A stretch of DNA of 64,000 nt, taken from assembly GCA_963764725.1 (NCBI GenBank), contig CAVXTM010000015.1, positions 128,001 to 192,000 of the forward strand. Direction: 5' to 3'. Below are positions 1-64,000 of the stretch, piece by piece (position 1 is the first letter of the stretch; each line of letters opens with the position of its first letter). This DNA comes from an uncultured Gammaproteobacteria bacterium. Its GTDB lineage: Bacteria; Pseudomonadota; Gammaproteobacteria; JACCXJ01. The translations under genes were made by a program, and so were the position numbers. The notes under the pieces are model-generated. The model was not told the DNA's origin. It searched no databases and was given only the letters and a program-made list of their open reading frames with translations.

Positions 1-227
1 ACACGAACCGCATTCGCTTCGTCGCGTACCAGAAAGAAGGGCGCGCGGTCTACTTTATATTCGCGGGCAAGCGCCATGCCCTCGCTCGCAGCATCGCGCT
101 CGTCGGCTGTTACGATGTTGTCGATACGCTCGAGCAAATTTGCTCCCTTCAGTCGCTCGTGCACCTCTTTGCACTTGCGGCACGGGAGACCATCGGCCAT
201 GATTTTTTTTACGAACGTTATATGCAC
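1..227 (-). CDS. Small CxxC (thioredoxin/glutaredoxin-like) protein, runs off the window edge
   Basis: Manual translation from GTG at 227: MHITFVKKIMADGLPCRKCKEVHERL...VDRAPFFLV; starts 3 nt after the cysH stop; not in the ORF track. Confidence 0.65.
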   Translation of the reverse strand, partial: MHITFVKKIMADGLPCRKCKEVHERLKGANLLERIDNIVTADERDAASEGMALAREYKVDRAPFFLVRDEANAVR

Positions 228-230
228 GGT

Positions 231-965
231 TTAACCGCGAGCCACGGCAGCTAGGTTTCCCGTATGCAGCCCGCATTCCTTTTGGGTGCCTTCTTCCCAC
301 CACCACCGCCCTTCTCGCTCGTGGTGATTCGGTAGCACAGGCCTTGTGCACGGTTCACACCCGATACTGATAAATCCCCGTTCATGCAATTCGTTATAGG
401 GTACATCGTGTGTCTGGATGTAACGCCACACCTCCGCCGAGCTCCAATTGGAGAGCGGGTTAAACTTGATTAGCGAGCGTTCTTTGGTTGAAAACGCGGC
501 GTCTTTCTCGATGACTGCAAGCTCGATCCGAGTCCCCGGGCTTTGATCTTTGCGCTGGCCCGTGATCCAAGCATCTAGCGATTGAAGTTTCCGGCGTAAA
601 GGTCCTACCTTGCGGATAGCACAACATTCCTTATGGCCGTCTTTATAAAAACTGAATAATCCCTTTTCGCGCACCAAACGCTCTACCGCGAGCGGATCAG
701 GGAACAACACCTCGATCTGGAGCTGGTATCGATTCCTTACGCGCTCCAAGAACCGATAGGTTTCAGCGTGCAGGCGCCCGGTGTCCAGAGAAAAAATACG
801 GATGTCGTTTCTTATTTTCGTCGCCATATCGACCAGCACTACGTCTTCCGCACCGCTGAAGGAGATCGCGATGTGCTCATATGCCGTTAGCGCATACGCC
901 AGAATCTCTTGGGGAGATTTATGATGGTATTCAACGGCTAAGTTCTCAATGTTTTTGTTGATCAT
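231..965 (-). CDS. cysH: APS/PAPS reductase (Fe-S APS-reductase type)
   Basis: [29 protein letters not shown] and ECGLH motifs. Confidence 0.95.
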
Positions 966-1164
966 TTAGACTATCCCTCATGCTTGCATCACTACGCCCG
1001 CCGCATTTTTATTAATATAACAGCCCAAACGCTTTGCAGTGAAATGGCGTATAGGCATATCGACATGTTTTATTTTACGATCTTTTGTACGGCCGTGGCA
1101 TTGACTAGCGCTGTAATCCTACGGGTCACTGTTGGCCGAGCCAGCGAGACAGTCGCGCGTTGAT

Positions 1165-1854
1165 TCAGCGATAACGCGTTGGATCCGCCGCGCCGGCGGA
1201 TCCGAAACCGGCGCGACGAAAGCGACAGGCGTCACATACCCCGCATGCGCGTCCCTCGTCGTCGGCCTGATAACAAGAGACCGTGATGCTGTAATCGACG
1301 CCCAGGCGTAGGCCTTGCTCGATGATCTGGGCCTTGCTTAACTCGATAAGCGGGGCATGTATTATAAAGCGCTTTCCCTCCACGCTTGCCTTGGTGGCCC
1401 GTTGGGCCATCGCCTCGAAGGCCGCTATGAATTCCGGCCGGCAGTCGGGATACCCGGAATAATCGATCGCGTTAACCCCGATAAAAATATCCCACGCTTC
1501 GAGCACCTCGGCCCACGCCAAGGCCAGGCCGAGTAACAGCGTATTGCGTGCGGGAACGTACGTGACCGGGATCCCTTCGGTTGGTGTTTCCGGCACGGCG
1601 ATGGTTGGGTTCGTCAATGCGGATCCCCCGATCGCCGAGAGGTCCAAGCGCATAATCTTGTAGCCTTGGGCGCCGAGCGCGATAGCGATTTGATGCGCTG
1701 CCGCGATCTCGGAACGGTGGCGTTGCCCGTAGTCAACGCATAATCCGTAGCACGCATACCCTCGTTCGCGGGCGATGGCCAAGGCCGTGCTGGAATCGAT
1801 CCCTCCCGAGATCAATACGACGGCACGCCGTGGACTAGCGTCCAGGGAGATCAC
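1165..1854 (-). CDS. queC: 7-cyano-7-deazaguanine synthase
   Basis: SGGIDS, YGQRH, YVPARN, YPDCR and CGVCDAC motifs. Confidence 0.96.
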
Positions 1855-2500
1855 CCCAGATCACCTTATGAAGTTGAATCTGAAAGCGCACCGGAAGCCG
1901 GTCTTCCAGGATCCACTCAGCCATCTCTGCTGGGTTGATCTCCCCGCTGCTCGGCGAAAACAGGATCTCGCACGGAAAGCTAAAGCGCTGCATGAGCTCC
2001 TTGGCCCAGTCGTAGTCGTTGCGGTCGCGAATCACGAACTTCACCTCATCGGTCGCCGCAAGATATTGAATATTTCGATAGTCGTTTTTTCCGGCTTCTC
2101 CCGATCCCGGCGTTTTCAAGTCCATGATCTTCATGACTCGCTCATCGACGGACCGAATGTCGAGGGCGCCGCTCGTCTCGAGCGAGACGCGGTAACCCAG
2201 ATCACACAACTGCTGCAGTAGGGCCGGACATGCGGGCTGAGCGAGCGGTTCGCCACCGGTCACGGTGACATAACGAGCATGATACTCGGTGATCCGTTCT
2301 AAGATGGTATTGAACGGCAGGCGCGTACCGCCGTGAAACGCGTAAGCCGTATCACAATAGTGGCAGCGTAAGGGACAGCCCGTGAGGCGCACGAATACTG
2401 TCGGTAGACCCACGCGGCTCGACTCGCCTTGTAGCGACAAAAAGATTTCGGTGACGCGTAGACTCTCCTCGGGGGACGATTTGTGAACGGTAGCGGGCAT
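1835..2500 (-). CDS. queE: 7-carboxy-7-deazaguanine synthase (radical SAM)
   Basis: [25 protein letters not shown]; adjacent to queC. Confidence 0.95.
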
Positions 2501-2533
2501 GAGCGTCGTGGAGTAGAAATGTGCGTGCGCGGG

Positions 2534-3469
2534 TCATGGTTGCTCAAGGCGAATGCGCTGTAAACGCTCGTCCGCGAGCCGTGCAGCGGTGGTGCCCGGA
2601 TAACGAACCCGGAGACTCTCGAGACTGGTTTTGGCGTGGTCGAGCTGGCCTAGTTCGTGGTGGCTGTAACCGATCTTGAGGAGGGCATGGGTTAACTTCT
2701 GACTCTCCGGGTAGTGCTCAACGAGCTTCGTATATTCAGAGATGGCCGGCTGATACTGGTGAGTCACGTAGTAGGCTTCCGCGAGCCAGTATTGCGCATT
2801 ATCGGCGTGCGCGCTTTTGGGATACTGCCCAAGAAAACGATTGAAAGCAGAGATGGAGTCGTTGTAGTTCCCTACCTTAAGCAGGTCGAAGGCGCGCCGG
2901 TAGTCGTTTTCCTCGTGGCTCGCACGCGCAGCGGCGACCGTTGTGCCCGTGTCTGGCGCCGCTTGTGCGGGTCCTGAAGACGGGGCCTCGCCGATGTCAT
3001 GGGCCGGCGTGTCGGCCGGGGTCTCGAGCGCGCGGTTCGAATCGTCCATAAGCTGGGAAGCCGCTGGCGCGACCGTTCGCGGGGAACTCATTACCTCGGA
3101 GCTTGTGGATTCATTGCGAGCGTTGCCGGCATCACTCGCGCCGCCGGCGCCGGTTTCAAGCAGTTGCAGCCGGCGGTCGAGATCGGAATACAGTCGTTCA
3201 TCGCGCTCTTCGGATTTTTCGAGCCGATGCGCCTGAACTTCCATCTCCCCGCGCAGCCGTTTCACCTCTTGGTGCAAGCGCTCGACCTGGTTCAGAACAT
3301 CCAGCATACCGCGGTTCGTGAGCAGCCGTTCGAGGCGTTCGAGCCGGGCCTCAACATCCGCTGGATTGCCTTCGACGACCGGAGCATCATATTGCGCCAT
3401 AACGCAAAGAGGAGCGTAGGCCGTTAAAAACAACGCGCCGCGCCATGAGCGGACTGCTCTGCCGGACAT
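2534..3469 (-). CDS. cpoB: Tol-Pal system protein CpoB/YbgF
   Basis: Signal peptide, coiled coil, C-terminal TPRs (NAQYWLAE); follows pal. Confidence 0.92.
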   Translation of the reverse strand: MSGRAVRSWRGALFLTAYAPLCVMAQYDAPVVEGNPADVEARLERLERLLTNRGMLDVLNQVERLHQEVKRLRGEMEVQAHRLEKSEERDERLYSDLDRRLQLLETGAGGASDAGNARNESTSSEVMSSPRTVAPAASQLMDDSNRALETPADTPAHDIGEAPSSGPAQAAPDTGTTVAAARASHEENDYRRAFDLLKVGNYNDSISAFNRFLGQYPKSAHADNAQYWLAEAYYVTHQYQPAISEYTKLVEHYPESQKLTHALLKIGYSHHELGQLDHAKTSLESLRVRYPGTTAARLADERLQRIRLEQP

Positions 3470-3474
3470 GGTTT

Positions 3475-4023
3475 CTAATAGCTGATCACTACGCGTCGAT
3501 TGAGGGAATAGGCGCTTTCGTCATGTCCGGGGGAGTCCGGATGTTCCTCGCCGTAGCTTACGGTGCGGATCTGGGCGGTGGAACCGCCAAGCAAGGTGAT
3601 CTGTTTGCGCACCGCGAGCGCACGGCGTTCCCCGAGAGCTAGATTATATTCCCGCGAGCCGCGTTCATCGGCGTGCCCTTCGAGCGTGATAACCGTGTCG
3701 GGGTGGCTCGTGATGTACGCGGCGTGGGCCTCGATCGCTGATTGAAATTCCGGCCGGATCTCATCGCTGTCGTATTCAAAATAGATCACACGCGCCCCAT
3801 CTCCACCGCGTCCCCCGTCGCTCACATCAGCATTCGGGTAACCTATACCCTTATTTGCGCCTTTGGCTTGCGCGTCCATGGCCTCCATCTCGGCCGGAGA
3901 AATCCCCTGGTCTTCCACCGTGGCCGCACTGTCTTCTTTGCTTTGCTCATCCACGGTTTGACATCCGGCCACTGCGAGAGCGGACAGGGCGAGAATAAGC
4001 ATTCGCATGTTCATGGTCTGCAT
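3475..4023 (-). CDS. pal: Peptidoglycan-associated lipoprotein
   Basis: Lipobox VAGC; OmpA-like domain EGHADERGSREYNLALGERRA. Confidence 0.96.
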   Translation of the reverse strand: MQTMNMRMLILALSALAVAGCQTVDEQSKEDSAATVEDQGISPAEMEAMDAQAKGANKGIGYPNADVSDGGRGGDGARVIYFEYDSDEIRPEFQSAIEAHAAYITSHPDTVITLEGHADERGSREYNLALGERRALAVRKQITLLGGSTAQIRTVSYGEEHPDSPGHDESAYSLNRRVVISY

Positions 4024-4052
4024 CGTTTTATCTCCTCTTTGCTAGCGTGATC

Positions 4053-5351
4053 CTAATATCTGAACGGGCCCCACGCCGGTTCGCGGACCTCCCCGCGCAA
4101 CAATGCCAGGCGTTGCTTCACTCGGCCATCGATCGAGGTGGCCGCCAGCTCGGTGCCCTGTGGCCCGACCGTCGTATAGATGATCATGCTGTCGTTTGGG
4201 GCGAAACTCGGAGACTCATCCAAGCGGGTATCGGTCAATATCGCCAGGCGTTCGGTTTCCATGTTGTAGGTGGCGATTCGGTAATTGCCGCCGTCGCCGT
4301 GAACGATCGCCAATAATTTCCCGTCCGACGAATAGCGGGGGCGAGCGTTATAGTCCCCTTCGTGTGTTAAACGCCGCGGGTGTCCACCCGAGACCGAGAC
4401 TTCATAAATCTGTGGCCCCCCGCCCCGGTCGGAAGTAAACGTCAAACGGGTCCCATCCGGTGACCAGGAGGGTTCGGTATCGATGGCCGGGTCGTGCGTA
4501 ATCCGCCGCAGTTGTCGGTTCGAGAGGGTTAGCACATAAATCTCGGGATCCCCATCGCGCGACAAGGTCAACGCCAACCTGCCCCCGTCCGGTGACCACG
4601 CCGGGGCACTGTTGATCCCCGTTTCCGCGGCTACCTTGTCGCGGTGACCGCTCCCGAGATCTTGAACGTAGATGGCGGAACTACGGCCTTCGAACGAAAC
4701 ATAGGCAAGACGCCGCCCGTCCGGTGACCACGCCGGCGACATCAGCGGCTGGGGTGAGGTCAATAGGGTCTGTACATTCTCCCCATCGATATCGGCTACT
4801 TGCAGCCCGTAGATCTTGTTCCGTCCGCTGCGCTGCTGGACCGTGACATAAGCGATGCGGGTGGCGAACGCTCCCTTGACGCCGGTCAGCTTCTCGTAGA
4901 TCACGTCGCTGATCTGATGGGCTACCAATCGCAACTGGGCCGCTTTTGCAGGCACCTTATACGCTAGAAGTTGTGTGCCTTTATACACATCGACCAGCCA
5001 AAACTCGACCTGGTAGTCCGTCTCGATACCGGGCCGGAGGGTCCCAACCACCAAATTGTCCATCCCGACCCGGCGCCAATCGGCAAAATTGATTTCGGAA
5101 AAACCGTGGGGTTGTGATGGCATATCAGCGCGCGGCATCGGGACGAAGCCGCCGCTGCTTTCTAAATCCGCGGCAACGATCGCGGCGATATCCACGGCCG
5201 GCCGTTGTGATCCGGGCGGATCGAACGGGGCGATTGCGATCGGGAGCGCGCCCGCGACGCCCTGGGTGATTTTTATTTTTAATACCGCCTGCGCGCTTGC
5301 ATACCAGGCCAGTAACGCGAAGCACACAGCAGCTCTATACAAACACTTCAA
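4053..5351 (-). CDS. tolB: Tol-Pal beta-propeller protein
   Basis: Repeated P(A/S)WSPDG motifs; operon context. Confidence 0.96.
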
Positions 5352-5353
5352 GC

Positions 5354-6244
5354 CTACACCTCCGGTTCAAAGACGAATTGGATCTCGCGCAGTTGCTGGA
5401 ACAAGCGCGGATCGTCGGGTACCGGTAACGGTGACGCCTTGCGTACCGCGATCTCCGCTTGCCGGTCAAACACCGGGTTGCCGCTCGATCGTATCACCTC
5501 GGCGTCCACGACGTCGCCCCCGGGCACCATCTTGACCAACAGTTCGCAGGATAGTCCCCGCTCGGGATAATTGAAGGTGTTGCCGATCTGAGTCCGGATG
5601 AGTTTAATATATTTATCGATTTCACTTTGATCGCGCTCGCGCTCCTTGGCCTCGGCGCGGGCTTTTTCATCCGCGGCCAGGGCCGCGGCTAATTCCCGCT
5701 GGCGCCGCTCTTCTTCTTTACGCTTTTTCTCGGCCTCGACCTTCTTGCGTTGCTCCTCGGCGAGACGTTTCTTCTCCGCTTCGGCCTGCTGACGCTCTTC
5801 ACGTTTTTTCGCAAGCGCTTTTTCCTGTGCGATTCGCTTCTGCTCCTCGGCCAGCCGCTGTTTCTCCTCGCGTTTGCGTTTATCTTCAGCCTGTTTAAGC
5901 TGCTGTTCTTGCTTGCGTAAGGCCGCTTGTTCCTGCTTGAGTTCCTCTAAGCGTTTCTCCTCGGCTTGACGCTTCTGTTTCGCGACGGCCACATCGCGTT
6001 CAAGCGCCTCGCGGCGTGCCTGTTCGTCTTTACGCTTGCGCCGTTCGGCCTCCTTCAGCCGTTGCACCTCGGCTTCGACCTTGTTTTGATCGATGGCGAC
6101 TGCCTGTACGATCTGAGAGCTTGGTTTGGATGCGGGCGGAAGCTCGCCGAGGTTCAGGCTCAGCGCCAGTAATACAATCGCGACCGCATGGATCGCGACC
6201 GCATAGATAAACGATCGAAACGAGCGGAGCCGCCTTCGAACCAT
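5354..6244 (-). CDS. tolA: Cell envelope integrity protein TolA
   Basis: N-terminal TM with His, K/E/A-rich helix, C-terminal SSGNPVFD...ASPLPVP. Confidence 0.92.
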
Positions 6245-6251
6245 CGTGCCG

Positions 6252-6677
6252 TCAGCGTTCCGGCGGCTGCGTCATAAGCCCAACCCCTTGCACACCGGCG
6301 CCCTGGAGCGCCGCCATCAGCTCTACCACCCGTGCGTACGCGACTGCTTGGTCGCCATTAACGAGGACCGGCACATTGGGTTTGTAACGCAGCACGGCCT
6401 GGACGCGGTTTAACAGCGTTTCTTTGCTCACGGGATCGTGCCGGTGGTCCCCGAAATCAATATAGTAATTACCTTTCCTGTCCACTGTGATGATCAGCGG
6501 TTCGGTATCGCTCGGGGGCACCGGTTCGGAGGCGGCTTGCGGCAGATCCACCTTGACCCCTTGGGTGATGAGCGGTGCGGTGATCATGAAGATGATCAGC
6601 AACACCAACATCACATCGATGTAGGGGACGACGTTGATATCCGACATCAGGCGCTTACGCTTGTGTCTCACCGCCAT
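6252..6677 (-). CDS. tolR: TolR
   Basis: INVVPYIDVMLVLLIIFMITAP. Confidence 0.95.
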   Translation of the reverse strand: MAVRHKRKRLMSDINVVPYIDVMLVLLIIFMITAPLITQGVKVDLPQAASEPVPPSDTEPLIITVDRKGNYYIDFGDHRHDPVSKETLLNRVQAVLRYKPNVPVLVNGDQAVAYARVVELMAALQGAGVQGVGLMTQPPER

Positions 6678-6707
6678 GCCCTTGAGACTCCCCCGGCCAT
6701 GTTTCGT

Positions 6708-7382
6708 TCAAGCGTGCGCTTGGCGGTGCAAAATGGAGGAAAACTCCTCCAGGAATATGTCGTAGCGGCTGAACAAGCGGTCGATATCGTTGGCGTAATG
6801 ATTGTAAGCAATGACCGCGGGAATGGCCGCGAACAAGCCCATGGCCGTGGCGATCAAGGCCTCGGAGATCCCGGGGGCCACCATGGCGAGCGTTGCTTGA
6901 TGCACGTTGGCCAGGGCTTGAAAGGAGTTCATGATGCCCCAAACGGTGCCGAAGAGGCCCACGTACGGGCTCACCGAGCCCACCGTGGCGAGCAGCGGCA
7001 AGCTCTGCTCGAGGTCTTCGATCTCCCGGTTCAAGGCCACGCGCATTGAGCGTTGCGCGCCCTCCAAGACGGCGCCTGGCTCAATGCCGTCTTGCTGGCG
7101 CAAGCGGGCGAATTCCTTGATACCGGCTTCAAAGATCCGTTCGAGCCCCGAGGGCTCGTGGCTGCGCTGCGCGATCCGGTTATAGAGCTCGGTGAGGTCA
7201 TCGGCCGACCAAAAGCGATCCTCGAATTTAGCCGCATCGCGCTGCGCTTTCCTAACCACGGCGCGTTTATTGAAGATCACCGTCCAAGACCAAAGCGAAG
7301 CGGCGATCAAAACCACCATCACGAACTTGACCAATAGGCTGGCGCCCAGGATCAAATTGGTAATCGAAAGATCAGTCGCCAT
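6708..7382 (-). CDS. tolQ: TolQ
   Basis: SPYVGLFGTVWGIM; APGISEALIATAMGLFAAIPA. Confidence 0.96.
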   Translation of the reverse strand: MATDLSITNLILGASLLVKFVMVVLIAASLWSWTVIFNKRAVVRKAQRDAAKFEDRFWSADDLTELYNRIAQRSHEPSGLERIFEAGIKEFARLRQQDGIEPGAVLEGAQRSMRVALNREIEDLEQSLPLLATVGSVSPYVGLFGTVWGIMNSFQALANVHQATLAMVAPGISEALIATAMGLFAAIPAVIAYNHYANDIDRLFSRYDIFLEEFSSILHRQAHA

Positions 7383-7430
7383 GTGTAAGCTCGGCTAACA
7401 TCGAAGGGGGTATGGGTTTGGGCAACGCGC

Positions 7431-8465
7431 TTAGCGCTCGCCGAACAGATCGGGTTGGCTCGCGAGGTGCTCGGGCGGTGCGGCTCCGAAGTGCAACCAC
7501 GCAGCGCGCGTCGCCGTCCGCCCCCTTGGGGTACGCATCATGAATCCCTGCTGGATCAAAAACGGTTCCAGCACATCCTCGATCGTCCCCCGCTCTTCCC
7601 CGATCGCGGCGGCCAGGCTGTCGACGCCGACGGGCCCGCCATCGAATTTTTCGATAATCGTCAAGAGCAGCTTGCGGTCCATGATGTCAAAGCCGTGGGT
7701 GTCTACGCTGAGCAATTCCAAAGCCCGCTTGGCAATGTCCACGTTGACCTTTCCATTGCCGCGGACCTCGGCGTAATCCCGCGCGCGGCGCAGCAGACGG
7801 TTGGCGATGCGCGGCGTGCCCCGCGCCCGCCGCGCGATCTCCCCGGCACCCTCGGCATCGACGGCGACGCCGAGGATGCGCGCCGAGCGCCGCACGATGC
7901 GGGTCAGATCCTCCGCGTCGTAGAATTCCAGCCGTTCGACAATCCCGAAGCGGTCTCGCAGCGGCGAGGTGAGCAGCCCGGCGCGGGTGGTGGCACCGAC
8001 CAGGGTAAACGGCGGCAGATCCAGTTTGATGGCGCGGGCCGCCGGACCTTCGCCGATCATGATATCGATCTGAAACTCCTCGAGCGCCGGGTACAGGATT
8101 TCCTCCACCACCGGGCTCAAGCGGTGGATCTCGTCGATGAAGAGCACGTTTCGTGGCTCGAGATTGGTCAGGATCGCGGCCAGATCGCCGGGGCGCTCCA
8201 GCACCGGACCGGAGGTCTGACGCAAAGCGACCCCCAGCTCGTTGGCGATGATATGGGCGAGCGTCGTCTTACCGAGTCCCGGCGGGCCAAAAAGCAGCAC
8301 ATGATCGAGCGGCTCGCGCCGCCGGCGCGTGGCGGTGATGAAAATTTCCAGCCGTTCGCGCACCGGCGTCTGGCCTACGTAATCCTTGAGCCGGCGGGGC
8401 CGCAATGCTTCGTCCGCGTCGCCGGCCATGGTGTCGGGAAGCGTTAATGGATTCGGATCGGTCAT
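7431..8465 (-). CDS. ruvB: Holliday junction branch migration helicase
   Basis: [33 protein letters not shown]. Confidence 0.97.
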
Positions 8466-8540
8466 CGTGTGGTGAAGGCGCGCACGGTTAGCCGTTGAGC
8501 TGGTTTTTCATGCGGGCATGCTCGGCGGGGGCTAAACCGC

Positions 8541-9131
8541 TCATGCTTGTGAGCGCAGCACCGCGCGGATGATGGCTTCGCTCGTCATCCCGGCGGTATC
8601 GATGGCTTGCACGTAGCGCCCGGCCTCGTGAGCTTTATAGCCGAGCGCCACCAGACCCTCGATCGCGTCCGCCAAGGCGTCATGGGATCCCGCGAAGGCC
8701 CCTCCCGCGGCTGCCGCGCGCGGCGTCCAATCATTGAGGCGGTCGCGCATCTCGATCACCAGCCGCTCGGCGGTCTTCTTGCCGATCCCGGGCAGGTGTG
8801 TCAGCCGCGCGATGTCTCCCGCATGGATACACTTGGCAAACTCCTCGACATCAGACCCGGAGAGAATGGCGAGCGCGGTGCGGGCACCGATCCCGCTGAC
8901 CTTGAGCAAGGCGCGGAACAGCCGCCGTTCGGACTCGGTTAAAAAGCCGAACAGGAGGTGCGCGTCCTCCCTGATGGCGAGATGCGTATATAACAGAACC
9001 TCGGCGTTGAGTTTAGGGAGGCGGTCAAATGTGCTCAGCGGCGCCTCTAGCTCGTAGCCGATGCCGTGGGCCTCGAGCAGGAGATGCGGGGGCCGCTTTT
9101 CGATCAGCAGTCCGCGGATGCGTCCGATCAT
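8541..9131 (-). CDS. ruvA: Holliday junction DNA-binding subunit
   Basis: MIGRIRG, two HhH motifs, GIGKKTAERL. Confidence 0.96.
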   Translation of the reverse strand: MIGRIRGLLIEKRPPHLLLEAHGIGYELEAPLSTFDRLPKLNAEVLLYTHLAIREDAHLLFGFLTESERRLFRALLKVSGIGARTALAILSGSDVEEFAKCIHAGDIARLTHLPGIGKKTAERLVIEMRDRLNDWTPRAAAAGGAFAGSHDALADAIEGLVALGYKAHEAGRYVQAIDTAGMTSEAIIRAVLRSQA

Positions 9132-9646
9132 AGAAATCGCCGCCGCCGGTTGCGCCGCACGCCGGGCATGCGTAGCAGGCCTTGGCGTGTGTGCCCGTGA
9201 CAGAGCGCGACCGCGAGCGCGTCCGCGGCATCGGTCTCGGGCGGCGCCTCGAGGTTCAGCAGCACCTTGATCATGTGTTGGATTTGAGCCTTTTCGGCAT
9301 TGCCCCGGCCGACGATGGCCTGTTTAATTTGCGCCGGGGTAAACTCGAATACCGGTAAATCACGCTTCGCCCCGGCCACCAACGCCGCCCCGCGAGCTTG
9401 GCCAAGCTTCAGGGCGGAGTCCGCGTTGCGGTTCATAAACACGAGTTCCACCGCCATCTCTTGCGGATTATATTCTTCTATCGCCGCCGTCACACCATCG
9501 AAGATGCGGCTAAGCCGCGGGGCTAGCGCGTCGCCCGCGGTCTTTATGCCACCGCTGGCGACATAGAGAGTGCGCGGGCCGTCCACATCAATAACGCCAT
9601 AGCCCGTGATCCGCGATCCGGGATCGATACCGAGGATACGGATCAC
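9128..9646 (-). CDS. ruvC: Crossover junction endodeoxyribonuclease
   Basis: ILGIDPGSRITGYG, KLGQARG, DAADALAVA. Confidence 0.97.
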   Translation of the reverse strand: MIRILGIDPGSRITGYGVIDVDGPRTLYVASGGIKTAGDALAPRLSRIFDGVTAAIEEYNPQEMAVELVFMNRNADSALKLGQARGAALVAGAKRDLPVFEFTPAQIKQAIVGRGNAEKAQIQHMIKVLLNLEAPPETDAADALAVALCHGHTRQGLLRMPGVRRNRRRRFL

Positions 9647-9965
9647 ACTAAAATGAGAGGTCTATCGTTCAGGGCGCTGAAAGGGCAATTAATTTGGCGA
9701 TCATTTCGCTTCGGCAAGCTTTTCAGGCTCGCGAGCCCGCGGATTTCCGGTGACTTAATCAGGCTTCTTGACTTTGGTGCGGTGGGTTTGTAATATGGGT
9801 CACGCCGCGAAGCGAGCGCCGGTGCTTCCGGGCTAGACGCCTTAGGTCGCGTCATGATACGCCCAGCACGGGGGTCGGCAAGTTGCCCACGTGCAGAGGC
9901 ATGGCGGCAAGTCGAACGACGGTAACGCAAACGTTCTGGGGCGATGGCCGGAGGAGCCATCTAGC

Positions 9966-10025
9966 ATGAGCGACATCTTTGTCTGCTATTCGAAAACCGA
10001 CCGCACCGAGTATAAATTTCGCTAG
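9966..10025 (+). pseudogene. Stub of a TIR-domain-like gene (19 codons)
   Basis: GGAGGAG RBS then MSDIFVCYSKTDR..., resembling the bacterial TIR start D(I/V)FISY(S/A)xxD; stop soon after. Confidence 0.5.
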
Positions 10026-10044
10026 GTCCGAATACAGCGGGCCA

Positions 10045-10092
10045 TGGTATTCGCTTCTATTGGGTTTGACCAGTCAGCGGAACGCGGAATGA
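10045..10092 (+). repeat. Degenerate REP-like hairpin flanking the intron 5' end
   Basis: TGGTATTCGCTTC...GAACGCGGAATGA, same layout as TGGATTCCGGC...GCCGGAATGAC at 47579. Confidence 0.35.
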
Positions 10093-11925
10093 GCTGCGTC
10101 CGGAGGGCGCTTGGTTAGCGGTGAAAGTCCATGCCATAGGAAGTCGCAGCCTGTGTAGCGAGGTGACTGCGTCGCCGTGAGGCGGGGTGGGGAGCAACCG
10201 GAGGTCGAAAGAACAGCCCGGAGGCTGACGAACGCGATTCGGCGGCATGTGGCGGCGATGCTCACTCATGGTCGAAGCCCGGACTTGCCGGACGCGCTGA
10301 GGTGGCTGCAAAAGCGACGTTCGGGCGCATGACGTGGATGGAGACGGGATGTACGGAATGCAAAGCGGCGTAAGCGGAGAGACCTGTTCCGAGTTCGGGC
10401 GAGCGCGGCAGGAGTCAGAGCCCGCATAGGACCGAGGCGGCATAAGCCGAGAGGGCTGGCTAGCAAAACCGGTCGGAGGGAAGGCGGGCGGTGAGGTGGA
10501 ATCGTGAAAGCCACGACGAAGCAAAAGACAGCATCGACAGTGCTCGCAGGGGCTGAACAAGGTGCAGAAGCCCGCGACTGGATCGTGGGTGGAAGCCTCG
10601 GTGTGGACGGAGCGCATGGTGTCGGCGCTGGTGAACGGCGTCGAGGGAGGCAAGTGGTACAGTTTGATGGACAAGGTGTACGCGCCCAGAAACGCTGGCG
10701 TCGGCCGGCGGAAGAGTCCGGGGCAACAAAGGTGCGGCGGGCGTGGATGGGCAAAGCGTGGAACGGATCGCAGCCGGTGCGGAAACGTACTTGGCGGAGC
10801 TGAGCCGGGAACTGCGGAAGGAAGTTATCGGCCGCAGCGGTGAAACGGGTGGACATTCCGAAAGGCGATGGCAAGACGCGACCACTGGGGATCCCGCACG
10901 GTCAAGGACCGCATCGTCCAGACGGCGGTCAAGCTCGTGATTGAGCGGTCTTCGAGGCGGAGTTCTGTCCAGGGAGCTACGGATTTCGACCGGGCGGAGC
11001 TGCAAGGAGGCGTTGCGGGAAGTCGATGGGCTGCTCAAGGCCGGGTACGCCTTGTGGTGGACGCCGACCTCAAGAGCTGCTTCGACAGCATTCCGCATGG
11101 CAAGCTGATGGAACGGGTGGAAGCACGGATAGCAGATGGACGCGTGCTCGACCTGCTCCGAGGGTGGCTCAAGCAGGACATCCTGCGGGGTCTGGAGCAT
11201 TGGACGCCCGACCGGTGGCACGCCGCAAGGCGCGGTCATCAGTCCGCCTTGGCCAATCTCTACCTGAGCCCCTGGATGACATGGATGGCGGGCGAGGCTA
11301 TCGGATGGTCCGCTACGCGGACGACTTCGTCGTGCTGTGTCGCAGCCGAGAGGAGGCCGAGGGCCGCACTCTCGAACATCCGTGCGTGGGTAGCGGAGAC
11401 TGGACTCACCCTGCATCCGGACAAGACGCTACGTGGGCGACTGCCGGGAGGCGGGAGAAGGTTTTGACTTCCTCGGTTGCCGGTTTGAAACCGGGCGACG
11501 CTGGGTGCGGAGAAAGAGCCTCATGCGCCTCAAGGACGGCATCCGGGCAAGACGCGGCGGACGCGGGGCGCAAGTCTTGCACGGGTCATCGCGGAATTGA
11601 ACCCGATGCTGCGAGGCTGGTTTGGTTACTTCAAGCATGCCGATTCGAGTACCTTTCGCAAGTTGGACGGATTCATCCGGCGACGGCTGCGCGCGCTCTT
11701 GCGCAAGCCGAGAGAAACGCCCCGGGCTTCGGACGCTGTCTGGCCGACCAGAAACGCTGGCACAATGTCTTCTGATCGCGGACGCCGGGCTGTTCGCCCT
11801 AAACACAGCCTGGCAGACCGCGAGACACGCACGATGAGGAAACCACTGACTGGAGAGCCGTGTGCGGGAAAACCGCTACGCACGGTTCGGAGGGCGGGGA
11901 GGGCGCGAGCCCTTCCCGACCCTAT
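10093..11925 (+). mobile_element. Group II intron (degenerate)
   Basis: 5' G(C)TGCGTCC close to GUGYG; domain V GAGCCGTGTGCGGGAAAACCGCTACGCACGGTTC (AGC triad) at about 11855-11888; domain VI ending CCCTAT at 11925; internal RT ORF. Confidence 0.88.
10504..11837 (+). pseudogene. ltrA: Group II intron reverse transcriptase/maturase, many frameshifts
   Basis: Fragments WYSLMDKVY, TVKDRIVQTA, VVDADLKSCFDSIPH, LANLYL, RYADDFVV, LNPMLRGWFGYF spread across frames; no endonuclease domain seen. Confidence 0.88.
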
Positions 11926-12050
11926 CATCGTCGCCGAACCTGAACGTCGCCTCTCGGTGGTCGAAGAACTCGAAGCCACCGTCGCCGCCATCTCAAGCGC
12001 ACGGAGCGACTGCGGAGCAGCGCTACTGAGCGCTGCATTTATGGAAGGGG
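11926..12050 (+). pseudogene. hsdS: 3' remnant of a type I RM specificity subunit
   Basis: IVAExERRLSVVEELEATVAA..R.ERLR..LLSAAF resembles the conserved HsdS C-terminal helix; contains indels. Confidence 0.65.
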
Positions 12051-12091
12051 GCAGGCGCGCTATTGGCTCTGCCAAAGCGAGGAATCTCTAA

Positions 12092-12306
12092 ATGTTTAAA
12101 TCTGATCTCCGATCAAGTCCAGAAAGGACGATCTACTCGCCCGAGGGTCCTTTTCGTCCGCGTTAGCCGACGCAATTCTGTCGTACGGTAACAAGGACAG
12201 TGTTGTCACCGCTTTGTATGGCGCTTGGGGTTGGCAAATCATCAGTCGTAAACATGGTGCTTGAACGAATTGAAGAAGCCAGTTCGAGCATGCCGAGCCC
12301 AAAACG
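12092..12306 (+). pseudogene. N-terminal stub of a KAP-family P-loop NTPase, cut by IS256
   Basis: With two frame corrections: MFKSDL-IKSRKDDLLARGSFSSALADAI...VVTALYGAWG-GKSSVVNMVL (Walker A with KAP-type GxWGxGKS). Confidence 0.7.
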
Positions 12307-12700
12307 GAGAAATAGTCAAATGTTGTGTACGGGGCTAGGTTAGGCAGCGATTTTTTGGGGTCTTCCCATAAGCCGTCTTTGAAAATAACTCCCTCGATGA
12401 CTTGAGCGAGGCGGGGAATTCCATACAGTTTCCTCCAATGTCGCTCGGCACTTCTTACCAACATGAATACCATCGCCAAAATGCTTTCTCGAGACACGCA
12501 GCCACGGGTTTTGTGGGTGCGCAGCCGGACCGTAGCAAAGGTAGATTCGATCGGATTGGTGAGATGGATCCAGTGCTCGGCCGGAAAATCGTAGAAGGCC
12601 AACAGTGACCCCCGATCTCTTTCCAAACACTCCGCAGCTTTCGGATACTTGGGACGGTAGAGGGTCAGAAACTCATCGAAGGCGCGCTCGGCCTCCTGCC
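12307..12700 (-). mobile_element. IS256-family fragment (transposase C-terminus plus one terminal repeat)
   Basis: YPKAAECLERDRGSLLAFYDFPAEHWIHL-TNPIESTFATVRLRT; end sequence GAGAAATAGTCAAATGTTGTGTA at 12307. Confidence 0.85.
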
Positions 12701-12853
12701 GGGTGGCGCCGTTCCTGCGTACCTTCTAAGCCACCCTCCGGCTGCCGTCGCATGTGTGGGATCCGTACTCCGTGTTTTTGCGCTATGGTATATCCGAATG
12801 AAACGTTATTCGCTTCCAATGCGTTTGACCCTATGGTGCAGCGGGAGGTGACA

Positions 12854-12898
12854 GTGATTGCAGGTATCGACGAGGCGGGCCGGGGACCGCTCGCCGGG
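12854..12898 (+). pseudogene. rnhB: Ribonuclease HII remnant (first motif only)
   Basis: VIAGIDEAGRGPLAG directly upstream of dnaE, the canonical rnhB position; similarity stops after the motif. Confidence 0.75.
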
Positions 12899-13011
12899 CT
12901 AGCATTGGGGTTTCCAAGGAGAGTCGTGCAAGGCTCCCCTTTGGTCGCCTGCGGGTTCCCGGCCCGCGGGTGAAACATTTTGACTAACCCGCGTTCGGCG
13001 AGATCCAAAAC

Positions 13012-16000
13012 GTGTTTGTGCATCTGCACCTCCACAGCGAGTATTCCATAGTCGATGGCCTGATCCGCATCAATGATCTGGTCGATCGGGTAGCCGCGCT
13101 CGGAATGCCGGCGGTCGCGGTGACCGATCAGAGCGCGTTGTTTTCGATGGTGAAATTCTACCGTGCGGCGCAGGCACGCGGGATTAAACCGATCATAGGC
13201 GCGGACCTCTGGCTCGCCGGCGACGCCGGAAAACGCACCCGCATCGTCGTGCTCTGTCAGGACGCGGCCGGCTATCGCAATTTGACCGAGGTCATCACCC
13301 GCAGTTACACGGAGGGTCAGGTACAGGGGGTGCCGCACGTCCAGCAAGAGTGGTTATTCGCGCGTTCGGACGGTCTCCTCCTCCTCTCAGGCGCGGGCGG
13401 GGGCGAGATCGGCCAGGTCTTGGCCGGCGGCTCAAAGGCGGAGGCGAAACGCCGGCTCAAGCGCTGGCTAGACCACTTCCCGAATCGTTACTACCTGGAG
13501 TTGCAACGCACCGCGCGCTCGGGCGAGGCGGAATACATCGAACGCGCGTTGGACCTCGCGGCGGCTTGCCAAGCGCCGGTGGTCGCGACCAATGACGTGT
13601 GTTTTCTGCACCCGGAGGATTATGAGGCCCACGAGGCCCGGTTTTGCATAAACGCCGGCCGGGCCTTGGCCGATCCGCGCCGGCCGAAACCCTACAGCCC
13701 GCAGCAATACCTGCGTAGCGCCGAGGAGATGGAGGTGCTGTGGGCGGATGTACCCGAGGCTATCGAAAATAGCCAGATGATAGCCCAGCGGTGCAGTCTC
13801 GAGCTGACGCTCGATCGCTATCATCTCCCCGATTTTCCGGTGCCGCCCGGCACCGTGGTGGAGGACTGCTTGCGCAGCCAAGCCGAAACCGGCCTGCGCC
13901 AGCGCCTGGCGGTGATCTCGGACGCCGATGCGCCGAGCGGCGGCCCCAAGAACGCAGCATATGCGGAGCGGCTCATGTCGGAGATCGAAATGATCACCAA
14001 GATGGGTTTCGCCGGCTATTTCCTCATCGTGGCGGATTTCATCCGCTGGGCCAAGGAGTGCGGTATACCGGTGGGGCCCGGGCGCGGGTCGGGGGCCGGT
14101 TCGCTCACGGCCTACGCCTTGAGGATCACCGATCTCGACCCGATTCAATATGATCTCCTGTTCGAGCGCTTTCTCAATCCCGAGCGGGTCTCAATGCCCG
14201 ATTTCGACATCGATTTTTGCATGGAACGGCGCGATGAGGTCATCGACTACGTCGCAGAGCGCTACGGCCGGGATCGGGTCTCCCAGATTATCACCTACGG
14301 CAGCATGGCCGCGCGGGCGGTAGTGCGCGATGTCGGCCGCGTGCTCGGCTATCCCTACGGGTTTGTGGATCAGATCGCCAAGCTTATTCCCTTCGACCTC
14401 AACATGACGCTGGAGCGAGCCCTCGCCGAGGAGCCCGCCTTACGCGAGCGTTGCGAGGCCGAAGAGGAGGTGCACACGCTCATCAATCTGGCCAAGAAAC
14501 TCGAGGGCTTGGTGCGCAATGCGGGCAAGCACGCGGGCGGCGTCGTGATCGCGCCGGCGCCCTTGACCGATTTCATGCCACTATATTGTGAGCAGGGTTC
14601 GACGGCCCGGGTTACCCAGTTCGACATGGGTGATGTCGAGGCGATGGGGCTGGTGAAATTCGATTTTCTGGGTCTCAGAACGCTTACAATCATCGCTTGG
14701 GCGGTGCGCGGCATCAATGCCGCGCGAGAGCTTCAAAGCGATCCGATGCTCGACATCACCCGCATTCCGCTCGACGACGTGAAAACCTTCGCATTGATAC
14801 AGCGCGGCGAGACGGCGGCGGTATTCCAATTGGAATCCCGCGGCATGAAGGACCTCGTCAAGCGCTTGCGGCCGGACATGTTCGACGACTTAGTGGCGCT
14901 CGTGGCCTTGTTCCGCCCCGGACCCCTCCAGTCGGGGATGGTGGACGACTTCATCAACCGCAAGCACGGACGTGCGGCGGTACGCTATCCACACTCGGCG
15001 ATCGAGCCCATCCTAAAGCCGACCTATGGTGTGATCCTCTACCAGGAGCAGGTTATGCAAATCGCCCAGGTGCTCGCGGGGTACTCGCTCGGGGCCGCGG
15101 ATCTGCTACGCCGGGCCATGGGGAAGAAGAAGCCGGAGGAAATGGCCAAACAGCGCGCCGTCTTTATCGGAGGGGCCGTGGAGCGCAAGGTCGCGCCCGC
15201 GGTGGCCGGCGCGATTTTCGACTTGATGGAAAAGTTCGCGGGTTATGGGTTCAACAAGTCGCACTCGGCGGCCTATGCCCTGATCGCCTACCAAACCGCC
15301 TGGCTCAAGGCCCATTATCCGGCAGCCTTCATGGCGGCCGTGCTGTCCGCGGATATGGACAATACCGACAAGGTGGTCGCGCTGATAGATGAATGCCGGC
15401 GCCTCGGGCTGGGGATCTTGCCTCCCGATATTAATACCTCTGCTTATGGTTTTACGGTCGCGAGCGATGCGTCGATCCGTTACGGGCTCGGGGCGGTCAA
15501 GGGCGCGGGGCGCATGGCGATCGAGGCCATGATGGCGGTGCGTGATAGCGGCGGGCCCTACCGTGATCTCCTTGACCTGTGCCTGCGAGTGGACGCGCGC
15601 AAAGCCAATCGCCGCGTCTTGGAAGCGCTGATTCAAGCCGGCGCCATGGATAGCCTGGGGCCGGATCGCGGATGGCTGCTGGCAACGCTCGACCCGGCCA
15701 TGCAGACCGCGGGACAAAGCGTCAAAGACCGCGCGTCGGGCCAGCATGACCTCTTCGGTTTCTCGGCCGAGGCGGCGGCCGAGACGCTGGGACAGGGTGA
15801 TCCGAAAGCGCTTAGGTGGTCGGATGATCAGAGGCTTGCGGGGGAACGCGAGACGCTGGGCTTATACCTGAGCGGACATCCCATCGATCGCTATGAGGAT
15901 GAGCTGAATGGGCTGTTGAGCTGCCGCTTGCGCGATCTTAGACCGGGTGCGCGGCGGATAGGCGGGCTGGTCCTGGCCTTGCGGCATACGGACAGGGGGC

Positions 16001-16473
16001 GTGGCCGCATAGCGATCGCGACGCTCGACGATCATAGCGCGCGCATCGAGGTGGTGGTCTATCCGGAAGCGCTGAAGCGTTATGCAGAGGTGTTGGTCAA
16101 GGACCGCGTGCTTATCGCGGAAGGCGCCTGCAGGGTCGATGAAGTGACCGATGCCTACACCTTGGTCGCCGAAAAGTTGTTGGATCTACCGCAGGCGCGG
16201 GCGGCCTATGCCAGGGGCTTGATAGTAGGCATCGATGAGGCGCGGTTCGCCAATGGGGCGATCCCGGACCTGCAACGGTTGCTTGAGACCCATCGAGGCG
16301 GCCGCTGTCCGGTCTTTATCGACTATCGGGGTGGAGAGGCAAGCGGACGTCTGCGCTTGGGCGATGCCTGGCGTGTGGATCTCAGTGACGCCTTGCTGGA
16401 AAAGCTTCGCGCGCTGTTTGCGGGCGGCCAGGTCACCATCGACTACGGGTTGAAAACGACCGCTTTGCCGTGA
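13012..16473 (+). CDS. dnaE: DNA polymerase III alpha subunit
   Basis: FVHLHLHSEYS PHP domain, GPGRGSGAGS, PDFDIDF, GYGFNKSH. Confidence 0.98.
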   Translation: MFVHLHLHSEYSIVDGLIRINDLVDRVAALGMPAVAVTDQSALFSMVKFYRAAQARGIKPIIGADLWLAGDAGKRTRIVVLCQDAAGYRNLTEVITRSYTEGQVQGVPHVQQEWLFARSDGLLLLSGAGGGEIGQVLAGGSKAEAKRRLKRWLDHFPNRYYLELQRTARSGEAEYIERALDLAAACQAPVVATNDVCFLHPEDYEAHEARFCINAGRALADPRRPKPYSPQQYLRSAEEMEVLWADVPEAIENSQMIAQRCSLELTLDRYHLPDFPVPPGTVVEDCLRSQAETGLRQRLAVISDADAPSGGPKNAAYAERLMSEIEMITKMGFAGYFLIVADFIRWAKECGIPVGPGRGSGAGSLTAYALRITDLDPIQYDLLFERFLNPERVSMPDFDIDFCMERRDEVIDYVAERYGRDRVSQIITYGSMAARAVVRDVGRVLGYPYGFVDQIAKLIPFDLNMTLERALAEEPALRERCEAEEEVHTLINLAKKLEGLVRNAGKHAGGVVIAPAPLTDFMPLYCEQGSTARVTQFDMGDVEAMGLVKFDFLGLRTLTIIAWAVRGINAARELQSDPMLDITRIPLDDVKTFALIQRGETAAVFQLESRGMKDLVKRLRPDMFDDLVALVALFRPGPLQSGMVDDFINRKHGRAAVRYPHSAIEPILKPTYGVILYQEQVMQIAQVLAGYSLGAADLLRRAMGKKKPEEMAKQRAVFIGGAVERKVAPAVAGAIFDLMEKFAGYGFNKSHSAAYALIAYQTAWLKAHYPAAFMAAVLSADMDNTDKVVALIDECRRLGLGILPPDINTSAYGFTVASDASIRYGLGAVKGAGRMAIEAMMAVRDSGGPYRDLLDLCLRVDARKANRRVLEALIQAGAMDSLGPDRGWLLATLDPAMQTAGQSVKDRASGQHDLFGFSAEAAAETLGQGDPKALRWSDDQRLAGERETLGLYLSGHPIDRYEDELNGLLSCRLRDLRPGARRIGGLVLALRHTDRGRGRIAIATLDDHSARIEVVVYPEALKRYAEVLVKDRVLIAEGACRVDEVTDAYTLVAEKLLDLPQARAAYARGLIVGIDEARFANGAIPDLQRLLETHRGGRCPVFIDYRGGEASGRLRLGDAWRVDLSDALLEKLRALFAGGQVTIDYGLKTTALP

Positions 16474-16582
16474 ACCCGGCGTAAGCGCGTGCCCGAGCTC
16501 GAGGCGGATCCGTCCCTCCCTGGGTCATTGCTTGGAGGCTGTATATCGGGTAACTTAAAAAATTCTCACCCCGGCAGCGGCG

Positions 16583-17545
16583 ATGAATCTTAACTTCCTG
16601 GACTTTGAACAGCCGATCGCGGAGCTTGAGGCGAAGATCGAGGAGCTGCGCCTTTTGAGTGATGAGTCGGCCATCGATATCAGCGAGGAAATCCAGCGGC
16701 TCCAGGCGCGCTCGAAGGACCTGACCAAGTCGATATTTTCGTCCTTGACACCGTGGCAGATCTCGCGCATCGCCCGTCACCCGCAACGTCCCTACACGCT
16801 GGATTACGCGAAGCGGATCTTTACTGAGTTCCATGAGTTGCATGGCGACCGCGCTTTCGGCGACGACGCCGCCATGGTGTGCGGAGTCGCGCGTTTCGAA
16901 GGCGAGCCCGTGGCCGTTATCGGGCAGCAGAAAGGGCGAACGACCGCGGAGAACCTGCAGCGAAATTTCGGCATGCCCCGGCCGGAGGGCTACCGCAAGG
17001 CCTTGCGGGTAATGCGGCTGGCGGAGAAATTCAAGCTGCCGTTGCTCACGTTCATCGATACCCCCGGCGCCTACCCCGGTATCGACGCGGAGGAGCGTGG
17101 CCAGAGCGAAGCGATTGCCCGCAATTTATTCGTTCTGGCCGAGTTGAAGACACCCATCATTGCCACCGTGATTGGAGAAGGCGGTTCCGGCGGCGCGCTC
17201 GCCATTGGCGTCGCGGACCGGGTGTTGATGCTCGAATACAGCACCTATTCGGTGATCTCGCCCGAGGGCTGTGCGTCGATTCTGTGGAAGAGCGGCGAGA
17301 TGGCGGAAAAAGCGGCGGAGGCCATGGGAATGACCTCGGCGCGCCTGCTGGAGCTGGAATTGATCGACGAGGTGGTGTCCGAGCCGCTTGGGGGGGCGCA
17401 TCGGGCGATGGACGACATGGCCGAGCGGCTTAGGCAGGTTCTCATCGACAACCTGAGCAGGTTGCGAAAGCTCGATAACGGCGATCTCCTTACCGACCGC
17501 CGACATCGCTTGATGACCATCGGTCAGACGAAGGAGAAACAGTAG
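16583..17545 (+). CDS. accA: Acetyl-CoA carboxylase carboxyltransferase alpha
   Basis: [29 protein letters not shown]. Confidence 0.97.
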
Positions 17546-17563
17546 CCTACTCCCCGCGTTGGT

Positions 17564-18934
17564 GTGATCCGCTTTTCACCCGAGGCCTTACGCGCGGTGC
17601 TGGCAGCCTTGCCGAAGGCCACGGCATATTGGATAGCTTTTAGCGGCGGACAGGACTCGCGCGTATTGCTGCATGCCTTAGCCGCGCTGCGCTATGCGCT
17701 CGAGGCGCCGCTTCAGGCAGCCCATGTCAATCATGGGCTGCACCCGGACGCTTCCTGTTGGGCACAAGCTTGTACCGAGACGTGCGAGCATCACACTATT
17801 CCGTTATCCGTGGTCCAACTCGATGCGCGGCATCCCCTCGGCGATAGTCCCGAGGCCTGGGCTCGCGAGAGGCGCTATCGGGCCCTGCAAGCACTCATGC
17901 ACGAAGGCGAAATGATGCTGACGGCGCACCACCGTGACGACCAAGCTGAAACCCTGCTGATGCAACTGCTGCGGGGATCGGGACCTCGAGGCCTTGCGGG
18001 GATGCCCCCCCTGGTGCGGTGGGGGTCGGGCTGGCTCGCGCGGCCTTTGCTCGCCTTCGATCGCGCCGATCTCGCGGCCTATGCCGAGGCTCACCGCCTG
18101 CGCTGGGTCGAAGACCCGAGCAACACCGAAGCGCGCTATGCGCGTAATTTCTTACGCCATGCGGTGTTGCCAGTACTGAAGACGCGCTGGCCAAGCTTGG
18201 GGGCGACGCTCGCACGCGCGGCCCTGTGGCAGGCGGAAGCCGCGGCGCTCATCGACGAGATCGCGGAACAAGATCTGGCGCGGATCGCATCCGTCGCGCC
18301 CGCCGCGGTCTCTGTCTCGCGCTTGCGGCGCCTTCCCGAGGCGCGGCGGCGAAATTTATTGCGTCTTTGGTTAGTCCGATGCGGCCTGCCGTCCATGACT
18401 TCGGCCCAATTGCAACAGTTGGCGGGGGAAGCCCTGGAGTGCCGATGGGATGGTAGGGCTTGCATTCGCTGGCCAGGGGGCGAGGTACGCCGCTATCGTG
18501 ACGATTTTTACGCCATGCGTCCCCTGCGCCCGCATGACGCAAATCAAGTGTTCGCGTGGAACTGCGATGCGCCGCTCGCGCTGCCCCTCGGTACGCTAAC
18601 GGTGGAAATGGGCGCGGACGGTATTCGTGCCGCGGCGTGCGTTAACGATTCGGTCACGGTGGGTTTTCGACGGGGCGGAGAGCGGCTGCAGCCCTACGGT
18701 AGTCCTCATACACGCTTGCTCAAACACTTGTTCCAGGAACAGGGGATTCCGCCGTGGCGCCGTGATCGTATTCCACTTGTCTACTTCGGTAAGCGGCTGG
18801 CCGCGGTCGCCGGATTCTGGCGCCATCAGGCCCTCGCCGCCGATCCTGGTGAAATCGGACTATGCTTTCGGTGGACGGAGAGCGAAGAAAATGCCGGCGC
18901 CCAACTAAGTGCGTTGGGAGAGACGATTGAATAG
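17564..18934 (+). CDS. tilS: tRNA(Ile)-lysidine synthetase
   Basis: AFSGGQDS, TAHHRDDQAET, WVEDPSN, RNFLRH. Confidence 0.95.
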   Translation: MIRFSPEALRAVLAALPKATAYWIAFSGGQDSRVLLHALAALRYALEAPLQAAHVNHGLHPDASCWAQACTETCEHHTIPLSVVQLDARHPLGDSPEAWARERRYRALQALMHEGEMMLTAHHRDDQAETLLMQLLRGSGPRGLAGMPPLVRWGSGWLARPLLAFDRADLAAYAEAHRLRWVEDPSNTEARYARNFLRHAVLPVLKTRWPSLGATLARAALWQAEAAALIDEIAEQDLARIASVAPAAVSVSRLRRLPEARRRNLLRLWLVRCGLPSMTSAQLQQLAGEALECRWDGRACIRWPGGEVRRYRDDFYAMRPLRPHDANQVFAWNCDAPLALPLGTLTVEMGADGIRAAACVNDSVTVGFRRGGERLQPYGSPHTRLLKHLFQEQGIPPWRRDRIPLVYFGKRLAAVAGFWRHQALAADPGEIGLCFRWTESEENAGAQLSALGETIE

Positions 18935-20467
18935 CTATGCATGCATCATTCGATTCATGGTTTGGGGCTCCGAGACCGTCGCGTCGGAGGGGCTGACGTC
19001 AGCGCCCTCGATCGCGAAAGTGAAACGCACGTCTCCAATATCGATCTCGCAACCGTCGCTGAGCATCGACCGCCGCACCTTCTTATCGCTGACGAACAAA
19101 CCGTTGAGCGAATCCAGGTCTTTGATGGCGAAGGTACCATCCGGGTTGCGTATGATTTCGGCGTGATGGCGCGATACGGAGCTGTCGGGAACGACCATCT
19201 CATTATTTGTCCCGCGCCCGATGCGCCAGGGCGAGGCAGTGATCACGCATTGTGTACCGGCGTCATTCTTGCGCACCAGATAGGCGCGCGGTACGTTGAT
19301 CGTGTCGGGTTCGTCGGCGCGCGGCGGCCGATTTTGCCTTAAATACATGAAGCTGCCGATGAGCGTGACCAGCCCGATCCCTGATAGTGGATAAACCCAG
19401 GGACTGGCGGAGGGGGCATCAAGCTGCGCCGGAGGAACCGGCATCGCGGCGGGTGGTGCCGGACTTTGTCCGGCTGCATTTACGGCGGGGGCAGGCTCAG
19501 GGACTGTCACCGGTAGCGGCACCTCGATGTTCCTGCCTTGGAGCGCAACCTTCAGGGTTACCCAACGCGGTCCTGAAAGCCCCGCGGTCACCGCCGGGCT
19601 TAGATCGATGCTGATCTGTCCGCCGCTATCGATGGCCGCGTAGGGCTGCTTCATAAATGCATCGGGAAGCGAGAAGTCGCGAGGATCGGCACGGATCAGC
19701 GCCCCGTTTGTCTCCTTGCTCAGACGCTTTAGAGCGTTCAGCGCCGGAGAAGGTTGCTCGGAACTGACATAAGCGAGGCTGTATACCGACACGTTGGCAT
19801 CGCGTGCCGCGGCGACCAGTTCGCTTTGATAATAGGACTCGGCGCTCGCCCGTCCGTCGGTAAAGAAAAAAAGTGCTTTCCGTACCGCGGGGTACTGACC
19901 CAGGATCCGCAACGCTTTATAGGCATCATGCTGGGTCGATTGCGAACTTTGCGGGCTGGTGAGCGTTCGGACCGCAGCGACGATATCCTTTGGAACGGAC
20001 CCGATCGGGAGTGCTAAGGTTGCGTTGCCGTGGAAAGTCGCCACACCCACCCGATGGTGCGGTTTGGAAAGGCCGATGAGTAAGCGTATATGCTCGACAA
20101 TAGTCTCGATGACGGCCAGGTTATCGAAAGTCCCGGAATCGATGAGAAAAAGAATCGCTGAGCTGCTGCCATCATAGGGGTAGTCCGTCGTGCGCGGGTT
20201 GGGTAAAGAGACGCTTTCGATCGCGGCTGTGAATCCGGTGACCGCCTCCGGGGTGAGCAGGCGAAAGTCGCAGTCCAGTCGCTCGCCTTGCGGTTGAGTA
20301 CATGCATGCAGAAGCTGTTCGATGCGATTCGCTGCTCCGGTGTCGGCGCCAGCGTCTAGCAGCGCGCCGCCAAGCACGATCCCAAGCGCGATGCGGGCCG
20401 CCCCGATGAGGGCCGGGCGCTTGGTTGTTTTTCTGCCTATGGGTTTACTCGAAGGGGACAATCTCAT
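18935..20467 (-). CDS. Membrane protein with vWA-like outer domain and C-terminal FHA domain
   Basis: N-terminal hydrophobic segment; ILFLIDSG and LFFFTDG (vWA-like); Pro-rich linker; TM; FHA motifs IGRG, SVSRHHA, DLDSLNG. Confidence 0.8.
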   Translation of the reverse strand: MRLSPSSKPIGRKTTKRPALIGAARIALGIVLGGALLDAGADTGAANRIEQLLHACTQPQGERLDCDFRLLTPEAVTGFTAAIESVSLPNPRTTDYPYDGSSSAILFLIDSGTFDNLAVIETIVEHIRLLIGLSKPHHRVGVATFHGNATLALPIGSVPKDIVAAVRTLTSPQSSQSTQHDAYKALRILGQYPAVRKALFFFTDGRASAESYYQSELVAAARDANVSVYSLAYVSSEQPSPALNALKRLSKETNGALIRADPRDFSLPDAFMKQPYAAIDSGGQISIDLSPAVTAGLSGPRWVTLKVALQGRNIEVPLPVTVPEPAPAVNAAGQSPAPPAAMPVPPAQLDAPSASPWVYPLSGIGLVTLIGSFMYLRQNRPPRADEPDTINVPRAYLVRKNDAGTQCVITASPWRIGRGTNNEMVVPDSSVSRHHAEIIRNPDGTFAIKDLDSLNGLFVSDKKVRRSMLSDGCEIDIGDVRFTFAIEGADVSPSDATVSEPQTMNRMMHA

Positions 20468-20522
20468 GGAAATCGAGTGATCATGGCTTCAAGGCCGCCC
20501 CGGGCCTCTTCCACCTCTTAGC

Positions 20523-21182
20523 TCATCGCTTGACGATTCTTACCCGCGCCGGCGCCCGGCTGAATGAGGACTTTGACGACGCCAGTGTCTCGGCGATCAC
20601 GACTTTGGTGCCCACACCCACGTACTTTCGCAAGGTATCGATCTGCTCATTGGTCAGCGCGATACATCCTTGCGTCCAGTTGGTGTTTTGGTGTATGTCG
20701 AATTTTTGCGGGCTGAAAACACCGATACCATGAATTCCGATCGCGCCCCCGAGCGGCGTGTCTTGTGGCGGGACCTTGTGGTATTTCTGTGCCGAGACAA
20801 TGCGATCGAAGTCGTACTCCGAGAGCATCCTGCCGCGAAGCCCATAGAATGCGTCTTTGACATTGGGATAATTCAACTGCAAGAAGGTGTGGAATCGGCT
20901 ACTGGGCTTAATTTTTATAACGCGATAAGTACCCACCGGGGTTCTGTGATCTCCTCGGTAGTGCTTGTCGCCCGGCCCGCCGCGCCCAGAGGCCATCCGG
21001 AAGACTTTTTCGATCTTGATGCCTCTTTTCAAGAGCAACATGCGCTCGGATTTGATGATTTCTAGTTCGTAATCGTGATGGCTTGCATTAACTGCCCAGC
21101 TTCCCCGGATCGCAGCACCGGCCATTATGAGCGCGAGACAAATCGTCCTCGCGATGGAACCGATTTGGCGTTGTGTCATCAT
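20523..21182 (-). CDS. L,D-transpeptidase (YkuD) family protein
   Basis: GDHRTPVGTY, LNYPN, IGIHG...WTQGCIAL; start uncertain. Confidence 0.88.
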   Translation of the reverse strand: MMTQRQIGSIARTICLALIMAGAAIRGSWAVNASHHDYELEIIKSERMLLLKRGIKIEKVFRMASGRGGPGDKHYRGDHRTPVGTYRVIKIKPSSRFHTFLQLNYPNVKDAFYGLRGRMLSEYDFDRIVSAQKYHKVPPQDTPLGGAIGIHGIGVFSPQKFDIHQNTNWTQGCIALTNEQIDTLRKYVGVGTKVVIAETLASSKSSFSRAPARVRIVKR

Positions 21183-21449
21183 CTTCCCCTTGTTTCGCGG
21201 TGTTCCCGCGAGCATATGGTCGCCCAACCTAAATGATTTAACAATCATTCTACTATGGTATGAATCGAATAACGAGGTTTAAGCAAGGTATATTCTTCCG
21301 CAACCACGATGACCCGTGCCGATACCTTGTTTCGTATACCCGCCACTCAAATGTTTCTGCAAACGTCATACCCTTTAGGCCCTCGCGCAGAGCTTTGCGG
21401 CCAAGCACAGAACACCGATCCGCTGCTGACGTGTTACTGGAGTCGAATT

Positions 21450-21986
21450 ATGAGCGAACTACGACCGTCTGAGAAATATAGTTTACCCGCTGTCCTGCTG
21501 CATTGGGCTATCGCGGTCCTTATCGTCGTCCAGTTTGGTTTAGGTTGGATCATGGAAGAACTGCCCAAGGGACCGGAGAAAACAAGCTATTTCGCGCTCC
21601 ACAAATCACTCGGAATAACGATATTTTTCCTGGCGGTGCTGCGTTTGGGATGGAGAGTCGGCCACCGCCCGCCGATGCTGCCGTCTTCCATGACGCCGTG
21701 GGAGCGATCCGTCGCCAGCGCGACCCATGCGCTTCTCTATGTGTTGGTATTTCTGCAACCGCTCAGCGGTTATCTCTCGTCATCGTTTAGCGGTTACACA
21801 ACAAGCTTTTTCGGCTGGCCGTTACCCCATTGGGGCTGGAAAGACCTCGTGCTCAACGATTTCTTCTCCGGGGTACACGAGGCGAATGCGCTGCTGCTGC
21901 TGGTGGTGGTCCTCACGCATATCGCGGGTGCGCTGCGGCACGCGCTGCGGCCCGGCGATCGGGTTTTCCGCCGTATGCTGCCGTGA
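21450..21986 (+). CDS. Cytochrome b561 family protein
   Basis: LLHW, LHKSLG, HALLY, HIAGALRH; four TM helices. Confidence 0.9.
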   Translation: MSELRPSEKYSLPAVLLHWAIAVLIVVQFGLGWIMEELPKGPEKTSYFALHKSLGITIFFLAVLRLGWRVGHRPPMLPSSMTPWERSVASATHALLYVLVFLQPLSGYLSSSFSGYTTSFFGWPLPHWGWKDLVLNDFFSGVHEANALLLLVVVLTHIAGALRHALRPGDRVFRRMLP

Positions 21987-22005
21987 GAGGTGTGCTCTGA
22001 GGCGT

Positions 22006-22812
22006 CTAATGACTCTTGCGGTGAGTGAGCATGCGCGCCAGTGTCTCGAACACCGGTGCCTGCGAGAACCGGTGGCAAGCGATGCTCAGGGCCAGGGCCG
22101 AAAAACCCACCAGCACCAGCAGATCTTGATAGAGGGCAAATTCCGCACCGAAGGGGGGGCCCGCCCGCGCCGCGAGCGCATGCTTCATCAAATCGACCCC
22201 GTAGCTGAAAGGATTTATTAATACCAGCGCTTTTAGCACGCCGGGCAACTGTCCGATCGGATAGAGGGCACCGCTGAGAAAGTACATCGGAAAGATAAAG
22301 AAGTTCATCACTACTGCGAAGTCATCCAAGGCTTTGCTGAACACCGCGATGAGAGTGCCGACGCTCGCACACAGGAGCGCCGTGCATATCAATCCGCTCA
22401 CGAGGAGTCCAACGTTTTGCATGTCAGCGAGGTAGCCAAAAGGTAATAAGATCAGCATCAGCATGAGGGCTTGGGTAAGTCCCACCATTGTCGCGCTGGC
22501 GGTCCGCGCGAGGATAATGACGTAACGCGGGAAGGGTGCCACGATCAACATGCGCATCACCCCGGACTCCTTGTCATAGACCATGGACAGGGAGGCGAGC
22601 AAGGCCCCGAACAGCATCACCATAGACAGCAGACCCGGGACCAGAAACTGGCGATAGTTGGGCGTTCCGGCACCGCTCAGAAGGGCGTCAAAACCCGAGC
22701 CAATCACGAACAACCAGATGAGGGGCCGCACCATGGCGCTTACGAGCCGCCCGCGTTGGCGCACCATGCGCGTGAGATCGCGCATTATCATGGCTTTGAT
22801 GGCGCGCCACAT
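22006..22812 (-). CDS. ABC-2 permease (PedC-like, PQQ alcohol dehydrogenase-associated type)
   Basis: QRGRLVSAMVRPLIWLF, SLSMVYD, FLSGALYP, NPFSYGV. Confidence 0.8.
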   Translation of the reverse strand: MWRAIKAMIMRDLTRMVRQRGRLVSAMVRPLIWLFVIGSGFDALLSGAGTPNYRQFLVPGLLSMVMLFGALLASLSMVYDKESGVMRMLIVAPFPRYVIILARTASATMVGLTQALMLMLILLPFGYLADMQNVGLLVSGLICTALLCASVGTLIAVFSKALDDFAVVMNFFIFPMYFLSGALYPIGQLPGVLKALVLINPFSYGVDLMKHALAARAGPPFGAEFALYQDLLVLVGFSALALSIACHRFSQAPVFETLARMLTHRKSH

Positions 22813-22813
22813 T

Positions 22814-23725
22814 TTAAGCTCCCGGGCGGTTAAGCCAAAGATAGACGTCGTTGAGATCCGCGCGCCGAAGGTGGATCCCGCGCGTGATATGTTTGAGGTG
22901 AGAGGGGAGATGGGACAGCGCGAAGTCCGGATCCAGGATGCGAAACTGTAAGCGCCCCTCCTCGGCCAAGGGTTCGCCGAATTGGGGAGTTAATTCCTGG
23001 GCGGACAAGGCGGGGGTTTCGGTCTCAACCTCCAGGATAAAAGACGCGACGCCGCTGACCAGAGCGGCGGGACGACCCTGCCCGATCGTTTTGCCGCCTT
23101 TCATGAATACAACCTCGTCGCATCCCTCAACCTCATCCATGTAGTGTGTGCTGAGCATCAGGGTCGAGCCTTCTTCGGTGCGCAAACGGTGGAGAAAGCG
23201 CCAGATCGCGCGGCGGTTGATGATATCGAGGCCAATGGTAGGCTCATCCAGAAACAGGATCGGCGGGCGGTGCAAGACCGCGCGCGCGATATCGAGAGCG
23301 CGCCGCATGCCGCCGGAGAGAGTGGACACCGGTGCGTGACGTTTCTCCCTCAGATCGAATAGCTTCAGCAGCTCTTCGCCGCGCTGGCGCGCAATCCGCG
23401 GCGCGAGACCCGCCAGCGCCGCGGCGAAGTGCAGGTTTTCGACTGCCGTAAGCGTACGGTCCAGCGCGGATTCTTGAAACACTACTCCGATCGCCCGGCG
23501 CACCGCGACGGGCTGGCGAACAACCTCATAACCGCCAACCCACGCTTGACCCGCGCTCGGCCGCGCCAGCGTGCTCAGCATGTGCAGGGTGGTGGTTTTC
23601 CCGGAACCGTTGCGCCCCAGGAGCCCGAAGAACGACCCTTGCGCAATGGCCAGATCCAGCGCATCGACGGCTAGCAAACGCCCATAGGACTTGCTTAGAC
23701 TGTGGGTTTCGATGGCAAGGGGCAT
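22814..23725 (-). CDS. ABC transporter ATP-binding protein
   Basis: GRNGSGKTT, LSGGMRR, LDEPT; start reassigned to MPLAIET. Confidence 0.92.
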   Translation of the reverse strand: MPLAIETHSLSKSYGRLLAVDALDLAIAQGSFFGLLGRNGSGKTTTLHMLSTLARPSAGQAWVGGYEVVRQPVAVRRAIGVVFQESALDRTLTAVENLHFAAALAGLAPRIARQRGEELLKLFDLREKRHAPVSTLSGGMRRALDIARAVLHRPPILFLDEPTIGLDIINRRAIWRFLHRLRTEEGSTLMLSTHYMDEVEGCDEVVFMKGGKTIGQGRPAALVSGVASFILEVETETPALSAQELTPQFGEPLAEEGRLQFRILDPDFALSHLPSHLKHITRGIHLRRADLNDVYLWLNRPGA

Positions 23726-23747
23726 TCGGCATCTATGGTGGTCGTGC

Positions 23748-23778
23748 AAAAAAACTAAGGGACCCGAAGGTCCCCTAG
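23748..23778 (-). terminator. Rho-independent terminator after pqqA
   Basis: Minus strand CTAGGGGACC-TTCG-GGTCCCTTAG followed by T7. Confidence 0.85.
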
Positions 23779-23804
23779 TGATTGACACGTCGTTGCCGAT
23801 CCCT

Positions 23805-23879
23805 CTAGCGATTGTAAATGTACATCGTCACTTCAAAACCGAAACGAAGGTCGACGAAATCAGGTGTTTCCCAGGTCAT
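23805..23879 (-). CDS. pqqA: PQQ precursor peptide PqqA
   Basis: MTWETPDFVDLRFGFEVTMYIYNR (24 aa) with ExxxY motif; GAGGAGG RBS; missed by the ORF track. Confidence 0.93.
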   Translation of the reverse strand: MTWETPDFVDLRFGFEVTMYIYNR

Positions 23880-23930
23880 TTGTCCTCCTCGCTGTTAGTG
23901 AATAATGCCACCAGTGATGCTAAATTCTAC

Positions 23931-23945
23931 TCATACTTTATGCCA
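23931..23945 (-). promoter_or_regulatory. Candidate sigma54 -24/-12 promoter for pqqA
   Basis: TGGCATAAAGTATGA: good -24 box, but GA instead of GC at -12. Confidence 0.35.
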
Positions 23946-24051
23946 ACGTTATGCACCCGGCGTTAGCCACTATAGATATCCAATAATTCAATTATATACG
24001 AATTGACCCAGCGGCATCAAGCCTGCAGACCGAACCCACGGCCGGAGTGCT

Positions 24052-24089
24052 TGGTTCAAATAAACCAGGGTCGTGGCTACTATTAACCT
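24052..24089. promoter_or_regulatory. Tandem palindromic candidate activator sites
   Basis: TGGTT-N6-AACCA (24052-24067) and TGGCT-N6-AACCT (24074-24089), 22 bp apart. Confidence 0.4.
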
Positions 24090-24107
24090 AACGGTGGGAT
24101 ATCACGC

Positions 24108-25565
24108 ATGCTACGATCGCTACGCGGGTTATTGTTGGCTTACGAGCTGGCCTTGCTGTTATTGGTCATCGTCACCGGCGCGTTGGGCGGACTGTCGGTG
24201 TATTTTTGGCGCGAGGCATCCACGGAATCCTTGCGCCTGAGCCGCTTGACTCACATCATGCATCACGTCCGGAGCGATTTGTTTCGGCAGATCCGCGAAG
24301 TGACCCGCGCGCGGCTCATGGAGGAAGCCGCAGCTCTTGCCTTGTACTCGCGTTACTCACGGCGCATCGACGATAGATTCGATGCCTTGCGCCAGCAGAG
24401 CGCCTCGCGCGCTGAAGCGCTGGCTATCCAGGAGATGCAACGTGCCTACCGGGTGATCCAACAGGACATGAATAACATCTTCGGTGATCCGTATGCCGCG
24501 AGCCAGTTGGGACGTCTGCGGATCCTTGAGTCGGATCATGAAGAACAGCTCGTCGACGGCTTTGAAACCACTTTCCGTGCCTTTGATAAGCTATTAACCA
24601 GCGAACATGCGGTCTTGGATCGCCGCGTTGGCGAGTGGGTGCGGCTGACGCCGGTGCTGATGCCGCTTCCCATCCTGCTGGCCGCGGCCCTGGTCTTGTT
24701 ATCGCGCTTGAGCCTGCAACACCGATTCGTCTCGCCGATGGCGCGTCTCATCGAAGGGTCGCGGCTGCTGAGCGCTGGCGCCCTCGACCACAAGCTTTCG
24801 GCGGCCGGGGTGGAGGAGGTGCAACAACTTGCTCTGGCGATCAACCACATGGCGGCGGAGCTGGTCACGAGCCGGGATGCGCTCGTCGAGCGACAGCGCC
24901 AGGCGGCGTTGGGGGCCCTCGTGCCCGTGATCGCGCACAATATTAGAAACCCGCTCGCAAGTATCCGCGCGAGTGCGCAATTACTGGATTGCGTTGAAAT
25001 GCGCGAGGAGATCCAGGATGTTAAGCGGGCGGTCATAGAGACGGTCGATCGTCTCGGCCGTTGGGTCACCGCGCTCGTATCGTATCTGCATCCGCATAAG
25101 CTCAACCGGACCCGTGCGCGTCCGAGCCGCATGCTCGCGACGGCGCTGGGTCTGTTGGCGGCCAGGATCGCCGACAAGAGATTGCGGCTCGATGAACGCT
25201 ACCCCGCCGATGAGCCCGAGGTGTGGGCCGATGCCGATCTGATGGAACAGGTCTTATTCGGGCTCCTGTCCAACGCCGTCGATGCCTCACCCGTGGGAGG
25301 CCGCTTAGCGGTGGCGACGCAGGGCAAGAGAAACTGCTGTGTCTTGAACATCGATGACGAAGGACCGGGTATGCCCTTCGACCCGGAGGCGGACGGTTTG
25401 ACGCCCGGACCCTCGACCAAGCACTATGGAACCGGGCTTGGGATCCCGTTTGCCCTCAAGGTATGCAACGCCCACGGGTGGAAGCTTGCCTTCAGCAGCA
25501 ATCCGGCAGGTGGGACCCGGGTCACGATCGAAGCGCCTTTAGGCGGGAGTGGTTCAATCGTATGA
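24108..25565 (+). CDS. HAMP-domain sensor histidine kinase
   Basis: Two TMs, HAMP, IAHNIRNPL, NAVDAS, DEGPG, GTGLG. Confidence 0.92.
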   Translation: MLRSLRGLLLAYELALLLLVIVTGALGGLSVYFWREASTESLRLSRLTHIMHHVRSDLFRQIREVTRARLMEEAAALALYSRYSRRIDDRFDALRQQSASRAEALAIQEMQRAYRVIQQDMNNIFGDPYAASQLGRLRILESDHEEQLVDGFETTFRAFDKLLTSEHAVLDRRVGEWVRLTPVLMPLPILLAAALVLLSRLSLQHRFVSPMARLIEGSRLLSAGALDHKLSAAGVEEVQQLALAINHMAAELVTSRDALVERQRQAALGALVPVIAHNIRNPLASIRASAQLLDCVEMREEIQDVKRAVIETVDRLGRWVTALVSYLHPHKLNRTRARPSRMLATALGLLAARIADKRLRLDERYPADEPEVWADADLMEQVLFGLLSNAVDASPVGGRLAVATQGKRNCCVLNIDDEGPGMPFDPEADGLTPGPSTKHYGTGLGIPFALKVCNAHGWKLAFSSNPAGGTRVTIEAPLGGSGSIV

Positions 25566-26986
25566 GCGAAGGGCTGAGCCAAACGCGGGAACCCGATGCG
25601 CCGCCGGCGCCGGTACGAGTGCTGATCGTGGATGACGAAACCTTGTTCGCTCGGGCTGTCGAGAAACGCTTAGCCAAGGAGGGTTATGCGCCGGTGGTTG
25701 CCGGGACCCTCGGGAAGGCGCGGCACCTGTTGCAAACCGCGGATCCGCAGATCATCTTGCTCGATGTGCGCCTGCCGGATGGGTCGGGTCTGGATTTCTT
25801 GAGCGAGTTGCGCCAGCACAAAGCGCCGGAGCTGCCGGTGGTGGTATTGTCCGCCTACGGGGAGATTGAAGACGCGGTGGCCGCGATGAAGTTGAGGGCC
25901 TCGGACTATCTCAAGAAACCGCTCGATCTGGATGAACTGTTGATCACCCTGGACAAAGTCTTGGGAGACTCTCAACTCGCCCGCGCACTGGAGTATTCAC
26001 GCGCCCGAGAACACCATGCCCGCGAAGAGGTATGTTTACTCGGGCAACATCCGGCGATCGTGAAGATCCGCGGGCAGGTTGAGCGGCTGGGGGCGCTGTG
26101 CGCCACGGCAGCGGCGATCCCGCCGACGATCCTGATTCTAGGCGAGACCGGAACCGGCAAGGATCTGGTGGCGCGCCTGCTGCACAGCACCAGCGCAAGG
26201 CGCGAGCGACCGTTCGTACACGTCGATTGCGCCGCTTTGCCGAAGGATCTTTTCGAAGCGGAGCTTTTCGGACATGAAAAAGGAGCGTTCACGACCGCCC
26301 TTACCGCGAGGACCGGGCTCATCGAGGCGGCCGAAGATGGGGTCGTGTTCCTGGATGAGATCGGCGAGCTTCCCGTCGATCTGCAATCCAAATTGCTTGC
26401 CGTGCTTGAACGGCGCAGCACCCGGAGGATCGGCAGTACGCGCGAGCGGACCGTATCGGCATGGTTTATCGCGGCTACCAACCGCGATCCTGAGCAAATG
26501 ATGGCAGCCGGAGCGCTACGCAATGATCTCTATTACCGGCTTAACGTTCTGTCGATCTACGTGCCGCCGTTACGGGCGCGCGCTGATGACGCCGTCGCGC
26601 TGGCCGATCATTTCGCGCGGCAAGTCGCCAAGCGCTACGGGCTGCCCGCACCGACGATCACTGTCCCGGCCGGCAGCCTGTTGCGGGCCTACTCCTGGCC
26701 GGGCAATATTCGCGAGCTCAAACACCTCATCGAACGGGTGGTGCTCTTGACCGGCGGAGGTACCGTGAACGCCGAGGATCTCATGCTGCCGGGGCTTTCC
26801 GGGGAGCGAGGCCGGGAGCGGAGCACCGCGATCGAGGGCCTGACATTAGCCGCGGCCGAACGGCTCCTCATTGAGCAAGCGCTCAGCCGCACGGGTAACA
26901 ATGTCTCCGAGACCGCCCGTCAATTGGGCGTCACGCGTATGGCCATCCGGTATCGGATGAAAAAATATGGTTTTCTGGACGCGTAG
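25562..26986 (+). CDS. Sigma54-dependent (NtrC/AtoC-family) response regulator
   Basis: Receiver domain, GETGTGK, ELFGHEKGAFTTA, FLDEIGE, WPGNIREL, Fis HTH; start reassigned to ATG 25562. Confidence 0.93.
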   Translation: MSEGLSQTREPDAPPAPVRVLIVDDETLFARAVEKRLAKEGYAPVVAGTLGKARHLLQTADPQIILLDVRLPDGSGLDFLSELRQHKAPELPVVVLSAYGEIEDAVAAMKLRASDYLKKPLDLDELLITLDKVLGDSQLARALEYSRAREHHAREEVCLLGQHPAIVKIRGQVERLGALCATAAAIPPTILILGETGTGKDLVARLLHSTSARRERPFVHVDCAALPKDLFEAELFGHEKGAFTTALTARTGLIEAAEDGVVFLDEIGELPVDLQSKLLAVLERRSTRRIGSTRERTVSAWFIAATNRDPEQMMAAGALRNDLYYRLNVLSIYVPPLRARADDAVALADHFARQVAKRYGLPAPTITVPAGSLLRAYSWPGNIRELKHLIERVVLLTGGGTVNAEDLMLPGLSGERGRERSTAIEGLTLAAAERLLIEQALSRTGNNVSETARQLGVTRMAIRYRMKKYGFLDA

Positions 26987-27034
26987 CAGGCCGCCAATCT
27001 GCGCTATAATTCGTTTACAGGTAAGGGGGCCAAG

Positions 27035-27337
27035 ATGGACAAGACAATGCGCACTGATCTTGAGGCCGCGGTTTTTCGCCGGCTTTTGGATCATTTCCGT
27101 GCGCATACCGAGGTGCAAAATATCGATCTGATGAACCTAGCCGGTTTCTGCCGCAACTGTTTATCGAAGTGGTACCGTGAGGCTGGGCAGGAACGCGGCA
27201 TCGAAATCAGCGATGAAGCGGCGCGGGAAATCATCTACGGGATGCCGTATCGCGACTGGAAGGCCAAGCATCAAAAAGAAGCGGCGCCCGAGAAGCTCGC
27301 CGCCTTCGAGCAGTCGCCGGCGAAGGACGACCATTAA
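27035..27337 (+). CDS. DUF1244 family protein
   Basis: LEAAVFRRL, QNIDLMNLAGFCRNCLSKWY, IYGMPY. Confidence 0.88.
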   Translation: MDKTMRTDLEAAVFRRLLDHFRAHTEVQNIDLMNLAGFCRNCLSKWYREAGQERGIEISDEAAREIIYGMPYRDWKAKHQKEAAPEKLAAFEQSPAKDDH

Positions 27338-27390
27338 AGGGCGGCCTCCGAACATCCGCCCCGCCGGCCGCCTTTTGCAGAGCTTCTTAG

Positions 27391-27603
27391 TCCTACTGTG
27401 TTACAAGGCGATCAAGGGATGGCATGCGAGAGGGAATCGGGCGAGACAAGATCGTCGGGACCGATTTTGAACAGCGAAGCTGGGCCAAAGGGCGAAGGGC
27501 AGGATGCCCGGAGTCAAGCGGAGTTTACACGGCAGTAAATGAGCATTTCGAGCCCGATGCCAACGAAGCAGGGCGTCCTTCAGCAGCTTGTAACACAGTA
27601 GGA
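27391..27603. mobile_element. MITE-like element (213 bp)
   Basis: Perfect 17-bp TIR TCCTACTGTGTTACAAG / CTTGTAACACAGTAGGA flanked by TTAG direct repeats (27387-27390, 27604-27607). Confidence 0.8.
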
Positions 27604-28515
27604 TTAGTACAGCGCCGAGGACATCAACGCGCGGTAGCGCCTTACCAAGGGGTCCTGCGCCCCGAGCAGGGTAAACACGTCCACGATGGCTTTGCGCGCA
27701 CCATCGTCGCGATACTTGCGGTCCCGGCGGATGATCTCCATCAGCTGCTCCAGAGCGGGCTCGAACTGGCCACCCATGATTAAACGGGCGCTGAGCTGAT
27801 ACCGTGCCTCGCAATCGCCGGGATCGGCATCGATAAGCTGCCGCAGCATCGCTTCCTCGGGCGCCGAGTGGGCCACGCGCGCGAAATCGATGCGGATCCT
27901 CAGTGCGCTGATGTCCTCGTCCAATTGGCGCTGGGCGGGGAGGTCCACGACGATTTCGTGAGCTTCTTCAATACGGCCCCGTTGGACGAGCACGCCGGCT
28001 AGATCCGGATGCAGGCGCTGGTTTTCCGGGTCAATCGCAAGCGCCTGCCGCAGTAACCGCTCGGCGGTATCGGCGTCGCCGCGCCCGAGGGCCGCCGCGG
28101 CCGCCGCGCGTTGGCGATCGGATTCGCGCTCGATGTGACGGTCCAACAGGTCGCGGATCACGCTTTCTGGCTGCACGCCCAAGAATTCGTCGATGACTTC
28201 TCCGTTTTTATAGAGCTTGACGGCGGGGATGGATTGTATGCGGTGTTCCAGCGCGAGGCGCTGATTTTTATCCGTATCAACCGTCGCAATTACGACCTGG
28301 CCCTGATACTCTTGTCCCAGCTTGGCCAGGATCGGGGAGAGGACGCGGCACGGTGCGCACCACGGTGCCCAAAAGTCCACGAGCACCGGAATGACCCGGG
28401 AGCGTTGTACCACCTGCGCGTCAAAATTATCTTGATCGACTTCAATCACGTTCACAGGATATCCATTGCGTGGTTCAGCGAGTTCGGGACGCTCCGGGTA
28501 TTTTATACTACGCAT
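27604..28515 (-). CDS. ybbN: Thioredoxin-TPR co-chaperone YbbN/CnoX
   Basis: VDFWAPWCAPC followed by TPRs and C-terminal YRALMSSALY; start uncertain. Confidence 0.9.
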   Translation of the reverse strand: MRSIKYPERPELAEPRNGYPVNVIEVDQDNFDAQVVQRSRVIPVLVDFWAPWCAPCRVLSPILAKLGQEYQGQVVIATVDTDKNQRLALEHRIQSIPAVKLYKNGEVIDEFLGVQPESVIRDLLDRHIERESDRQRAAAAAALGRGDADTAERLLRQALAIDPENQRLHPDLAGVLVQRGRIEEAHEIVVDLPAQRQLDEDISALRIRIDFARVAHSAPEEAMLRQLIDADPGDCEARYQLSARLIMGGQFEPALEQLMEIIRRDRKYRDDGARKAIVDVFTLLGAQDPLVRRYRALMSSALY

Positions 28516-28630
28516 GGCCACCCGGCGTAATCGCAAGACCGAGCCTTTCCGACCCAATGACGATGGAAACGTATCGGCACCGGAGGTACCGCGCTTTCCA
28601 ACTCCGACGGCTGCTTGTACCCTTAGCGCC

Positions 28631-29461
28631 ATGGAAATCAATGTGACCAAGATGCATGGGCTGGGCAACGACTTTGTGTTGGTCGATGGACTATCCTCGG
28701 GTATTTCACTATCACCGGAGCAGATCATGCGGATCGCCGATCGACGCTTGGGCGTAGGCTGCGATCAGGTGCTGCTGGTAGAGCGGCCTAAGCGTTCGGG
28801 GGTCGATGCCAATTACCGGATCTTTAACGCGGACGGCGGCGAGGCAGAGCAGTGCGGTAACGGATCGAGGTGTGTCGCGCGCTACTTGCGGAATACGGGT
28901 TGGGTGGATCGAGATGCCATGATCGTGGAGACGCTTGCGGGGACCATTCGTCTTTATTGCCAAAACGATGGGCAAGTCCAGGTCGATATGGGGGCGCCCC
29001 GCCTGGCACCCGCGGAGATCCCGCTGCTCGCGGAGAGCGAGGCCGACACCTATGAAATTGAGGTCAACGGCGGCCGGGTGAGCGTGGCCGCGGTCTCGAT
29101 GGGAAATCCCCATGCGGTGCTCCGCGTCCCGGACACCGACCGGGCGCCGGTCGGCGAGCTCGGCCCACTGATCGGTAAGCATTGGAGATTTCCGCAAGGC
29201 GCCAATGTCGGTTTCATGCAGGTCATCGACGCGGGCCATATTCGCCTGCGAGTCTTCGAGCGCGGCGCCGGTGAAACGCCCGCTTGCGGCACCGGGGCGT
29301 GTGCCGCCATGGTCGCGGGGAGGCGGCTCGGTCTATTGGATCCCGAGGTGAACGTGGTATTACCCGGCGGGCAGTTGACGCTTCGGTGGCAGGGCGCTGG
29401 GCAGGGGGTGTGGATGACTGGACCCGCGACGAAGGTTTTCGATGCACGCATGACCTTATGA
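28631..29461 (+). CDS. dapF: Diaminopimelate epimerase
   Basis: KMHGLGNDF, EQCGNG, SMGNPH, ERGAGETPACGTG. Confidence 0.97.
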   Translation: MEINVTKMHGLGNDFVLVDGLSSGISLSPEQIMRIADRRLGVGCDQVLLVERPKRSGVDANYRIFNADGGEAEQCGNGSRCVARYLRNTGWVDRDAMIVETLAGTIRLYCQNDGQVQVDMGAPRLAPAEIPLLAESEADTYEIEVNGGRVSVAAVSMGNPHAVLRVPDTDRAPVGELGPLIGKHWRFPQGANVGFMQVIDAGHIRLRVFERGAGETPACGTGACAAMVAGRRLGLLDPEVNVVLPGGQLTLRWQGAGQGVWMTGPATKVFDARMTL

Positions 29462-30159
29462 CGAGCAAAGACCCGTTCCGGATCGGAGAGGGCGGTGATG
29501 CCGAGGGTGTGGTCGCTGCTTACCTGAAAGCGCATCCACAGTTTTTCGTCGAGCATCCGGCTGTCTTGGCCGAGATCGCCGTGCCCCATGTAACGGGCGA
29601 GGCGGTGTCGCTGGTCGAGCGCCAGGTGGCCGCCTTACGCGAACAGTACCGGCGGCTTGAGAGTAAATACCGTGAGCTTTTAACGATTGCGGCGGAGAAC
29701 GACGATCTGCGGCGGCGTTTGCATCACCTGACGATCAAGCTCCTTGGCAGCAACAATATCAAGGCAACGATCGCTACGCTCTATCGAGCCTTGATGGAGG
29801 ATTTTCGGGCTGATTTTGTGGCGCTCAAAGTGTTCGCGGCGCCGCGGCCGGCCAGCGAACCGGTGCCGGAGTTCCTTGGCCATGAGGCCGCCGAACGGGA
29901 CGTGTTCGCCGCGCTGATCGCCGGAATGCACCCGCTATGCGGAGGGCTCGAACCCTCGCAACGAGATGCCTTGTTCGGCGCCGCGTGGGGAGAGAAGGGT
30001 TCCGCCGTTCTGCTGCCGCTCGCGCGCCGCCGGTGGAGCGGGGTGCTCGGCGTTGGCAGCTTCGATCCGCGCCGCTACGATTCCGGCATGGGGGTCGATT
30101 TTCTCACCCAGCTTGCCGAGGTGGTGAGCCAGATCATCGATCCTTGGATAGCGGACTGA
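29458..30159 (+). CDS. DUF484 (YigA) family protein
   Basis: YLKAHPQFF, AVSLVERQ, GMGVDFL; lies between dapF and xerC. Confidence 0.88.
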   Translation: MTSKDPFRIGEGGDAEGVVAAYLKAHPQFFVEHPAVLAEIAVPHVTGEAVSLVERQVAALREQYRRLESKYRELLTIAAENDDLRRRLHHLTIKLLGSNNIKATIATLYRALMEDFRADFVALKVFAAPRPASEPVPEFLGHEAAERDVFAALIAGMHPLCGGLEPSQRDALFGAAWGEKGSAVLLPLARRRWSGVLGVGSFDPRRYDSGMGVDFLTQLAEVVSQIIDPWIAD

Positions 30160-30169
30160 TTCGGGAGCC

Positions 30170-31063
30170 ATGGCAACGGATCGATGGGATGTCGCGGTCA
30201 CGGCGTTTCTAGCGGGTCTACAGCAACGCTCGCCGCATACCCAGGCCGCTTATCGCCGGGATCTCGGCGGCTTTACGCACTATTGCCGTCGGCAGGCGAT
30301 CACAAGTCCCGAAGCAATCGATGAGAAGTGCGTACGCGATTTCGTGACCTGGCGCCACCGTAGCGGCATCAGCGGCAAGAGCCTGCAACGCTGCCTGTCG
30401 GCGTTGCGCGCTTATTGCGAGTTCCTGGAGTACGAAGGCTGCTTGACGCGAAATCCGGCCAAGGCAGTGCGCGCGCCCAAGGCGGCGCGCAAACTGCCGA
30501 AGCTCTTGGACGTAGACCAAGCCGGGCGTCTGCTCGCCATCGGCGCGGCCGATCCGCTGGCGCTTCGCGATCGCGCGCTGCTCGAGCTACTGTACTCCTC
30601 GGGGCTCCGGGTGTCCGAGCTGGTCGGATTGAACCTGCATGATCTCGATCTGCGCGAGCGTGAGGTGCGGGTGAAAGGCAAAGGCAATAAACACCGCATC
30701 GTCCCGGTAGGCCGATACGCCATCGAGGCGTTGCGCGCCTGGTCGGCGGCTCGAGCGGAAATTGCCGGCGCGGAGCAAACGGCGGTGTTCGTGAATCGCC
30801 GCGGTGGGCGTATCAGCGTGCGCTCGGTGCAATATCGGGTGTTGCGATGGGGCCTATCTCAGGGCATTGACCGGCGGGTGCATCCGCATATGTTGCGCCA
30901 TTCCTTTGCCAGTCACCTCTTGGAGTCGAGCGGTGATCTCCGGGCCGTGCAGGAGCTTCTGGGCCATTCCAATATCAGCACGACACAGGTGTACACGCAT
31001 CTCGATTTTCAGCATCTGGCGCGGGTCTATGACGCTGCCCATCCGCGGGCGCGCCGCCGCTGA
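30170..31063 (+). CDS. xerC: Tyrosine recombinase XerC
   Basis: LYSSGLRVSEL, HPHMLRHSFASH, VQELLGH, TTQVYTH; canonical dapF context. Confidence 0.95.
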   Translation: MATDRWDVAVTAFLAGLQQRSPHTQAAYRRDLGGFTHYCRRQAITSPEAIDEKCVRDFVTWRHRSGISGKSLQRCLSALRAYCEFLEYEGCLTRNPAKAVRAPKAARKLPKLLDVDQAGRLLAIGAADPLALRDRALLELLYSSGLRVSELVGLNLHDLDLREREVRVKGKGNKHRIVPVGRYAIEALRAWSAARAEIAGAEQTAVFVNRRGGRISVRSVQYRVLRWGLSQGIDRRVHPHMLRHSFASHLLESSGDLRAVQELLGHSNISTTQVYTHLDFQHLARVYDAAHPRARRR

Positions 31064-31154
31064 GAGCTAACCGAGTCCGCGGGCTGCGCGTTCTCGCGCC
31101 GAGTGTTGTAGAATTCACCTCTCCCAAACCAACCCGCTTCGATGGATAAGGTTC

Positions 31155-31709
31155 ATGGCATGGCCCCGCTTTGAAGGTACGACCATACTCTCCGTGCGCC
31201 GAGGGAACCGCGTCGTGATCGGCGGCGACGGCCAGGTATCGTTTGCCAATACGGTCATGAAAAGCAATGCGCGCAAGGTGCGGCGTATGCACAACGATCG
31301 CATCTTGGCCGGTTTCGCGGGAGGAACCGCGGATGCGTTTACCTTATTCGAGCGTTTCGACGGCAAGCTGGAAAAACACCAAGGCAACCTCACGCGCGCG
31401 GCGGTCGAGCTTGCCAAAGACTGGCGTACCGACCGGGCTTTGCGGCGTTTGGAGGCGCTCTTGGTCGTGGCGGATGCGGGGACCTCGCTCATCATTTCCG
31501 GGACCGGAGATGTGATCGAGCCCGAGGGCCATGTGATGGCTATCGGATCGGGCGGACCTTACGCCAAGGCGGCGGCGACGGCGCTGTTGCAGCACACCGA
31601 GTTGGGGGCCCGCGCCATCGTGGAAGCGGGGCTTAAGATCGCCGCCGAGATCTGCATCTACACCAACGCCAACCTGACGATCGAGGAACTGGAAGCGGAA
31701 AGTGACTGA
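31155..31709 (+). CDS. hslV: ATP-dependent protease subunit HslV
   Basis: [28 protein letters not shown]. Confidence 0.96.
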
Positions 31710-31724
31710 GCCTGATGATACTGC

Positions 31725-33060
31725 ATGAGTGAATTAACCCCGCGGCAGATCGCCGCCGAGTTGGATAAACATATCATCGGCCAAGCGGCCGCTAAGCGGG
31801 CGGTGGCGATCGCGCTGCGCAATCGCTGGCGGCGCATGCAGGTGAGCGGCGATTTGAGGAACGAGATCACGCCCAAGAATATCTTGATGATAGGTCCCAC
31901 CGGGGTAGGCAAGACCGAGATCGCACGGCGTCTCGCGAAGCTTGCCCAGGCGCCGTTCATCAAAGTCGAAGCGACGAAGTTTACCGAGGTCGGTTATGTG
32001 GGGCGGGACGTGGAAACGATCGTCCGCGATCTGGTCGATGTGGCGGTCAAGATGATCCGCGAAGCGGCCATGGCGGGCGTGCGGCGTGCGGCGGAGGCTG
32101 GCGGCCGAGGAGCGGATCCTGGACATTCTGTTGCCGGGAGCGCGGATCAGCGGAACACTAGATCTCGCGAATGCCGACGAAGGATCGACGACGCGTGATC
32201 GCTTTCGCCAGATGTTGCGCAACGGTACGCTGGATGAGCGGGAGATCGAAGCCGAGCTCAACGCCCCGCGCATCGGGGTCGAGATCATGGCCCCCCCGGG
32301 CATGGAAGAGATGACGCACCAGCTCCAATCGATGTTTCAAAACCTGGGGAGCGGTCGTACGCGCACCCGGCGGTTACGTGTCGCCGAGGCACGCAAGCTC
32401 CTTGTAGAGGAGGAAGCGGTCAAGCTCATCAATGAAGATGAAATTAAATCCCAGGCCATACAAAGAGCAGAGCAGCATGGCATCGTCTTCCTGGACGAGA
32501 TCGACAAGGTGGCCCGGCGTTCGGAATTTAGCGGCCCGGACGTATCCCGCGAGGGCGTGCAGCGCGACTTATTGCCCCTGGTGGAAGGTTGCACGGTTTC
32601 CACCAAGTACGGGATGGTGAAGACTGACCATATCCTATTCATCGCTTCGGGGGCGTTTCATCTTTCCAAGCCCTCGGATCTCATTCCCGAGCTGCAAGGA
32701 CGCTTGCCCATCCGTGTCGAGCTAGATGCACTTACAGTACAAGATTTCGTGCGCATACTGACCGAGCCGGACGCCTCGTTGACCGAGCAATACATCGCCT
32801 TGATGGCGACGGAAGGAGTGAGCATGCGTTTCGCCGAGTCGGGGATAGCACGCATCGCCGAGGTCGCCTGGCAAGTCAATCAAAGGACGGAGAACATCGG
32901 GGCAAGGCGCCTGCACACTGTGCTTGAGCGCTTGCTAGAGAGCATCTCTTATAGCGCTGGGAGCGGCGAGGTTGTAGATGTGGACATCGACGCCGCCTAC
33001 GTCGATGGGCAACTGGGCGAGCTCGCTGGCGACGACGACATCGCGAGATATATCTTATAA
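31725..33060 (+). CDS. hslU: ATP-dependent protease ATPase HslU, one frameshift near 32097
   Basis: GPTGVGKTE in ORF 31725-32198 and [20 protein letters not shown] in ORF 32086-33060; one extra G joins them. Confidence 0.9.
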
Positions 33061-33071
33061 CAGCCTACGCG

Positions 33072-33443
33072 ATGGCTGAAAAACCCTTTCCGGCCGAGAT
33101 CAAATTGCACCGCAAATCGCGCGTGCTGGAGATCAGGTTCAACGACGGCAATCGTTTTGATCTGCCGTGTGAGCTATTGCGCGTCTACTCGCCCTCGGCG
33201 GACGTCAAAGGCCACGGCCCGGAGACGGCCGTGCTTCAGACCGGGAAAGAGCAGGTCAACATCACGCTCATCGAACCGGTGGGCAACTACGCTGTTAGGC
33301 TCAGCTTCGATGACGGGCACGCCACCGGGCTCTATTCCTGGAGTTATTTGTATGATCTTGGAATGCATAGGGACCGTTACTGGATGAAGTATTTGGATGC
33401 ATTACGGGAAGCGGGTTACCAGCGCCGCTCGGCGTCCTCATGA
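33072..33443 (+). CDS. DUF971 family protein
   Basis: [32 protein letters not shown]. Confidence 0.9.
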
Positions 33444-34183
33444 GCGAGGCCACGGATTTTGGTTTTCAAAGGATCCGCGGCGAAGAAAAAGCACGGCGAG
33501 TCGCCGGCGTGTTTGCCTCGGTGGCGCCGCGGTATGATTTGATGAACGATTTGATGTCCGGGGGAGCGCATCGGCTGTGGAAGCGCTTCGCCGTCGCCGT
33601 CGCCGGTATCAAACGCGGCGAACGGATCTTGGACCTGGCCGGGGGCACCGGCGATGTGAGCGCCTTGATCGGGCCCGAGGTAGGTGCCGGGGGGCGGGTC
33701 GTTCTCTCCGACATCAATGGCCCCATGTTGCGGCTCGGCCGCGATCGCCTACTCGATCGCGGCCTGGCAAGCAATGTCGATGTCGTGCTTGCCAACGCCG
33801 AGCGACTGCCGTTTCCCGAGGACAGCTTCGATGCCATCCTGATCGCGTTCGGCTTGCGCAATGTAACGGCGAAGGAGCGCGCGCTCGTGTCAATGCATCG
33901 CGTGTTGCGTTATGGAGGGCGCGTGGTGATCCTGGAGTTTTCCCGCCTCGTGGTTCCACTTCTGCAAAGCATTTACGATCTTTATTCGTTCAAAGTGATT
34001 CCGGTGCTGGGACAACTTATTGCCGGTGATAAAGCGAGTTATCGCTACCTCGTCGAGTCGATCCGGATGCACCCCGATCAGGAGACCTTGAAAGCGATGA
34101 TGAACGACTCCGGATTCGAGCTTACGAGTTACTATAACCTCAGTGGCGGGATCGTTGCGGTGCATCGCGGGTACAAGCTTTGA
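33440..34183 (+). CDS. ubiE: Ubiquinone/menaquinone C-methyltransferase
   Basis: [31 protein letters not shown]. Confidence 0.97.
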
Positions 34184-34827
34184 CGGGAGTCGCCGGCGCA
34201 CGCCTCCCGCCCGCGCTGCTAAGCTTTATGGAGCGAGTGTTGGGGTCGCTGTTGCGGCTCGACCCGGAGGCGCTTGAGCGCGTGGCAGCCATGGCAGGAA
34301 AAACCGTTGCCGTGGAGTTGGCGGGTCTCGGGCAGACGATCTATCTCTCGCCGGAAGCGGCCGCGATGCGGCTGCGAGCCGATCATTCAGGCGAGGTGCA
34401 CGTGCGGATCCGGGGCACGCCGCTGGCTCTGTTAGCCATGAGCGCCGACCCCGAGGGCGCGAGCGTCGCGAGCGGTGTCGAGATCATCGGCGATGTCGCG
34501 CTTGGCAGGCACCTGCAGTCGCTCTTGGCTGCGTTTAGCGTGGATTGGGAGGAATTGCTTTCCGGTTACCTCGGCGATTTCGCCGCGCATCAACTCGGAA
34601 ACGGGGGACGCGCGGCCGCGCAGTGGCTTGCCGAGATGCGCGCGACATTCGAGCGCGACATCGCCGAGTACCTCCGCAATGAGGCCGAGTTGTTACCGGA
34701 GCGATGGCAGATCCGGCAGTTTTTGGCTGATGTCGATGAGTTGCGCAGCGACATCGATCGCCTGGGCGCGCGGATCAAGCGGCTCTACGGGCGCTTAGGA
34801 AGGGCGGCAGAGGAACGGCCGGCGTGA
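34180..34827 (+). CDS. ubiJ: Ubiquinone biosynthesis accessory factor (SCP2)
   Basis: DWEELLS...GD motif; position between ubiE and ubiB. Confidence 0.88.
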
Positions 34828-36491
34828 TTGGCATCGGCCAGTTCCTGCGCGTGCTGGTGATCCAGCGGGTCCTGATCCGCCATGGCCTCGATGAGATCAT
34901 TCTGGCGACACACCTTTTCCGGCCGATTCGGTTTCTTTTGTACGTGCTGCCGTGGAACTGGACACGCTCCGGCTATGCCCCGCGCGCGGAACGGCTCCGG
35001 CAGGTCCTCGAGGACCTCGGTCCCATCTTCGTGAAATTCGGTCAGGTCCTGTCGACCCGGCGCGATTTGATCCCGGACGATATCGCGGAGGAGTTCGCGA
35101 ATTTGCAAGACCATGTGCCTCCTTTTCCTGGGAGCGAGGCGCGTAAGATCGTCGAAGCCGCCTATGGGCGTTCGTTACAGCAGGTCTTCGCCGAATTCGA
35201 CGAGCAGCCCTTGGCCTCGGCGTCGATCGCTCAAGTCCACGCGGCAAAGCTACTGAACGGCCGCGACGTGGTGGTCAAGGTCGTGCGGCCGGGGATCAAA
35301 AAGGTCATCCGCCGCGATCTCAGCCTGCTCGATATCCTTGCCAACTTCGCGGAGCGCTACTGGAGCGAGGGGCGGCGGCTGAGGCCCACACGGGTGATCG
35401 CGGAGTACGAAAAGATCATACTCGATGAGCTTGATCTGGTGCGCGAGGCCGCGAGCGCCTCGCAATTGAAGCGGAACTTCGAAGGGTCGAGCGAGATTCA
35501 TGTTCCCGCCATCGAATGGGACCTGACCCACCGCAACGTGCTGGTGATGGAGCGGATATCGGGGATCTCGATCGACAACGTCGATGCTCTTCGCAAGGCC
35601 GGGGTGGATCTTAGAAGGCTGGCTGAGGTCGGTGTGCAATTGTTCTTTGCGCAGGTATTTCGCGATCGCTTTTTCCATGCGGATATGCATCCCGGCAACC
35701 TATTCGTGATCCCCCCTCGGGGCGACGAGCTGGCTAAGATCGTACCGGTCGATTTCGGGATCATGGGCTCGTTGAGCGAATTCGACCAACGCTATTTAGC
35801 CAATAACTTCTTGGCCTTTCTCAAACGCGATTATCGGCGTGTAGCGGAGCTGCACGTGGAATCGGGTTGGGTCCCCGCGGGCACGCGGGTCGATGACTTC
35901 GAGTTCGCGATCCGCTCCGTGTGCGAACCTATGTTCGAGCGCCCGATCAAGGATGTCTCCTTTGGCCACCTGTTGCTGCGCTTGTTCCAGACCGCGCAGC
36001 GTTTCAGGATGGAGGTCCTGCCGCAGCTCCTGCTGCTGCAAAAAACCTTGGTCAACATCGAAGGGGTGGCGCGACACCTGTGCCCCGATCTGGACATGTG
36101 GCATGCGGCCAAGCCATCCTTGGAGCGGTGGATGAGCGAGCGGGTCGGCGTGCGCCGGATCGTGGGGGCCACGCGCGAGAATCTGCCGATGTGGGCCGAG
36201 CGGCTTCCGAACCTCCCGGGCCACGTCGTGGATCTCCTGGAGCAGCTCAAGCAAGGCGATTTTACGTTGAATATCCATACCAGCAAGTTGCAGGATATTC
36301 AGCACGAGATCCGGATTGCCGCCGAACGCGCGGCCTACGCGGTGGCTGCCGGTGCGTTTATCTTGAGCGCCACGGTGTTACTCGGGCTCGCGGACGAGGA
36401 TACGTTGATGCTTGGCGATGCCCCCTTCGGCGTGTGGCTCATGGGCGGTTTCGGGTTAGTCCTACTGGCGCGTGCGTTTCGGGAGCGTTAG
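34824..36491 (+). CDS. ubiB: Ubiquinone biosynthesis kinase-like protein
   Basis: LGPIFVKFGQ, ASASIAQVH, FFHADMHPGN, DFGI. Confidence 0.97.
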   Translation: MIGIGQFLRVLVIQRVLIRHGLDEIILATHLFRPIRFLLYVLPWNWTRSGYAPRAERLRQVLEDLGPIFVKFGQVLSTRRDLIPDDIAEEFANLQDHVPPFPGSEARKIVEAAYGRSLQQVFAEFDEQPLASASIAQVHAAKLLNGRDVVVKVVRPGIKKVIRRDLSLLDILANFAERYWSEGRRLRPTRVIAEYEKIILDELDLVREAASASQLKRNFEGSSEIHVPAIEWDLTHRNVLVMERISGISIDNVDALRKAGVDLRRLAEVGVQLFFAQVFRDRFFHADMHPGNLFVIPPRGDELAKIVPVDFGIMGSLSEFDQRYLANNFLAFLKRDYRRVAELHVESGWVPAGTRVDDFEFAIRSVCEPMFERPIKDVSFGHLLLRLFQTAQRFRMEVLPQLLLLQKTLVNIEGVARHLCPDLDMWHAAKPSLERWMSERVGVRRIVGATRENLPMWAERLPNLPGHVVDLLEQLKQGDFTLNIHTSKLQDIQHEIRIAAERAAYAVAAGAFILSATVLLGLADEDTLMLGDAPFGVWLMGGFGLVLLARAFRER

Positions 36492-36590
36492 CCACAGTGC
36501 GCGGTCGCTCGCGGAAAGGCAAACGCATGTTCTCGACAAGCTACTACGCCGCATCTTTACATGGACAACCCGCTCGGGGGGCAATTTAAG

Positions 36591-36682
36591 CCGTCGTGCC
36601 GGCATGGATTGCTGGTATCCAGACGACAGAGACGTTACCTTGAACGTCATCCTGAACGTGTGGATTTCGGGATCCCCTGCCG
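36591..36682. repeat. Degenerate inverted REP pair (REPIN-like)
   Basis: GTCGTGCCGGCATGGATTGCTGGTATCCAG and inverted partial TGGATTTCGGGATCCCCTGCCG, between the convergent ubiB and intI stops. Confidence 0.35.
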
Positions 36683-36692
36683 CCTCGCGGGA

Positions 36693-37715
36693 TCAAAGCG
36701 AGGCATCCAGCGGACTTCTTACCCCGCGCCCGCCCCGGTTGAGCACATGGGTATAGATCATGGTGGTCGAGACATCGGCGTGGCCGAGGAGCTCCTGCAC
36801 CGTTCGTATGTCGTAGCCGCCCTGCAACAGGTGCGTTGCGAAGGAATGGCGTAGGGTGTGGCAACTTGCAGGCTTTACCAAACCCGCGGTCCGAACCGCC
36901 TGTCTGAGACCACGCTGCAACACCGTCGGGTCGATATGATGCCTCCGCTCGATTCCGCTCGTCGGGTCGATCGACCGTTTCGATGCCGGAAAGACATACT
37001 GCCATCCCCATTCGCGATTGGCATTGGGGTACTTGCGCTCCAGCGCATAGGGCAGGTAGACGGTGCCAAAGCGCTCGGAGAGATCCCGCTCGTGCAGAGC
37101 CTTGACCTTGGAGAGATGCGTCCTTAGCGGTTCGACGAGCTGGGCGGGCAGCATAGTGATGCGGTCCTTCGCACCCTTGCCGTCGCGCACGACGATCTGG
37201 TGCATCGCGAAATCAAGGTCCTTGATGCGCAGCCGAAGGCACTCCATGAGTCGAAGTCCACTGCCGTAGAGCAGCCCTGCCATCAACCAGACGCTGCCCT
37301 TAAGCTCAGCCAGCACCGCGCGCACCTCCTCTACCGTCAAGACTATTGGCAAACGCACCGGCCGTTTGGCGCGTTCCACATTCTCAATGGTACCGAGCTC
37401 TTGCAGGAGCACGTGATGGTAGAGAAATACGAGCGCGTTGAGGGCCTGATTCTGCGTCGAAGCCGAGACCTTCCGCGCCACGGCCAAGTGTGTGAGGAAG
37501 GCTTCGACCTCGCGGGCACCCATCTGGCGTGGATGGCGCTTGCCGTGGAATAATATAAAGCGTTTAATCCAATGTATGTAGGCTTGCTCGGTGCGAATGC
37601 TGTAATGTCTCCGACGAACGACATCGCGAACCTGATCAAGCAGTCGGGGCGGAGGCGCTGGCGATTTGACGGCAACTTGCTCCTCGCCGTCTTTCCAACC
37701 AAGAACGATTCCCAT
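36693..37715 (-). CDS. intI: Integron integrase
   Basis: [25 protein letters not shown], integron-specific insert [43 protein letters not shown]. Confidence 0.97.
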
Positions 37716-37776
37716 TTTTTTGTAATCCTTTGATAGCTATAATGGACCCCCTGAACCGCCCCGCTCTTGCCGCAGG

Positions 37777-37805
37777 ATACTACGGCGCTCCCCTGTGTAC
37801 GTCAA
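37777..37805 (-). promoter_or_regulatory. Sigma70 promoter for intI (Pint)
   Basis: Minus strand TTGACG-N17-TAGTAT. Confidence 0.7.
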
Positions 37806-37808
37806 CAG
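37793..37808. promoter_or_regulatory. LexA (SOS) box
   Basis: CTGTGTACGTCAACAG = CTGT-N8-ACAG, overlapping the Pint -35 box. Confidence 0.8.
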
Positions 37809-37919
37809 TCGATCGCTACCGCCGCCTAGCGCCTCTCACGAGTCCCGCATGATCGGCCCGCAAGCTATTGACGGAGTTGTATATTGGGTGGCGAGTAGAG
37901 GGGCCGCGCCGCAAAACAA

Positions 37920-37952
37920 GGCGGCAGATCGGCCGCCCATTACATGTTGGGC
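37920..37952 (+). other. attI region and first crossover core
   Basis: GTTGGGC at 37946-37952 is the exact complement of the first attC R'' (GCCCAAC); upstream attI limit approximate. Confidence 0.7.
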
Positions 37953-37980
37953 GCCACATTTATAGACTGGAGCACATGTT

Positions 37981-38202
37981 ATGGAAAAGCAACTTACAGC
38001 TATCATCGAGCGTGAAGGAGATGGCTATGTTTCACTCTGCCCCGAGCTGGACATTGCGAGCCAGGGTGGCACTATCGAAGAGGCGCGCGATAACCTCCAA
38101 GAAGCTCTTCAGCTTTTCTTTGAATCCGCTTCGCCTGACGAGATCAAGCAACGTTTCCACGAAGAAGTGTATGTAACGCGGGTGCCCGTTGCCGTTGGGT
38201 AA
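37981..38202 (+). CDS. hicB: HicB-family antitoxin (cassette 1)
   Basis: IIEREGDGYVSLCPELDIASQGGTIEEARDNLQEAL. Confidence 0.88.
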   Translation: MEKQLTAIIEREGDGYVSLCPELDIASQGGTIEEARDNLQEALQLFFESASPDEIKQRFHEEVYVTRVPVAVG

Positions 38203-38416
38203 ATTGAGAGCACTTTCCGGGAAAGAGCTATGCGCTATTCTCAACCGGCATGAATTCGTGGAAGTGCGTCAGCGGGGTAGCCACATCGTGATGCAAAAGA
38301 AGCTGCTGGGCACAACGATAACGGTGCCAGTGCCAAATCATCCAGAGCTTCGCATAGGCACGCTTCAGTCGATCATTCGTCAGTCCGGTGTACCACGGAG
38401 CGAGTTTGAGTCATGA
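38195..38416 (+). CDS. hicA: HicA-family toxin (cassette 1)
   Basis: LSGKEL, RQRGSHIVM, VPVPNHPEL, GTLQSIIRQSG; overlaps the hicB stop. Confidence 0.9.
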   Translation: MGKLRALSGKELCAILNRHEFVEVRQRGSHIVMQKKLLGTTITVPVPNHPELRIGTLQSIIRQSGVPRSEFES

Positions 38417-38423
38417 GGTTGGC

Positions 38424-38486
38424 GCCCAACAACGCGCTCCACACGGACGCTCCTGATCGTCGCGCCGGTGAGCTTATGCGTTAGGT
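38424..38486 (+). other. attC site 1
   Basis: R'' GCCCAAC ... R' GTTAGGT, imperfect palindrome. Confidence 0.88.
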
Positions 38487-38499
38487 CTCACAGGTAGAC

Positions 38500-38928
38500 A
38501 TGCCGGACATTTCACCTCCAGTCGCGACACTCCTGGCAGTATTGCTCAGCGGCTTCTTGTTGCTATATGTCAATCGCAAGAATGCCCGCCGAACCGCTAC
38601 GGCGAAGTATCGTGCTGCGCTACTTGAGGCATTCACCGGTCTTTACCCAATTCCAACCAATTGGCCAGTCAACGTTGACGCGCATCTGAGGCAGATCTTT
38701 CCTCAACTTCAGCGCGCTGTAGCGGAGTTCCGTTCGTATGTTCCTTGGCGTCGCGCTTACGATCGAGCTTGGTTCGTGTATCGTCTTGGCACGGATGGTC
38801 GTGAAATCGACAAGCAGCTCTATCATCAGTACATGGGTTTCACTTCTCCCGGGGAACCGGTCATTAATCCCAAGGGAACGTTCTATACCAACGTCAACAA
38901 GTTGCTTGGTTTCGCCAGTGAGACCTAA
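38500..38928 (+). CDS. Hypothetical protein with N-terminal TM (cassette 2)
   Basis: Fills the cassette; stop lies within the R'' ACCTAAC. Confidence 0.8.
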   Translation: MPDISPPVATLLAVLLSGFLLLYVNRKNARRTATAKYRAALLEAFTGLYPIPTNWPVNVDAHLRQIFPQLQRAVAEFRSYVPWRRAYDRAWFVYRLGTDGREIDKQLYHQYMGFTSPGEPVINPKGTFYTNVNKLLGFASET

Positions 38929-38985
38929 CAACGCGTTCAAGGGGCGACGCGCGAAACGCGCGCGCCCTTAACGCGGGCGTTAGCT
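38923..38985 (+). other. attC site 2
   Basis: R'' ACCTAAC (TGAGACCTAAC complements the cassette start GTTAGGTCTCA) ... R' GTTAGCT; GC-rich stem. Confidence 0.92.
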
Positions 38986-39001
38986 TTTAGAGTGGCACAC
39001 A

Positions 39002-39817
39002 ATGTCAGATGACTCGAACGCCATAAAGATTGCAAACGACTCCGGCTTTCCGCTTCAAATTGTTGTTGAAACGATCGTTACAAAGTTGACGAAGTCTCAC
39101 GGCTGGAAGGTCCGCTTTTCTGAACACTCGTGGGCCAATCGTAAGGGCAGCGCCAGCGGCTTTATTGATTTGGTTCTAGAAGACAAGCACGGGAGTACGT
39201 ATCTCGTTCTAGAATGCAAGCGAAAGAACGAAACTTGGGTATTTATGCGCACGGACGGTACTGCAAAAACGCGGAAACACGCAAAGGCGTGGGCAACTCA
39301 CTATAGAGAAGAAACCCTAAAGCGGTTTGGATGGGAAGATGTTACGCCGGACCCGGCTTGTCCAGAAGCTAGTTCCTGTGCTGTTCGCGGGATGTCCGCT
39401 AACGACAAGACAACTATGCTGGAGCGAATCGGCGGCGAGCTTATAGAAGCAACAGAGGCCTTCGCCCGGGAACAGCGCGACTTCCGTCGATCGAAGCAAG
39501 AGACGATTCGTTTCTATTTCAACGTTATCGTAACTACCGCCCAACTGAAGATTGTAAAGTTCGCTCCGGAATCCATTTCCCTTGAGGATGGAACGTTTGC
39601 GGACGCAGAGGTTGTGGACGTTCCTTTTGTTCGCTTTCGAAAGCAGCTTTCGTCTCGCGCGGTACGCTTGACGCATGAGCAGTTCGAGAACGGGTTCGAC
39701 CCTGCATATGAGAGAGAGAATACGGTGTTTGTTGTTAGAGCAAGCGAACTCCTCGACTTTCTCCAACAATTTGAACTGTCTGAAAATGACTTTCTTAAAT
39801 TTGCGCATGAAAGCTAA
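39002..39817 (+). CDS. PD-(D/E)XK nuclease-like protein (cassette 3)
   Basis: SGFPLQ...FIDLVL...LVLECKR pattern; lower GC; stop within R''. Confidence 0.7.
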   Translation: MSDDSNAIKIANDSGFPLQIVVETIVTKLTKSHGWKVRFSEHSWANRKGSASGFIDLVLEDKHGSTYLVLECKRKNETWVFMRTDGTAKTRKHAKAWATHYREETLKRFGWEDVTPDPACPEASSCAVRGMSANDKTTMLERIGGELIEATEAFAREQRDFRRSKQETIRFYFNVIVTTAQLKIVKFAPESISLEDGTFADAEVVDVPFVRFRKQLSSRAVRLTHEQFENGFDPAYERENTVFVVRASELLDFLQQFELSENDFLKFAHES

Positions 39818-39901
39818 CCATCGCATCAAAGCCGTTCGCTTCTCTCACTCGACCGCGCAAGCGCGATGCACTTGCGCGGCGCTTTATGCGAGTCGTTGGG
39901 C
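39812..39901 (+). other. attC site 3
   Basis: R'' AGCTAAC ... R' GTTGGGC; inner palindrome CCGCGCAAG/CTTGCGCGG. Confidence 0.9.
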
Positions 39902-39971
39902 CGATCGTGGCGGCGTGCTATCCGAGGGGCTCCAGTCCGCGTCATCTCCTGAGGCTCCCTGAGACCTTTCG

Positions 39972-40851
39972 ATGGTTCTGAGTCGTCCGACGTGCGAGGC
40001 GGGTGTGATGACGAGTCCACGCGCAACCTTGCCTCTCTTTGGAGGCGTCCACTGCGACACCGACGTTCTCACTTGGACTGGCCGATGCGTGATCGGCACC
40101 ATTCCATGCCGCATCTACGCACCGAGCCCGCTGCCCGCTTGGATTCCGTCTTCGCTAGGACCATTGGCGGCGCCTTTAGATCCGCAGTATCAGAAGGATC
40201 CGGATTGGCCAGCCGGCGGTTGGGGAATAATCAACTCCAGGCGCTCGGCAACTATAGAGGCACTTGGCCTTGAATACCTTGACCACGACCCTCCTCCAGA
40301 TCTGTTACGGTTTGATAGGGACGTCGCGCACTGGAGGACGGTGTTTCAAGACTGGCTCACTGTGCTCGCTGGAGGTCCTACAGCCTTCGAGGAACGTGAC
40401 CCCGGTACGATATGGAATACCAAAGAGCGAGCTCGCGACCTCATGTACGCAAGCTACTACGCGGGTGATATCTGGGAACCAGAAGCGATCACACGCTGGC
40501 AGTGGGAGCATGCCTTTGATCATTCTGTGGCCGGTGATGCCGCACCGCTGTCCCGAAAGCTCCTCGCGCTTGCCACACGGGACGCGGCACGGGCAGATGG
40601 GCGTAGCGCCGTGATTCATGCGGCAACGGCTGCGGAATGCGCTTTGACGAGGGGGCTCTTGCGGCAACTCCAGTTAACAGCTCTCCAGAAGAGGCTCACC
40701 TCACACTTAGCAAGACTCGCATGTTGGGACGGCGTCTAGCGCAGCCGTAGCTTCGGCCTCGACAATCATCAATGAGCTTGACCCCCTCTCAGAGCACTGC
40801 GAGGAGCCAACCCGTGAATACCTTCTCGATAGTGAGTCTGACGAGAAATGA
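39972..40851 (+). pseudogene. Hypothetical cassette 4 gene with a disrupted 3' part
   Basis: ORF 39972-40739 plus out-of-frame tail AAVASASTIINELDPL...DEK* ending just before R''. Confidence 0.55.
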
Positions 40852-40857
40852 GACTCG

Positions 40858-40864
40858 GCCCAAC
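40858..40864 (+). other. attC site 4, R'' box (left part, split by insertion)
   Basis: TCGGCCCAAC is the exact complement of the cassette 4 start GTTGGGCCGA. Confidence 0.85.
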
Positions 40865-41177
40865 CAGTAACCAGTAAGGATTGAGACGACCATGGATGGT
40901 CGTTTCAATCCAATGTTCAAGAAGCCCGGTGTTGGGTGGGTTCTTTATTAGGGGATTGCTTCGGTGAAGGGTGGGTGATGTGGTGGCTATGGGAATCGGG
41001 AGCTGGAGATAGCCGAGTAGAGGGCGATCGGATCTGGGTGTTGGGTATCGTAATCGGGACGGGTTTAGGGAACTGTTAATAATGCCTTTCAGGGTGGGAT
41101 TAGGGGTAGCAGGCAAAGGGAGGACGTGACCCGAAGAAGACACCGGGGGCAGCGCGGCGTTTGCAAGTTGCTATGGG

Positions 41178-42307
41178 CTACACATGGGCTGGGGATCGTG
41201 TCGAGCCGGGTGGTCTGAGGTTTGTGGGCATCCATGGGCGGCGGATGCGCCGTGAGCTATGGAAGCGGAGTCGTCCCCCGCAGGCCTGGCAGGCCGGTTG
41301 TGGCCGGGGTGGCAGTTCGACCTCCGGTACGGTCACGGTGAAGCCAAAGGCCAATTCGACTTTGGCCTTGAGATCTGCGATGGGCACCTTGGCGGTGGGC
41401 GACAGGAAGCCATAGTAGCGGACTTTCATGAACCCGGTAGGCAAGACGTGCTGGAGGAAACGGCGGATGAACTCCAAGGCGTCGAGGATCACGGTCCGCA
41501 ACCGAGCGCTGCCGGTTTTTTTGTAGGAGAAGGAGACCCGTCCGTCCTCGACCTTGAGGATGCGGTGATCCGAGATAGCCACCTTGAAGACGTAGGGAGC
41601 GAGATAGGCGATCGAAGCCTCGGCACTGGGTACGGCCTGGCAGTTGACGTTCCAGTCCTGCTGCCAGGTCTCCGAGGGGATCTGATCGAGCAGTCCGGCG
41701 GTGTGCATGAGATCGCGGAACTTGCCGCGGAAAAGCCGTGAGAGGGCTTTCACGGGCAAGAAGAAGGCGAGGCTTGAGGCATGCCAGGCGCCATCCTCAG
41801 CGGAAAGCGCCCCGCCCGGTACCACATAATGGATGTGGGGGTGATACTGTAGCTGTCGGCCCCAGGGTGAAGCACTCCGAAGAAGCCGGCTTGGTCCGCG
41901 TTGAGGAAGCGCGGATCGCGCACCAGCGTTTTGATGGCTTGAGAGGAGGCCTGGAACAGTGCATCGTAGCCCAGTTGCTGGTGGCTGCGCAGAAACGCGC
42001 GCAGGGGCTCGGGGACGGTGAAGGTGAGCATGAAGTGGTGGCCTGGCAGCTGGCGATGCAATTGTCGCTCGAGCCACTGTTGGGACTTGCGGTGTTGGCA
42101 GCCGGGGCAATGACGATTGCCGCAGGCGGCCGGGACGCGATGGTGATGGCCGCATTCCTCGCACTGATAGCAGACTGAGCCATAGATCTCGGTGCGGCAT
42201 TGGCAGATGGCCTCGAGGGTCTTTTTGTGCTCTCTGGGCATGGATTGTTCGTAGTGCTGGAGATATCCAGGGCCGTAGGTGCGGAAGATGTCATTGATGA
42301 TCCCCAT
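41178..42307 (-). CDS. IS91-family Y2/HUH transposase with N-terminal Zn-binding domain (1-nt frameshift near 41868)
   Basis: CRT..CEEC..CGNRHCPGC, LTFTVP, LH-WGRQLQYHPHIH (HUH), YLAPY (Y2), FIRRFLQHVLP, VRYYGFL. Confidence 0.9.
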
Positions 42308-42308
42308 C

Positions 42309-43182
42309 TCAAAGGCCCTCCATCACTTGGTTGATGAGGGTTGAGGCGTTGTCCTGACCGGCCTGGGTCATATGGAGGTAGACCATAGTGGTCTCGAGGC
42401 TGCTGTGGCCGAGGTAGCGCTGGATGGTGCGGATATTGACGCCGGCTTCCAGCAGGTGAGTAGCATAGGAATGTCTGAGAGAATGCACGCAGGCCTCGCG
42501 TGCTCGGGTCTGAGCGGCGAACTTGGCGCGACGGAAGGTGCCCTGCACGGAGCTCTTAGCCATGGGGTGGGAAGCCGAGCGGGCGGACTTGGCATCGCGC
42601 CCCATCGCGGGGAAGAGGAGCCTCGGGTTACGATGCGAGGCCCAGTGTTTGCGCAGGATGAGGAGGGTTGCTTGAGGCAGGGGGACGAGGCGGTCTTTGG
42701 CCCCTTTGCCGCGGTGGATGTGCAACATCATCCGCTGGCTGTCAATATCGGCGATCTCCAGATGCTGGGCCTCCTGCAGCCTCAGGCCGCAGGCGTAGAC
42801 GGTGGCGAGGAAGGCGTAGTTGTGTGGGGTTCGGACGCAGCTCAGCAAGCGGCGGACTTCTTCACGGCTGAGCACGGTGGGCAGCTGCTTCTCGCGTTGG
42901 GCATGGATGAGTCGAAGGGTATGCCAGTTGCGGTGAAGGACGTACTCGAAGAAGAAGCGGATCCCGCTATAGCAGATCCGTAAAGTGGCCGGTGACCAAC
43001 GATCGACGTTTCGCCGGTGGAGAAAATAGTGTTGCAGATCCTCCTCGGTGATCTGATCCGGGGTTTTATGATAAAACTCCACGAGCATGCGCACCGCACG
43101 GGTGTACGCTTCTTGGGTGCGCTCGCCCTTTGCCGTTGAGCTGGAGGGCTTGAATGGATTTCTCGTACCAATCTTTCATCAT
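42309..43182 (-). CDS. Tyrosine recombinase (1-nt frameshift near 43128)
   Basis: MKDWYEKSIQALQLNG-GERTQEAYTRAVRML..., YACGLR, GKGAKDR, HSLRHSYATH, LGHSSLETTMVYLH; lacks the IntI insert. Confidence 0.9.
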
Positions 43183-43355
43183 GGAAGGTCTCCTGTCGTA
43201 AAGGGATTAGAAGTCCGGGAAGCTCCGCGGACTTCGGACAGGAAAACAGAATTGACGTGAGGGCTAAAGACCGGCGACCGATGGGTGTGAGACAAACCGA
43301 ACTACGGCAACCAGGATCGGCAAACCGAATCTGCCGCGTAGCGGCTTACTTGAAC

Positions 43356-43444
43356 TAGCGGTTGCAGCGGAGCGCTCGCCGCAGACTTTGAAGGTAGCTA
43401 GAATTTGGTGGCGGCTTCGCGCCCGCTGAACCTGATCGTTGGTC
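43356..43444 (+). other. attC site 4, remainder (L'', L', R')
   Basis: TAGCGGTTGCAGCGG...CCGCTGAACCTGATC-GTTGGTC. Confidence 0.85.
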
Positions 43445-43541
43445 GGCGCGCAGCGCCGGGGCCACAGCCTTTAGAACGGGAGATGGGTGTGGATAGGATC
43501 ACAGGCTTTGATAACCACGATCGTGACGGCGCTAAGCCCGA

Positions 43542-43571
43542 GTAGGGCGGAACGCCGAAGGTGGTTCCGCC
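43542..43571 (+). repeat. REP (GTAG type)
   Basis: GTAG followed by palindrome GGCGGAAC...GTTCCGCC, about 30 nt upstream of the RAYT gene. Confidence 0.8.
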
Positions 43572-43600
43572 GCATGAATGAGAGGTGATAAGGTTGACCA

Positions 43601-44175
43601 ATGCCGGATTATCGTCGTTATCGTGTACCCGGAGGCACGTACTTTTTCACCATCAATTTATTGGAGCGTCGGGCCGACTTGTTGGTGCGACATATCGAAG
43701 CGTTACGGGAGGCGGTGAAGCGTACGCGGGCCAAACGACCATTCCATATCGATGCCTGGGTCGTGCTACCCGATCACATGCATTGCGTGATTACCCTACC
43801 ACCCGGCGACGATGGCTTTTCCAATCGCATTCAGGGTTCGCTTTGTACAGGCGCTGGCGCCCGACGGAGCGGCGTTCATCGGTACGAATGGCCAAGGGTG
43901 AAAGCCAGGGCCAGGGATTGGCCCTGCCTGGCGCGCTGAGGATGCAACGTGGTATCTGGCAACGCCGTTTTTGGGAGCATGCCATTCGGGACGAGAGAGA
44001 TTATTCGCGCCATATGGATTACGTCCACTTCAACCCGGTCAAACATGGCTACGTTTCGGTGGTTGCTCAATGGCCCCATTCGACGTTTCATCGGTGGGTG
44101 AAGGCAGGTGCCTATCCACACGACTGGGGCGGCGAGGGTGCGTTGGATGTTGTCGCCGGCGAGCATGGACAATAA
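43601..44175 (+). pseudogene. REP-associated tyrosine transposase (RAYT), frameshifted, with a 45-nt insertion
   Basis: MPDYRR..PGGTYFFT, VVLPDHMH (HUH), IWQRRFWEHAIRD, YVHFNPVKHG, WPHSTF split over two frames. Confidence 0.9.
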
Positions 44176-44527
44176 TCTGGTGCCGTGTCTACGCGGGCTC
44201 GACAGTCTTAAGGAGACTGCCCGCGAGGATCTGATCCAATTCGTCATTCATCGGATCGACGCTAGGGCTGTCGAACTGAAGTATGAACTTCACGATCTCT
44301 ATACTTCCGAGCGGACAGGTCCGCACTCATGGAGATCACAGCCTCTCCAGGGTGTGGACGGTTACGCCGTCATGCGCGCGATGGGAACCCTCGCCGTCCT
44401 AGAGTTCGGATTCGTTCGGGTCCGTCTCAAGAAACCACCATACCCAGTTAAGTTCGACGACTTCGTGGCTGCGGCATCCAAGGTAATCGATGACGCCGAA
44501 TCATGCCTCATTCAGCAACACAAGTGA
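44166..44527 (+). CDS. Hypothetical protein, probable remnant of the cassette 5 gene
   Basis: Open frame ending 3 nt before R''; start uncertain. Confidence 0.5.
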
Positions 44528-44530
44528 GAC

Positions 44531-44613
44531 GCCCAACATGGCAATCAACCTGACCGACCAACAGCGGCGCTGCGCTTGCTGTTTGTGTGCCGGTTATGGG
44601 CATCACGGTAGGC
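44531..44613 (+). other. attC site 5 (degenerate R')
   Basis: R'' GCCCAAC, ATCAACC...GGTTAT L boxes, R' GGTAGGC (GTT changed to GGT). Confidence 0.7.
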
Positions 44614-44878
44614 TTCAAAAAGCGTGAAAGCATAAACAGCGAAGGCTTTGAAACCCGCATCGACGGTGAAGGTGGCAGATAGCCCATGGATCCCCATCAA
44701 AACGCCATGAGAGAAGTGGCATGCCCCGGCCCTGCGGGTTGGCGAGGTGAGTGGCTGCACCCGGCCACAGCACAAAGGTACCGTCGGGACAGTCGATCGC
44801 TGCGACCCTTCAGCGCTTCACCGCAACCCATCGCCGCTTGTCTCCGGTGCTCCGTGGTGGGATACTTCAGGCGCCTTA

Positions 44879-44938
44879 GCCCAAAGCGCTGGAGCGGACA
44901 GCGCTCACGCGCCGCCGCTCACCGCCGATCCGTTGGGC
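44879..44938 (+). other. attC site 6 (degenerate R'')
   Basis: GCCCAAAGCGCTGGAGCGG...CCGCTCACCGC...GTTGGGC; R'' lacks AAC. Confidence 0.65.
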
Positions 44939-44994
44939 TGACGTGTCGGGCCACGGAATCCGGTAAGTCCTTGCCACCACGAGGGGAGAGCAAT

Positions 44995-46566
44995 CTGGAA
45001 ACACCTCTGACTCCAATGGCATTCGCGCGTCGCTCGCGCAAGCTGTATGCGCAACGCGAGGCAGTGGTGGATGGCGAGCTGCGCCTGACCTATGCGGAAT
45101 TCTTCGAGCGCTGCGACCGCGCGTCCGCCGCGCTCTCCAAGCTCGGCATTGGCAAGGGTGACCGTGTCGCCACCATCGCGCCGAACACGGTTGCACACCT
45201 GGAGCAGTTCTACGCGGTGCCGCAACTCGGCGCCGTCGTGGTACCGCTCAACTACCGGCTCATCGCGGAAGACTTCGTTTACCTCATCAATCACAGCGGC
45301 GCGCGCATAGTCTGCGCGCACTCGGACTATCTGGATATGGTCGAGGGCATCCGGGCGCGCTGCTCCAAGGTAGAGCACTTCGTCGCGCTCGAAGGCGCGA
45401 AGACCTGCTGGCTGAACTACGAGTCGCTGCTGGCGCAGGCCGGCACGGAATTCCCGCGGGCGGAAGTCGCCGAGAGCGACTTGCTCGCCATCAACTACAC
45501 CAGCGGTACGACCTCCAAGCCCAAGGGGGTAATGATCACGCACCGCAACGCTTGGGTGAACGCAGTGGGCACGATAATTCACCATCCCATGAGCACGGCC
45601 GACCGCTACCTGTGGACGCTGCCGATGTTTCACGCCAATGGCTGGACCTTCGTATGGGTCGTGACCGCCGCCGGCGCGACGCACGTGTGCCTGCGCAAGG
45701 TCGAACCCGCCACCGTGTACGAGAGCGTCAAGGGCGAGCGCATCACCATGTTCTGCGCGGCGCCGACGGTGCTGATTGGTGTCGCCAACGCCCCTGCGGA
45801 AATGCGCCGCCATACGCCGCGCGGCCTGCGCGTGATGACCGCGGGCGCGCCGCCCTCCGCCGCGACCATCGAGTGTGTGGAACAAGATCTTGGCTGGACC
45901 ATCACCCATGTGTATGGGCTCACCGAGACCGCGCCTTTCATTACCATCAACGAACCCCGCCCCGAGTTCGCCGAGTTGTCGCCGGAGAAACGCGCGATGC
46001 AGAAAGCCCGCCAGGGTGTGGAGCTGCTCACTTCCGGTGAGTTGCGCGTGGTGGACGAACAGGGCCGCGACGTGCCGCGCGACGGTGCCACGCTCGGTGA
46101 AATCATCGCGCGCGGCAACGTCATCATGGCGGGCTATTATAACGACCCCGAGGCAACCGCCACGGCGATGGAGGGCGGCTGGTTTCACTCCGGCGACGCG
46201 GCGGTGGTGCACGCCGACGGCTACGTGGAAATCCGCGACCGCTTCAAGGATGTCATCATCAGCGGCGGCGAGAACATCTCCTCCGTCGAAGTCGAAGGGG
46301 TGCTGCTGCGCCACCCCGCAGTGCTGGAAGTGGCGGTGGTCGGCCTGCCGCACGAGAAATGGGGCGAAACGCCGCACGCCTTCGTCGTCTTGCGTCCCGG
46401 CGTCGCGGCCGGCGAAAAGGAAATCCACGAATTCGCCCACGCCAACCTGGCCGGCTTCAAGACGCCGAAGGCGTACAGTTTTGTGACCGAATTACCGAAG
46501 ACTGCGACGGGTAAGATTCAGAAATACGTATTGCGTGGAAAGCAGTCGGCGATTGCCCGGCAGTGA
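44995..46566 (+). CDS. Acyl-CoA synthetase (AMP-forming)
   Basis: YTSGTTSKPKG, LPMFHANGW, YGLTET, GWFHSGD, IISGGENIS, LPKTATGKIQK; start CTG 44995 or ATG 45016. Confidence 0.93.
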   Translation: METPLTPMAFARRSRKLYAQREAVVDGELRLTYAEFFERCDRASAALSKLGIGKGDRVATIAPNTVAHLEQFYAVPQLGAVVVPLNYRLIAEDFVYLINHSGARIVCAHSDYLDMVEGIRARCSKVEHFVALEGAKTCWLNYESLLAQAGTEFPRAEVAESDLLAINYTSGTTSKPKGVMITHRNAWVNAVGTIIHHPMSTADRYLWTLPMFHANGWTFVWVVTAAGATHVCLRKVEPATVYESVKGERITMFCAAPTVLIGVANAPAEMRRHTPRGLRVMTAGAPPSAATIECVEQDLGWTITHVYGLTETAPFITINEPRPEFAELSPEKRAMQKARQGVELLTSGELRVVDEQGRDVPRDGATLGEIIARGNVIMAGYYNDPEATATAMEGGWFHSGDAAVVHADGYVEIRDRFKDVIISGGENISSVEVEGVLLRHPAVLEVAVVGLPHEKWGETPHAFVVLRPGVAAGEKEIHEFAHANLAGFKTPKAYSFVTELPKTATGKIQKYVLRGKQSAIARQ

Positions 46567-46821
46567 TGATTCGAGCAAACCCCGACGCAGGCTCTTTGGC
46601 CGTGGGGGATCAAAATGCCAGAACTCAAATGGAACAGTGGGCTCCGAAATCGGCTTCCGGATTACCTGGACTGTTGTCCAGCCATTAGGCGCATCCTTCG
46701 CGCTCCCAGAGCCTGCCTGATGAAATCTAACCACCGGCCTTGACTGCGACGCGGTAGGCCGCGCGCGTCATGCGTGTCGTTATACGCTATGTTTTCCAAC
46801 CACGCTGAAAGGAGCGGTTTG

Positions 46822-47310
46822 ATGCAGTCACTCGCCTTGATTGCACTTGCTGGTTGCGCGGTTCTTGCAGGATGTGCCTCCAACGGCGGCACGCCGCCCA
46901 ACTCTCAGGCTACACGAACCGAAAGTTGCAAGGTAACCACCGAACAGGAGATCAGATCGTTGTTTGACCGGTGGAATCAGTCATTGCAGACTGGCGATCC
47001 GCATAAGGTCGTTGCCAACTATGCGGAGCGCTCCATTCTGTTGCCTACCGTTTCCAACAAACCACGCTTGACCCCGGCGGAAAAGGAAGATTACTTTCAT
47101 CATTTCCTAGAGAATCGGCCCTCCGGAAAGATTGATCTGCGCTTCGTAGAGATCGGTTGCAACACCGCCGTTGATGCTGGGCTCTACACATTTACGTTCG
47201 CCAAGACAGGCGCAGTGGTCAGTGGCCGCTATACCTATACCTATCGCTGGGATGGTTCGAAGTGGCTCATTACCAGCCATCATTCCTCCGTAATGCCAGA
47301 GAAGAAGTAG
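46822..47310 (+). CDS. NTF2-like COG4875 lipoprotein, putative iota-class carbonic anhydrase
   Basis: Lipobox LAGC; LFDRWNQSLQTGD, LLPTVSN, DYFHHFL, GLYTF, RYTY, HHSSVMPE. Confidence 0.8.
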   Translation: MQSLALIALAGCAVLAGCASNGGTPPNSQATRTESCKVTTEQEIRSLFDRWNQSLQTGDPHKVVANYAERSILLPTVSNKPRLTPAEKEDYFHHFLENRPSGKIDLRFVEIGCNTAVDAGLYTFTFAKTGAVVSGRYTYTYRWDGSKWLITSHHSSVMPEKK

Positions 47311-47578
47311 TAGCTGAGCGGTCAAGCGGACGCCCGTACCTCGCGCCCAGGTTGACGGGCGGGCGGCCCCCCCGCTGGCGCTGCCCGATCTGCCTGCCCA
47401 GCGCCGCTTTGACCGGTTTCCGGAAGCGGCCGTCTTAAAGACAACGGAGTGGTGATGGTTGTGACAACGGTGGGTACAGACCGCGCCCTGATCCACGCCA
47501 TGGTGAGGCTGGTGTGTGTGTGGTTATAGTACGGCCGGCCGGCGGCCTAATCGACCTGACGTGAGCTATGCTCCGCAA

Positions 47579-47623
47579 TGGATTCCGGCTCGCGTCCGCC
47601 GCGCGGACTTGGCCGGAATGACG
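47579..47623. repeat. REP-like hairpin
   Basis: TGGATTCCGGC..GTCCGC..GCGGAC..GCCGGAATGAC between convergent genes. Confidence 0.55.
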
Positions 47624-47675
47624 GGTCTGTGTTATGCGGCGTGTTTCCGTCGCACTCCGCCAGCTACGACGGCCG

Positions 47676-48230
47676 TTACGGAGCGCGCACAAGCTGCGCC
47701 TCGACCTCATCGCGCTTGGGAGTCCCGGCTAGGGTTTCGATCAAGGTGAGCGCGAAATCCATCGCTGTGCCGGGTCCGCGCGAGGTAATGACCTTCTCGT
47801 CTTGGACTATGGCGTCCTCGGTCACGGTCACCTCCGTGAAATTCAGCGCCCGCAAGATCCCGGGATAGCCGGTGGCGCGCTTTCCTCTAAGAAGGCCGGC
47901 TGCGCCCAAAACCTTGGGCGCTGCGCAGATCGCGGCCGTAAATTTTCCGTTCGCCGCCATTTTCATAAGCAGATCATGTACGCGCGGGTCGCGGTTCAGT
48001 TGCTCCGCGCCTTGGGCGCCCCCCGGAAGCACGACCATGTCGTAGTCGCGTTTCAAGGCTTCGTCCAGGCAGGTGTCGGGGATCAGCACCACTCCGCGGC
48101 TAGCGCGGACGGGATGATTATCGAGGCCGGCTGTGACCACCTCGATCCCGGCCCGGCGCAGGAGATCGATGACCGTAACGGCCTCGAGCTCTTCACAGCC
48201 TTGGGCCAGCGGAATGAGTACGGTGGCCAT
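47676..48230 (-). CDS. DJ-1/YajL/ThiJ family protein
   Basis: GCEELEAV, LPGG, AAICAAP, TSRGPGTA. Confidence 0.92.
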   Translation of the reverse strand: MATVLIPLAQGCEELEAVTVIDLLRRAGIEVVTAGLDNHPVRASRGVVLIPDTCLDEALKRDYDMVVLPGGAQGAEQLNRDPRVHDLLMKMAANGKFTAAICAAPKVLGAAGLLRGKRATGYPGILRALNFTEVTVTEDAIVQDEKVITSRGPGTAMDFALTLIETLAGTPKRDEVEAQLVRAP

Positions 48231-48236
48231 CGGAGT

Positions 48237-49592
48237 CTAATTGGGTGCGCGCCGTTGCAAGGTGAGGCCCTTGAGCAAGTTAAGCGCTTCGTACAATTCA
48301 TAGTCGCTGGTCGCCAGGGCTTGACCGGTTTCCGTATTCGCTTTTGCGTCCGTTGGCTTGGTTTCGGTCTGCGTCGCCTCGGCAGGGGGCTGCTTCCCGT
48401 TCGAGAGGTGTCGCGTGAGGTTGCTCTCCTTAATCTCGTCCAAGGCCGGATTTTCCGCGGCCGCCACTTTTACCCGATCCAAAATGATGTCGGGGACAAT
48501 GCCCTCGGCCTGGATGGAGCGGCCCGAGGGAGTGTAGTAAAGCGCGGTCGTGAGTTTAAGCGCGGCGTCATTGTTCATCGGCAGGATGGTTTGCACGGAG
48601 CCTTTCCCAAAGGTCTTGCTCCCCATAACCACGGCGCGGCGCGCGTCTTGAAGCGCGCCAGCCACGATTTCCGAGGCCGAGGCCGATCCGCCGTTAACGA
48701 GTATGACGATCGGCGCCCCGTTCAAGGCATCCTTGGGTTTCGCGTCGAATCTCAGTTCGGATCCCTTGCCGCGCCCCTTGGTCAGGACAATAAGACCTTT
48801 TTCCATGAATACGTCGGCGACGGCCACCGCCGAGCCCAAGATCCCGCCGGGGTTATTACGCAGATCGAGGATGAGCCCGGAGAGCCTGTACTTGTTTTCA
48901 CGTTTCAGGGTGTCGAGGGCGGCGATTAGATCGTCGCCCGTGCGCGTTTGAAAATGCGAGATGCGTACATAGCCCAGTTGCGGTTCCAAGGTCCGGCTCT
49001 TGACGCTTTGCACCTTGATTACCGCTCGCTTTACGGAGATCGCCAGCGGCTTTTCCTCGCCTTCGCGTAAGATGGTTAGCTGAATGGCCGTTCCGGGTTT
49101 GCCCCGCATCATTTTTACCGCGTCGTTAAGGCTCATGCCTTTCACCGGCGTATCGTCAAGGCGGACGATAAGATCACCCGCCTTGATCCCGGCTTGCTGC
49201 GCCGGCGTATCATCGATCGGCGCGATTACCTTTACGAAGCCGTCCTCCATCCCGACCTCGATCCCGAGGCCCCCAAATTCCCCGCTCGTACCTTCCTGCA
49301 AGCCACCGTAGGCGTCGGGGTCGAGATAGGCCGAATGCGGATCGAGCCCCGACAACATTCCCCGAATCGCACTCTCGAGCAGGTCCGCGTCACCGACCTC
49401 TTCGACGTAATCGCTCTTGATCTTCGCAAATACCTCGGTAAACGTTCGCAACTCATCGAGCGGCAAGCCCGCGCGCGGATTCGAGGCGGCATTGGCAATC
49501 TCATTTCCGCCGCTAGCGAGTTGAATTCCAAGGCCGAGCCCGACCGCCAGAACAAAAACGTTTTTCACTATCTGTTTCATCGACAAACCCAC
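48237..49592 (-). CDS. ctpA: S41 carboxyl-terminal processing protease
   Basis: LDPHSAY, PDZ GLGIEV, LDLRNNPGG, SASASEIV, TFGKGSVQ. Confidence 0.95.
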   Translation of the reverse strand: MGLSMKQIVKNVFVLAVGLGLGIQLASGGNEIANAASNPRAGLPLDELRTFTEVFAKIKSDYVEEVGDADLLESAIRGMLSGLDPHSAYLDPDAYGGLQEGTSGEFGGLGIEVGMEDGFVKVIAPIDDTPAQQAGIKAGDLIVRLDDTPVKGMSLNDAVKMMRGKPGTAIQLTILREGEEKPLAISVKRAVIKVQSVKSRTLEPQLGYVRISHFQTRTGDDLIAALDTLKRENKYRLSGLILDLRNNPGGILGSAVAVADVFMEKGLIVLTKGRGKGSELRFDAKPKDALNGAPIVILVNGGSASASEIVAGALQDARRAVVMGSKTFGKGSVQTILPMNNDAALKLTTALYYTPSGRSIQAEGIVPDIILDRVKVAAAENPALDEIKESNLTRHLSNGKQPPAEATQTETKPTDAKANTETGQALATSDYELYEALNLLKGLTLQRRAPN

Positions 49593-49627
49593 CGGGAAAT
49601 CAAATAAGATTACGATTAAGTTCGCTA

Positions 49628-51247
49628 TTACCGCAATAAGCGGCCCAGGCGTTGCCGTGGCCGCAGCGACTTGCGCCAGGTTCCTTCGGCCTGTTCCAGC
49701 GCGACCAGCGTGCGCCCGCTCATTTCCGCGGGCGGATCAAGGCCAAGAAGATAGAGCAGCGTTGGAGCGATATCGGCGAGCGTGCCGCTCCGTGCAAGCT
49801 CGGCGGGACGCCCGATATAGACCAGCGGTACCCGATTGCGGGTGTGAGCCGTGTACGGCTGTCCGCGCCGCATCTTGGTGGAAACCCCCCGCATCTTCTC
49901 GGCGTTACCGTGGTCGGCGGTGATGAGCATCTCCCCGCCAACGGCTTGAATCGCGGCCACGATGCGTCCGAGACAGGTGTCGATTGCTTCGATCGCCTTG
50001 ACCGTGGCCTCGAAGTTACCCGTGTGGCCGACCATGTCGGCATTCGCAAAATTGCAAACGATGACATCGTATTTCTTGCTATAAATCGCCTCGACCAGGC
50101 GATCCGTGATCGCGTCGGCGCTCATCTCAGGCTTGAGGTCGTAAGTCGCGACGTGGGGCGAGGGCACCAGGATGCGATCCTCACCCTCGAAGACACGCTC
50201 CTCGCCGCCGTTGAAAAAGTAGGTGACGTGGGCGTATTTTTCCGTCTCGGCGATGCGCAGTTGGGTGAGTCCTTGGTGGGCGAGGTATTCGCCCAAGACG
50301 TTGTGCAGGCGTTCCGGGGGATAGGCGCAGGGAATGTGAAAATCGGCGTGATAGCGGGTCAGGCTGACAAAGGCGCCGAGCGCCGGCATACGTGCGCGCG
50401 CGAAGCGGTCGAAATCGGGTTCGATAAATGCCCGGGTGAGCTGACGGGCGCGGTCGGCGCGGAAGTTCATGAACACCACGACATCGCCATCGGCCACCGT
50501 TACCGCTTCGCCGTTCGCGGGCACGATCGCCGTGGCCTGGACGAACTCGTCGGTCTCCCCGCGCGCGTAGGCCATGTCGAGGGCGATGAATGGGTCCGTG
50601 GATCGGTAGCGGGCGCGGCCGTGGGCGATGAGATCATAGGCTTCTCGGGTACGGCTCCAGCGGTGGTTGCGGTCCATGGCGAAATAGCGGCCGATGAGTG
50701 AGGCGATCCGTCCTGCGCCGGTCGCCGCAATCTTGACCTGTGCCTCGAGAATGGAGTCGGCGGCGCTTTTTGGGGGGCGGTCGCGCCCGTCCAAAAAGGC
50801 ATGCAGGTAGATCTGCGTTGCACCGCGCTTGGCCGCGAGATCGATCATGGCAAGGATGTGCGTCTCGTGGCTGTGAACGCCGCCGGGCGAGAGCAGACCC
50901 AAGATATGGATCGCGCGCCCGCTCCCCACGGCGCGGTCGACGGGAACGATCAGGTTCTCGTTGCGGAAGAAGGAACCGTCTTCGACGGCGCGGGTGATGC
51001 GCGTGAACTCCTGCAACACCAATCGTCCCGCGCCAAGGTGCATGTGCCCGACCTCGGAGTTTCCCATTTGATTGTCCGGCAGGCCGACATCTAGGCCCGA
51101 ACAACCGATAATTGTATGCGGGTACAATGCCCAGAGATCGTCCCAAACCGGCTTATGCGCGCTATGGATGGCATTGTATTCGGTAGTGTCGCTGTGGCCC
51201 CATCCGTCGAGGACGGTGAGGATTAGGGGGCGCGGGTTTAGGGCCAT
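49628..51247 (-). CDS. gpmI: 2,3-BPG-independent phosphoglycerate mutase
   Basis: [41 protein letters not shown]. Confidence 0.97.
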
Positions 51248-51513
51248 GCGCGTGAGGTGAGGCGCGGCGGGTAGCTGCGGTGGCTGGACGGAACCGCATG
51301 GCTGGTAAACATTCGCGCGAGTGTATCATGATCCGGTGTCATGATTGCGTGGGATCCGAGGCGCGGGCGTTACGCGTGGCAGTGAGCATGGCCTTTTTAT
51401 CCGTGGCCTGGCAAAATTAGCCCATGCGCTGCGACGCTTGTACGGCGGTGCTCGAGCTGAGATCACGATGGCTGGCAACGCGACGTAGCGGCGAACGGGG
51501 TAGAGGAGATTAA

Positions 51514-51939
51514 ATGGAGCAACTTGGCGAATTCATAGTGAATCATTGGGTATTGTTTTCTGTGCTGGTGGTGAATATTTTGGCGCTGGCGCTGTATGTC
51601 GCGAAAGCATCCGCGGGCGGGGCGCCGCAACTGCCTCCGACCGAGGTGACTCGAATCGTAAATCATGAGGACGCGATCATTATCGACGTGCGTGATCAAG
51701 CGGCCTATGGCCGCGGGCATATCTTAGGCTCGCTGAGCCTCCCGCTCGCGGACCTGCCGAGCCGCGCGGGCACGCTGACGCTCGATCGCAAGAAACCGGT
51801 GATCCTCTGCTGCCAGGCCGGGAACACCTCCGTCGCCGCGGTGGAGCCTTTGACCAAGGCGGGATTCGAGCGCATCTACCGGCTCAAGGGCGGAATACTA
51901 GAATGGCAGCAGAGCAATTTACCGGTCACTAAAAGGTAG
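51514..51939 (+). CDS. Rhodanese-like protein (YibN type)
   Basis: N-terminal TM, IIDVRD, GHI, LKGGILEW; upstream of secB. Confidence 0.9.
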   Translation: MEQLGEFIVNHWVLFSVLVVNILALALYVAKASAGGAPQLPPTEVTRIVNHEDAIIIDVRDQAAYGRGHILGSLSLPLADLPSRAGTLTLDRKKPVILCCQAGNTSVAAVEPLTKAGFERIYRLKGGILEWQQSNLPVTKR

Positions 51940-51962
51940 GTAGAGGAAAGCGAAGCAAAGCT

Positions 51963-52463
51963 ATGACAGGTGCCAACGGGGATCAGGACAACGCTACGCA
52001 AGCGCAGCCGCTGGCCGGCCAGTTGGCGATCCAAAAGATCTACGCTAAGGATATTTCCTTCGAAGCGCCGCAGTCCCCGCGCGCTTTTCTGCAGAAATTG
52101 AATCCGACCATCGACGTCCAGCTCAATAATCAAGCTACACGTCTCGATGAGGAGGTCCACGAGGTGGTGTTGACCGTGACCGTCACCGTGCGCAGCGAGG
52201 ATAAGCCGCTATATGTGGTCGAGTTACAACAAGCGGGGATCTTTACGATCGCGGGCTTTCCTCCGGAGCACCTGGGGACGATCCTGGCGACGGCCTGTCC
52301 CAATATACTGTTTCCGTACGCCCGCGAGGCGGTATCCGACTTAGTGATCCGCGGGGGGTATCCGCCGCTCCTGCTCGCCCCGGTTAACTTTGATGCGCTG
52401 TATGCGCAGGAGCTCAAGCGCCGCCAGCAGAGGGTGCCGTCCCAGGCGGAGCAAGCGCATTAG
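51963..52463 (+). CDS. secB: Protein export chaperone
   Basis: IQKIYAKDISFEAP, QAGIF, CPNILFPYARE, PVNFDALY. Confidence 0.96.
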   Translation: MTGANGDQDNATQAQPLAGQLAIQKIYAKDISFEAPQSPRAFLQKLNPTIDVQLNNQATRLDEEVHEVVLTVTVTVRSEDKPLYVVELQQAGIFTIAGFPPEHLGTILATACPNILFPYAREAVSDLVIRGGYPPLLLAPVNFDALYAQELKRRQQRVPSQAEQAH

Positions 52464-52494
52464 GAAGCGGTTTTAACCGCGTTCGCAACCGGCG

Positions 52495-53520
52495 TTGGAT
52501 CCTTTCCTTGCGGCAAACACAACGGCGCCTATTCTCGTGATGGGCGCCGGTTCCTGGGGCACGGCGCTTGCCGTTCTTTTGGCGCGCAACGGGCAGCCGA
52601 CCTTCCTGTGGGGGCATGATCCGGCGCACATCGCCTCGCTGCGCGAGACGCGCCGCAACACTCGCTTCCTTCCTGGCATCGTCCTACCAGGAGCGGTTAT
52701 GCCGATTACGCATCTCCCGCCGGTTAGCATACGGGATGTCATTATCGCGGTGCCCGTGAATGCGTTGCGGGAGGTCACGCGTGACGTTCTGATTGAGGTT
52801 TCGGGACCCTTGCGCATCGCGTTGGCATGCAAGGGCATCGAAGCGAGCACCCACAAGCTAGGGCACGAAACCGTCGAGGAGGTGCTCGGGATGAACACGG
52901 TCACCGCCCTGGTCTCCGGACCGAGCTTTGCGGCGGAAGTTGCCGCGGGTCTGCCGACCGCGTTGACCGTGGCCTCGCGTAACGAGCCTTTCGCGCGCGA
53001 TCTGGTCAAGCGTTTACACAACCGGAGCTTTAGGGCGTACATCAGCGATGACCTCACCGGGGTCGCCATCGGCGGGGCCGTTAAGAATGTCCTGGCCATC
53101 GCGGCGGGCGTCGGGGATGGCCTCGGATTCGGCGCCAATACGCGCGCGGCGCTGATTACCCGGGGGCTTGCCGAGATGGTGCGCTTGGGTTTGGCCTTGG
53201 GGGGCCAGCGGGCTACGCTCACGGGTCTCGCCGGCATCGGTGATTTGGTGCTAACTTGTACCGATGATCAGTCGCGCAACCGGAGGCTCGGCCTCATGCT
53301 CGGGCGGGGCGTGAGCCTGCCCGAGGCGGTACGCCGCATCGGGCAGGTCGTGGAAGGCGTCCGAACGGCCTACGAGGTATTGTCCTTGGCGCGAAAACAC
53401 GTCATCGAAATGCCGATCACCGAGCAGGTCGTGCGCGTTGTGGCTGGTGACTGTGAGCCCCGCGAGGCAGTGCAGACATTGCTCGCGCGCGAGCCGCGCC
53501 AGGAGATCGAGGGCAGCTAG
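52495..53520 (+). CDS. gpsA: NAD(P)H-dependent glycerol-3-phosphate dehydrogenase
   Basis: GAGSWGTALA, SGPSFA, GAVKNV, GDLVLTC, SRNRR. Confidence 0.96.
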   Translation: MDPFLAANTTAPILVMGAGSWGTALAVLLARNGQPTFLWGHDPAHIASLRETRRNTRFLPGIVLPGAVMPITHLPPVSIRDVIIAVPVNALREVTRDVLIEVSGPLRIALACKGIEASTHKLGHETVEEVLGMNTVTALVSGPSFAAEVAAGLPTALTVASRNEPFARDLVKRLHNRSFRAYISDDLTGVAIGGAVKNVLAIAAGVGDGLGFGANTRAALITRGLAEMVRLGLALGGQRATLTGLAGIGDLVLTCTDDQSRNRRLGLMLGRGVSLPEAVRRIGQVVEGVRTAYEVLSLARKHVIEMPITEQVVRVVAGDCEPREAVQTLLAREPRQEIEGS

Positions 53521-53541
53521 ACTATCGGGCACATTGGTCAT

Positions 53542-54030
53542 TTAAAGAGCAGCTTGCGTTGCCAGTGAGCCCGCACCATGAAAACCCTGCTGCCGCCAGG
53601 CTTCGTAAACAATGACGGCCACAGCATTCGATAAGTTCAGGCTGCGGCATCCGGCCCGCATCGGAACGCGGAGGATGTTCTCGCGACCGAGTCGCTCAAG
53701 GAGGTGCGGTGGTAGCCCCCGCGTCTCGGGACCGAACAGGAATGCGTCTTCGGGCTGGAAAGCGATGTCCGTATAACACCCTCGCCCTTTGGTTGAGAAC
53801 CCGAATACCCGTAGCGGTTGCACGTGCGCCATAAACGCCCCGATCTCGGTATGGACAGCGATCCCCGTCAGTTCGTGATAATCGAGGCCTGCGCGCCGCA
53901 GGCGCCTATCCTGGAGCGAGAATCCTAATGGCTCGATAAGATGCAGGCGCGCCCCGGTATTCGCGCACAGACGTATAATATTGCCCGTGTTCGGCGGGAT
54001 TTCCGGCTGATAGAGAACAACATGAAACAA
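53542..54030 (-). CDS. trmL: tRNA (C34/U34 2'-O)-methyltransferase
   Basis: PEIPPNTGNI, RRAGLDY, FGPETRGL, RSLNLSN; start probably TTG 54030. Confidence 0.95.
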   Translation of the reverse strand: MFHVVLYQPEIPPNTGNIIRLCANTGARLHLIEPLGFSLQDRRLRRAGLDYHELTGIAVHTEIGAFMAHVQPLRVFGFSTKGRGCYTDIAFQPEDAFLFGPETRGLPPHLLERLGRENILRVPMRAGCRSLNLSNAVAVIVYEAWRQQGFHGAGSLATQAAL

Positions 54031-54038
54031 GGTGGCTG

Positions 54039-55007
54039 ATGGCTGCACGCGAACAAGACATGCTGGCCGTCGATTTCCGCGGCCTGCCGTTCACGACCCC
54101 GTTGGTGTTGTTGTCAGGTTGCGTGGGCTTCGGCGAAGAATACACGCGCGTCACCGGATTTTCCAACCGCGATGCAGGGGCGATCTGCTTGAAGGGGACG
54201 ACGCTCGAGGCGAGACTCGGGAACCCCCCGCACCGGATCGCCGAGACGCCGGGCGGCATGCTGAACGCGATCGGCTTACAGAACCCCGGTGCCCGGGCGG
54301 TGGTCGACGCCATTTTGCCGCGCTTGAATTTTGAGGAGACGCGCTTCATCGCCAACGTGTCCGGCTCGACAATCGAAGAATACCGGGAGGTGACCCGGAT
54401 TTTCGATGATTCCCCCATCGATGCCATCGAGATCAATATTTCTTGTCCCAACGTCAAGGAAGGCGGTGTCGCCTTCGGGAACGATGCCCATATGTCTGCG
54501 CGCGTCGTGGCGGCCTGCCGGGCGGTCACGCGCAAGCCTCTGATCACGAAACTCTCGCCGAACCAGGCCGAAATCGCCGAAAACGCGCGCCGCTGCATTG
54601 AGGCGGGATCGGATGCCTTGGCGGTTATCAATACCCTCATGGGGATGGCGGTGAACATCGAGACCCGCCGCCCGGTGATCGGCAATAACCAGGGAGGATT
54701 GTCGGGACCGGCCATCAAACCCATCGCGTTGCTGAAGGTACATGAGGTCTACCAAGTGTGCAGACCACACGGCATTCCGATCATCGGGCAGGGCGGGATC
54801 ACGAACGCCGCCGATGCCATCGAGTTCTTGATCGCGGGCGCGACGGCGGTCGGGATCGGGACGGCCCTGTTCTACGATCCGCTCATCTGCTCGAAGATCA
54901 ACCGCGGGATCATGGAATACCTCAAACGCCACCGCGTGCGCTCGGTTTCGGACTTGGTTGGGACACTGGAGCCCCACGCCACGGCGTCGGCGGTGTGCAC
55001 GGGCTAA
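54039..55007 (+). CDS. pyrD: Dihydroorotate dehydrogenase, family 1
   Basis: MLNAIGLQNPG, EINISCPNV, KLSPN, INT, GGLSGPAIKP. Confidence 0.92.
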   Translation: MAAREQDMLAVDFRGLPFTTPLVLLSGCVGFGEEYTRVTGFSNRDAGAICLKGTTLEARLGNPPHRIAETPGGMLNAIGLQNPGARAVVDAILPRLNFEETRFIANVSGSTIEEYREVTRIFDDSPIDAIEINISCPNVKEGGVAFGNDAHMSARVVAACRAVTRKPLITKLSPNQAEIAENARRCIEAGSDALAVINTLMGMAVNIETRRPVIGNNQGGLSGPAIKPIALLKVHEVYQVCRPHGIPIIGQGGITNAADAIEFLIAGATAVGIGTALFYDPLICSKINRGIMEYLKRHRVRSVSDLVGTLEPHATASAVCTG

Positions 55008-55132
55008 GCGTGGATGCGGCGGCCCAGTGCTTTCCGCTAAGCAGTTGGCACCTAACGCCAATGCCAGGGGGAGCTTTGCGCGACTATTTCCCAGCGCTTG
55101 GTATATTTTGGCCTTCGTTTCCTAAGTTGGCG

Positions 55133-55360
55133 TCATGCTGGCTGTCGTCGATTGTCTAAGGTATAGAGCGCATCCAAGACGCAGTGCTTGCACACATCGC
55201 CGTCATTCCACATCCCGTTAATTCCAGCAACGACCTCAACCGATAGGCGCACATCCGCGTGCTCAATAACTGTTGCTAAACGGCGACCATTTTGTACTCT
55301 GCTAAGGGTAAGGCCCGGTGTAATTTCGTTTTCACACAAATCACAGTGTCGTTTAATCAT
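55133..55360 (-). CDS. Small hypothetical protein with two CxxC motifs
   Basis: CDLC...CKHC; GAGGGA RBS. Confidence 0.55.
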   Translation of the reverse strand: MIKRHCDLCENEITPGLTLSRVQNGRRLATVIEHADVRLSVEVVAGINGMWNDGDVCKHCVLDALYTLDNRRQPA

Positions 55361-55699
55361 CGTTCCCTCTCTGATTTCGATAAGCCCTCATGTAACTTTG
55401 CTTGCGTTCGCGTATGTAATCAACCTCCTCCGCCGTGCGTTTGCGGTTGCGATACCGTGCGTCGTAGTGCCGTCTCCGTTCGGGCAGTAATACCTCGAAT
55501 CACCGCATCCATCTTCCGGAAGGCAACATCGCTGCCATGCTTCAACTCCAGGCGTACACCCGTCAGGAACGGTTGCAATTCTTCTGCTTGTGGATGAACC
55601 CATGCTCATACTATCTACGGCGACCGAGGGCGTGGCGTGACCGCTGCCGCCAGCCCACCTACTCGCTACCCGCCAGCGCGATACAGCGATGCCTTCGGC

Positions 55700-56035
55700 T
55701 TAACGGGTACTTGCCTGTGACCGATCCTTACGCAAGCGCTTCAAAAACACGCGCATTTCCTTCGCGGCTTGAATATCGCCGCGGTTCTCGGCGAGGACGA
55801 TACCTTGTTCATAGGCCTGGATGGCCTCATTGGTCAGGCCTTGTTCCGCGAGCACTCTTCCATAAAGCTTCCAAGCTGCGGAATAGCCGGGAGCGAGCGC
55901 GATGGCTTGGCGCAGGTGTTCCGCTGAGGCCGCAGGCTGGCCGCATTTATAGTGCTCGTTGGCGAGGCTGAAGCGTAAGGTCGCATCGTCGCGGCCGCGC
56001 CGCAGGAGTTCCTCGAACTGAGCGATGCGGTTCAC
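55700..56035 (-). CDS. Small TPR protein
   Basis: LRFSLANE, YSAAWKLYG, GDIQAAKEMRVFLKRL; GTG start just after ntrX. Confidence 0.85.
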   Translation of the reverse strand: MNRIAQFEELLRRGRDDATLRFSLANEHYKCGQPAASAEHLRQAIALAPGYSAAWKLYGRVLAEQGLTNEAIQAYEQGIVLAENRGDIQAAKEMRVFLKRLRKDRSQASTR

Positions 56036-56051
56036 GCTGCGGCGCCGGCCC

Positions 56052-57422
56052 TTAATTCGCAGACTCGCCGGGGGTCTGTCTCGGATCGATGCCGAGCGCC
56101 CGTAATTTGCGGTAAAGATGGGTGCGCTCGAGTCCCACACGGTCCGCGATCCGGCTGATGCTCCCGCCGGCGCGCTGGAGCTGATACTCAAAATAGGCCT
56201 TTTCAAACTGCTCGCGCGCTTCCCGTAATGGGCGGTCAAACCCGGGCAAGGGTTCGGTCAAGCTCTCCGCGGTGCGGATCCCGAGCGCGGCTTCGATCTC
56301 GAAGCCTTCCACCGTCTCCCCGCTACCCAAGATCAGCAGCCGTTGCACCAGGTTTTTCAGTTCCCTGACGTTACCGGGCCAGCCGTAGGCGCGAAGCTGT
56401 TTCTGGGCCGCGGGTGTGAAACGCCGCCGCGGTAATCCTTCTTGGGCAGCGAACAGTTCGCAATAAAAGGCCAACAATTCCGAGATATCCTCCGCGTGCT
56501 CCCGCAAGGGGGGGAGGTGGAGCGGGACCACATTGAGATGATAGTAGAGATCGTCGCGAAAGCGTCCGGCCCGAACGTATTCCATGAGGTCGTAGCGCGT
56601 CGCAGCGACGATGCGGACATCGATACTGACCGGGTCGCGCCCGCCTACGCGGAGAAACTTTTGATACTCTAAGGCGCTGAGCAGCCGGGCTTGGAGACCG
56701 AGCTCGAGGTCGGCGATGTCCTTAAGAAACAAGGTTCCCCCGTTGGCTTTCTCCAGGGAGCCGAAGTGCACATTCCCCTTTTCCTCGCTGCCGAAAAGTT
56801 CCGCAGCCGGGTTTTCCACCGCCAGTCCCGCGACGGCGACGCTCACGAAGGGCGCCTGTGCACGCGGGCTGTGATTATGAAGATAGCGGGCGAATACCTC
56901 CTTGCCCGTTCCGGGCTCTCCACGCATAAATACCGCGGTATGATGCGAGGCGATGCGCTTAACTTGATCTCGCAGCCGGATGAATGCGGGGCTGCCGCCC
57001 ACGGGCTCCGGGGTTGCCTGGCTTCTGAGGTTGATGTTCTCACGAGTGAGCGCCGCGGCCTCCAAGGCGCGTTTGATCGTGAGCAACAGCTTGGCCATCG
57101 ACAGCGGTTTCTCGATGAAGTCGTAGGCCCCGAGGCGCGTTGCTTCGACCGCCGTCTCGACGCTCCCGTGTCCTGACATCATGATCACCGGGATGTCGAG
57201 CGGGGCACCCTCGGACCATTCCTTGAGCAAGGTGATGCCGTCACAGTCCGGCATCCAGATATCGAGCAATACGAGGTCCGGCCTCCGGGCCCGGCGCGAC
57301 TCGCGCGCGCGCTCGGCGTTGTCGGCGAGCGAGACCTCGTAGCCCTCGTCTTCCAGGATCTCGCCCAGGAGCGCGCGGATATCGGGTTCGTCATCGACGA
57401 CCAAGAGATGCGGGGCGCTCAT
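56052..57422 (-). CDS. ntrX: NtrX-like response regulator
   Basis: Receiver, GEPGTGKE, WPGNVREL, ERTHLYRKL; rsmB-DUF4390-ntrYX context. Confidence 0.88.
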   Translation of the reverse strand: MSAPHLLVVDDEPDIRALLGEILEDEGYEVSLADNAERARESRRARRPDLVLLDIWMPDCDGITLLKEWSEGAPLDIPVIMMSGHGSVETAVEATRLGAYDFIEKPLSMAKLLLTIKRALEAAALTRENINLRSQATPEPVGGSPAFIRLRDQVKRIASHHTAVFMRGEPGTGKEVFARYLHNHSPRAQAPFVSVAVAGLAVENPAAELFGSEEKGNVHFGSLEKANGGTLFLKDIADLELGLQARLLSALEYQKFLRVGGRDPVSIDVRIVAATRYDLMEYVRAGRFRDDLYYHLNVVPLHLPPLREHAEDISELLAFYCELFAAQEGLPRRRFTPAAQKQLRAYGWPGNVRELKNLVQRLLILGSGETVEGFEIEAALGIRTAESLTEPLPGFDRPLREAREQFEKAYFEYQLQRAGGSISRIADRVGLERTHLYRKLRALGIDPRQTPGESAN

Positions 57423-59695
57423 AGCGCTCGCGCTGTGCGGGCGGGGGACTCGGCGCCCGCCGTCACGGGCAGCCGGATCACGGCACAGGCGCCTGCGGCC
57501 GGTAAGTTTTCGACCCAGACGATACCCCCGTGCTCCTCGACGATTTTTTTTACGATGGCCAGCCCAAGACCGGTGCCCTTGGGTTTATTGGTCATGTACG
57601 GCTCAAACAGGTTTCCCAGCAATTCCTTCGGGACGCCCGGGCCGCGGTCGGCGATGCGTAGCTCGACGAACCGGTGGCTCGCATCCTCGACACTGCGCGT
57701 GCTAACGGTGATGAAGGGGGGGGCGGACTGGCCTTCACTCGCTTCCAAGGCGTTCTTGATAAGATTGTTCAAAACCTGGCGCAGGCGTCCGGGATCGGCG
57801 TGGGTCACGGGCAGCTCGGGATCGAAATCGGCCGCGAATACGGCGTCGCGATCGACGTTTTGATAGAGATCCAGTATTTCTTGGATTAATTCATTGAGAC
57901 GGCACGCTTTCGGCTGCATCTGGGGGGTGCGGGCATACTCCGAGAACGTATTGACCATATTCTTCATGGTTTCGACCTGCTGCACGATCGTATGGGTGAG
58001 CCGATCGAGTACCTCAGCTTCTTTCGGCGCTAGCGTGCCGAGATATTTTTGCCGCAGGCGTTCCGCGGACAACTGGATCGGCGTTAAGGGGTTTTTGATC
58101 TCGTGCGCTAGACGGCGCGCGACTTCGCCCCAGGCTGCGTCCCGTTGTCCCTGCAGCAGGGCGGTAATGTCATCAAACACTATCACGTGTCCCCGTACCC
58201 GCGCGCTCGCGCCCGCTAATGTCGTACCGCGGCACATCAGCACCTGGCGCCCACTGGTCCCGAACAACTGCACTTGCTCGCGCCAGTCCGAATGCGGCGC
58301 ATCGGGGGCATTGCGCAGCGCGTCGCCGAAGGGCTGCAAATAGCGGAAGGCGGCACAAATTCTGCCTACGCTTTGGCCAAGGAGCGGCACAAGCTCGACG
58401 CCGAGGATCTTACTCGCGGCTGCATTCGCGGTCCGCAGGCTCAGATTGGGATCCAGGGTCAATACGCCCGAGGACAGGCGCCCCAAGACGGCCTCCAAAT
58501 AGGAGCGCTGCGCCTCGACCTGATCCTGGCTGCGCTTGGCCTCATCGCGCGCCAATGCGATCTTGCGGGTCATCTCGTTGAACGATTCGACCAGAAATCC
58601 CAATTCGTCCTGGCTCGACGCGTGTAACTCCCGCCCGTAATCGCCCTCGGCGATTGCCCGGGTTCCAGCCGCGAGATCCTGGATCGGGGCGACCATGCGG
58701 TTGGCGGAATAAAACGCAGCCCAAACCGCGCCCAGGATGCTGAACAACAATACCAAGGTCAAGGTCATTACGAAACTAAGTTTCAGTTGGTCCCGCAGAT
58801 AGGACAGTTCGCGATACTGGAGGTACGCCGAATGCACATTATCGGCGAGCTTATTCGTGCGGCTTGCCACCGGATAGAGCGCCTGCAATAAACCGGGATC
58901 ACCGGCGGCCCCGATCTCCGGCACATTGACGACGACGCGCACAGCGAGCGCGGCGTCGCGAATCGCGTCCAGTCCAACATAACTCCTTCCTTGGCGCAGT
59001 TGCAGCAAAATTTCCTCGCTCGGCAGGTTGGGCACGACCTCGTGGGCACCACTGCTGGAGGCGATAATACCTCCCTTGCGGGTCAGTAACAGCAACTCGT
59101 CTGCGCCGCTTTTCGCCCGTAGCTCGTCGAGATTCATAGGTAAGGCCGGATCGGCCACCACGGTGCTGCTCGGATCCCTGAGCGCCGTGAGATCGAGCGG
59201 CGTGACGGAGATCGGACCCTCCATTAGCTCATAGGTCAACTGTTCCGTCTGCTTCAGAAGCTTGCGTGTCTGCTGGTCGAGGGCGCCGCGGCTCAGATCG
59301 AGCGCGTCTTTCAAAGCCCGGGCCACGCGCACATCGAACCAGCTATCAATGCCACGGCCGAGAAAATCGATGGAAAACCCATAGACGACGAGCAGTGGGC
59401 TCACCGCCAGAGCGACGAAGAGGCTTAGCATGCGCCGGCGCAGCCGGGCGCCGGGCCGGCGCGCGCGCAGATCGCGGTATAGCTGACGGACGTTGAGGGC
59501 TATGAGCACGAGGAAGGTGATGAGCCCAAGGGCATTCACAGCCAAGAGCACCGAATACAACTGGCCGAAACGCTGCGAGCCCTGAGTGGCATTGCTCATC
59601 ATTAACAGAGACGCCAAGAGGACCAGGCTCAATGCGCCGATAGGCAAAAGGATCCGGCGTGCCCGCTTCATACCGTTAAGCTCCATTCGAACCAA
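57419..59695 (-). CDS. ntrY: NtrY-like sensor histidine kinase (HAMP, PAS)
   Basis: AWGEVARRLAHEIKNPLTPIQLSAERL, GTGLGL. Confidence 0.92.
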   Translation of the reverse strand: MVRMELNGMKRARRILLPIGALSLVLLASLLMMSNATQGSQRFGQLYSVLLAVNALGLITFLVLIALNVRQLYRDLRARRPGARLRRRMLSLFVALAVSPLLVVYGFSIDFLGRGIDSWFDVRVARALKDALDLSRGALDQQTRKLLKQTEQLTYELMEGPISVTPLDLTALRDPSSTVVADPALPMNLDELRAKSGADELLLLTRKGGIIASSSGAHEVVPNLPSEEILLQLRQGRSYVGLDAIRDAALAVRVVVNVPEIGAAGDPGLLQALYPVASRTNKLADNVHSAYLQYRELSYLRDQLKLSFVMTLTLVLLFSILGAVWAAFYSANRMVAPIQDLAAGTRAIAEGDYGRELHASSQDELGFLVESFNEMTRKIALARDEAKRSQDQVEAQRSYLEAVLGRLSSGVLTLDPNLSLRTANAAASKILGVELVPLLGQSVGRICAAFRYLQPFGDALRNAPDAPHSDWREQVQLFGTSGRQVLMCRGTTLAGASARVRGHVIVFDDITALLQGQRDAAWGEVARRLAHEIKNPLTPIQLSAERLRQKYLGTLAPKEAEVLDRLTHTIVQQVETMKNMVNTFSEYARTPQMQPKACRLNELIQEILDLYQNVDRDAVFAADFDPELPVTHADPGRLRQVLNNLIKNALEASEGQSAPPFITVSTRSVEDASHRFVELRIADRGPGVPKELLGNLFEPYMTNKPKGTGLGLAIVKKIVEEHGGIVWVENLPAAGACAVIRLPVTAGAESPARTARAL

Positions 59696-60339
59696 GCGCT
59701 GCTCAGACGCCAGCCCGAAGAGAAGTAGGCGATGAGGCTCACCGGCGCCGGAAGCGATTCTATATCCAAGCTCGCCCGGACCCGAGCGTGATACACACGC
59801 CCCGGGCTTAGCCAGCGGCGTTCGAGGATCGGGACACCGCGGATCTTTCCGAGCCCCGCGCGAGCATCCGCTAAGGAGGTAAAACTCTGCCGATCACCGG
59901 TGATGAGATTAACGATGACATAGGTCTTGCTTAGCGCGTGATGTTCAAGCCGGTAACCCTGCTTGACGGTGGCGATGCGCTCGTCCCAGAGGAATCCGCG
60001 CTCGCGCCGCAGCTGGGTCTCGATCAGGAGCTCGAGCGCCACCCCGTTGTCCAGCGCTTCCAGAGACTCTTTACCGAGCTTGAATCCGAGATTGGCGTCC
60101 AGCAAGTAAAAGCCGTTGACCAATCGCAGCGCCGCAGATTTGATTATGATCCCGGCAGCCGAGGCCGGCGCCGCCGCGAGCATCAACAGCAGCGCCATGC
60201 CGGCTAGAGCGCCGCGCCTCGGCAGCGGCTTAGAGTTTGTGAAGACGAAGGGAGGTCGCGTTCCGCCGCGCAACTGCAATACATGAGGATTCCGAGCACC
60301 GCCGGAACGCAACATCCCGAGCGTAGAAGGTTTTTTCAC
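59668..60339 (-). CDS. DUF4390 family protein (start uncertain; upstream part is MITE sequence)
   Basis: EALDNGV, LDIESLPAP; canonical position between rsmB and ntrY. Confidence 0.8.
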   Translation of the reverse strand: MKKPSTLGMLRSGGARNPHVLQLRGGTRPPFVFTNSKPLPRRGALAGMALLLMLAAAPASAAGIIIKSAALRLVNGFYLLDANLGFKLGKESLEALDNGVALELLIETQLRRERGFLWDERIATVKQGYRLEHHALSKTYVIVNLITGDRQSFTSLADARAGLGKIRGVPILERRWLSPGRVYHARVRASLDIESLPAPVSLIAYFSSGWRLSSAWFEWSLTV

Positions 60340-60345
60340 AAACTC
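60233..60345. mobile_element. Small MITE/palindromic element (113 bp)
   Basis: TIR GAGTTTGTGAA / TTCACAAACTC flanked by TTA and TCA; sits on the rsmB stop codon. Confidence 0.65.
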
Positions 60346-61671
60346 TCAGACTTTCCGCAACAGCGCATAAAAGAATCCGTCCGTATTCGCGTCTCCCGGC
60401 AGCAGTTGCACTCCCGCCCCGGTATCCTGGCCGTGCGCTACGGCGATGGGGTCCAAGCGCGCGTCGGCGTGCCGAGCCAAGAAGGCGCGGATCTGGGTTT
60501 GGTTCTCGGCGGGCAGCACCGAGCAGGTTACATACAGGAGCTTGCCGGCATTCGCGAGCAAGGGCCACAAGCCGTTCAAGAGCTGCATTTGCAGGGCGGC
60601 CGATGCCGCGATGTCGGACTCGCGCCGCAGGAGTTTGATATCCGGGTGCCGCCGGATCACCCCGCTGCCCGAGCACGGGGCATCCAAGAGGATGCGATCA
60701 AACGCTTTTCCATCCCACCACGTAGCCGGTACTGAGACGTCGGCACAGTATATCTCGGCGCGCAGGCGTAAACGTTCGAGCGCCGCCCGCAGCGATGCAA
60801 TGCGCGTGGGATCGCAGTCGACTGCGATCATTCGTCGCAACTCGGGATGCATCTCTAGAATATGCGCGCATTTCCCGCCCGGGGCTGCACAAGCGTCCAG
60901 GATCCGGTGGCCGGGGCACGCATCTAACAGCACTGCGGCGATCTGAGCGCCGGCGTCTTGCACGGAGACATGCCCTTGGTCGAAGCCGGGGAGCCGCGAC
61001 ACATCCAGAATTTCCGAAAGCGCGATTGCGTAGGGACTCAAGGAGAGCGGGTGTGCTTCGAGTCCGGCCTGGCTAAGCCGCGCCAAGTAATCCTCACGCG
61101 AGCCGCAACGCACGTTGACGCGCAGGGTCATCGGTGCCCGATCATTGTTGGCTGCGGCGATGCGTTGCCAGGACTCCGGCCAGGCCGTCTTTAGCGCCGC
61201 CAGCAACCACACCGGATGCGCGTATTGCGCAGCCTCGGTGGCCGGCTCGGCGAGCAGCTTGTCGCGGTGCTTCAGGAAAGCACGGAGCACGGCGTTGACG
61301 AGCGGGGCGGCGCGAGCGCGCCCGAGGCGCCGGCTGGCGTCCACAGTCGCGGAGACAGCCGCGTGATCCGGAATACGCAGATACTGGAGCTGATAAATAC
61401 CGATCAAGAGTAAAGCAAAGACCGCGGTGTCGATTTCCTTGTGTGGGCGCGAGAGGAGCTTGATCACAAGCGACTCCAAGGCCGGAAACCAGCGCAAGGC
61501 GCCATAGGCGAGCTCCTGAGCGAGGCCGCGGTCGCGGGGATCACGCAGGTGGCTCAGCAACATCGGCATGCATGCGGCCAAGGACTGGCCCTGCCCCACG
61601 ACGCATGACACGAGCAGCGCGGCAACCGCGCGCGCATCCTTAAGCGGCCGCGGGGACTGCCTACCCGTCAT
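60346..61671 (-). CDS. rsmB: 16S rRNA m5C967 methyltransferase
   Basis: NusB-like N-terminus, SVQD, DACAAPGGK, DAPCSGSG, TCS...EN. Confidence 0.96.
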   Translation of the reverse strand: MTGRQSPRPLKDARAVAALLVSCVVGQGQSLAACMPMLLSHLRDPRDRGLAQELAYGALRWFPALESLVIKLLSRPHKEIDTAVFALLLIGIYQLQYLRIPDHAAVSATVDASRRLGRARAAPLVNAVLRAFLKHRDKLLAEPATEAAQYAHPVWLLAALKTAWPESWQRIAAANNDRAPMTLRVNVRCGSREDYLARLSQAGLEAHPLSLSPYAIALSEILDVSRLPGFDQGHVSVQDAGAQIAAVLLDACPGHRILDACAAPGGKCAHILEMHPELRRMIAVDCDPTRIASLRAALERLRLRAEIYCADVSVPATWWDGKAFDRILLDAPCSGSGVIRRHPDIKLLRRESDIAASAALQMQLLNGLWPLLANAGKLLYVTCSVLPAENQTQIRAFLARHADARLDPIAVAHGQDTGAGVQLLPGDANTDGFFYALLRKV

Positions 61672-62614
61672 GTTTAAGACCCGGATGGGCGTTGAGGAAA
61701 TCCGTCGCGCTCACCGGCTTGCGCCCGGCTGCCTGGACCCGGGTGAGACGCAATATGCCCTCGCCGGTCGCCACATCGATCCCGCCTCTTGCGCCGGATA
61801 GTAGCGCGCCCGGGGCGGCTGGACTGCGGGCCTCGATGGCACGGGCGTTCCACACACGAAATTCCATCCCGCCGAGCCGTGCGAGCGCGACCGGCTTCGG
61901 ATTAAATGCCCGGACCTTGCGTTCCAACTCCGCGGCCGGGCGCAACCAGTCGAGCCAGGTTTCGGCGCGCTCGATCTTATGGGCATAGGTGGCGCCGCCT
62001 TCATCTTGGGCGCGAGGCCGTGAGCGCTCGTTCAAAATGTCCTCGAGGGTCGCGAGTAAGCAGCTTGCGCCGAGCTCGGCCAGCCGTTCCCGCAGGGCGC
62101 CGCCGGTATCACCGGGCAGGATCTCGCAGCGGGCCTGTGCGTAGACGGGACCCGCATCCAAGGCCGCGCTCATCTGCATGATGGAAACGCCGGTTTCACG
62201 ATCGCCCGCGGCCACGGCGCGTTCAATCGGAGCCGCGCCCCGCCAACGCGGTAACAGGGAGGCATGAACATTGATGCATCCACGGCGCGGGATGTCGAGC
62301 ACGGTGCGCGGGAGGATCTGTCCATAGCCGACTACAATCATGAAATCAGGTTCTAACGCGGAGAGGTGGTCCGCTGCCGCCGCATTTTTGAGCGATAGAG
62401 GCTGGCGGATCGCTAGTCCGTGCTCACGTGCCGTGATCTTGACGGCGCTTTCGCGCACTTTGAGTCCCCGGCCGGCCGGCCGGTCCGGCGCGGTGTAGAC
62501 TGCGAGTAAGGAGCCGGGCGCGGCAATGACTAAGGCGCGGAGTATCGTGGCCGCGAACTCCGGCGTGCCCGCGAAAACGATCCTAACCTGCGCAAGCCGT
62601 TCCGGGCCGCTCAT
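61661..62614 (-). CDS. fmt: Methionyl-tRNA formyltransferase
   Basis: [30 protein letters not shown]. Confidence 0.97.
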
Positions 62615-63114
62615 AAGGCGAGTCGTTGCGCCTTTTCCAATTTCTTGCGGAGCCGGTTGCGTTTTAATATCGAAAGGTAGTCCACGAACAGCTTGCCTTC
62701 GAGGTGATCGATCTCATGTTGAATGCACACGGCCAGCAAGCCGTCCGCCGCCAAATTGATCGTCTCTCCCTGGGCGTTAAGTGCCTGTACCTGAATGCGC
62801 TCGGCGCGCTCGACGGTCTCGAAAACGCCGGGAACCGATAAACATCCCTCCTCGGTTTGCTCACGGCCCTCGGTGCCCGTGATGCGGGGGTTGATGAGAC
62901 ACCAAGGTTGGTCATGCCGCTCGGAGACGTCCACGACGATGACCCGTCGGTGGACATTGACCTGGGTGGCGGCAAGCCCGATCCCGGGCGCCGCGTACAT
63001 GGTCTCGAACAGGTCCGAAACCAGTTGCCGCACGCTGTCATCAACGGCTGGCACGGGTTGTGCATTTATCCGAAGGCGGGGATCCGGATAGTGCAATATA
63101 TCTAAGATGGCCAT
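62611..63114 (-). CDS. def: Peptide deformylase
   Basis: [20 protein letters not shown]. Confidence 0.97.
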
Positions 63115-63251
63115 GCCGCGCGTCCTCCTGTCCGATGGCGCAAATCATAGCAGAAGCTGACTCTAAACTTTAGAGAGCTTTGTGAAATTGGGGTGCTTTT
63201 TGCTGAAATTGATCAACAACATTAAACCTTTGCCGTAAGGGCGACACGACA

Positions 63252-64000
63252 ATGAAAAAATATGTATTTCTATTACTCTCCGCGTTGGCCTCCCTACCTT
63301 GCTACGGCGAGGATTTGGCGCTGAACCCGAGCCACCCCGACCGCTATGTCGTGAAGCGCGGCGATACCTTATGGGACATTTCCGCGGTCTTCTTGAGGAA
63401 ACCATGGCTCTGGCCACAGATTTGGCAGGTGAATCCGCAGGTGCGGAATCCGAACCGCATCTATCCCGGCGATATTCTTTATTTAACCTACCGAGACGGT
63501 AAACCCATGTTGGGGCGGACTCGGGGCAGGAACGTCAAATTATCGCCGTCGGTGCGCGCGTCGGAACACGACGACGCGCTGCCGGCGATCCCGCTCGATG
63601 CTATCTGGCCATTCTTGAGCCGGCCACAGGTGGTCGGAGCCGATGAGCTTGCCAACGCACCTTACATCGTCTCCAGTCAGGACGAGCATCTGGTGACCGG
63701 CTTGGGGAATCGCGTCTATGTGCGCGGTCGATTGGATGAGAAAGTCAAGCGCTACACGGTGGTTCGCTGCGGCGAGGTCTATCGGGAACCGCCGGCTGTG
63801 AAGGACGCCAATTATCGAGTCGCTGTCCGCAAGGATGTCGCTCAGGGCTACGCGTCCAATTGTCTGGGCGAGAGCGGCGACGATGTTCTAGGGTACGAAG
63901 CCCTCCATGTCGCCGATGTGGTCATCGACAGGCTGGGGGATCCGGCATCCGCCGTGATTACCAGTTCACAACGGGAGGTTTTGGTGGGCGATCGGTTGAT
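63252..64000 (+). CDS. LysM peptidoglycan-binding protein (TsaP-like), runs off the window edge
   Basis: Manual translation MKKYVFLLL...YVVKRGDTLWDIS..PWLWPQIWQVNPQVRNPNRIYPGD; divergent from def. Confidence 0.88.
   Translation, partial: MKKYVFLLLSALASLPCYGEDLALNPSHPDRYVVKRGDTLWDISAVFLRKPWLWPQIWQVNPQVRNPNRIYPGDILYLTYRDGKPMLGRTRGRNVKLSPSVRASEHDDALPAIPLDAIWPFLSRPQVVGADELANAPYIVSSQDEHLVTGLGNRVYVRGRLDEKVKRYTVVRCGEVYREPPAVKDANYRVAVRKDVAQGYASNCLGESGDDVLGYEALHVADVVIDRLGDPASAVITSSQREVLVGDRL

Follow-up and report, generated by a model that had tools for sequence, protein, structure and literature searches.

An IS91-family insertion sequence with an integron-integrase-like recombinase gene and a probable preference for attC sites

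To our knowledge, only two kinds of mobile elements are recognised as homing to attC: IS1111-attC elements, which are IS110-family insertion sequences that home to attC in one orientation, and group IIC-attC introns. Invasion of attC by IS1111 elements has been reported (PMC9229058), and group IIC-attC introns home to attC via its folded or single-stranded form (PMC7923331). IS91 elements insert without duplication; the target tetranucleotide abuts oriIS, and terIS, which carries a subterminal hairpin and the tetranucleotide GTTC, is located upstream of the genes (a passage in PMC13181058). In the full-text literature searched, no account was found of IS91-type elements that target attC. The attC-sited relatives of the element described here suggest that mobile elements of a third kind home to integron cassettes.

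The window, which is the whole stretch of 64,000 nucleotides analysed, includes an integron whose integrase gene intI lies on the bottom strand (36693–37715; TIGR02249, 496.5 bits with a cutoff of 265; Pfam Phage_integrase and Phage_int_SAM_4). Cassette 4 of this integron starts with the R' box GTTGGGC of attC3 (39895–39901, top strand); attC3 itself (39812–39901) scores 25.5 bits with the attC covariance model R1 (as L001 448–537; see below). The first bases of the cassette, GTTGGGCCGA at 39895–39904, are complemented by TCGGCCCAAC at 40855–40864, which marks GCCCAAC (40858–40864, top strand) as the R'' box of the attC of cassette 4, with CAAC as the insertion target. The remainder of this attC (43356–43444, top strand) begins only after an insert of 2491 bp (40865–43355), which separates the R'' box from the spacer and L''. 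As judged from the sequence, the MFE fold and model R1, it consists of a 5-nt spacer (TAGCG), L'' with two bulged bases, a loop and L' (GTTGCAGCGG ... CCGCTGAAC), a 6-nt spacer (CTGATC) and the R' box GTTGGTC, which ends at 43444.

The insert ends with CTTGAAC (43349–43355, top strand), to which positions 1–7 of model R1 align, and the AAC of this terminus replaces that of the R'' box in a hybrid attC (43349–43444). The MFE fold of the hybrid site has AAC:GTT pairing and both bulges, and its score is 37.9 bits (E 2.2e-5) with model R1, which was built from other sites. The terminal AAC of the element is 5 nt from L'', which is the normal spacing, and the hybrid on the right thereby keeps attC geometry. 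In a repeat search of the window, neither a terminal inverted repeat nor a flanking duplication beyond AAC was found, and AAC alone is common to both junctions. The initial annotation had recognised the split attC, the lack of terminal inverted repeats and target duplication, the GAAC terminus and the spacing kept to L'', and all of these hold. It had also pointed to an AACCAGT repeat that made the left junction ambiguous by 7 nt. This repeat is present, and the junction can now be refined: the extra 7 nt, CAGTAAC (40865–40871, top strand), are one unit of the AACCAGT tandem repeat and occur in the window copy only, the other left ends shown from the same genome (L002, L003, L004 and L008) reading YAAC|CAGTAAGG. 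The element proper, with oriIS at its left end and terIS at its right, is 2484 bp (40872–43355, top strand), as delimited by the homology limits against four other copies in the same genome and by the conserved family termini.

Both genes of the element are on the bottom strand. The gene for an IS91-family HUH/Y2 transposase (41178–42307; Pfam Y2_Tnp, 176.9 bits) is frameshifted near 41860 and is represented by open reading frames 41178–42200 and 41750–42307. The tyrosine recombinase gene (42309–43182; Pfam Phage_integrase, 116 bits, and Phage_int_SAM_4) is frameshifted near 43125, and metagenome contigs have one base fewer at this break (43125/43126) than the window copy. The coupled pair of recombinase and Zn/HUH/Y2 transposase in the initial annotation is thus borne out by Pfam, the frameshifts in both genes having escaped notice there. 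With both genes frameshifted, the segment 40865–43355 is a decayed IS91-family insertion sequence that is no longer active. The intact transposase of L002, a copy in the same genome, has 389 amino acids and matches the IS91 family transposase model NF033538 with 347 bits (cutoff 125); HPHIH and Y-x3-Y are seen in the transposase translation. Y2_Tnp and Phage_integrase are the only enzyme domains that Pfam finds in the element, an IS110-family DEDD transposase being absent, and this rules out identity with IS1111-attC elements of the IS110 family.

The intact recombinase homolog in L002 has 290 amino acids. The best NCBIfam match of the element recombinase is the integron integrase model TIGR02249, with 180 bits in two stretches, which does not reach the cutoff of 265. 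The recombinase and the window IntI share 31% identity, and in a pairwise alignment about 35 IntI residues between conserved blocks have no counterpart. A true IntI is ruled out by the score below cutoff and by the missing IntI-specific extra segment; the predicted closest kin of the element recombinase are integron integrases, minus that segment. The recombinase gene lies 2–17 nt upstream of the transposase gene in 55/64 and 55/59 loci with room for it.

Five copies in the same genome are 89–100% identical to the query. The four besides the window copy are near-full (89–91%) and have intact genes, and downstream of each copy come a 5-nt spacer, an L'' stem and, further on, GTTRRRY. In L002, the 15 nt that precede the element match the first 15 nt of that cassette in reverse complement; the left flank is thus a genuine R'' box of the cassette, and the left YAAC is derived from the target. 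When an empty-site allele of cassette 4 was sought in 41 genomes, the query 39906–40864 matched only G000. Contigs from four sequencing runs cover only the element and the downstream cassette, with no circle junction and no empty site there; the runs richest in window sequence contain at most 0.47 of the sampled words (contigs only).

Homologs were taken from species genomes and from a separate metagenome set, their ends were placed by conserved termini, and the totals of 57 and 40 ends given below are non-redundant. Family members are present in at least 19 assemblies of the species-genome set, labelled Gammaproteobacteria, Betaproteobacteria, Desulfobacterota, Rokubacteria, Terriglobales (Acidobacteriota) and SAR324, and at least 507 relatives are found in metagenome contigs. 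The termini are conserved throughout a family whose members have 47–100% amino-acid identity and come from many phyla. No close relative is present in the plasmid collection, in which the best match is 37.8% identical. The covariance model R1 for attC has 72 positions and is based on 26 attCs away from any element (alignment A3). Two MAFFT seed alignments for this model (A1 and A2) were dropped because their right arms were out of register. An energy-only genome scan for attC (RYYYAAC...GTTRRRY with constrained MFE) was also dropped, as it was unspecific in the GC-rich genome and missed the attCs of the window itself.

With model R1, the R'' register falls exactly on the last 7 nt of the element, CTTGAAC, at 27/57 ends from species genomes (15/57 at E<=0.01) and at 24/40 ends from the independent metagenome set (17/40 at E<=0.01). 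The background is at most 62/9268 AAC sites in array-carrying loci (Fisher p ~4e-41), and a cruder stem score gives 22/56 ends versus 116/9268 AAC sites. Since 65 of the 72 model positions are in diverse flank sequence, these matches are unlikely to be an artefact of CTTGAAC. Orientation is identical in all attC matches of the model (51/51). The left-junction target, in 84 non-redundant junctions, is TAAC (63), CAAC (11), TATC (4), GAAC (3) or another sequence (3), with the consensus G-C-C/A-T-A-A-C; a 9-nt complement of the left flank is present 272–1321 nt upstream in 11/46 cases versus 60/2365 controls. In a strict test, 30/57 and 16/40 ends have no attC score; about 11 of them are attC-like by eye and the others are plain sequence. 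These non-attC ends indicate that attC specificity is a strong preference rather than absolute. About 30–50% of family insertions are outside attC, where the junctions and YAAC are unchanged and excess folding is not seen (mean z 0.0, n = 18).

Overall, the clade very probably inserts in the attC top strand immediately 3' of the R''-ending YAAC, in one orientation and without target duplication. The initial annotation had proposed an attC-homing IS91-type element and a comparison of homolog flanks with an attC covariance model; targeting survives this comparison in both species genomes and metagenomes, and the non-attC insertions are what that proposal had overlooked. Its NAAC target stands as a tetranucleotide without duplication and is narrower than supposed, being mostly YAAC.

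Hairpins near both ends, also annotated at the outset, are present. In the oriIS hairpin (40878–40911, top strand), GGATTGAGACGACCAT / ATGGTCGTTTCAATCC form 16-nt arms that are 94% complementary (-14 kcal/mol, z -5.4). Among 25 diverse family members, pairing is found in 94% of cells versus at most 50% in slid controls, with three compensatory pairs; in the stem, the outer 7 bp are conserved and the inner part is variable. The layout of oriIS is YAAC, 6 nt, the conserved hairpin, 3 nt and GTTCAAG. This last box (40915–40921, top strand; family form GTTCAAGAAGCCCGG) complements the CTTGAAC at the terminus, as indicated by its conservation and by the inverted repeat 40915–40928 / 43342–43355. 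The subterminal terIS hairpin GCCGC-GTA-GCGGC (43333–43345, top strand; -5.9 kcal/mol) is unremarkable by energy alone, with a z of -0.7; the family motif GCCGCG(N)AGCGGCTTACTTGAAC is kept at the gene-upstream end in the species-genome and metagenome sets. When the element ends are joined, an attC-like hairpin, newly recognised here, is predicted to form from CTTGAAC, a spacer, the conserved stem, a spacer and GTTCAAG. A natural tandem ter-ori junction, L136, folds with paired 7-bp boxes, unpaired spacers and the stem (-15.1 kcal/mol, z -5.7). Neither the left hybrid nor the ori end is matched by model R1 at E<=1.

Transposition intermediates, empty sites and circle junctions did not turn up, and we therefore infer both the direction of transfer and the responsible enzyme. 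It stands at slightly better than an even chance that the IS91-type transposase is the inserter, that attC is preferred as a mimic of the origin and that the recombinase is accessory. As in IS91, the transposase would nick on the 3' side of the YAAC that flanks the oriIS end and peel away the strand antisense to its own gene. A stop at the element's own ...CTTGAAC would release a single-stranded circle, and the circle strand would then be re-inserted 3' of a YAAC. attC would be preferred because its folded top strand copies the element origin, the two sharing YAAC, 5–6 unpaired nucleotides, a stem and AAC:GTT closure. The attC top strand may also be exposed in chromosomal integrons, in which attC top strands are on the lagging-strand template (a passage in PMC11023631). 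The recombinase might serve in target capture or circle handling. The same junctions and YAAC, with no structure, at insertions outside attC fit a tetranucleotide-directed transposase as the inserter. Several observations run against this model: the attC bottom strand offers YAAC and a hairpin too, yet 0 insertions are of that kind; the recombinase is conserved and coupled, yet the model gives it no defined role; and one copy has the CTTGAA-T terminus described below.

A tentative alternative divides the work between the two enzymes: the HUH transposase would make a single-stranded circle, and the IntI-like recombinase would paste the attC-like circle junction into attC. The exchange might take place at AA^C between the circle junction and the R'' of the folded attC top strand, mirroring IntI at the bottom-strand R'. 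This arrangement would suit the kinship of the recombinase with TIGR02249 and the window IntI, the closeness of its gene to the transposase gene and the strict orientation of the insertions. The fold of the L136 junction also speaks for it, and the stem, with its conserved outer 7 bp and variable inner part, is reminiscent of R and L boxes in attC. On the transposase-sense strand, the element is built like an inverted gene cassette, with a TTCAAG start and its own attC-like site before GTTRRRY at the end. In a trio of 100%-identical copies, one terminus is CTTGAA-T, which fits AA/C strand exchange better than cutting after C. At L153, a ter end, a solo ori hairpin and GTT|GGTT... come one after the other, as if recombination had occurred at the GTT box; however, solo hairpins are rare. 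That they are traces of IntI-type recombination was rejected, as only 3 of about 100 ori hairpins qualify and the fragments in the same genome are decayed ends.

Model R1 leaves the left hybrid and the ori end unscored, which also counts against such a division of work, and the transposase is the simplest maker of the non-attC insertions, which have identical junctions and no structure. In addition, the gene pair of Dinoroseobacter shibae pDSHI01 lacks the end motifs, suggesting that the pairing of the two genes predates attC targeting. The element might be a chimera of transposon and cassette, in which the HUH circle has an attC-mimic junction and a pared-down IntI-like recombinase works at AA^C on the top strand, although we regard this as less likely than insertion by the transposase. 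If true, this would be the first natural coupling of a rolling-circle nuclease with a folded-single-strand tyrosine recombinase, and an enzyme that uses the attC top strand would be known for the first time.

It is quite improbable that the host IntI inserts or shuffles the element passively, reading the junction hairpin as an attC, so that the element would be an odd cassette without targeting. Elements do lie within cassette arrays, in the window beside intI, and passive shuffling has been suggested for ISCR28, found beside attC, in a sul4 study (PMC12772301). However, the junctions are at R'' (AAC|), whereas IntI recombines at R' (G|TT) and strongly favours the bottom strand (a passage in PMC11023631), and about 30–50% of copies are outside any attC. 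By the same boundary, R'' AAC and not R' G|TT, the element was rejected as an integron gene cassette. One unit of cassette, element and attC is present twice in one array, with its right homology limit exactly at the R' GTT, but the left limit is 13 nt inside the cassette, away from GTT; the earlier suggestion that IntI moves cassette and element together gains slight backing from the right limit and none from the left. That the transposase needs YAAC alone and strikes attC since every R'' ends in YAAC is scarcely credible: R'' (RYYYAAC) does offer one target per attC and some copies are at plain YAAC, but insertions at attC are far commoner than attC R'' boxes are among the AAC sites of the same array loci (27/57 and 24/40 versus at most 62/9268; p 4e-41) and have a single orientation throughout.

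The family would be the third kind of attC-homing element and the first that is HUH-based. It provides a natural way to follow attC top-strand folding in cells, in both time and place, and shows that cassettes can gain a 2.5-kb passenger while the downstream site retains attC geometry. It may also explain broken or mis-annotated arrays, as the R'' box will look lost to tools that search for integrons. With the conserved pairing of an IntI-like recombinase and a rolling-circle transposase, and with the attC-like junction, it becomes possible to test whether IS91-type elements are linked to the origin of integron recombination sites or to their exploitation.

Among known systems, IS91, IS801 and IS1294 share with the element the HUH-Y2 transposase family (NF033538, 347 bits), the lack of inverted repeats and target duplication, a terIS with a small hairpin upstream of the genes and an oriIS with a hairpin downstream. 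In all of them the target abutting oriIS resembles the terIS tetranucleotide, and the terIS GTTC of the element, on the gene-sense strand, is like that of IS801 and IS1294 (a passage in PMC13181058). Unlike these insertion sequences, whose targets are GTTC/CTTG, the element uses GTTA/GTTG on the gene-sense strand, strongly prefers a structured site, attC R'', and has a coupled tyrosine recombinase gene where they have orf121 or none. The D. shibae pDSHI01 pair likewise has a site-specific integrase gene directly upstream of an IS91 family transposase gene, but this transposase is only 36% identical, the end motifs conserved in the present clade are missing there, and the element is not known to occur in an attC context. 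Integrase-bearing IS91 members are presumably listed in ISfinder under names such as ISAzo26 and ISSod25.

IS1111-attC elements differ in that they use an unrelated DEDD-type transposase and another attC position, and have neither an HUH enzyme nor a tyrosine recombinase. Group IIC-attC introns are retroelements (ribozyme and reverse transcriptase) with another orientation and position. Two IS91-like elements next to attC have been published, ISShvi3 and ISCR28; each is a single case that was interpreted as passive carriage, without targeting, junction position, an orientation rule or a family-wide test, and ISCR models match the present transposase weakly (22 bits). Integron cassettes and IntI resemble the element in the folded single-stranded site, the two paired boxes around an unpaired bubble, AAC/GTT at both junctions and the lack of duplication. 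The junction of the element, however, is at R'' on the top strand, whereas theirs is at R' on the bottom strand, and the element has its own enzymes.

The window carries a small chromosomal integron, with the integrase gene intI (36693-37715, minus strand; TIGR02249, 496.5 bits), an attI-like GTTGGGC near 37947, and attC sites between plus-strand cassettes at approximately 38421-38488, 38923-38985 and 39812-39901 (plus). At its end, each cassette carries 9-12 nt that form the complement of the bases with which it opens. Cassette 4 starts with GTTGGGCCGA (39895-39904) and ends with TCGGCCCAAC (40855-40864), both on the plus strand; the expected 5-nt spacer and L'' arm are displaced and found only from 43356, where the remainder of this attC (TAGCG, GTTGCAGCGG..., CCGCTGAAC, CTGATC and GTTGGTC) occupies 43356-43444 (plus). 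The 2491 bp inside the split site encode a tyrosine recombinase and a Y2_Tnp transposase, both on the minus strand, and a repeat search of the insert found no terminal inverted repeat and no flanking duplication except AAC. The coordinates and motifs that the initial annotation had reported for the insert and the split attC were all correct on re-checking. It had overlooked frameshifts in both genes, as well as the restriction of the AACCAGT tandem repeat (7 nt) at the left junction to the window copy.

The boundaries of the element are defined by its relatives in the same assembly, in which a DNA search detected four further near-full copies (L002-L005; 89-91% identity) and fragments. All four retain intact transposase (376-391 aa) and recombinase (290 aa) genes, with the recombinase stop 1 nt before the transposase start. 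Every own-genome copy ends on the right with ...GCCGCGTAGCGGCTTACTTGAAC and begins on the left with YAAC followed by CAGTAAGGATTG.... At L002, reverse-complementing the opening 15 nt of the interrupted cassette gives exactly the 15 nt that adjoin the element on its left (CAGATGCCGCATAAC), indicating that YAAC is part of the cassette R'' box and not of the element. By comparison with the other own-genome copies, the element proper spans 40872-43355 in the window, with 7 extra nt (40865-40871) outside it. To the right of the terminal AAC, all five copies have a short spacer and then an L''-type arm containing bulged bases; after a loop come the L' arm, another spacer and GTTRRRY. The copy in the window is dead.

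Several other features of this genome were recorded. The element copy on contig C9 is itself split at element position 213 by roughly 1 kb of non-element DNA (6183-7166), which separates loci L008 and L005. Cassette 1 of the window integron (37981-38416, plus) is a HicB-like/HicA pair (HicA_toxin, 63.2 bits; UPF0150-like, 16.7 bits, below cutoff). The cassette after the split attC (43438-43939, plus) starts with GTTGGTCGGCGCGCAGCGCC and contains a weak IS200-like Y1_Tnp remnant (19.1 bits, below cutoff); its start is also present beside other element copies on contig C10, near 129860 and 133206. About 25 kb upstream of the integron, a Group II catalytic intron match (Rfam RF00029; 11853-11925, plus; 51.8 bits, above the gathering score) lies close to a Mutator-family transposase fragment (12096-12626). 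On contigs C1, C2, C4, C8, C10, C11, C13, C15 and C18, attC-like sites sharing a single sequence type (GCCYAAC AAGGC GCTSCACCGGAC ... GGTGAGC ... GTTRG) are numerous; they occur singly or in small clusters, far from the window intI.

The transposase is a member of the IS91 family (NF033538, 347 bits), with at most 37.8% identity to anything in the plasmid collection. The best curated family for the recombinase is the integron integrase (IntI) family TIGR02249, matched in two stretches at 180 bits against a cutoff of 265; identity to the window IntI is 31%, and about 35 IntI residues between conserved blocks are absent. The protein is thus a relative of IntI and not itself an IntI. In 55/64 and 55/59 loci with room for it, the recombinase gene immediately precedes the transposase gene.

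A scan of species genomes (one per species) yielded 116 relatives, and the best 80 of these 116, with transposase identities of 47-89%, include genomes labeled Chromatiales, Accumulibacter, Burkholderiales, Desulfobacterota, Rokubacteria, Anaerolineales, Terriglobales, Spirochaetales and SAR324. Element ends were read in multi-copy genomes as the point where copies cease to match, and both termini are conserved throughout the family. Loci were searched with R1, an attC covariance model of 72 positions and 17 pairs built on 26 attC sites, none beside an element (17 taken from other parts of the window's genome and 9 from sequence flanking other loci). Across 85 species-genome loci (506,585 bp), R1 gave 91 matches at E<=1. 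As the initial annotation had proposed for this element, homologues are concentrated at attC: among 57 non-redundant gene-upstream (terIS) ends (56 plus that of L031), R1 positions 1-7 fall exactly on the terminal CTTGAAC at 27, including 15 at E<=0.01, compared with 62 other matches over 9268 AAC sites outside elements (Fisher p ~4e-41). The rebuilt site of the window, a hybrid of element terminus and attC remainder, does score as attC (37.9 bits, E 2.2e-5). A cruder stem-matching score gave 22/56 ends versus 116/9268 AAC sites, and six more ends missed by R1 (L027, L028, L030, L044, L052 and L070) are attC-like by stem score or eye.

In a replication set with criteria set in advance (80 of at least 507 metagenome-contig relatives, giving 40 non-redundant ends once 50 nt or more of flank was required), exact-register matches were found at 24/40 ends, and 17 of these reach E<=0.01; among the 24, the site of L115 is almost the same as that of L012 in the species-genome set. 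One additional match is 4 nt off register, and five additional ends are attC-like by eye. In all 51 of 51 matches, the element plus strand, antisense to its genes, corresponds to the attC top strand. By the strict test 30/57 and 16/40 ends lie in ordinary sequence, a share that falls to roughly one third after inspection by eye. Flanks outside attC do not fold more than expected (mean z 0.0; n=18), versus a mean z of -1.64 (n=29) in the attC class. The pattern is real, replicated and wider than originally supposed: a widespread clade of two-gene IS91-family elements homes to the attC R'' box in one orientation.

Two observations concern flanks of individual loci. L081 and L002, from unrelated genomes, have attC remainders about 89% alike over 71 nt (by eye), with differing left flanks and elements only about 60% alike in protein. 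In Desulfobacter/Desulfobacterium records (L036, L048, L049, L074, L075 and L080), a repeat of about 125 nt (AACGGGGAGCTGAGGGGCC ... GGTCCCTCTCCAGCGTT) recurs near the elements, on the opposite strand.

The tetranucleotide that precedes the element, scored at 84 non-redundant left junctions, is TAAC in 63, CAAC in 11, TATC in 4, GAAC in 3 and something else in 3; the three bases ahead of it are G, C and C/A, which is the R'' consensus. The AAC core of the NAAC target suggested in the initial annotation thus stands, with its first base mostly T or C instead of any nucleotide. The reverse complement of the last 9 left-flank nt is present 272-1321 nt upstream in 11/46 cases versus 60/2365 control AAC sites, as expected if the left flank is a cassette end. 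The analysis as a whole demonstrates IS91-family identity, a fixed junction 3' of the R'' YAAC, a single orientation and strong attC enrichment.

By analogy with IS91, the gene-downstream end is assigned as oriIS. On the plus strand, it reads C-N-N-T-A-A directly after YAAC, then a hairpin, NNT and GTTCAAGAAGCCCGG. The outer 7 bp of the hairpin (GGATTGA/TCAATCC) are conserved and the inner part is variable; in 25 diverse members, 94% of cells are paired versus 16-50% with slid partners, and three pairs show compensatory change, a level reached by 3/500 shuffles. The terIS end is a small hairpin followed by TTACTTGAAC, and its terminal CTTGAAC is the exact complement of the GTTCAAG box after the ori hairpin. 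Joined ends consist of CTTGAAC, 5-6 nt, a stem, 3 nt and GTTCAAG. Their predicted layout mimics that of a folded attC, with an unpaired bubble and a stem enclosed by 7-bp boxes that pair with each other. A natural example is metagenome locus L136 (1499-1565, minus), where two tandem elements place a ter end against an ori end; this junction folds at -15.1 kcal/mol (z -5.7) with paired 7-bp boxes, bubble and stem. In the integrated state, the folded-attC layout is reproduced by the cassette YAAC together with the ori hairpin and the GTT within GTTCAAG, so that oriIS with its flanking tetranucleotide and the folded attC top strand are look-alikes. Solo ori-type hairpins (L153 near 345-290, minus, directly after a ter end; contig C1 of the window's genome, 111675-111735; L149 near W 6976) are flanked by an AAC box and a GTT box other than GTTCAAG; they may have arisen by recombination at the GTT box, or may be attC-like sites derived from the element. 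At L020 (W 414-540), the ori module is doubled: the first hairpin ends in GTTCAAC, and after CCCTAAC comes a second ori end that is complete.

According to PMC13181058, IS91-family elements have terIS on the upstream side of the genes and oriIS on the downstream side, and the target tetranucleotide adjoins oriIS. PMC11023631 places attC top strands of chromosomal integrons on the lagging-strand template, where they are able to fold. Since rolling-circle replication runs from ori to ter, the 3'-OH primer would have to be the flank beside oriIS; from such a primer, the nicked and displaced strand would read YAAC^...CTTGAAC^, which is the window plus strand and the attC top strand. Our preferred reading, held with moderate confidence, is that a folded attC top strand serves the transposase as a pseudo-origin at which it joins the circle; its default tetranucleotide-directed pathway would produce the insertions outside attC. 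In the main alternative, which we consider less likely, the IntI-like recombinase would do the pasting: the attC-like junction and R'' would recombine at AA^C, in a mirror image of the IntI reaction. This would account for the conservation of the recombinase, the box-bubble-box layout of the junction and the strictness of the orientation, and one of three 100%-identical copies in one genome ends in CTTGAA-T as if the last base were target-derived, a small hint in the same direction. Because AAC is common to both junctions, the sequence alone fits the transposase and recombinase readings alike.

The hybrid site retains attC geometry: the R'' box of R1 aligns on CTTGAAC and, in the MFE fold, AAC is paired with GTT with both bulges in place. 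The earlier expectation that the normal spacing is kept stands. One array contains two copies of a unit of cassette, element and attC remainder (in L002 and in L004), which are 98% alike over 3321 nt; the right homology limit of the unit lies exactly at the GTT of R', with different cassettes following, and its left limit 13 nt inside the cassette. This duplication is compatible with, and does not demonstrate, the suggested movement of the composite by IntI.

ISfinder lists IS91 members with an integrase gene. No account of IS91-type elements that target attC turned up in a full-text literature search, with ISfinder and paper supplements outside its scope. Two published passages come close, and their elements may be of the same kind. 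The same two-gene order is annotated on the D. shibae plasmid pDSHI01 at 36% identity, in an element that lacks the end motifs of the present clade.
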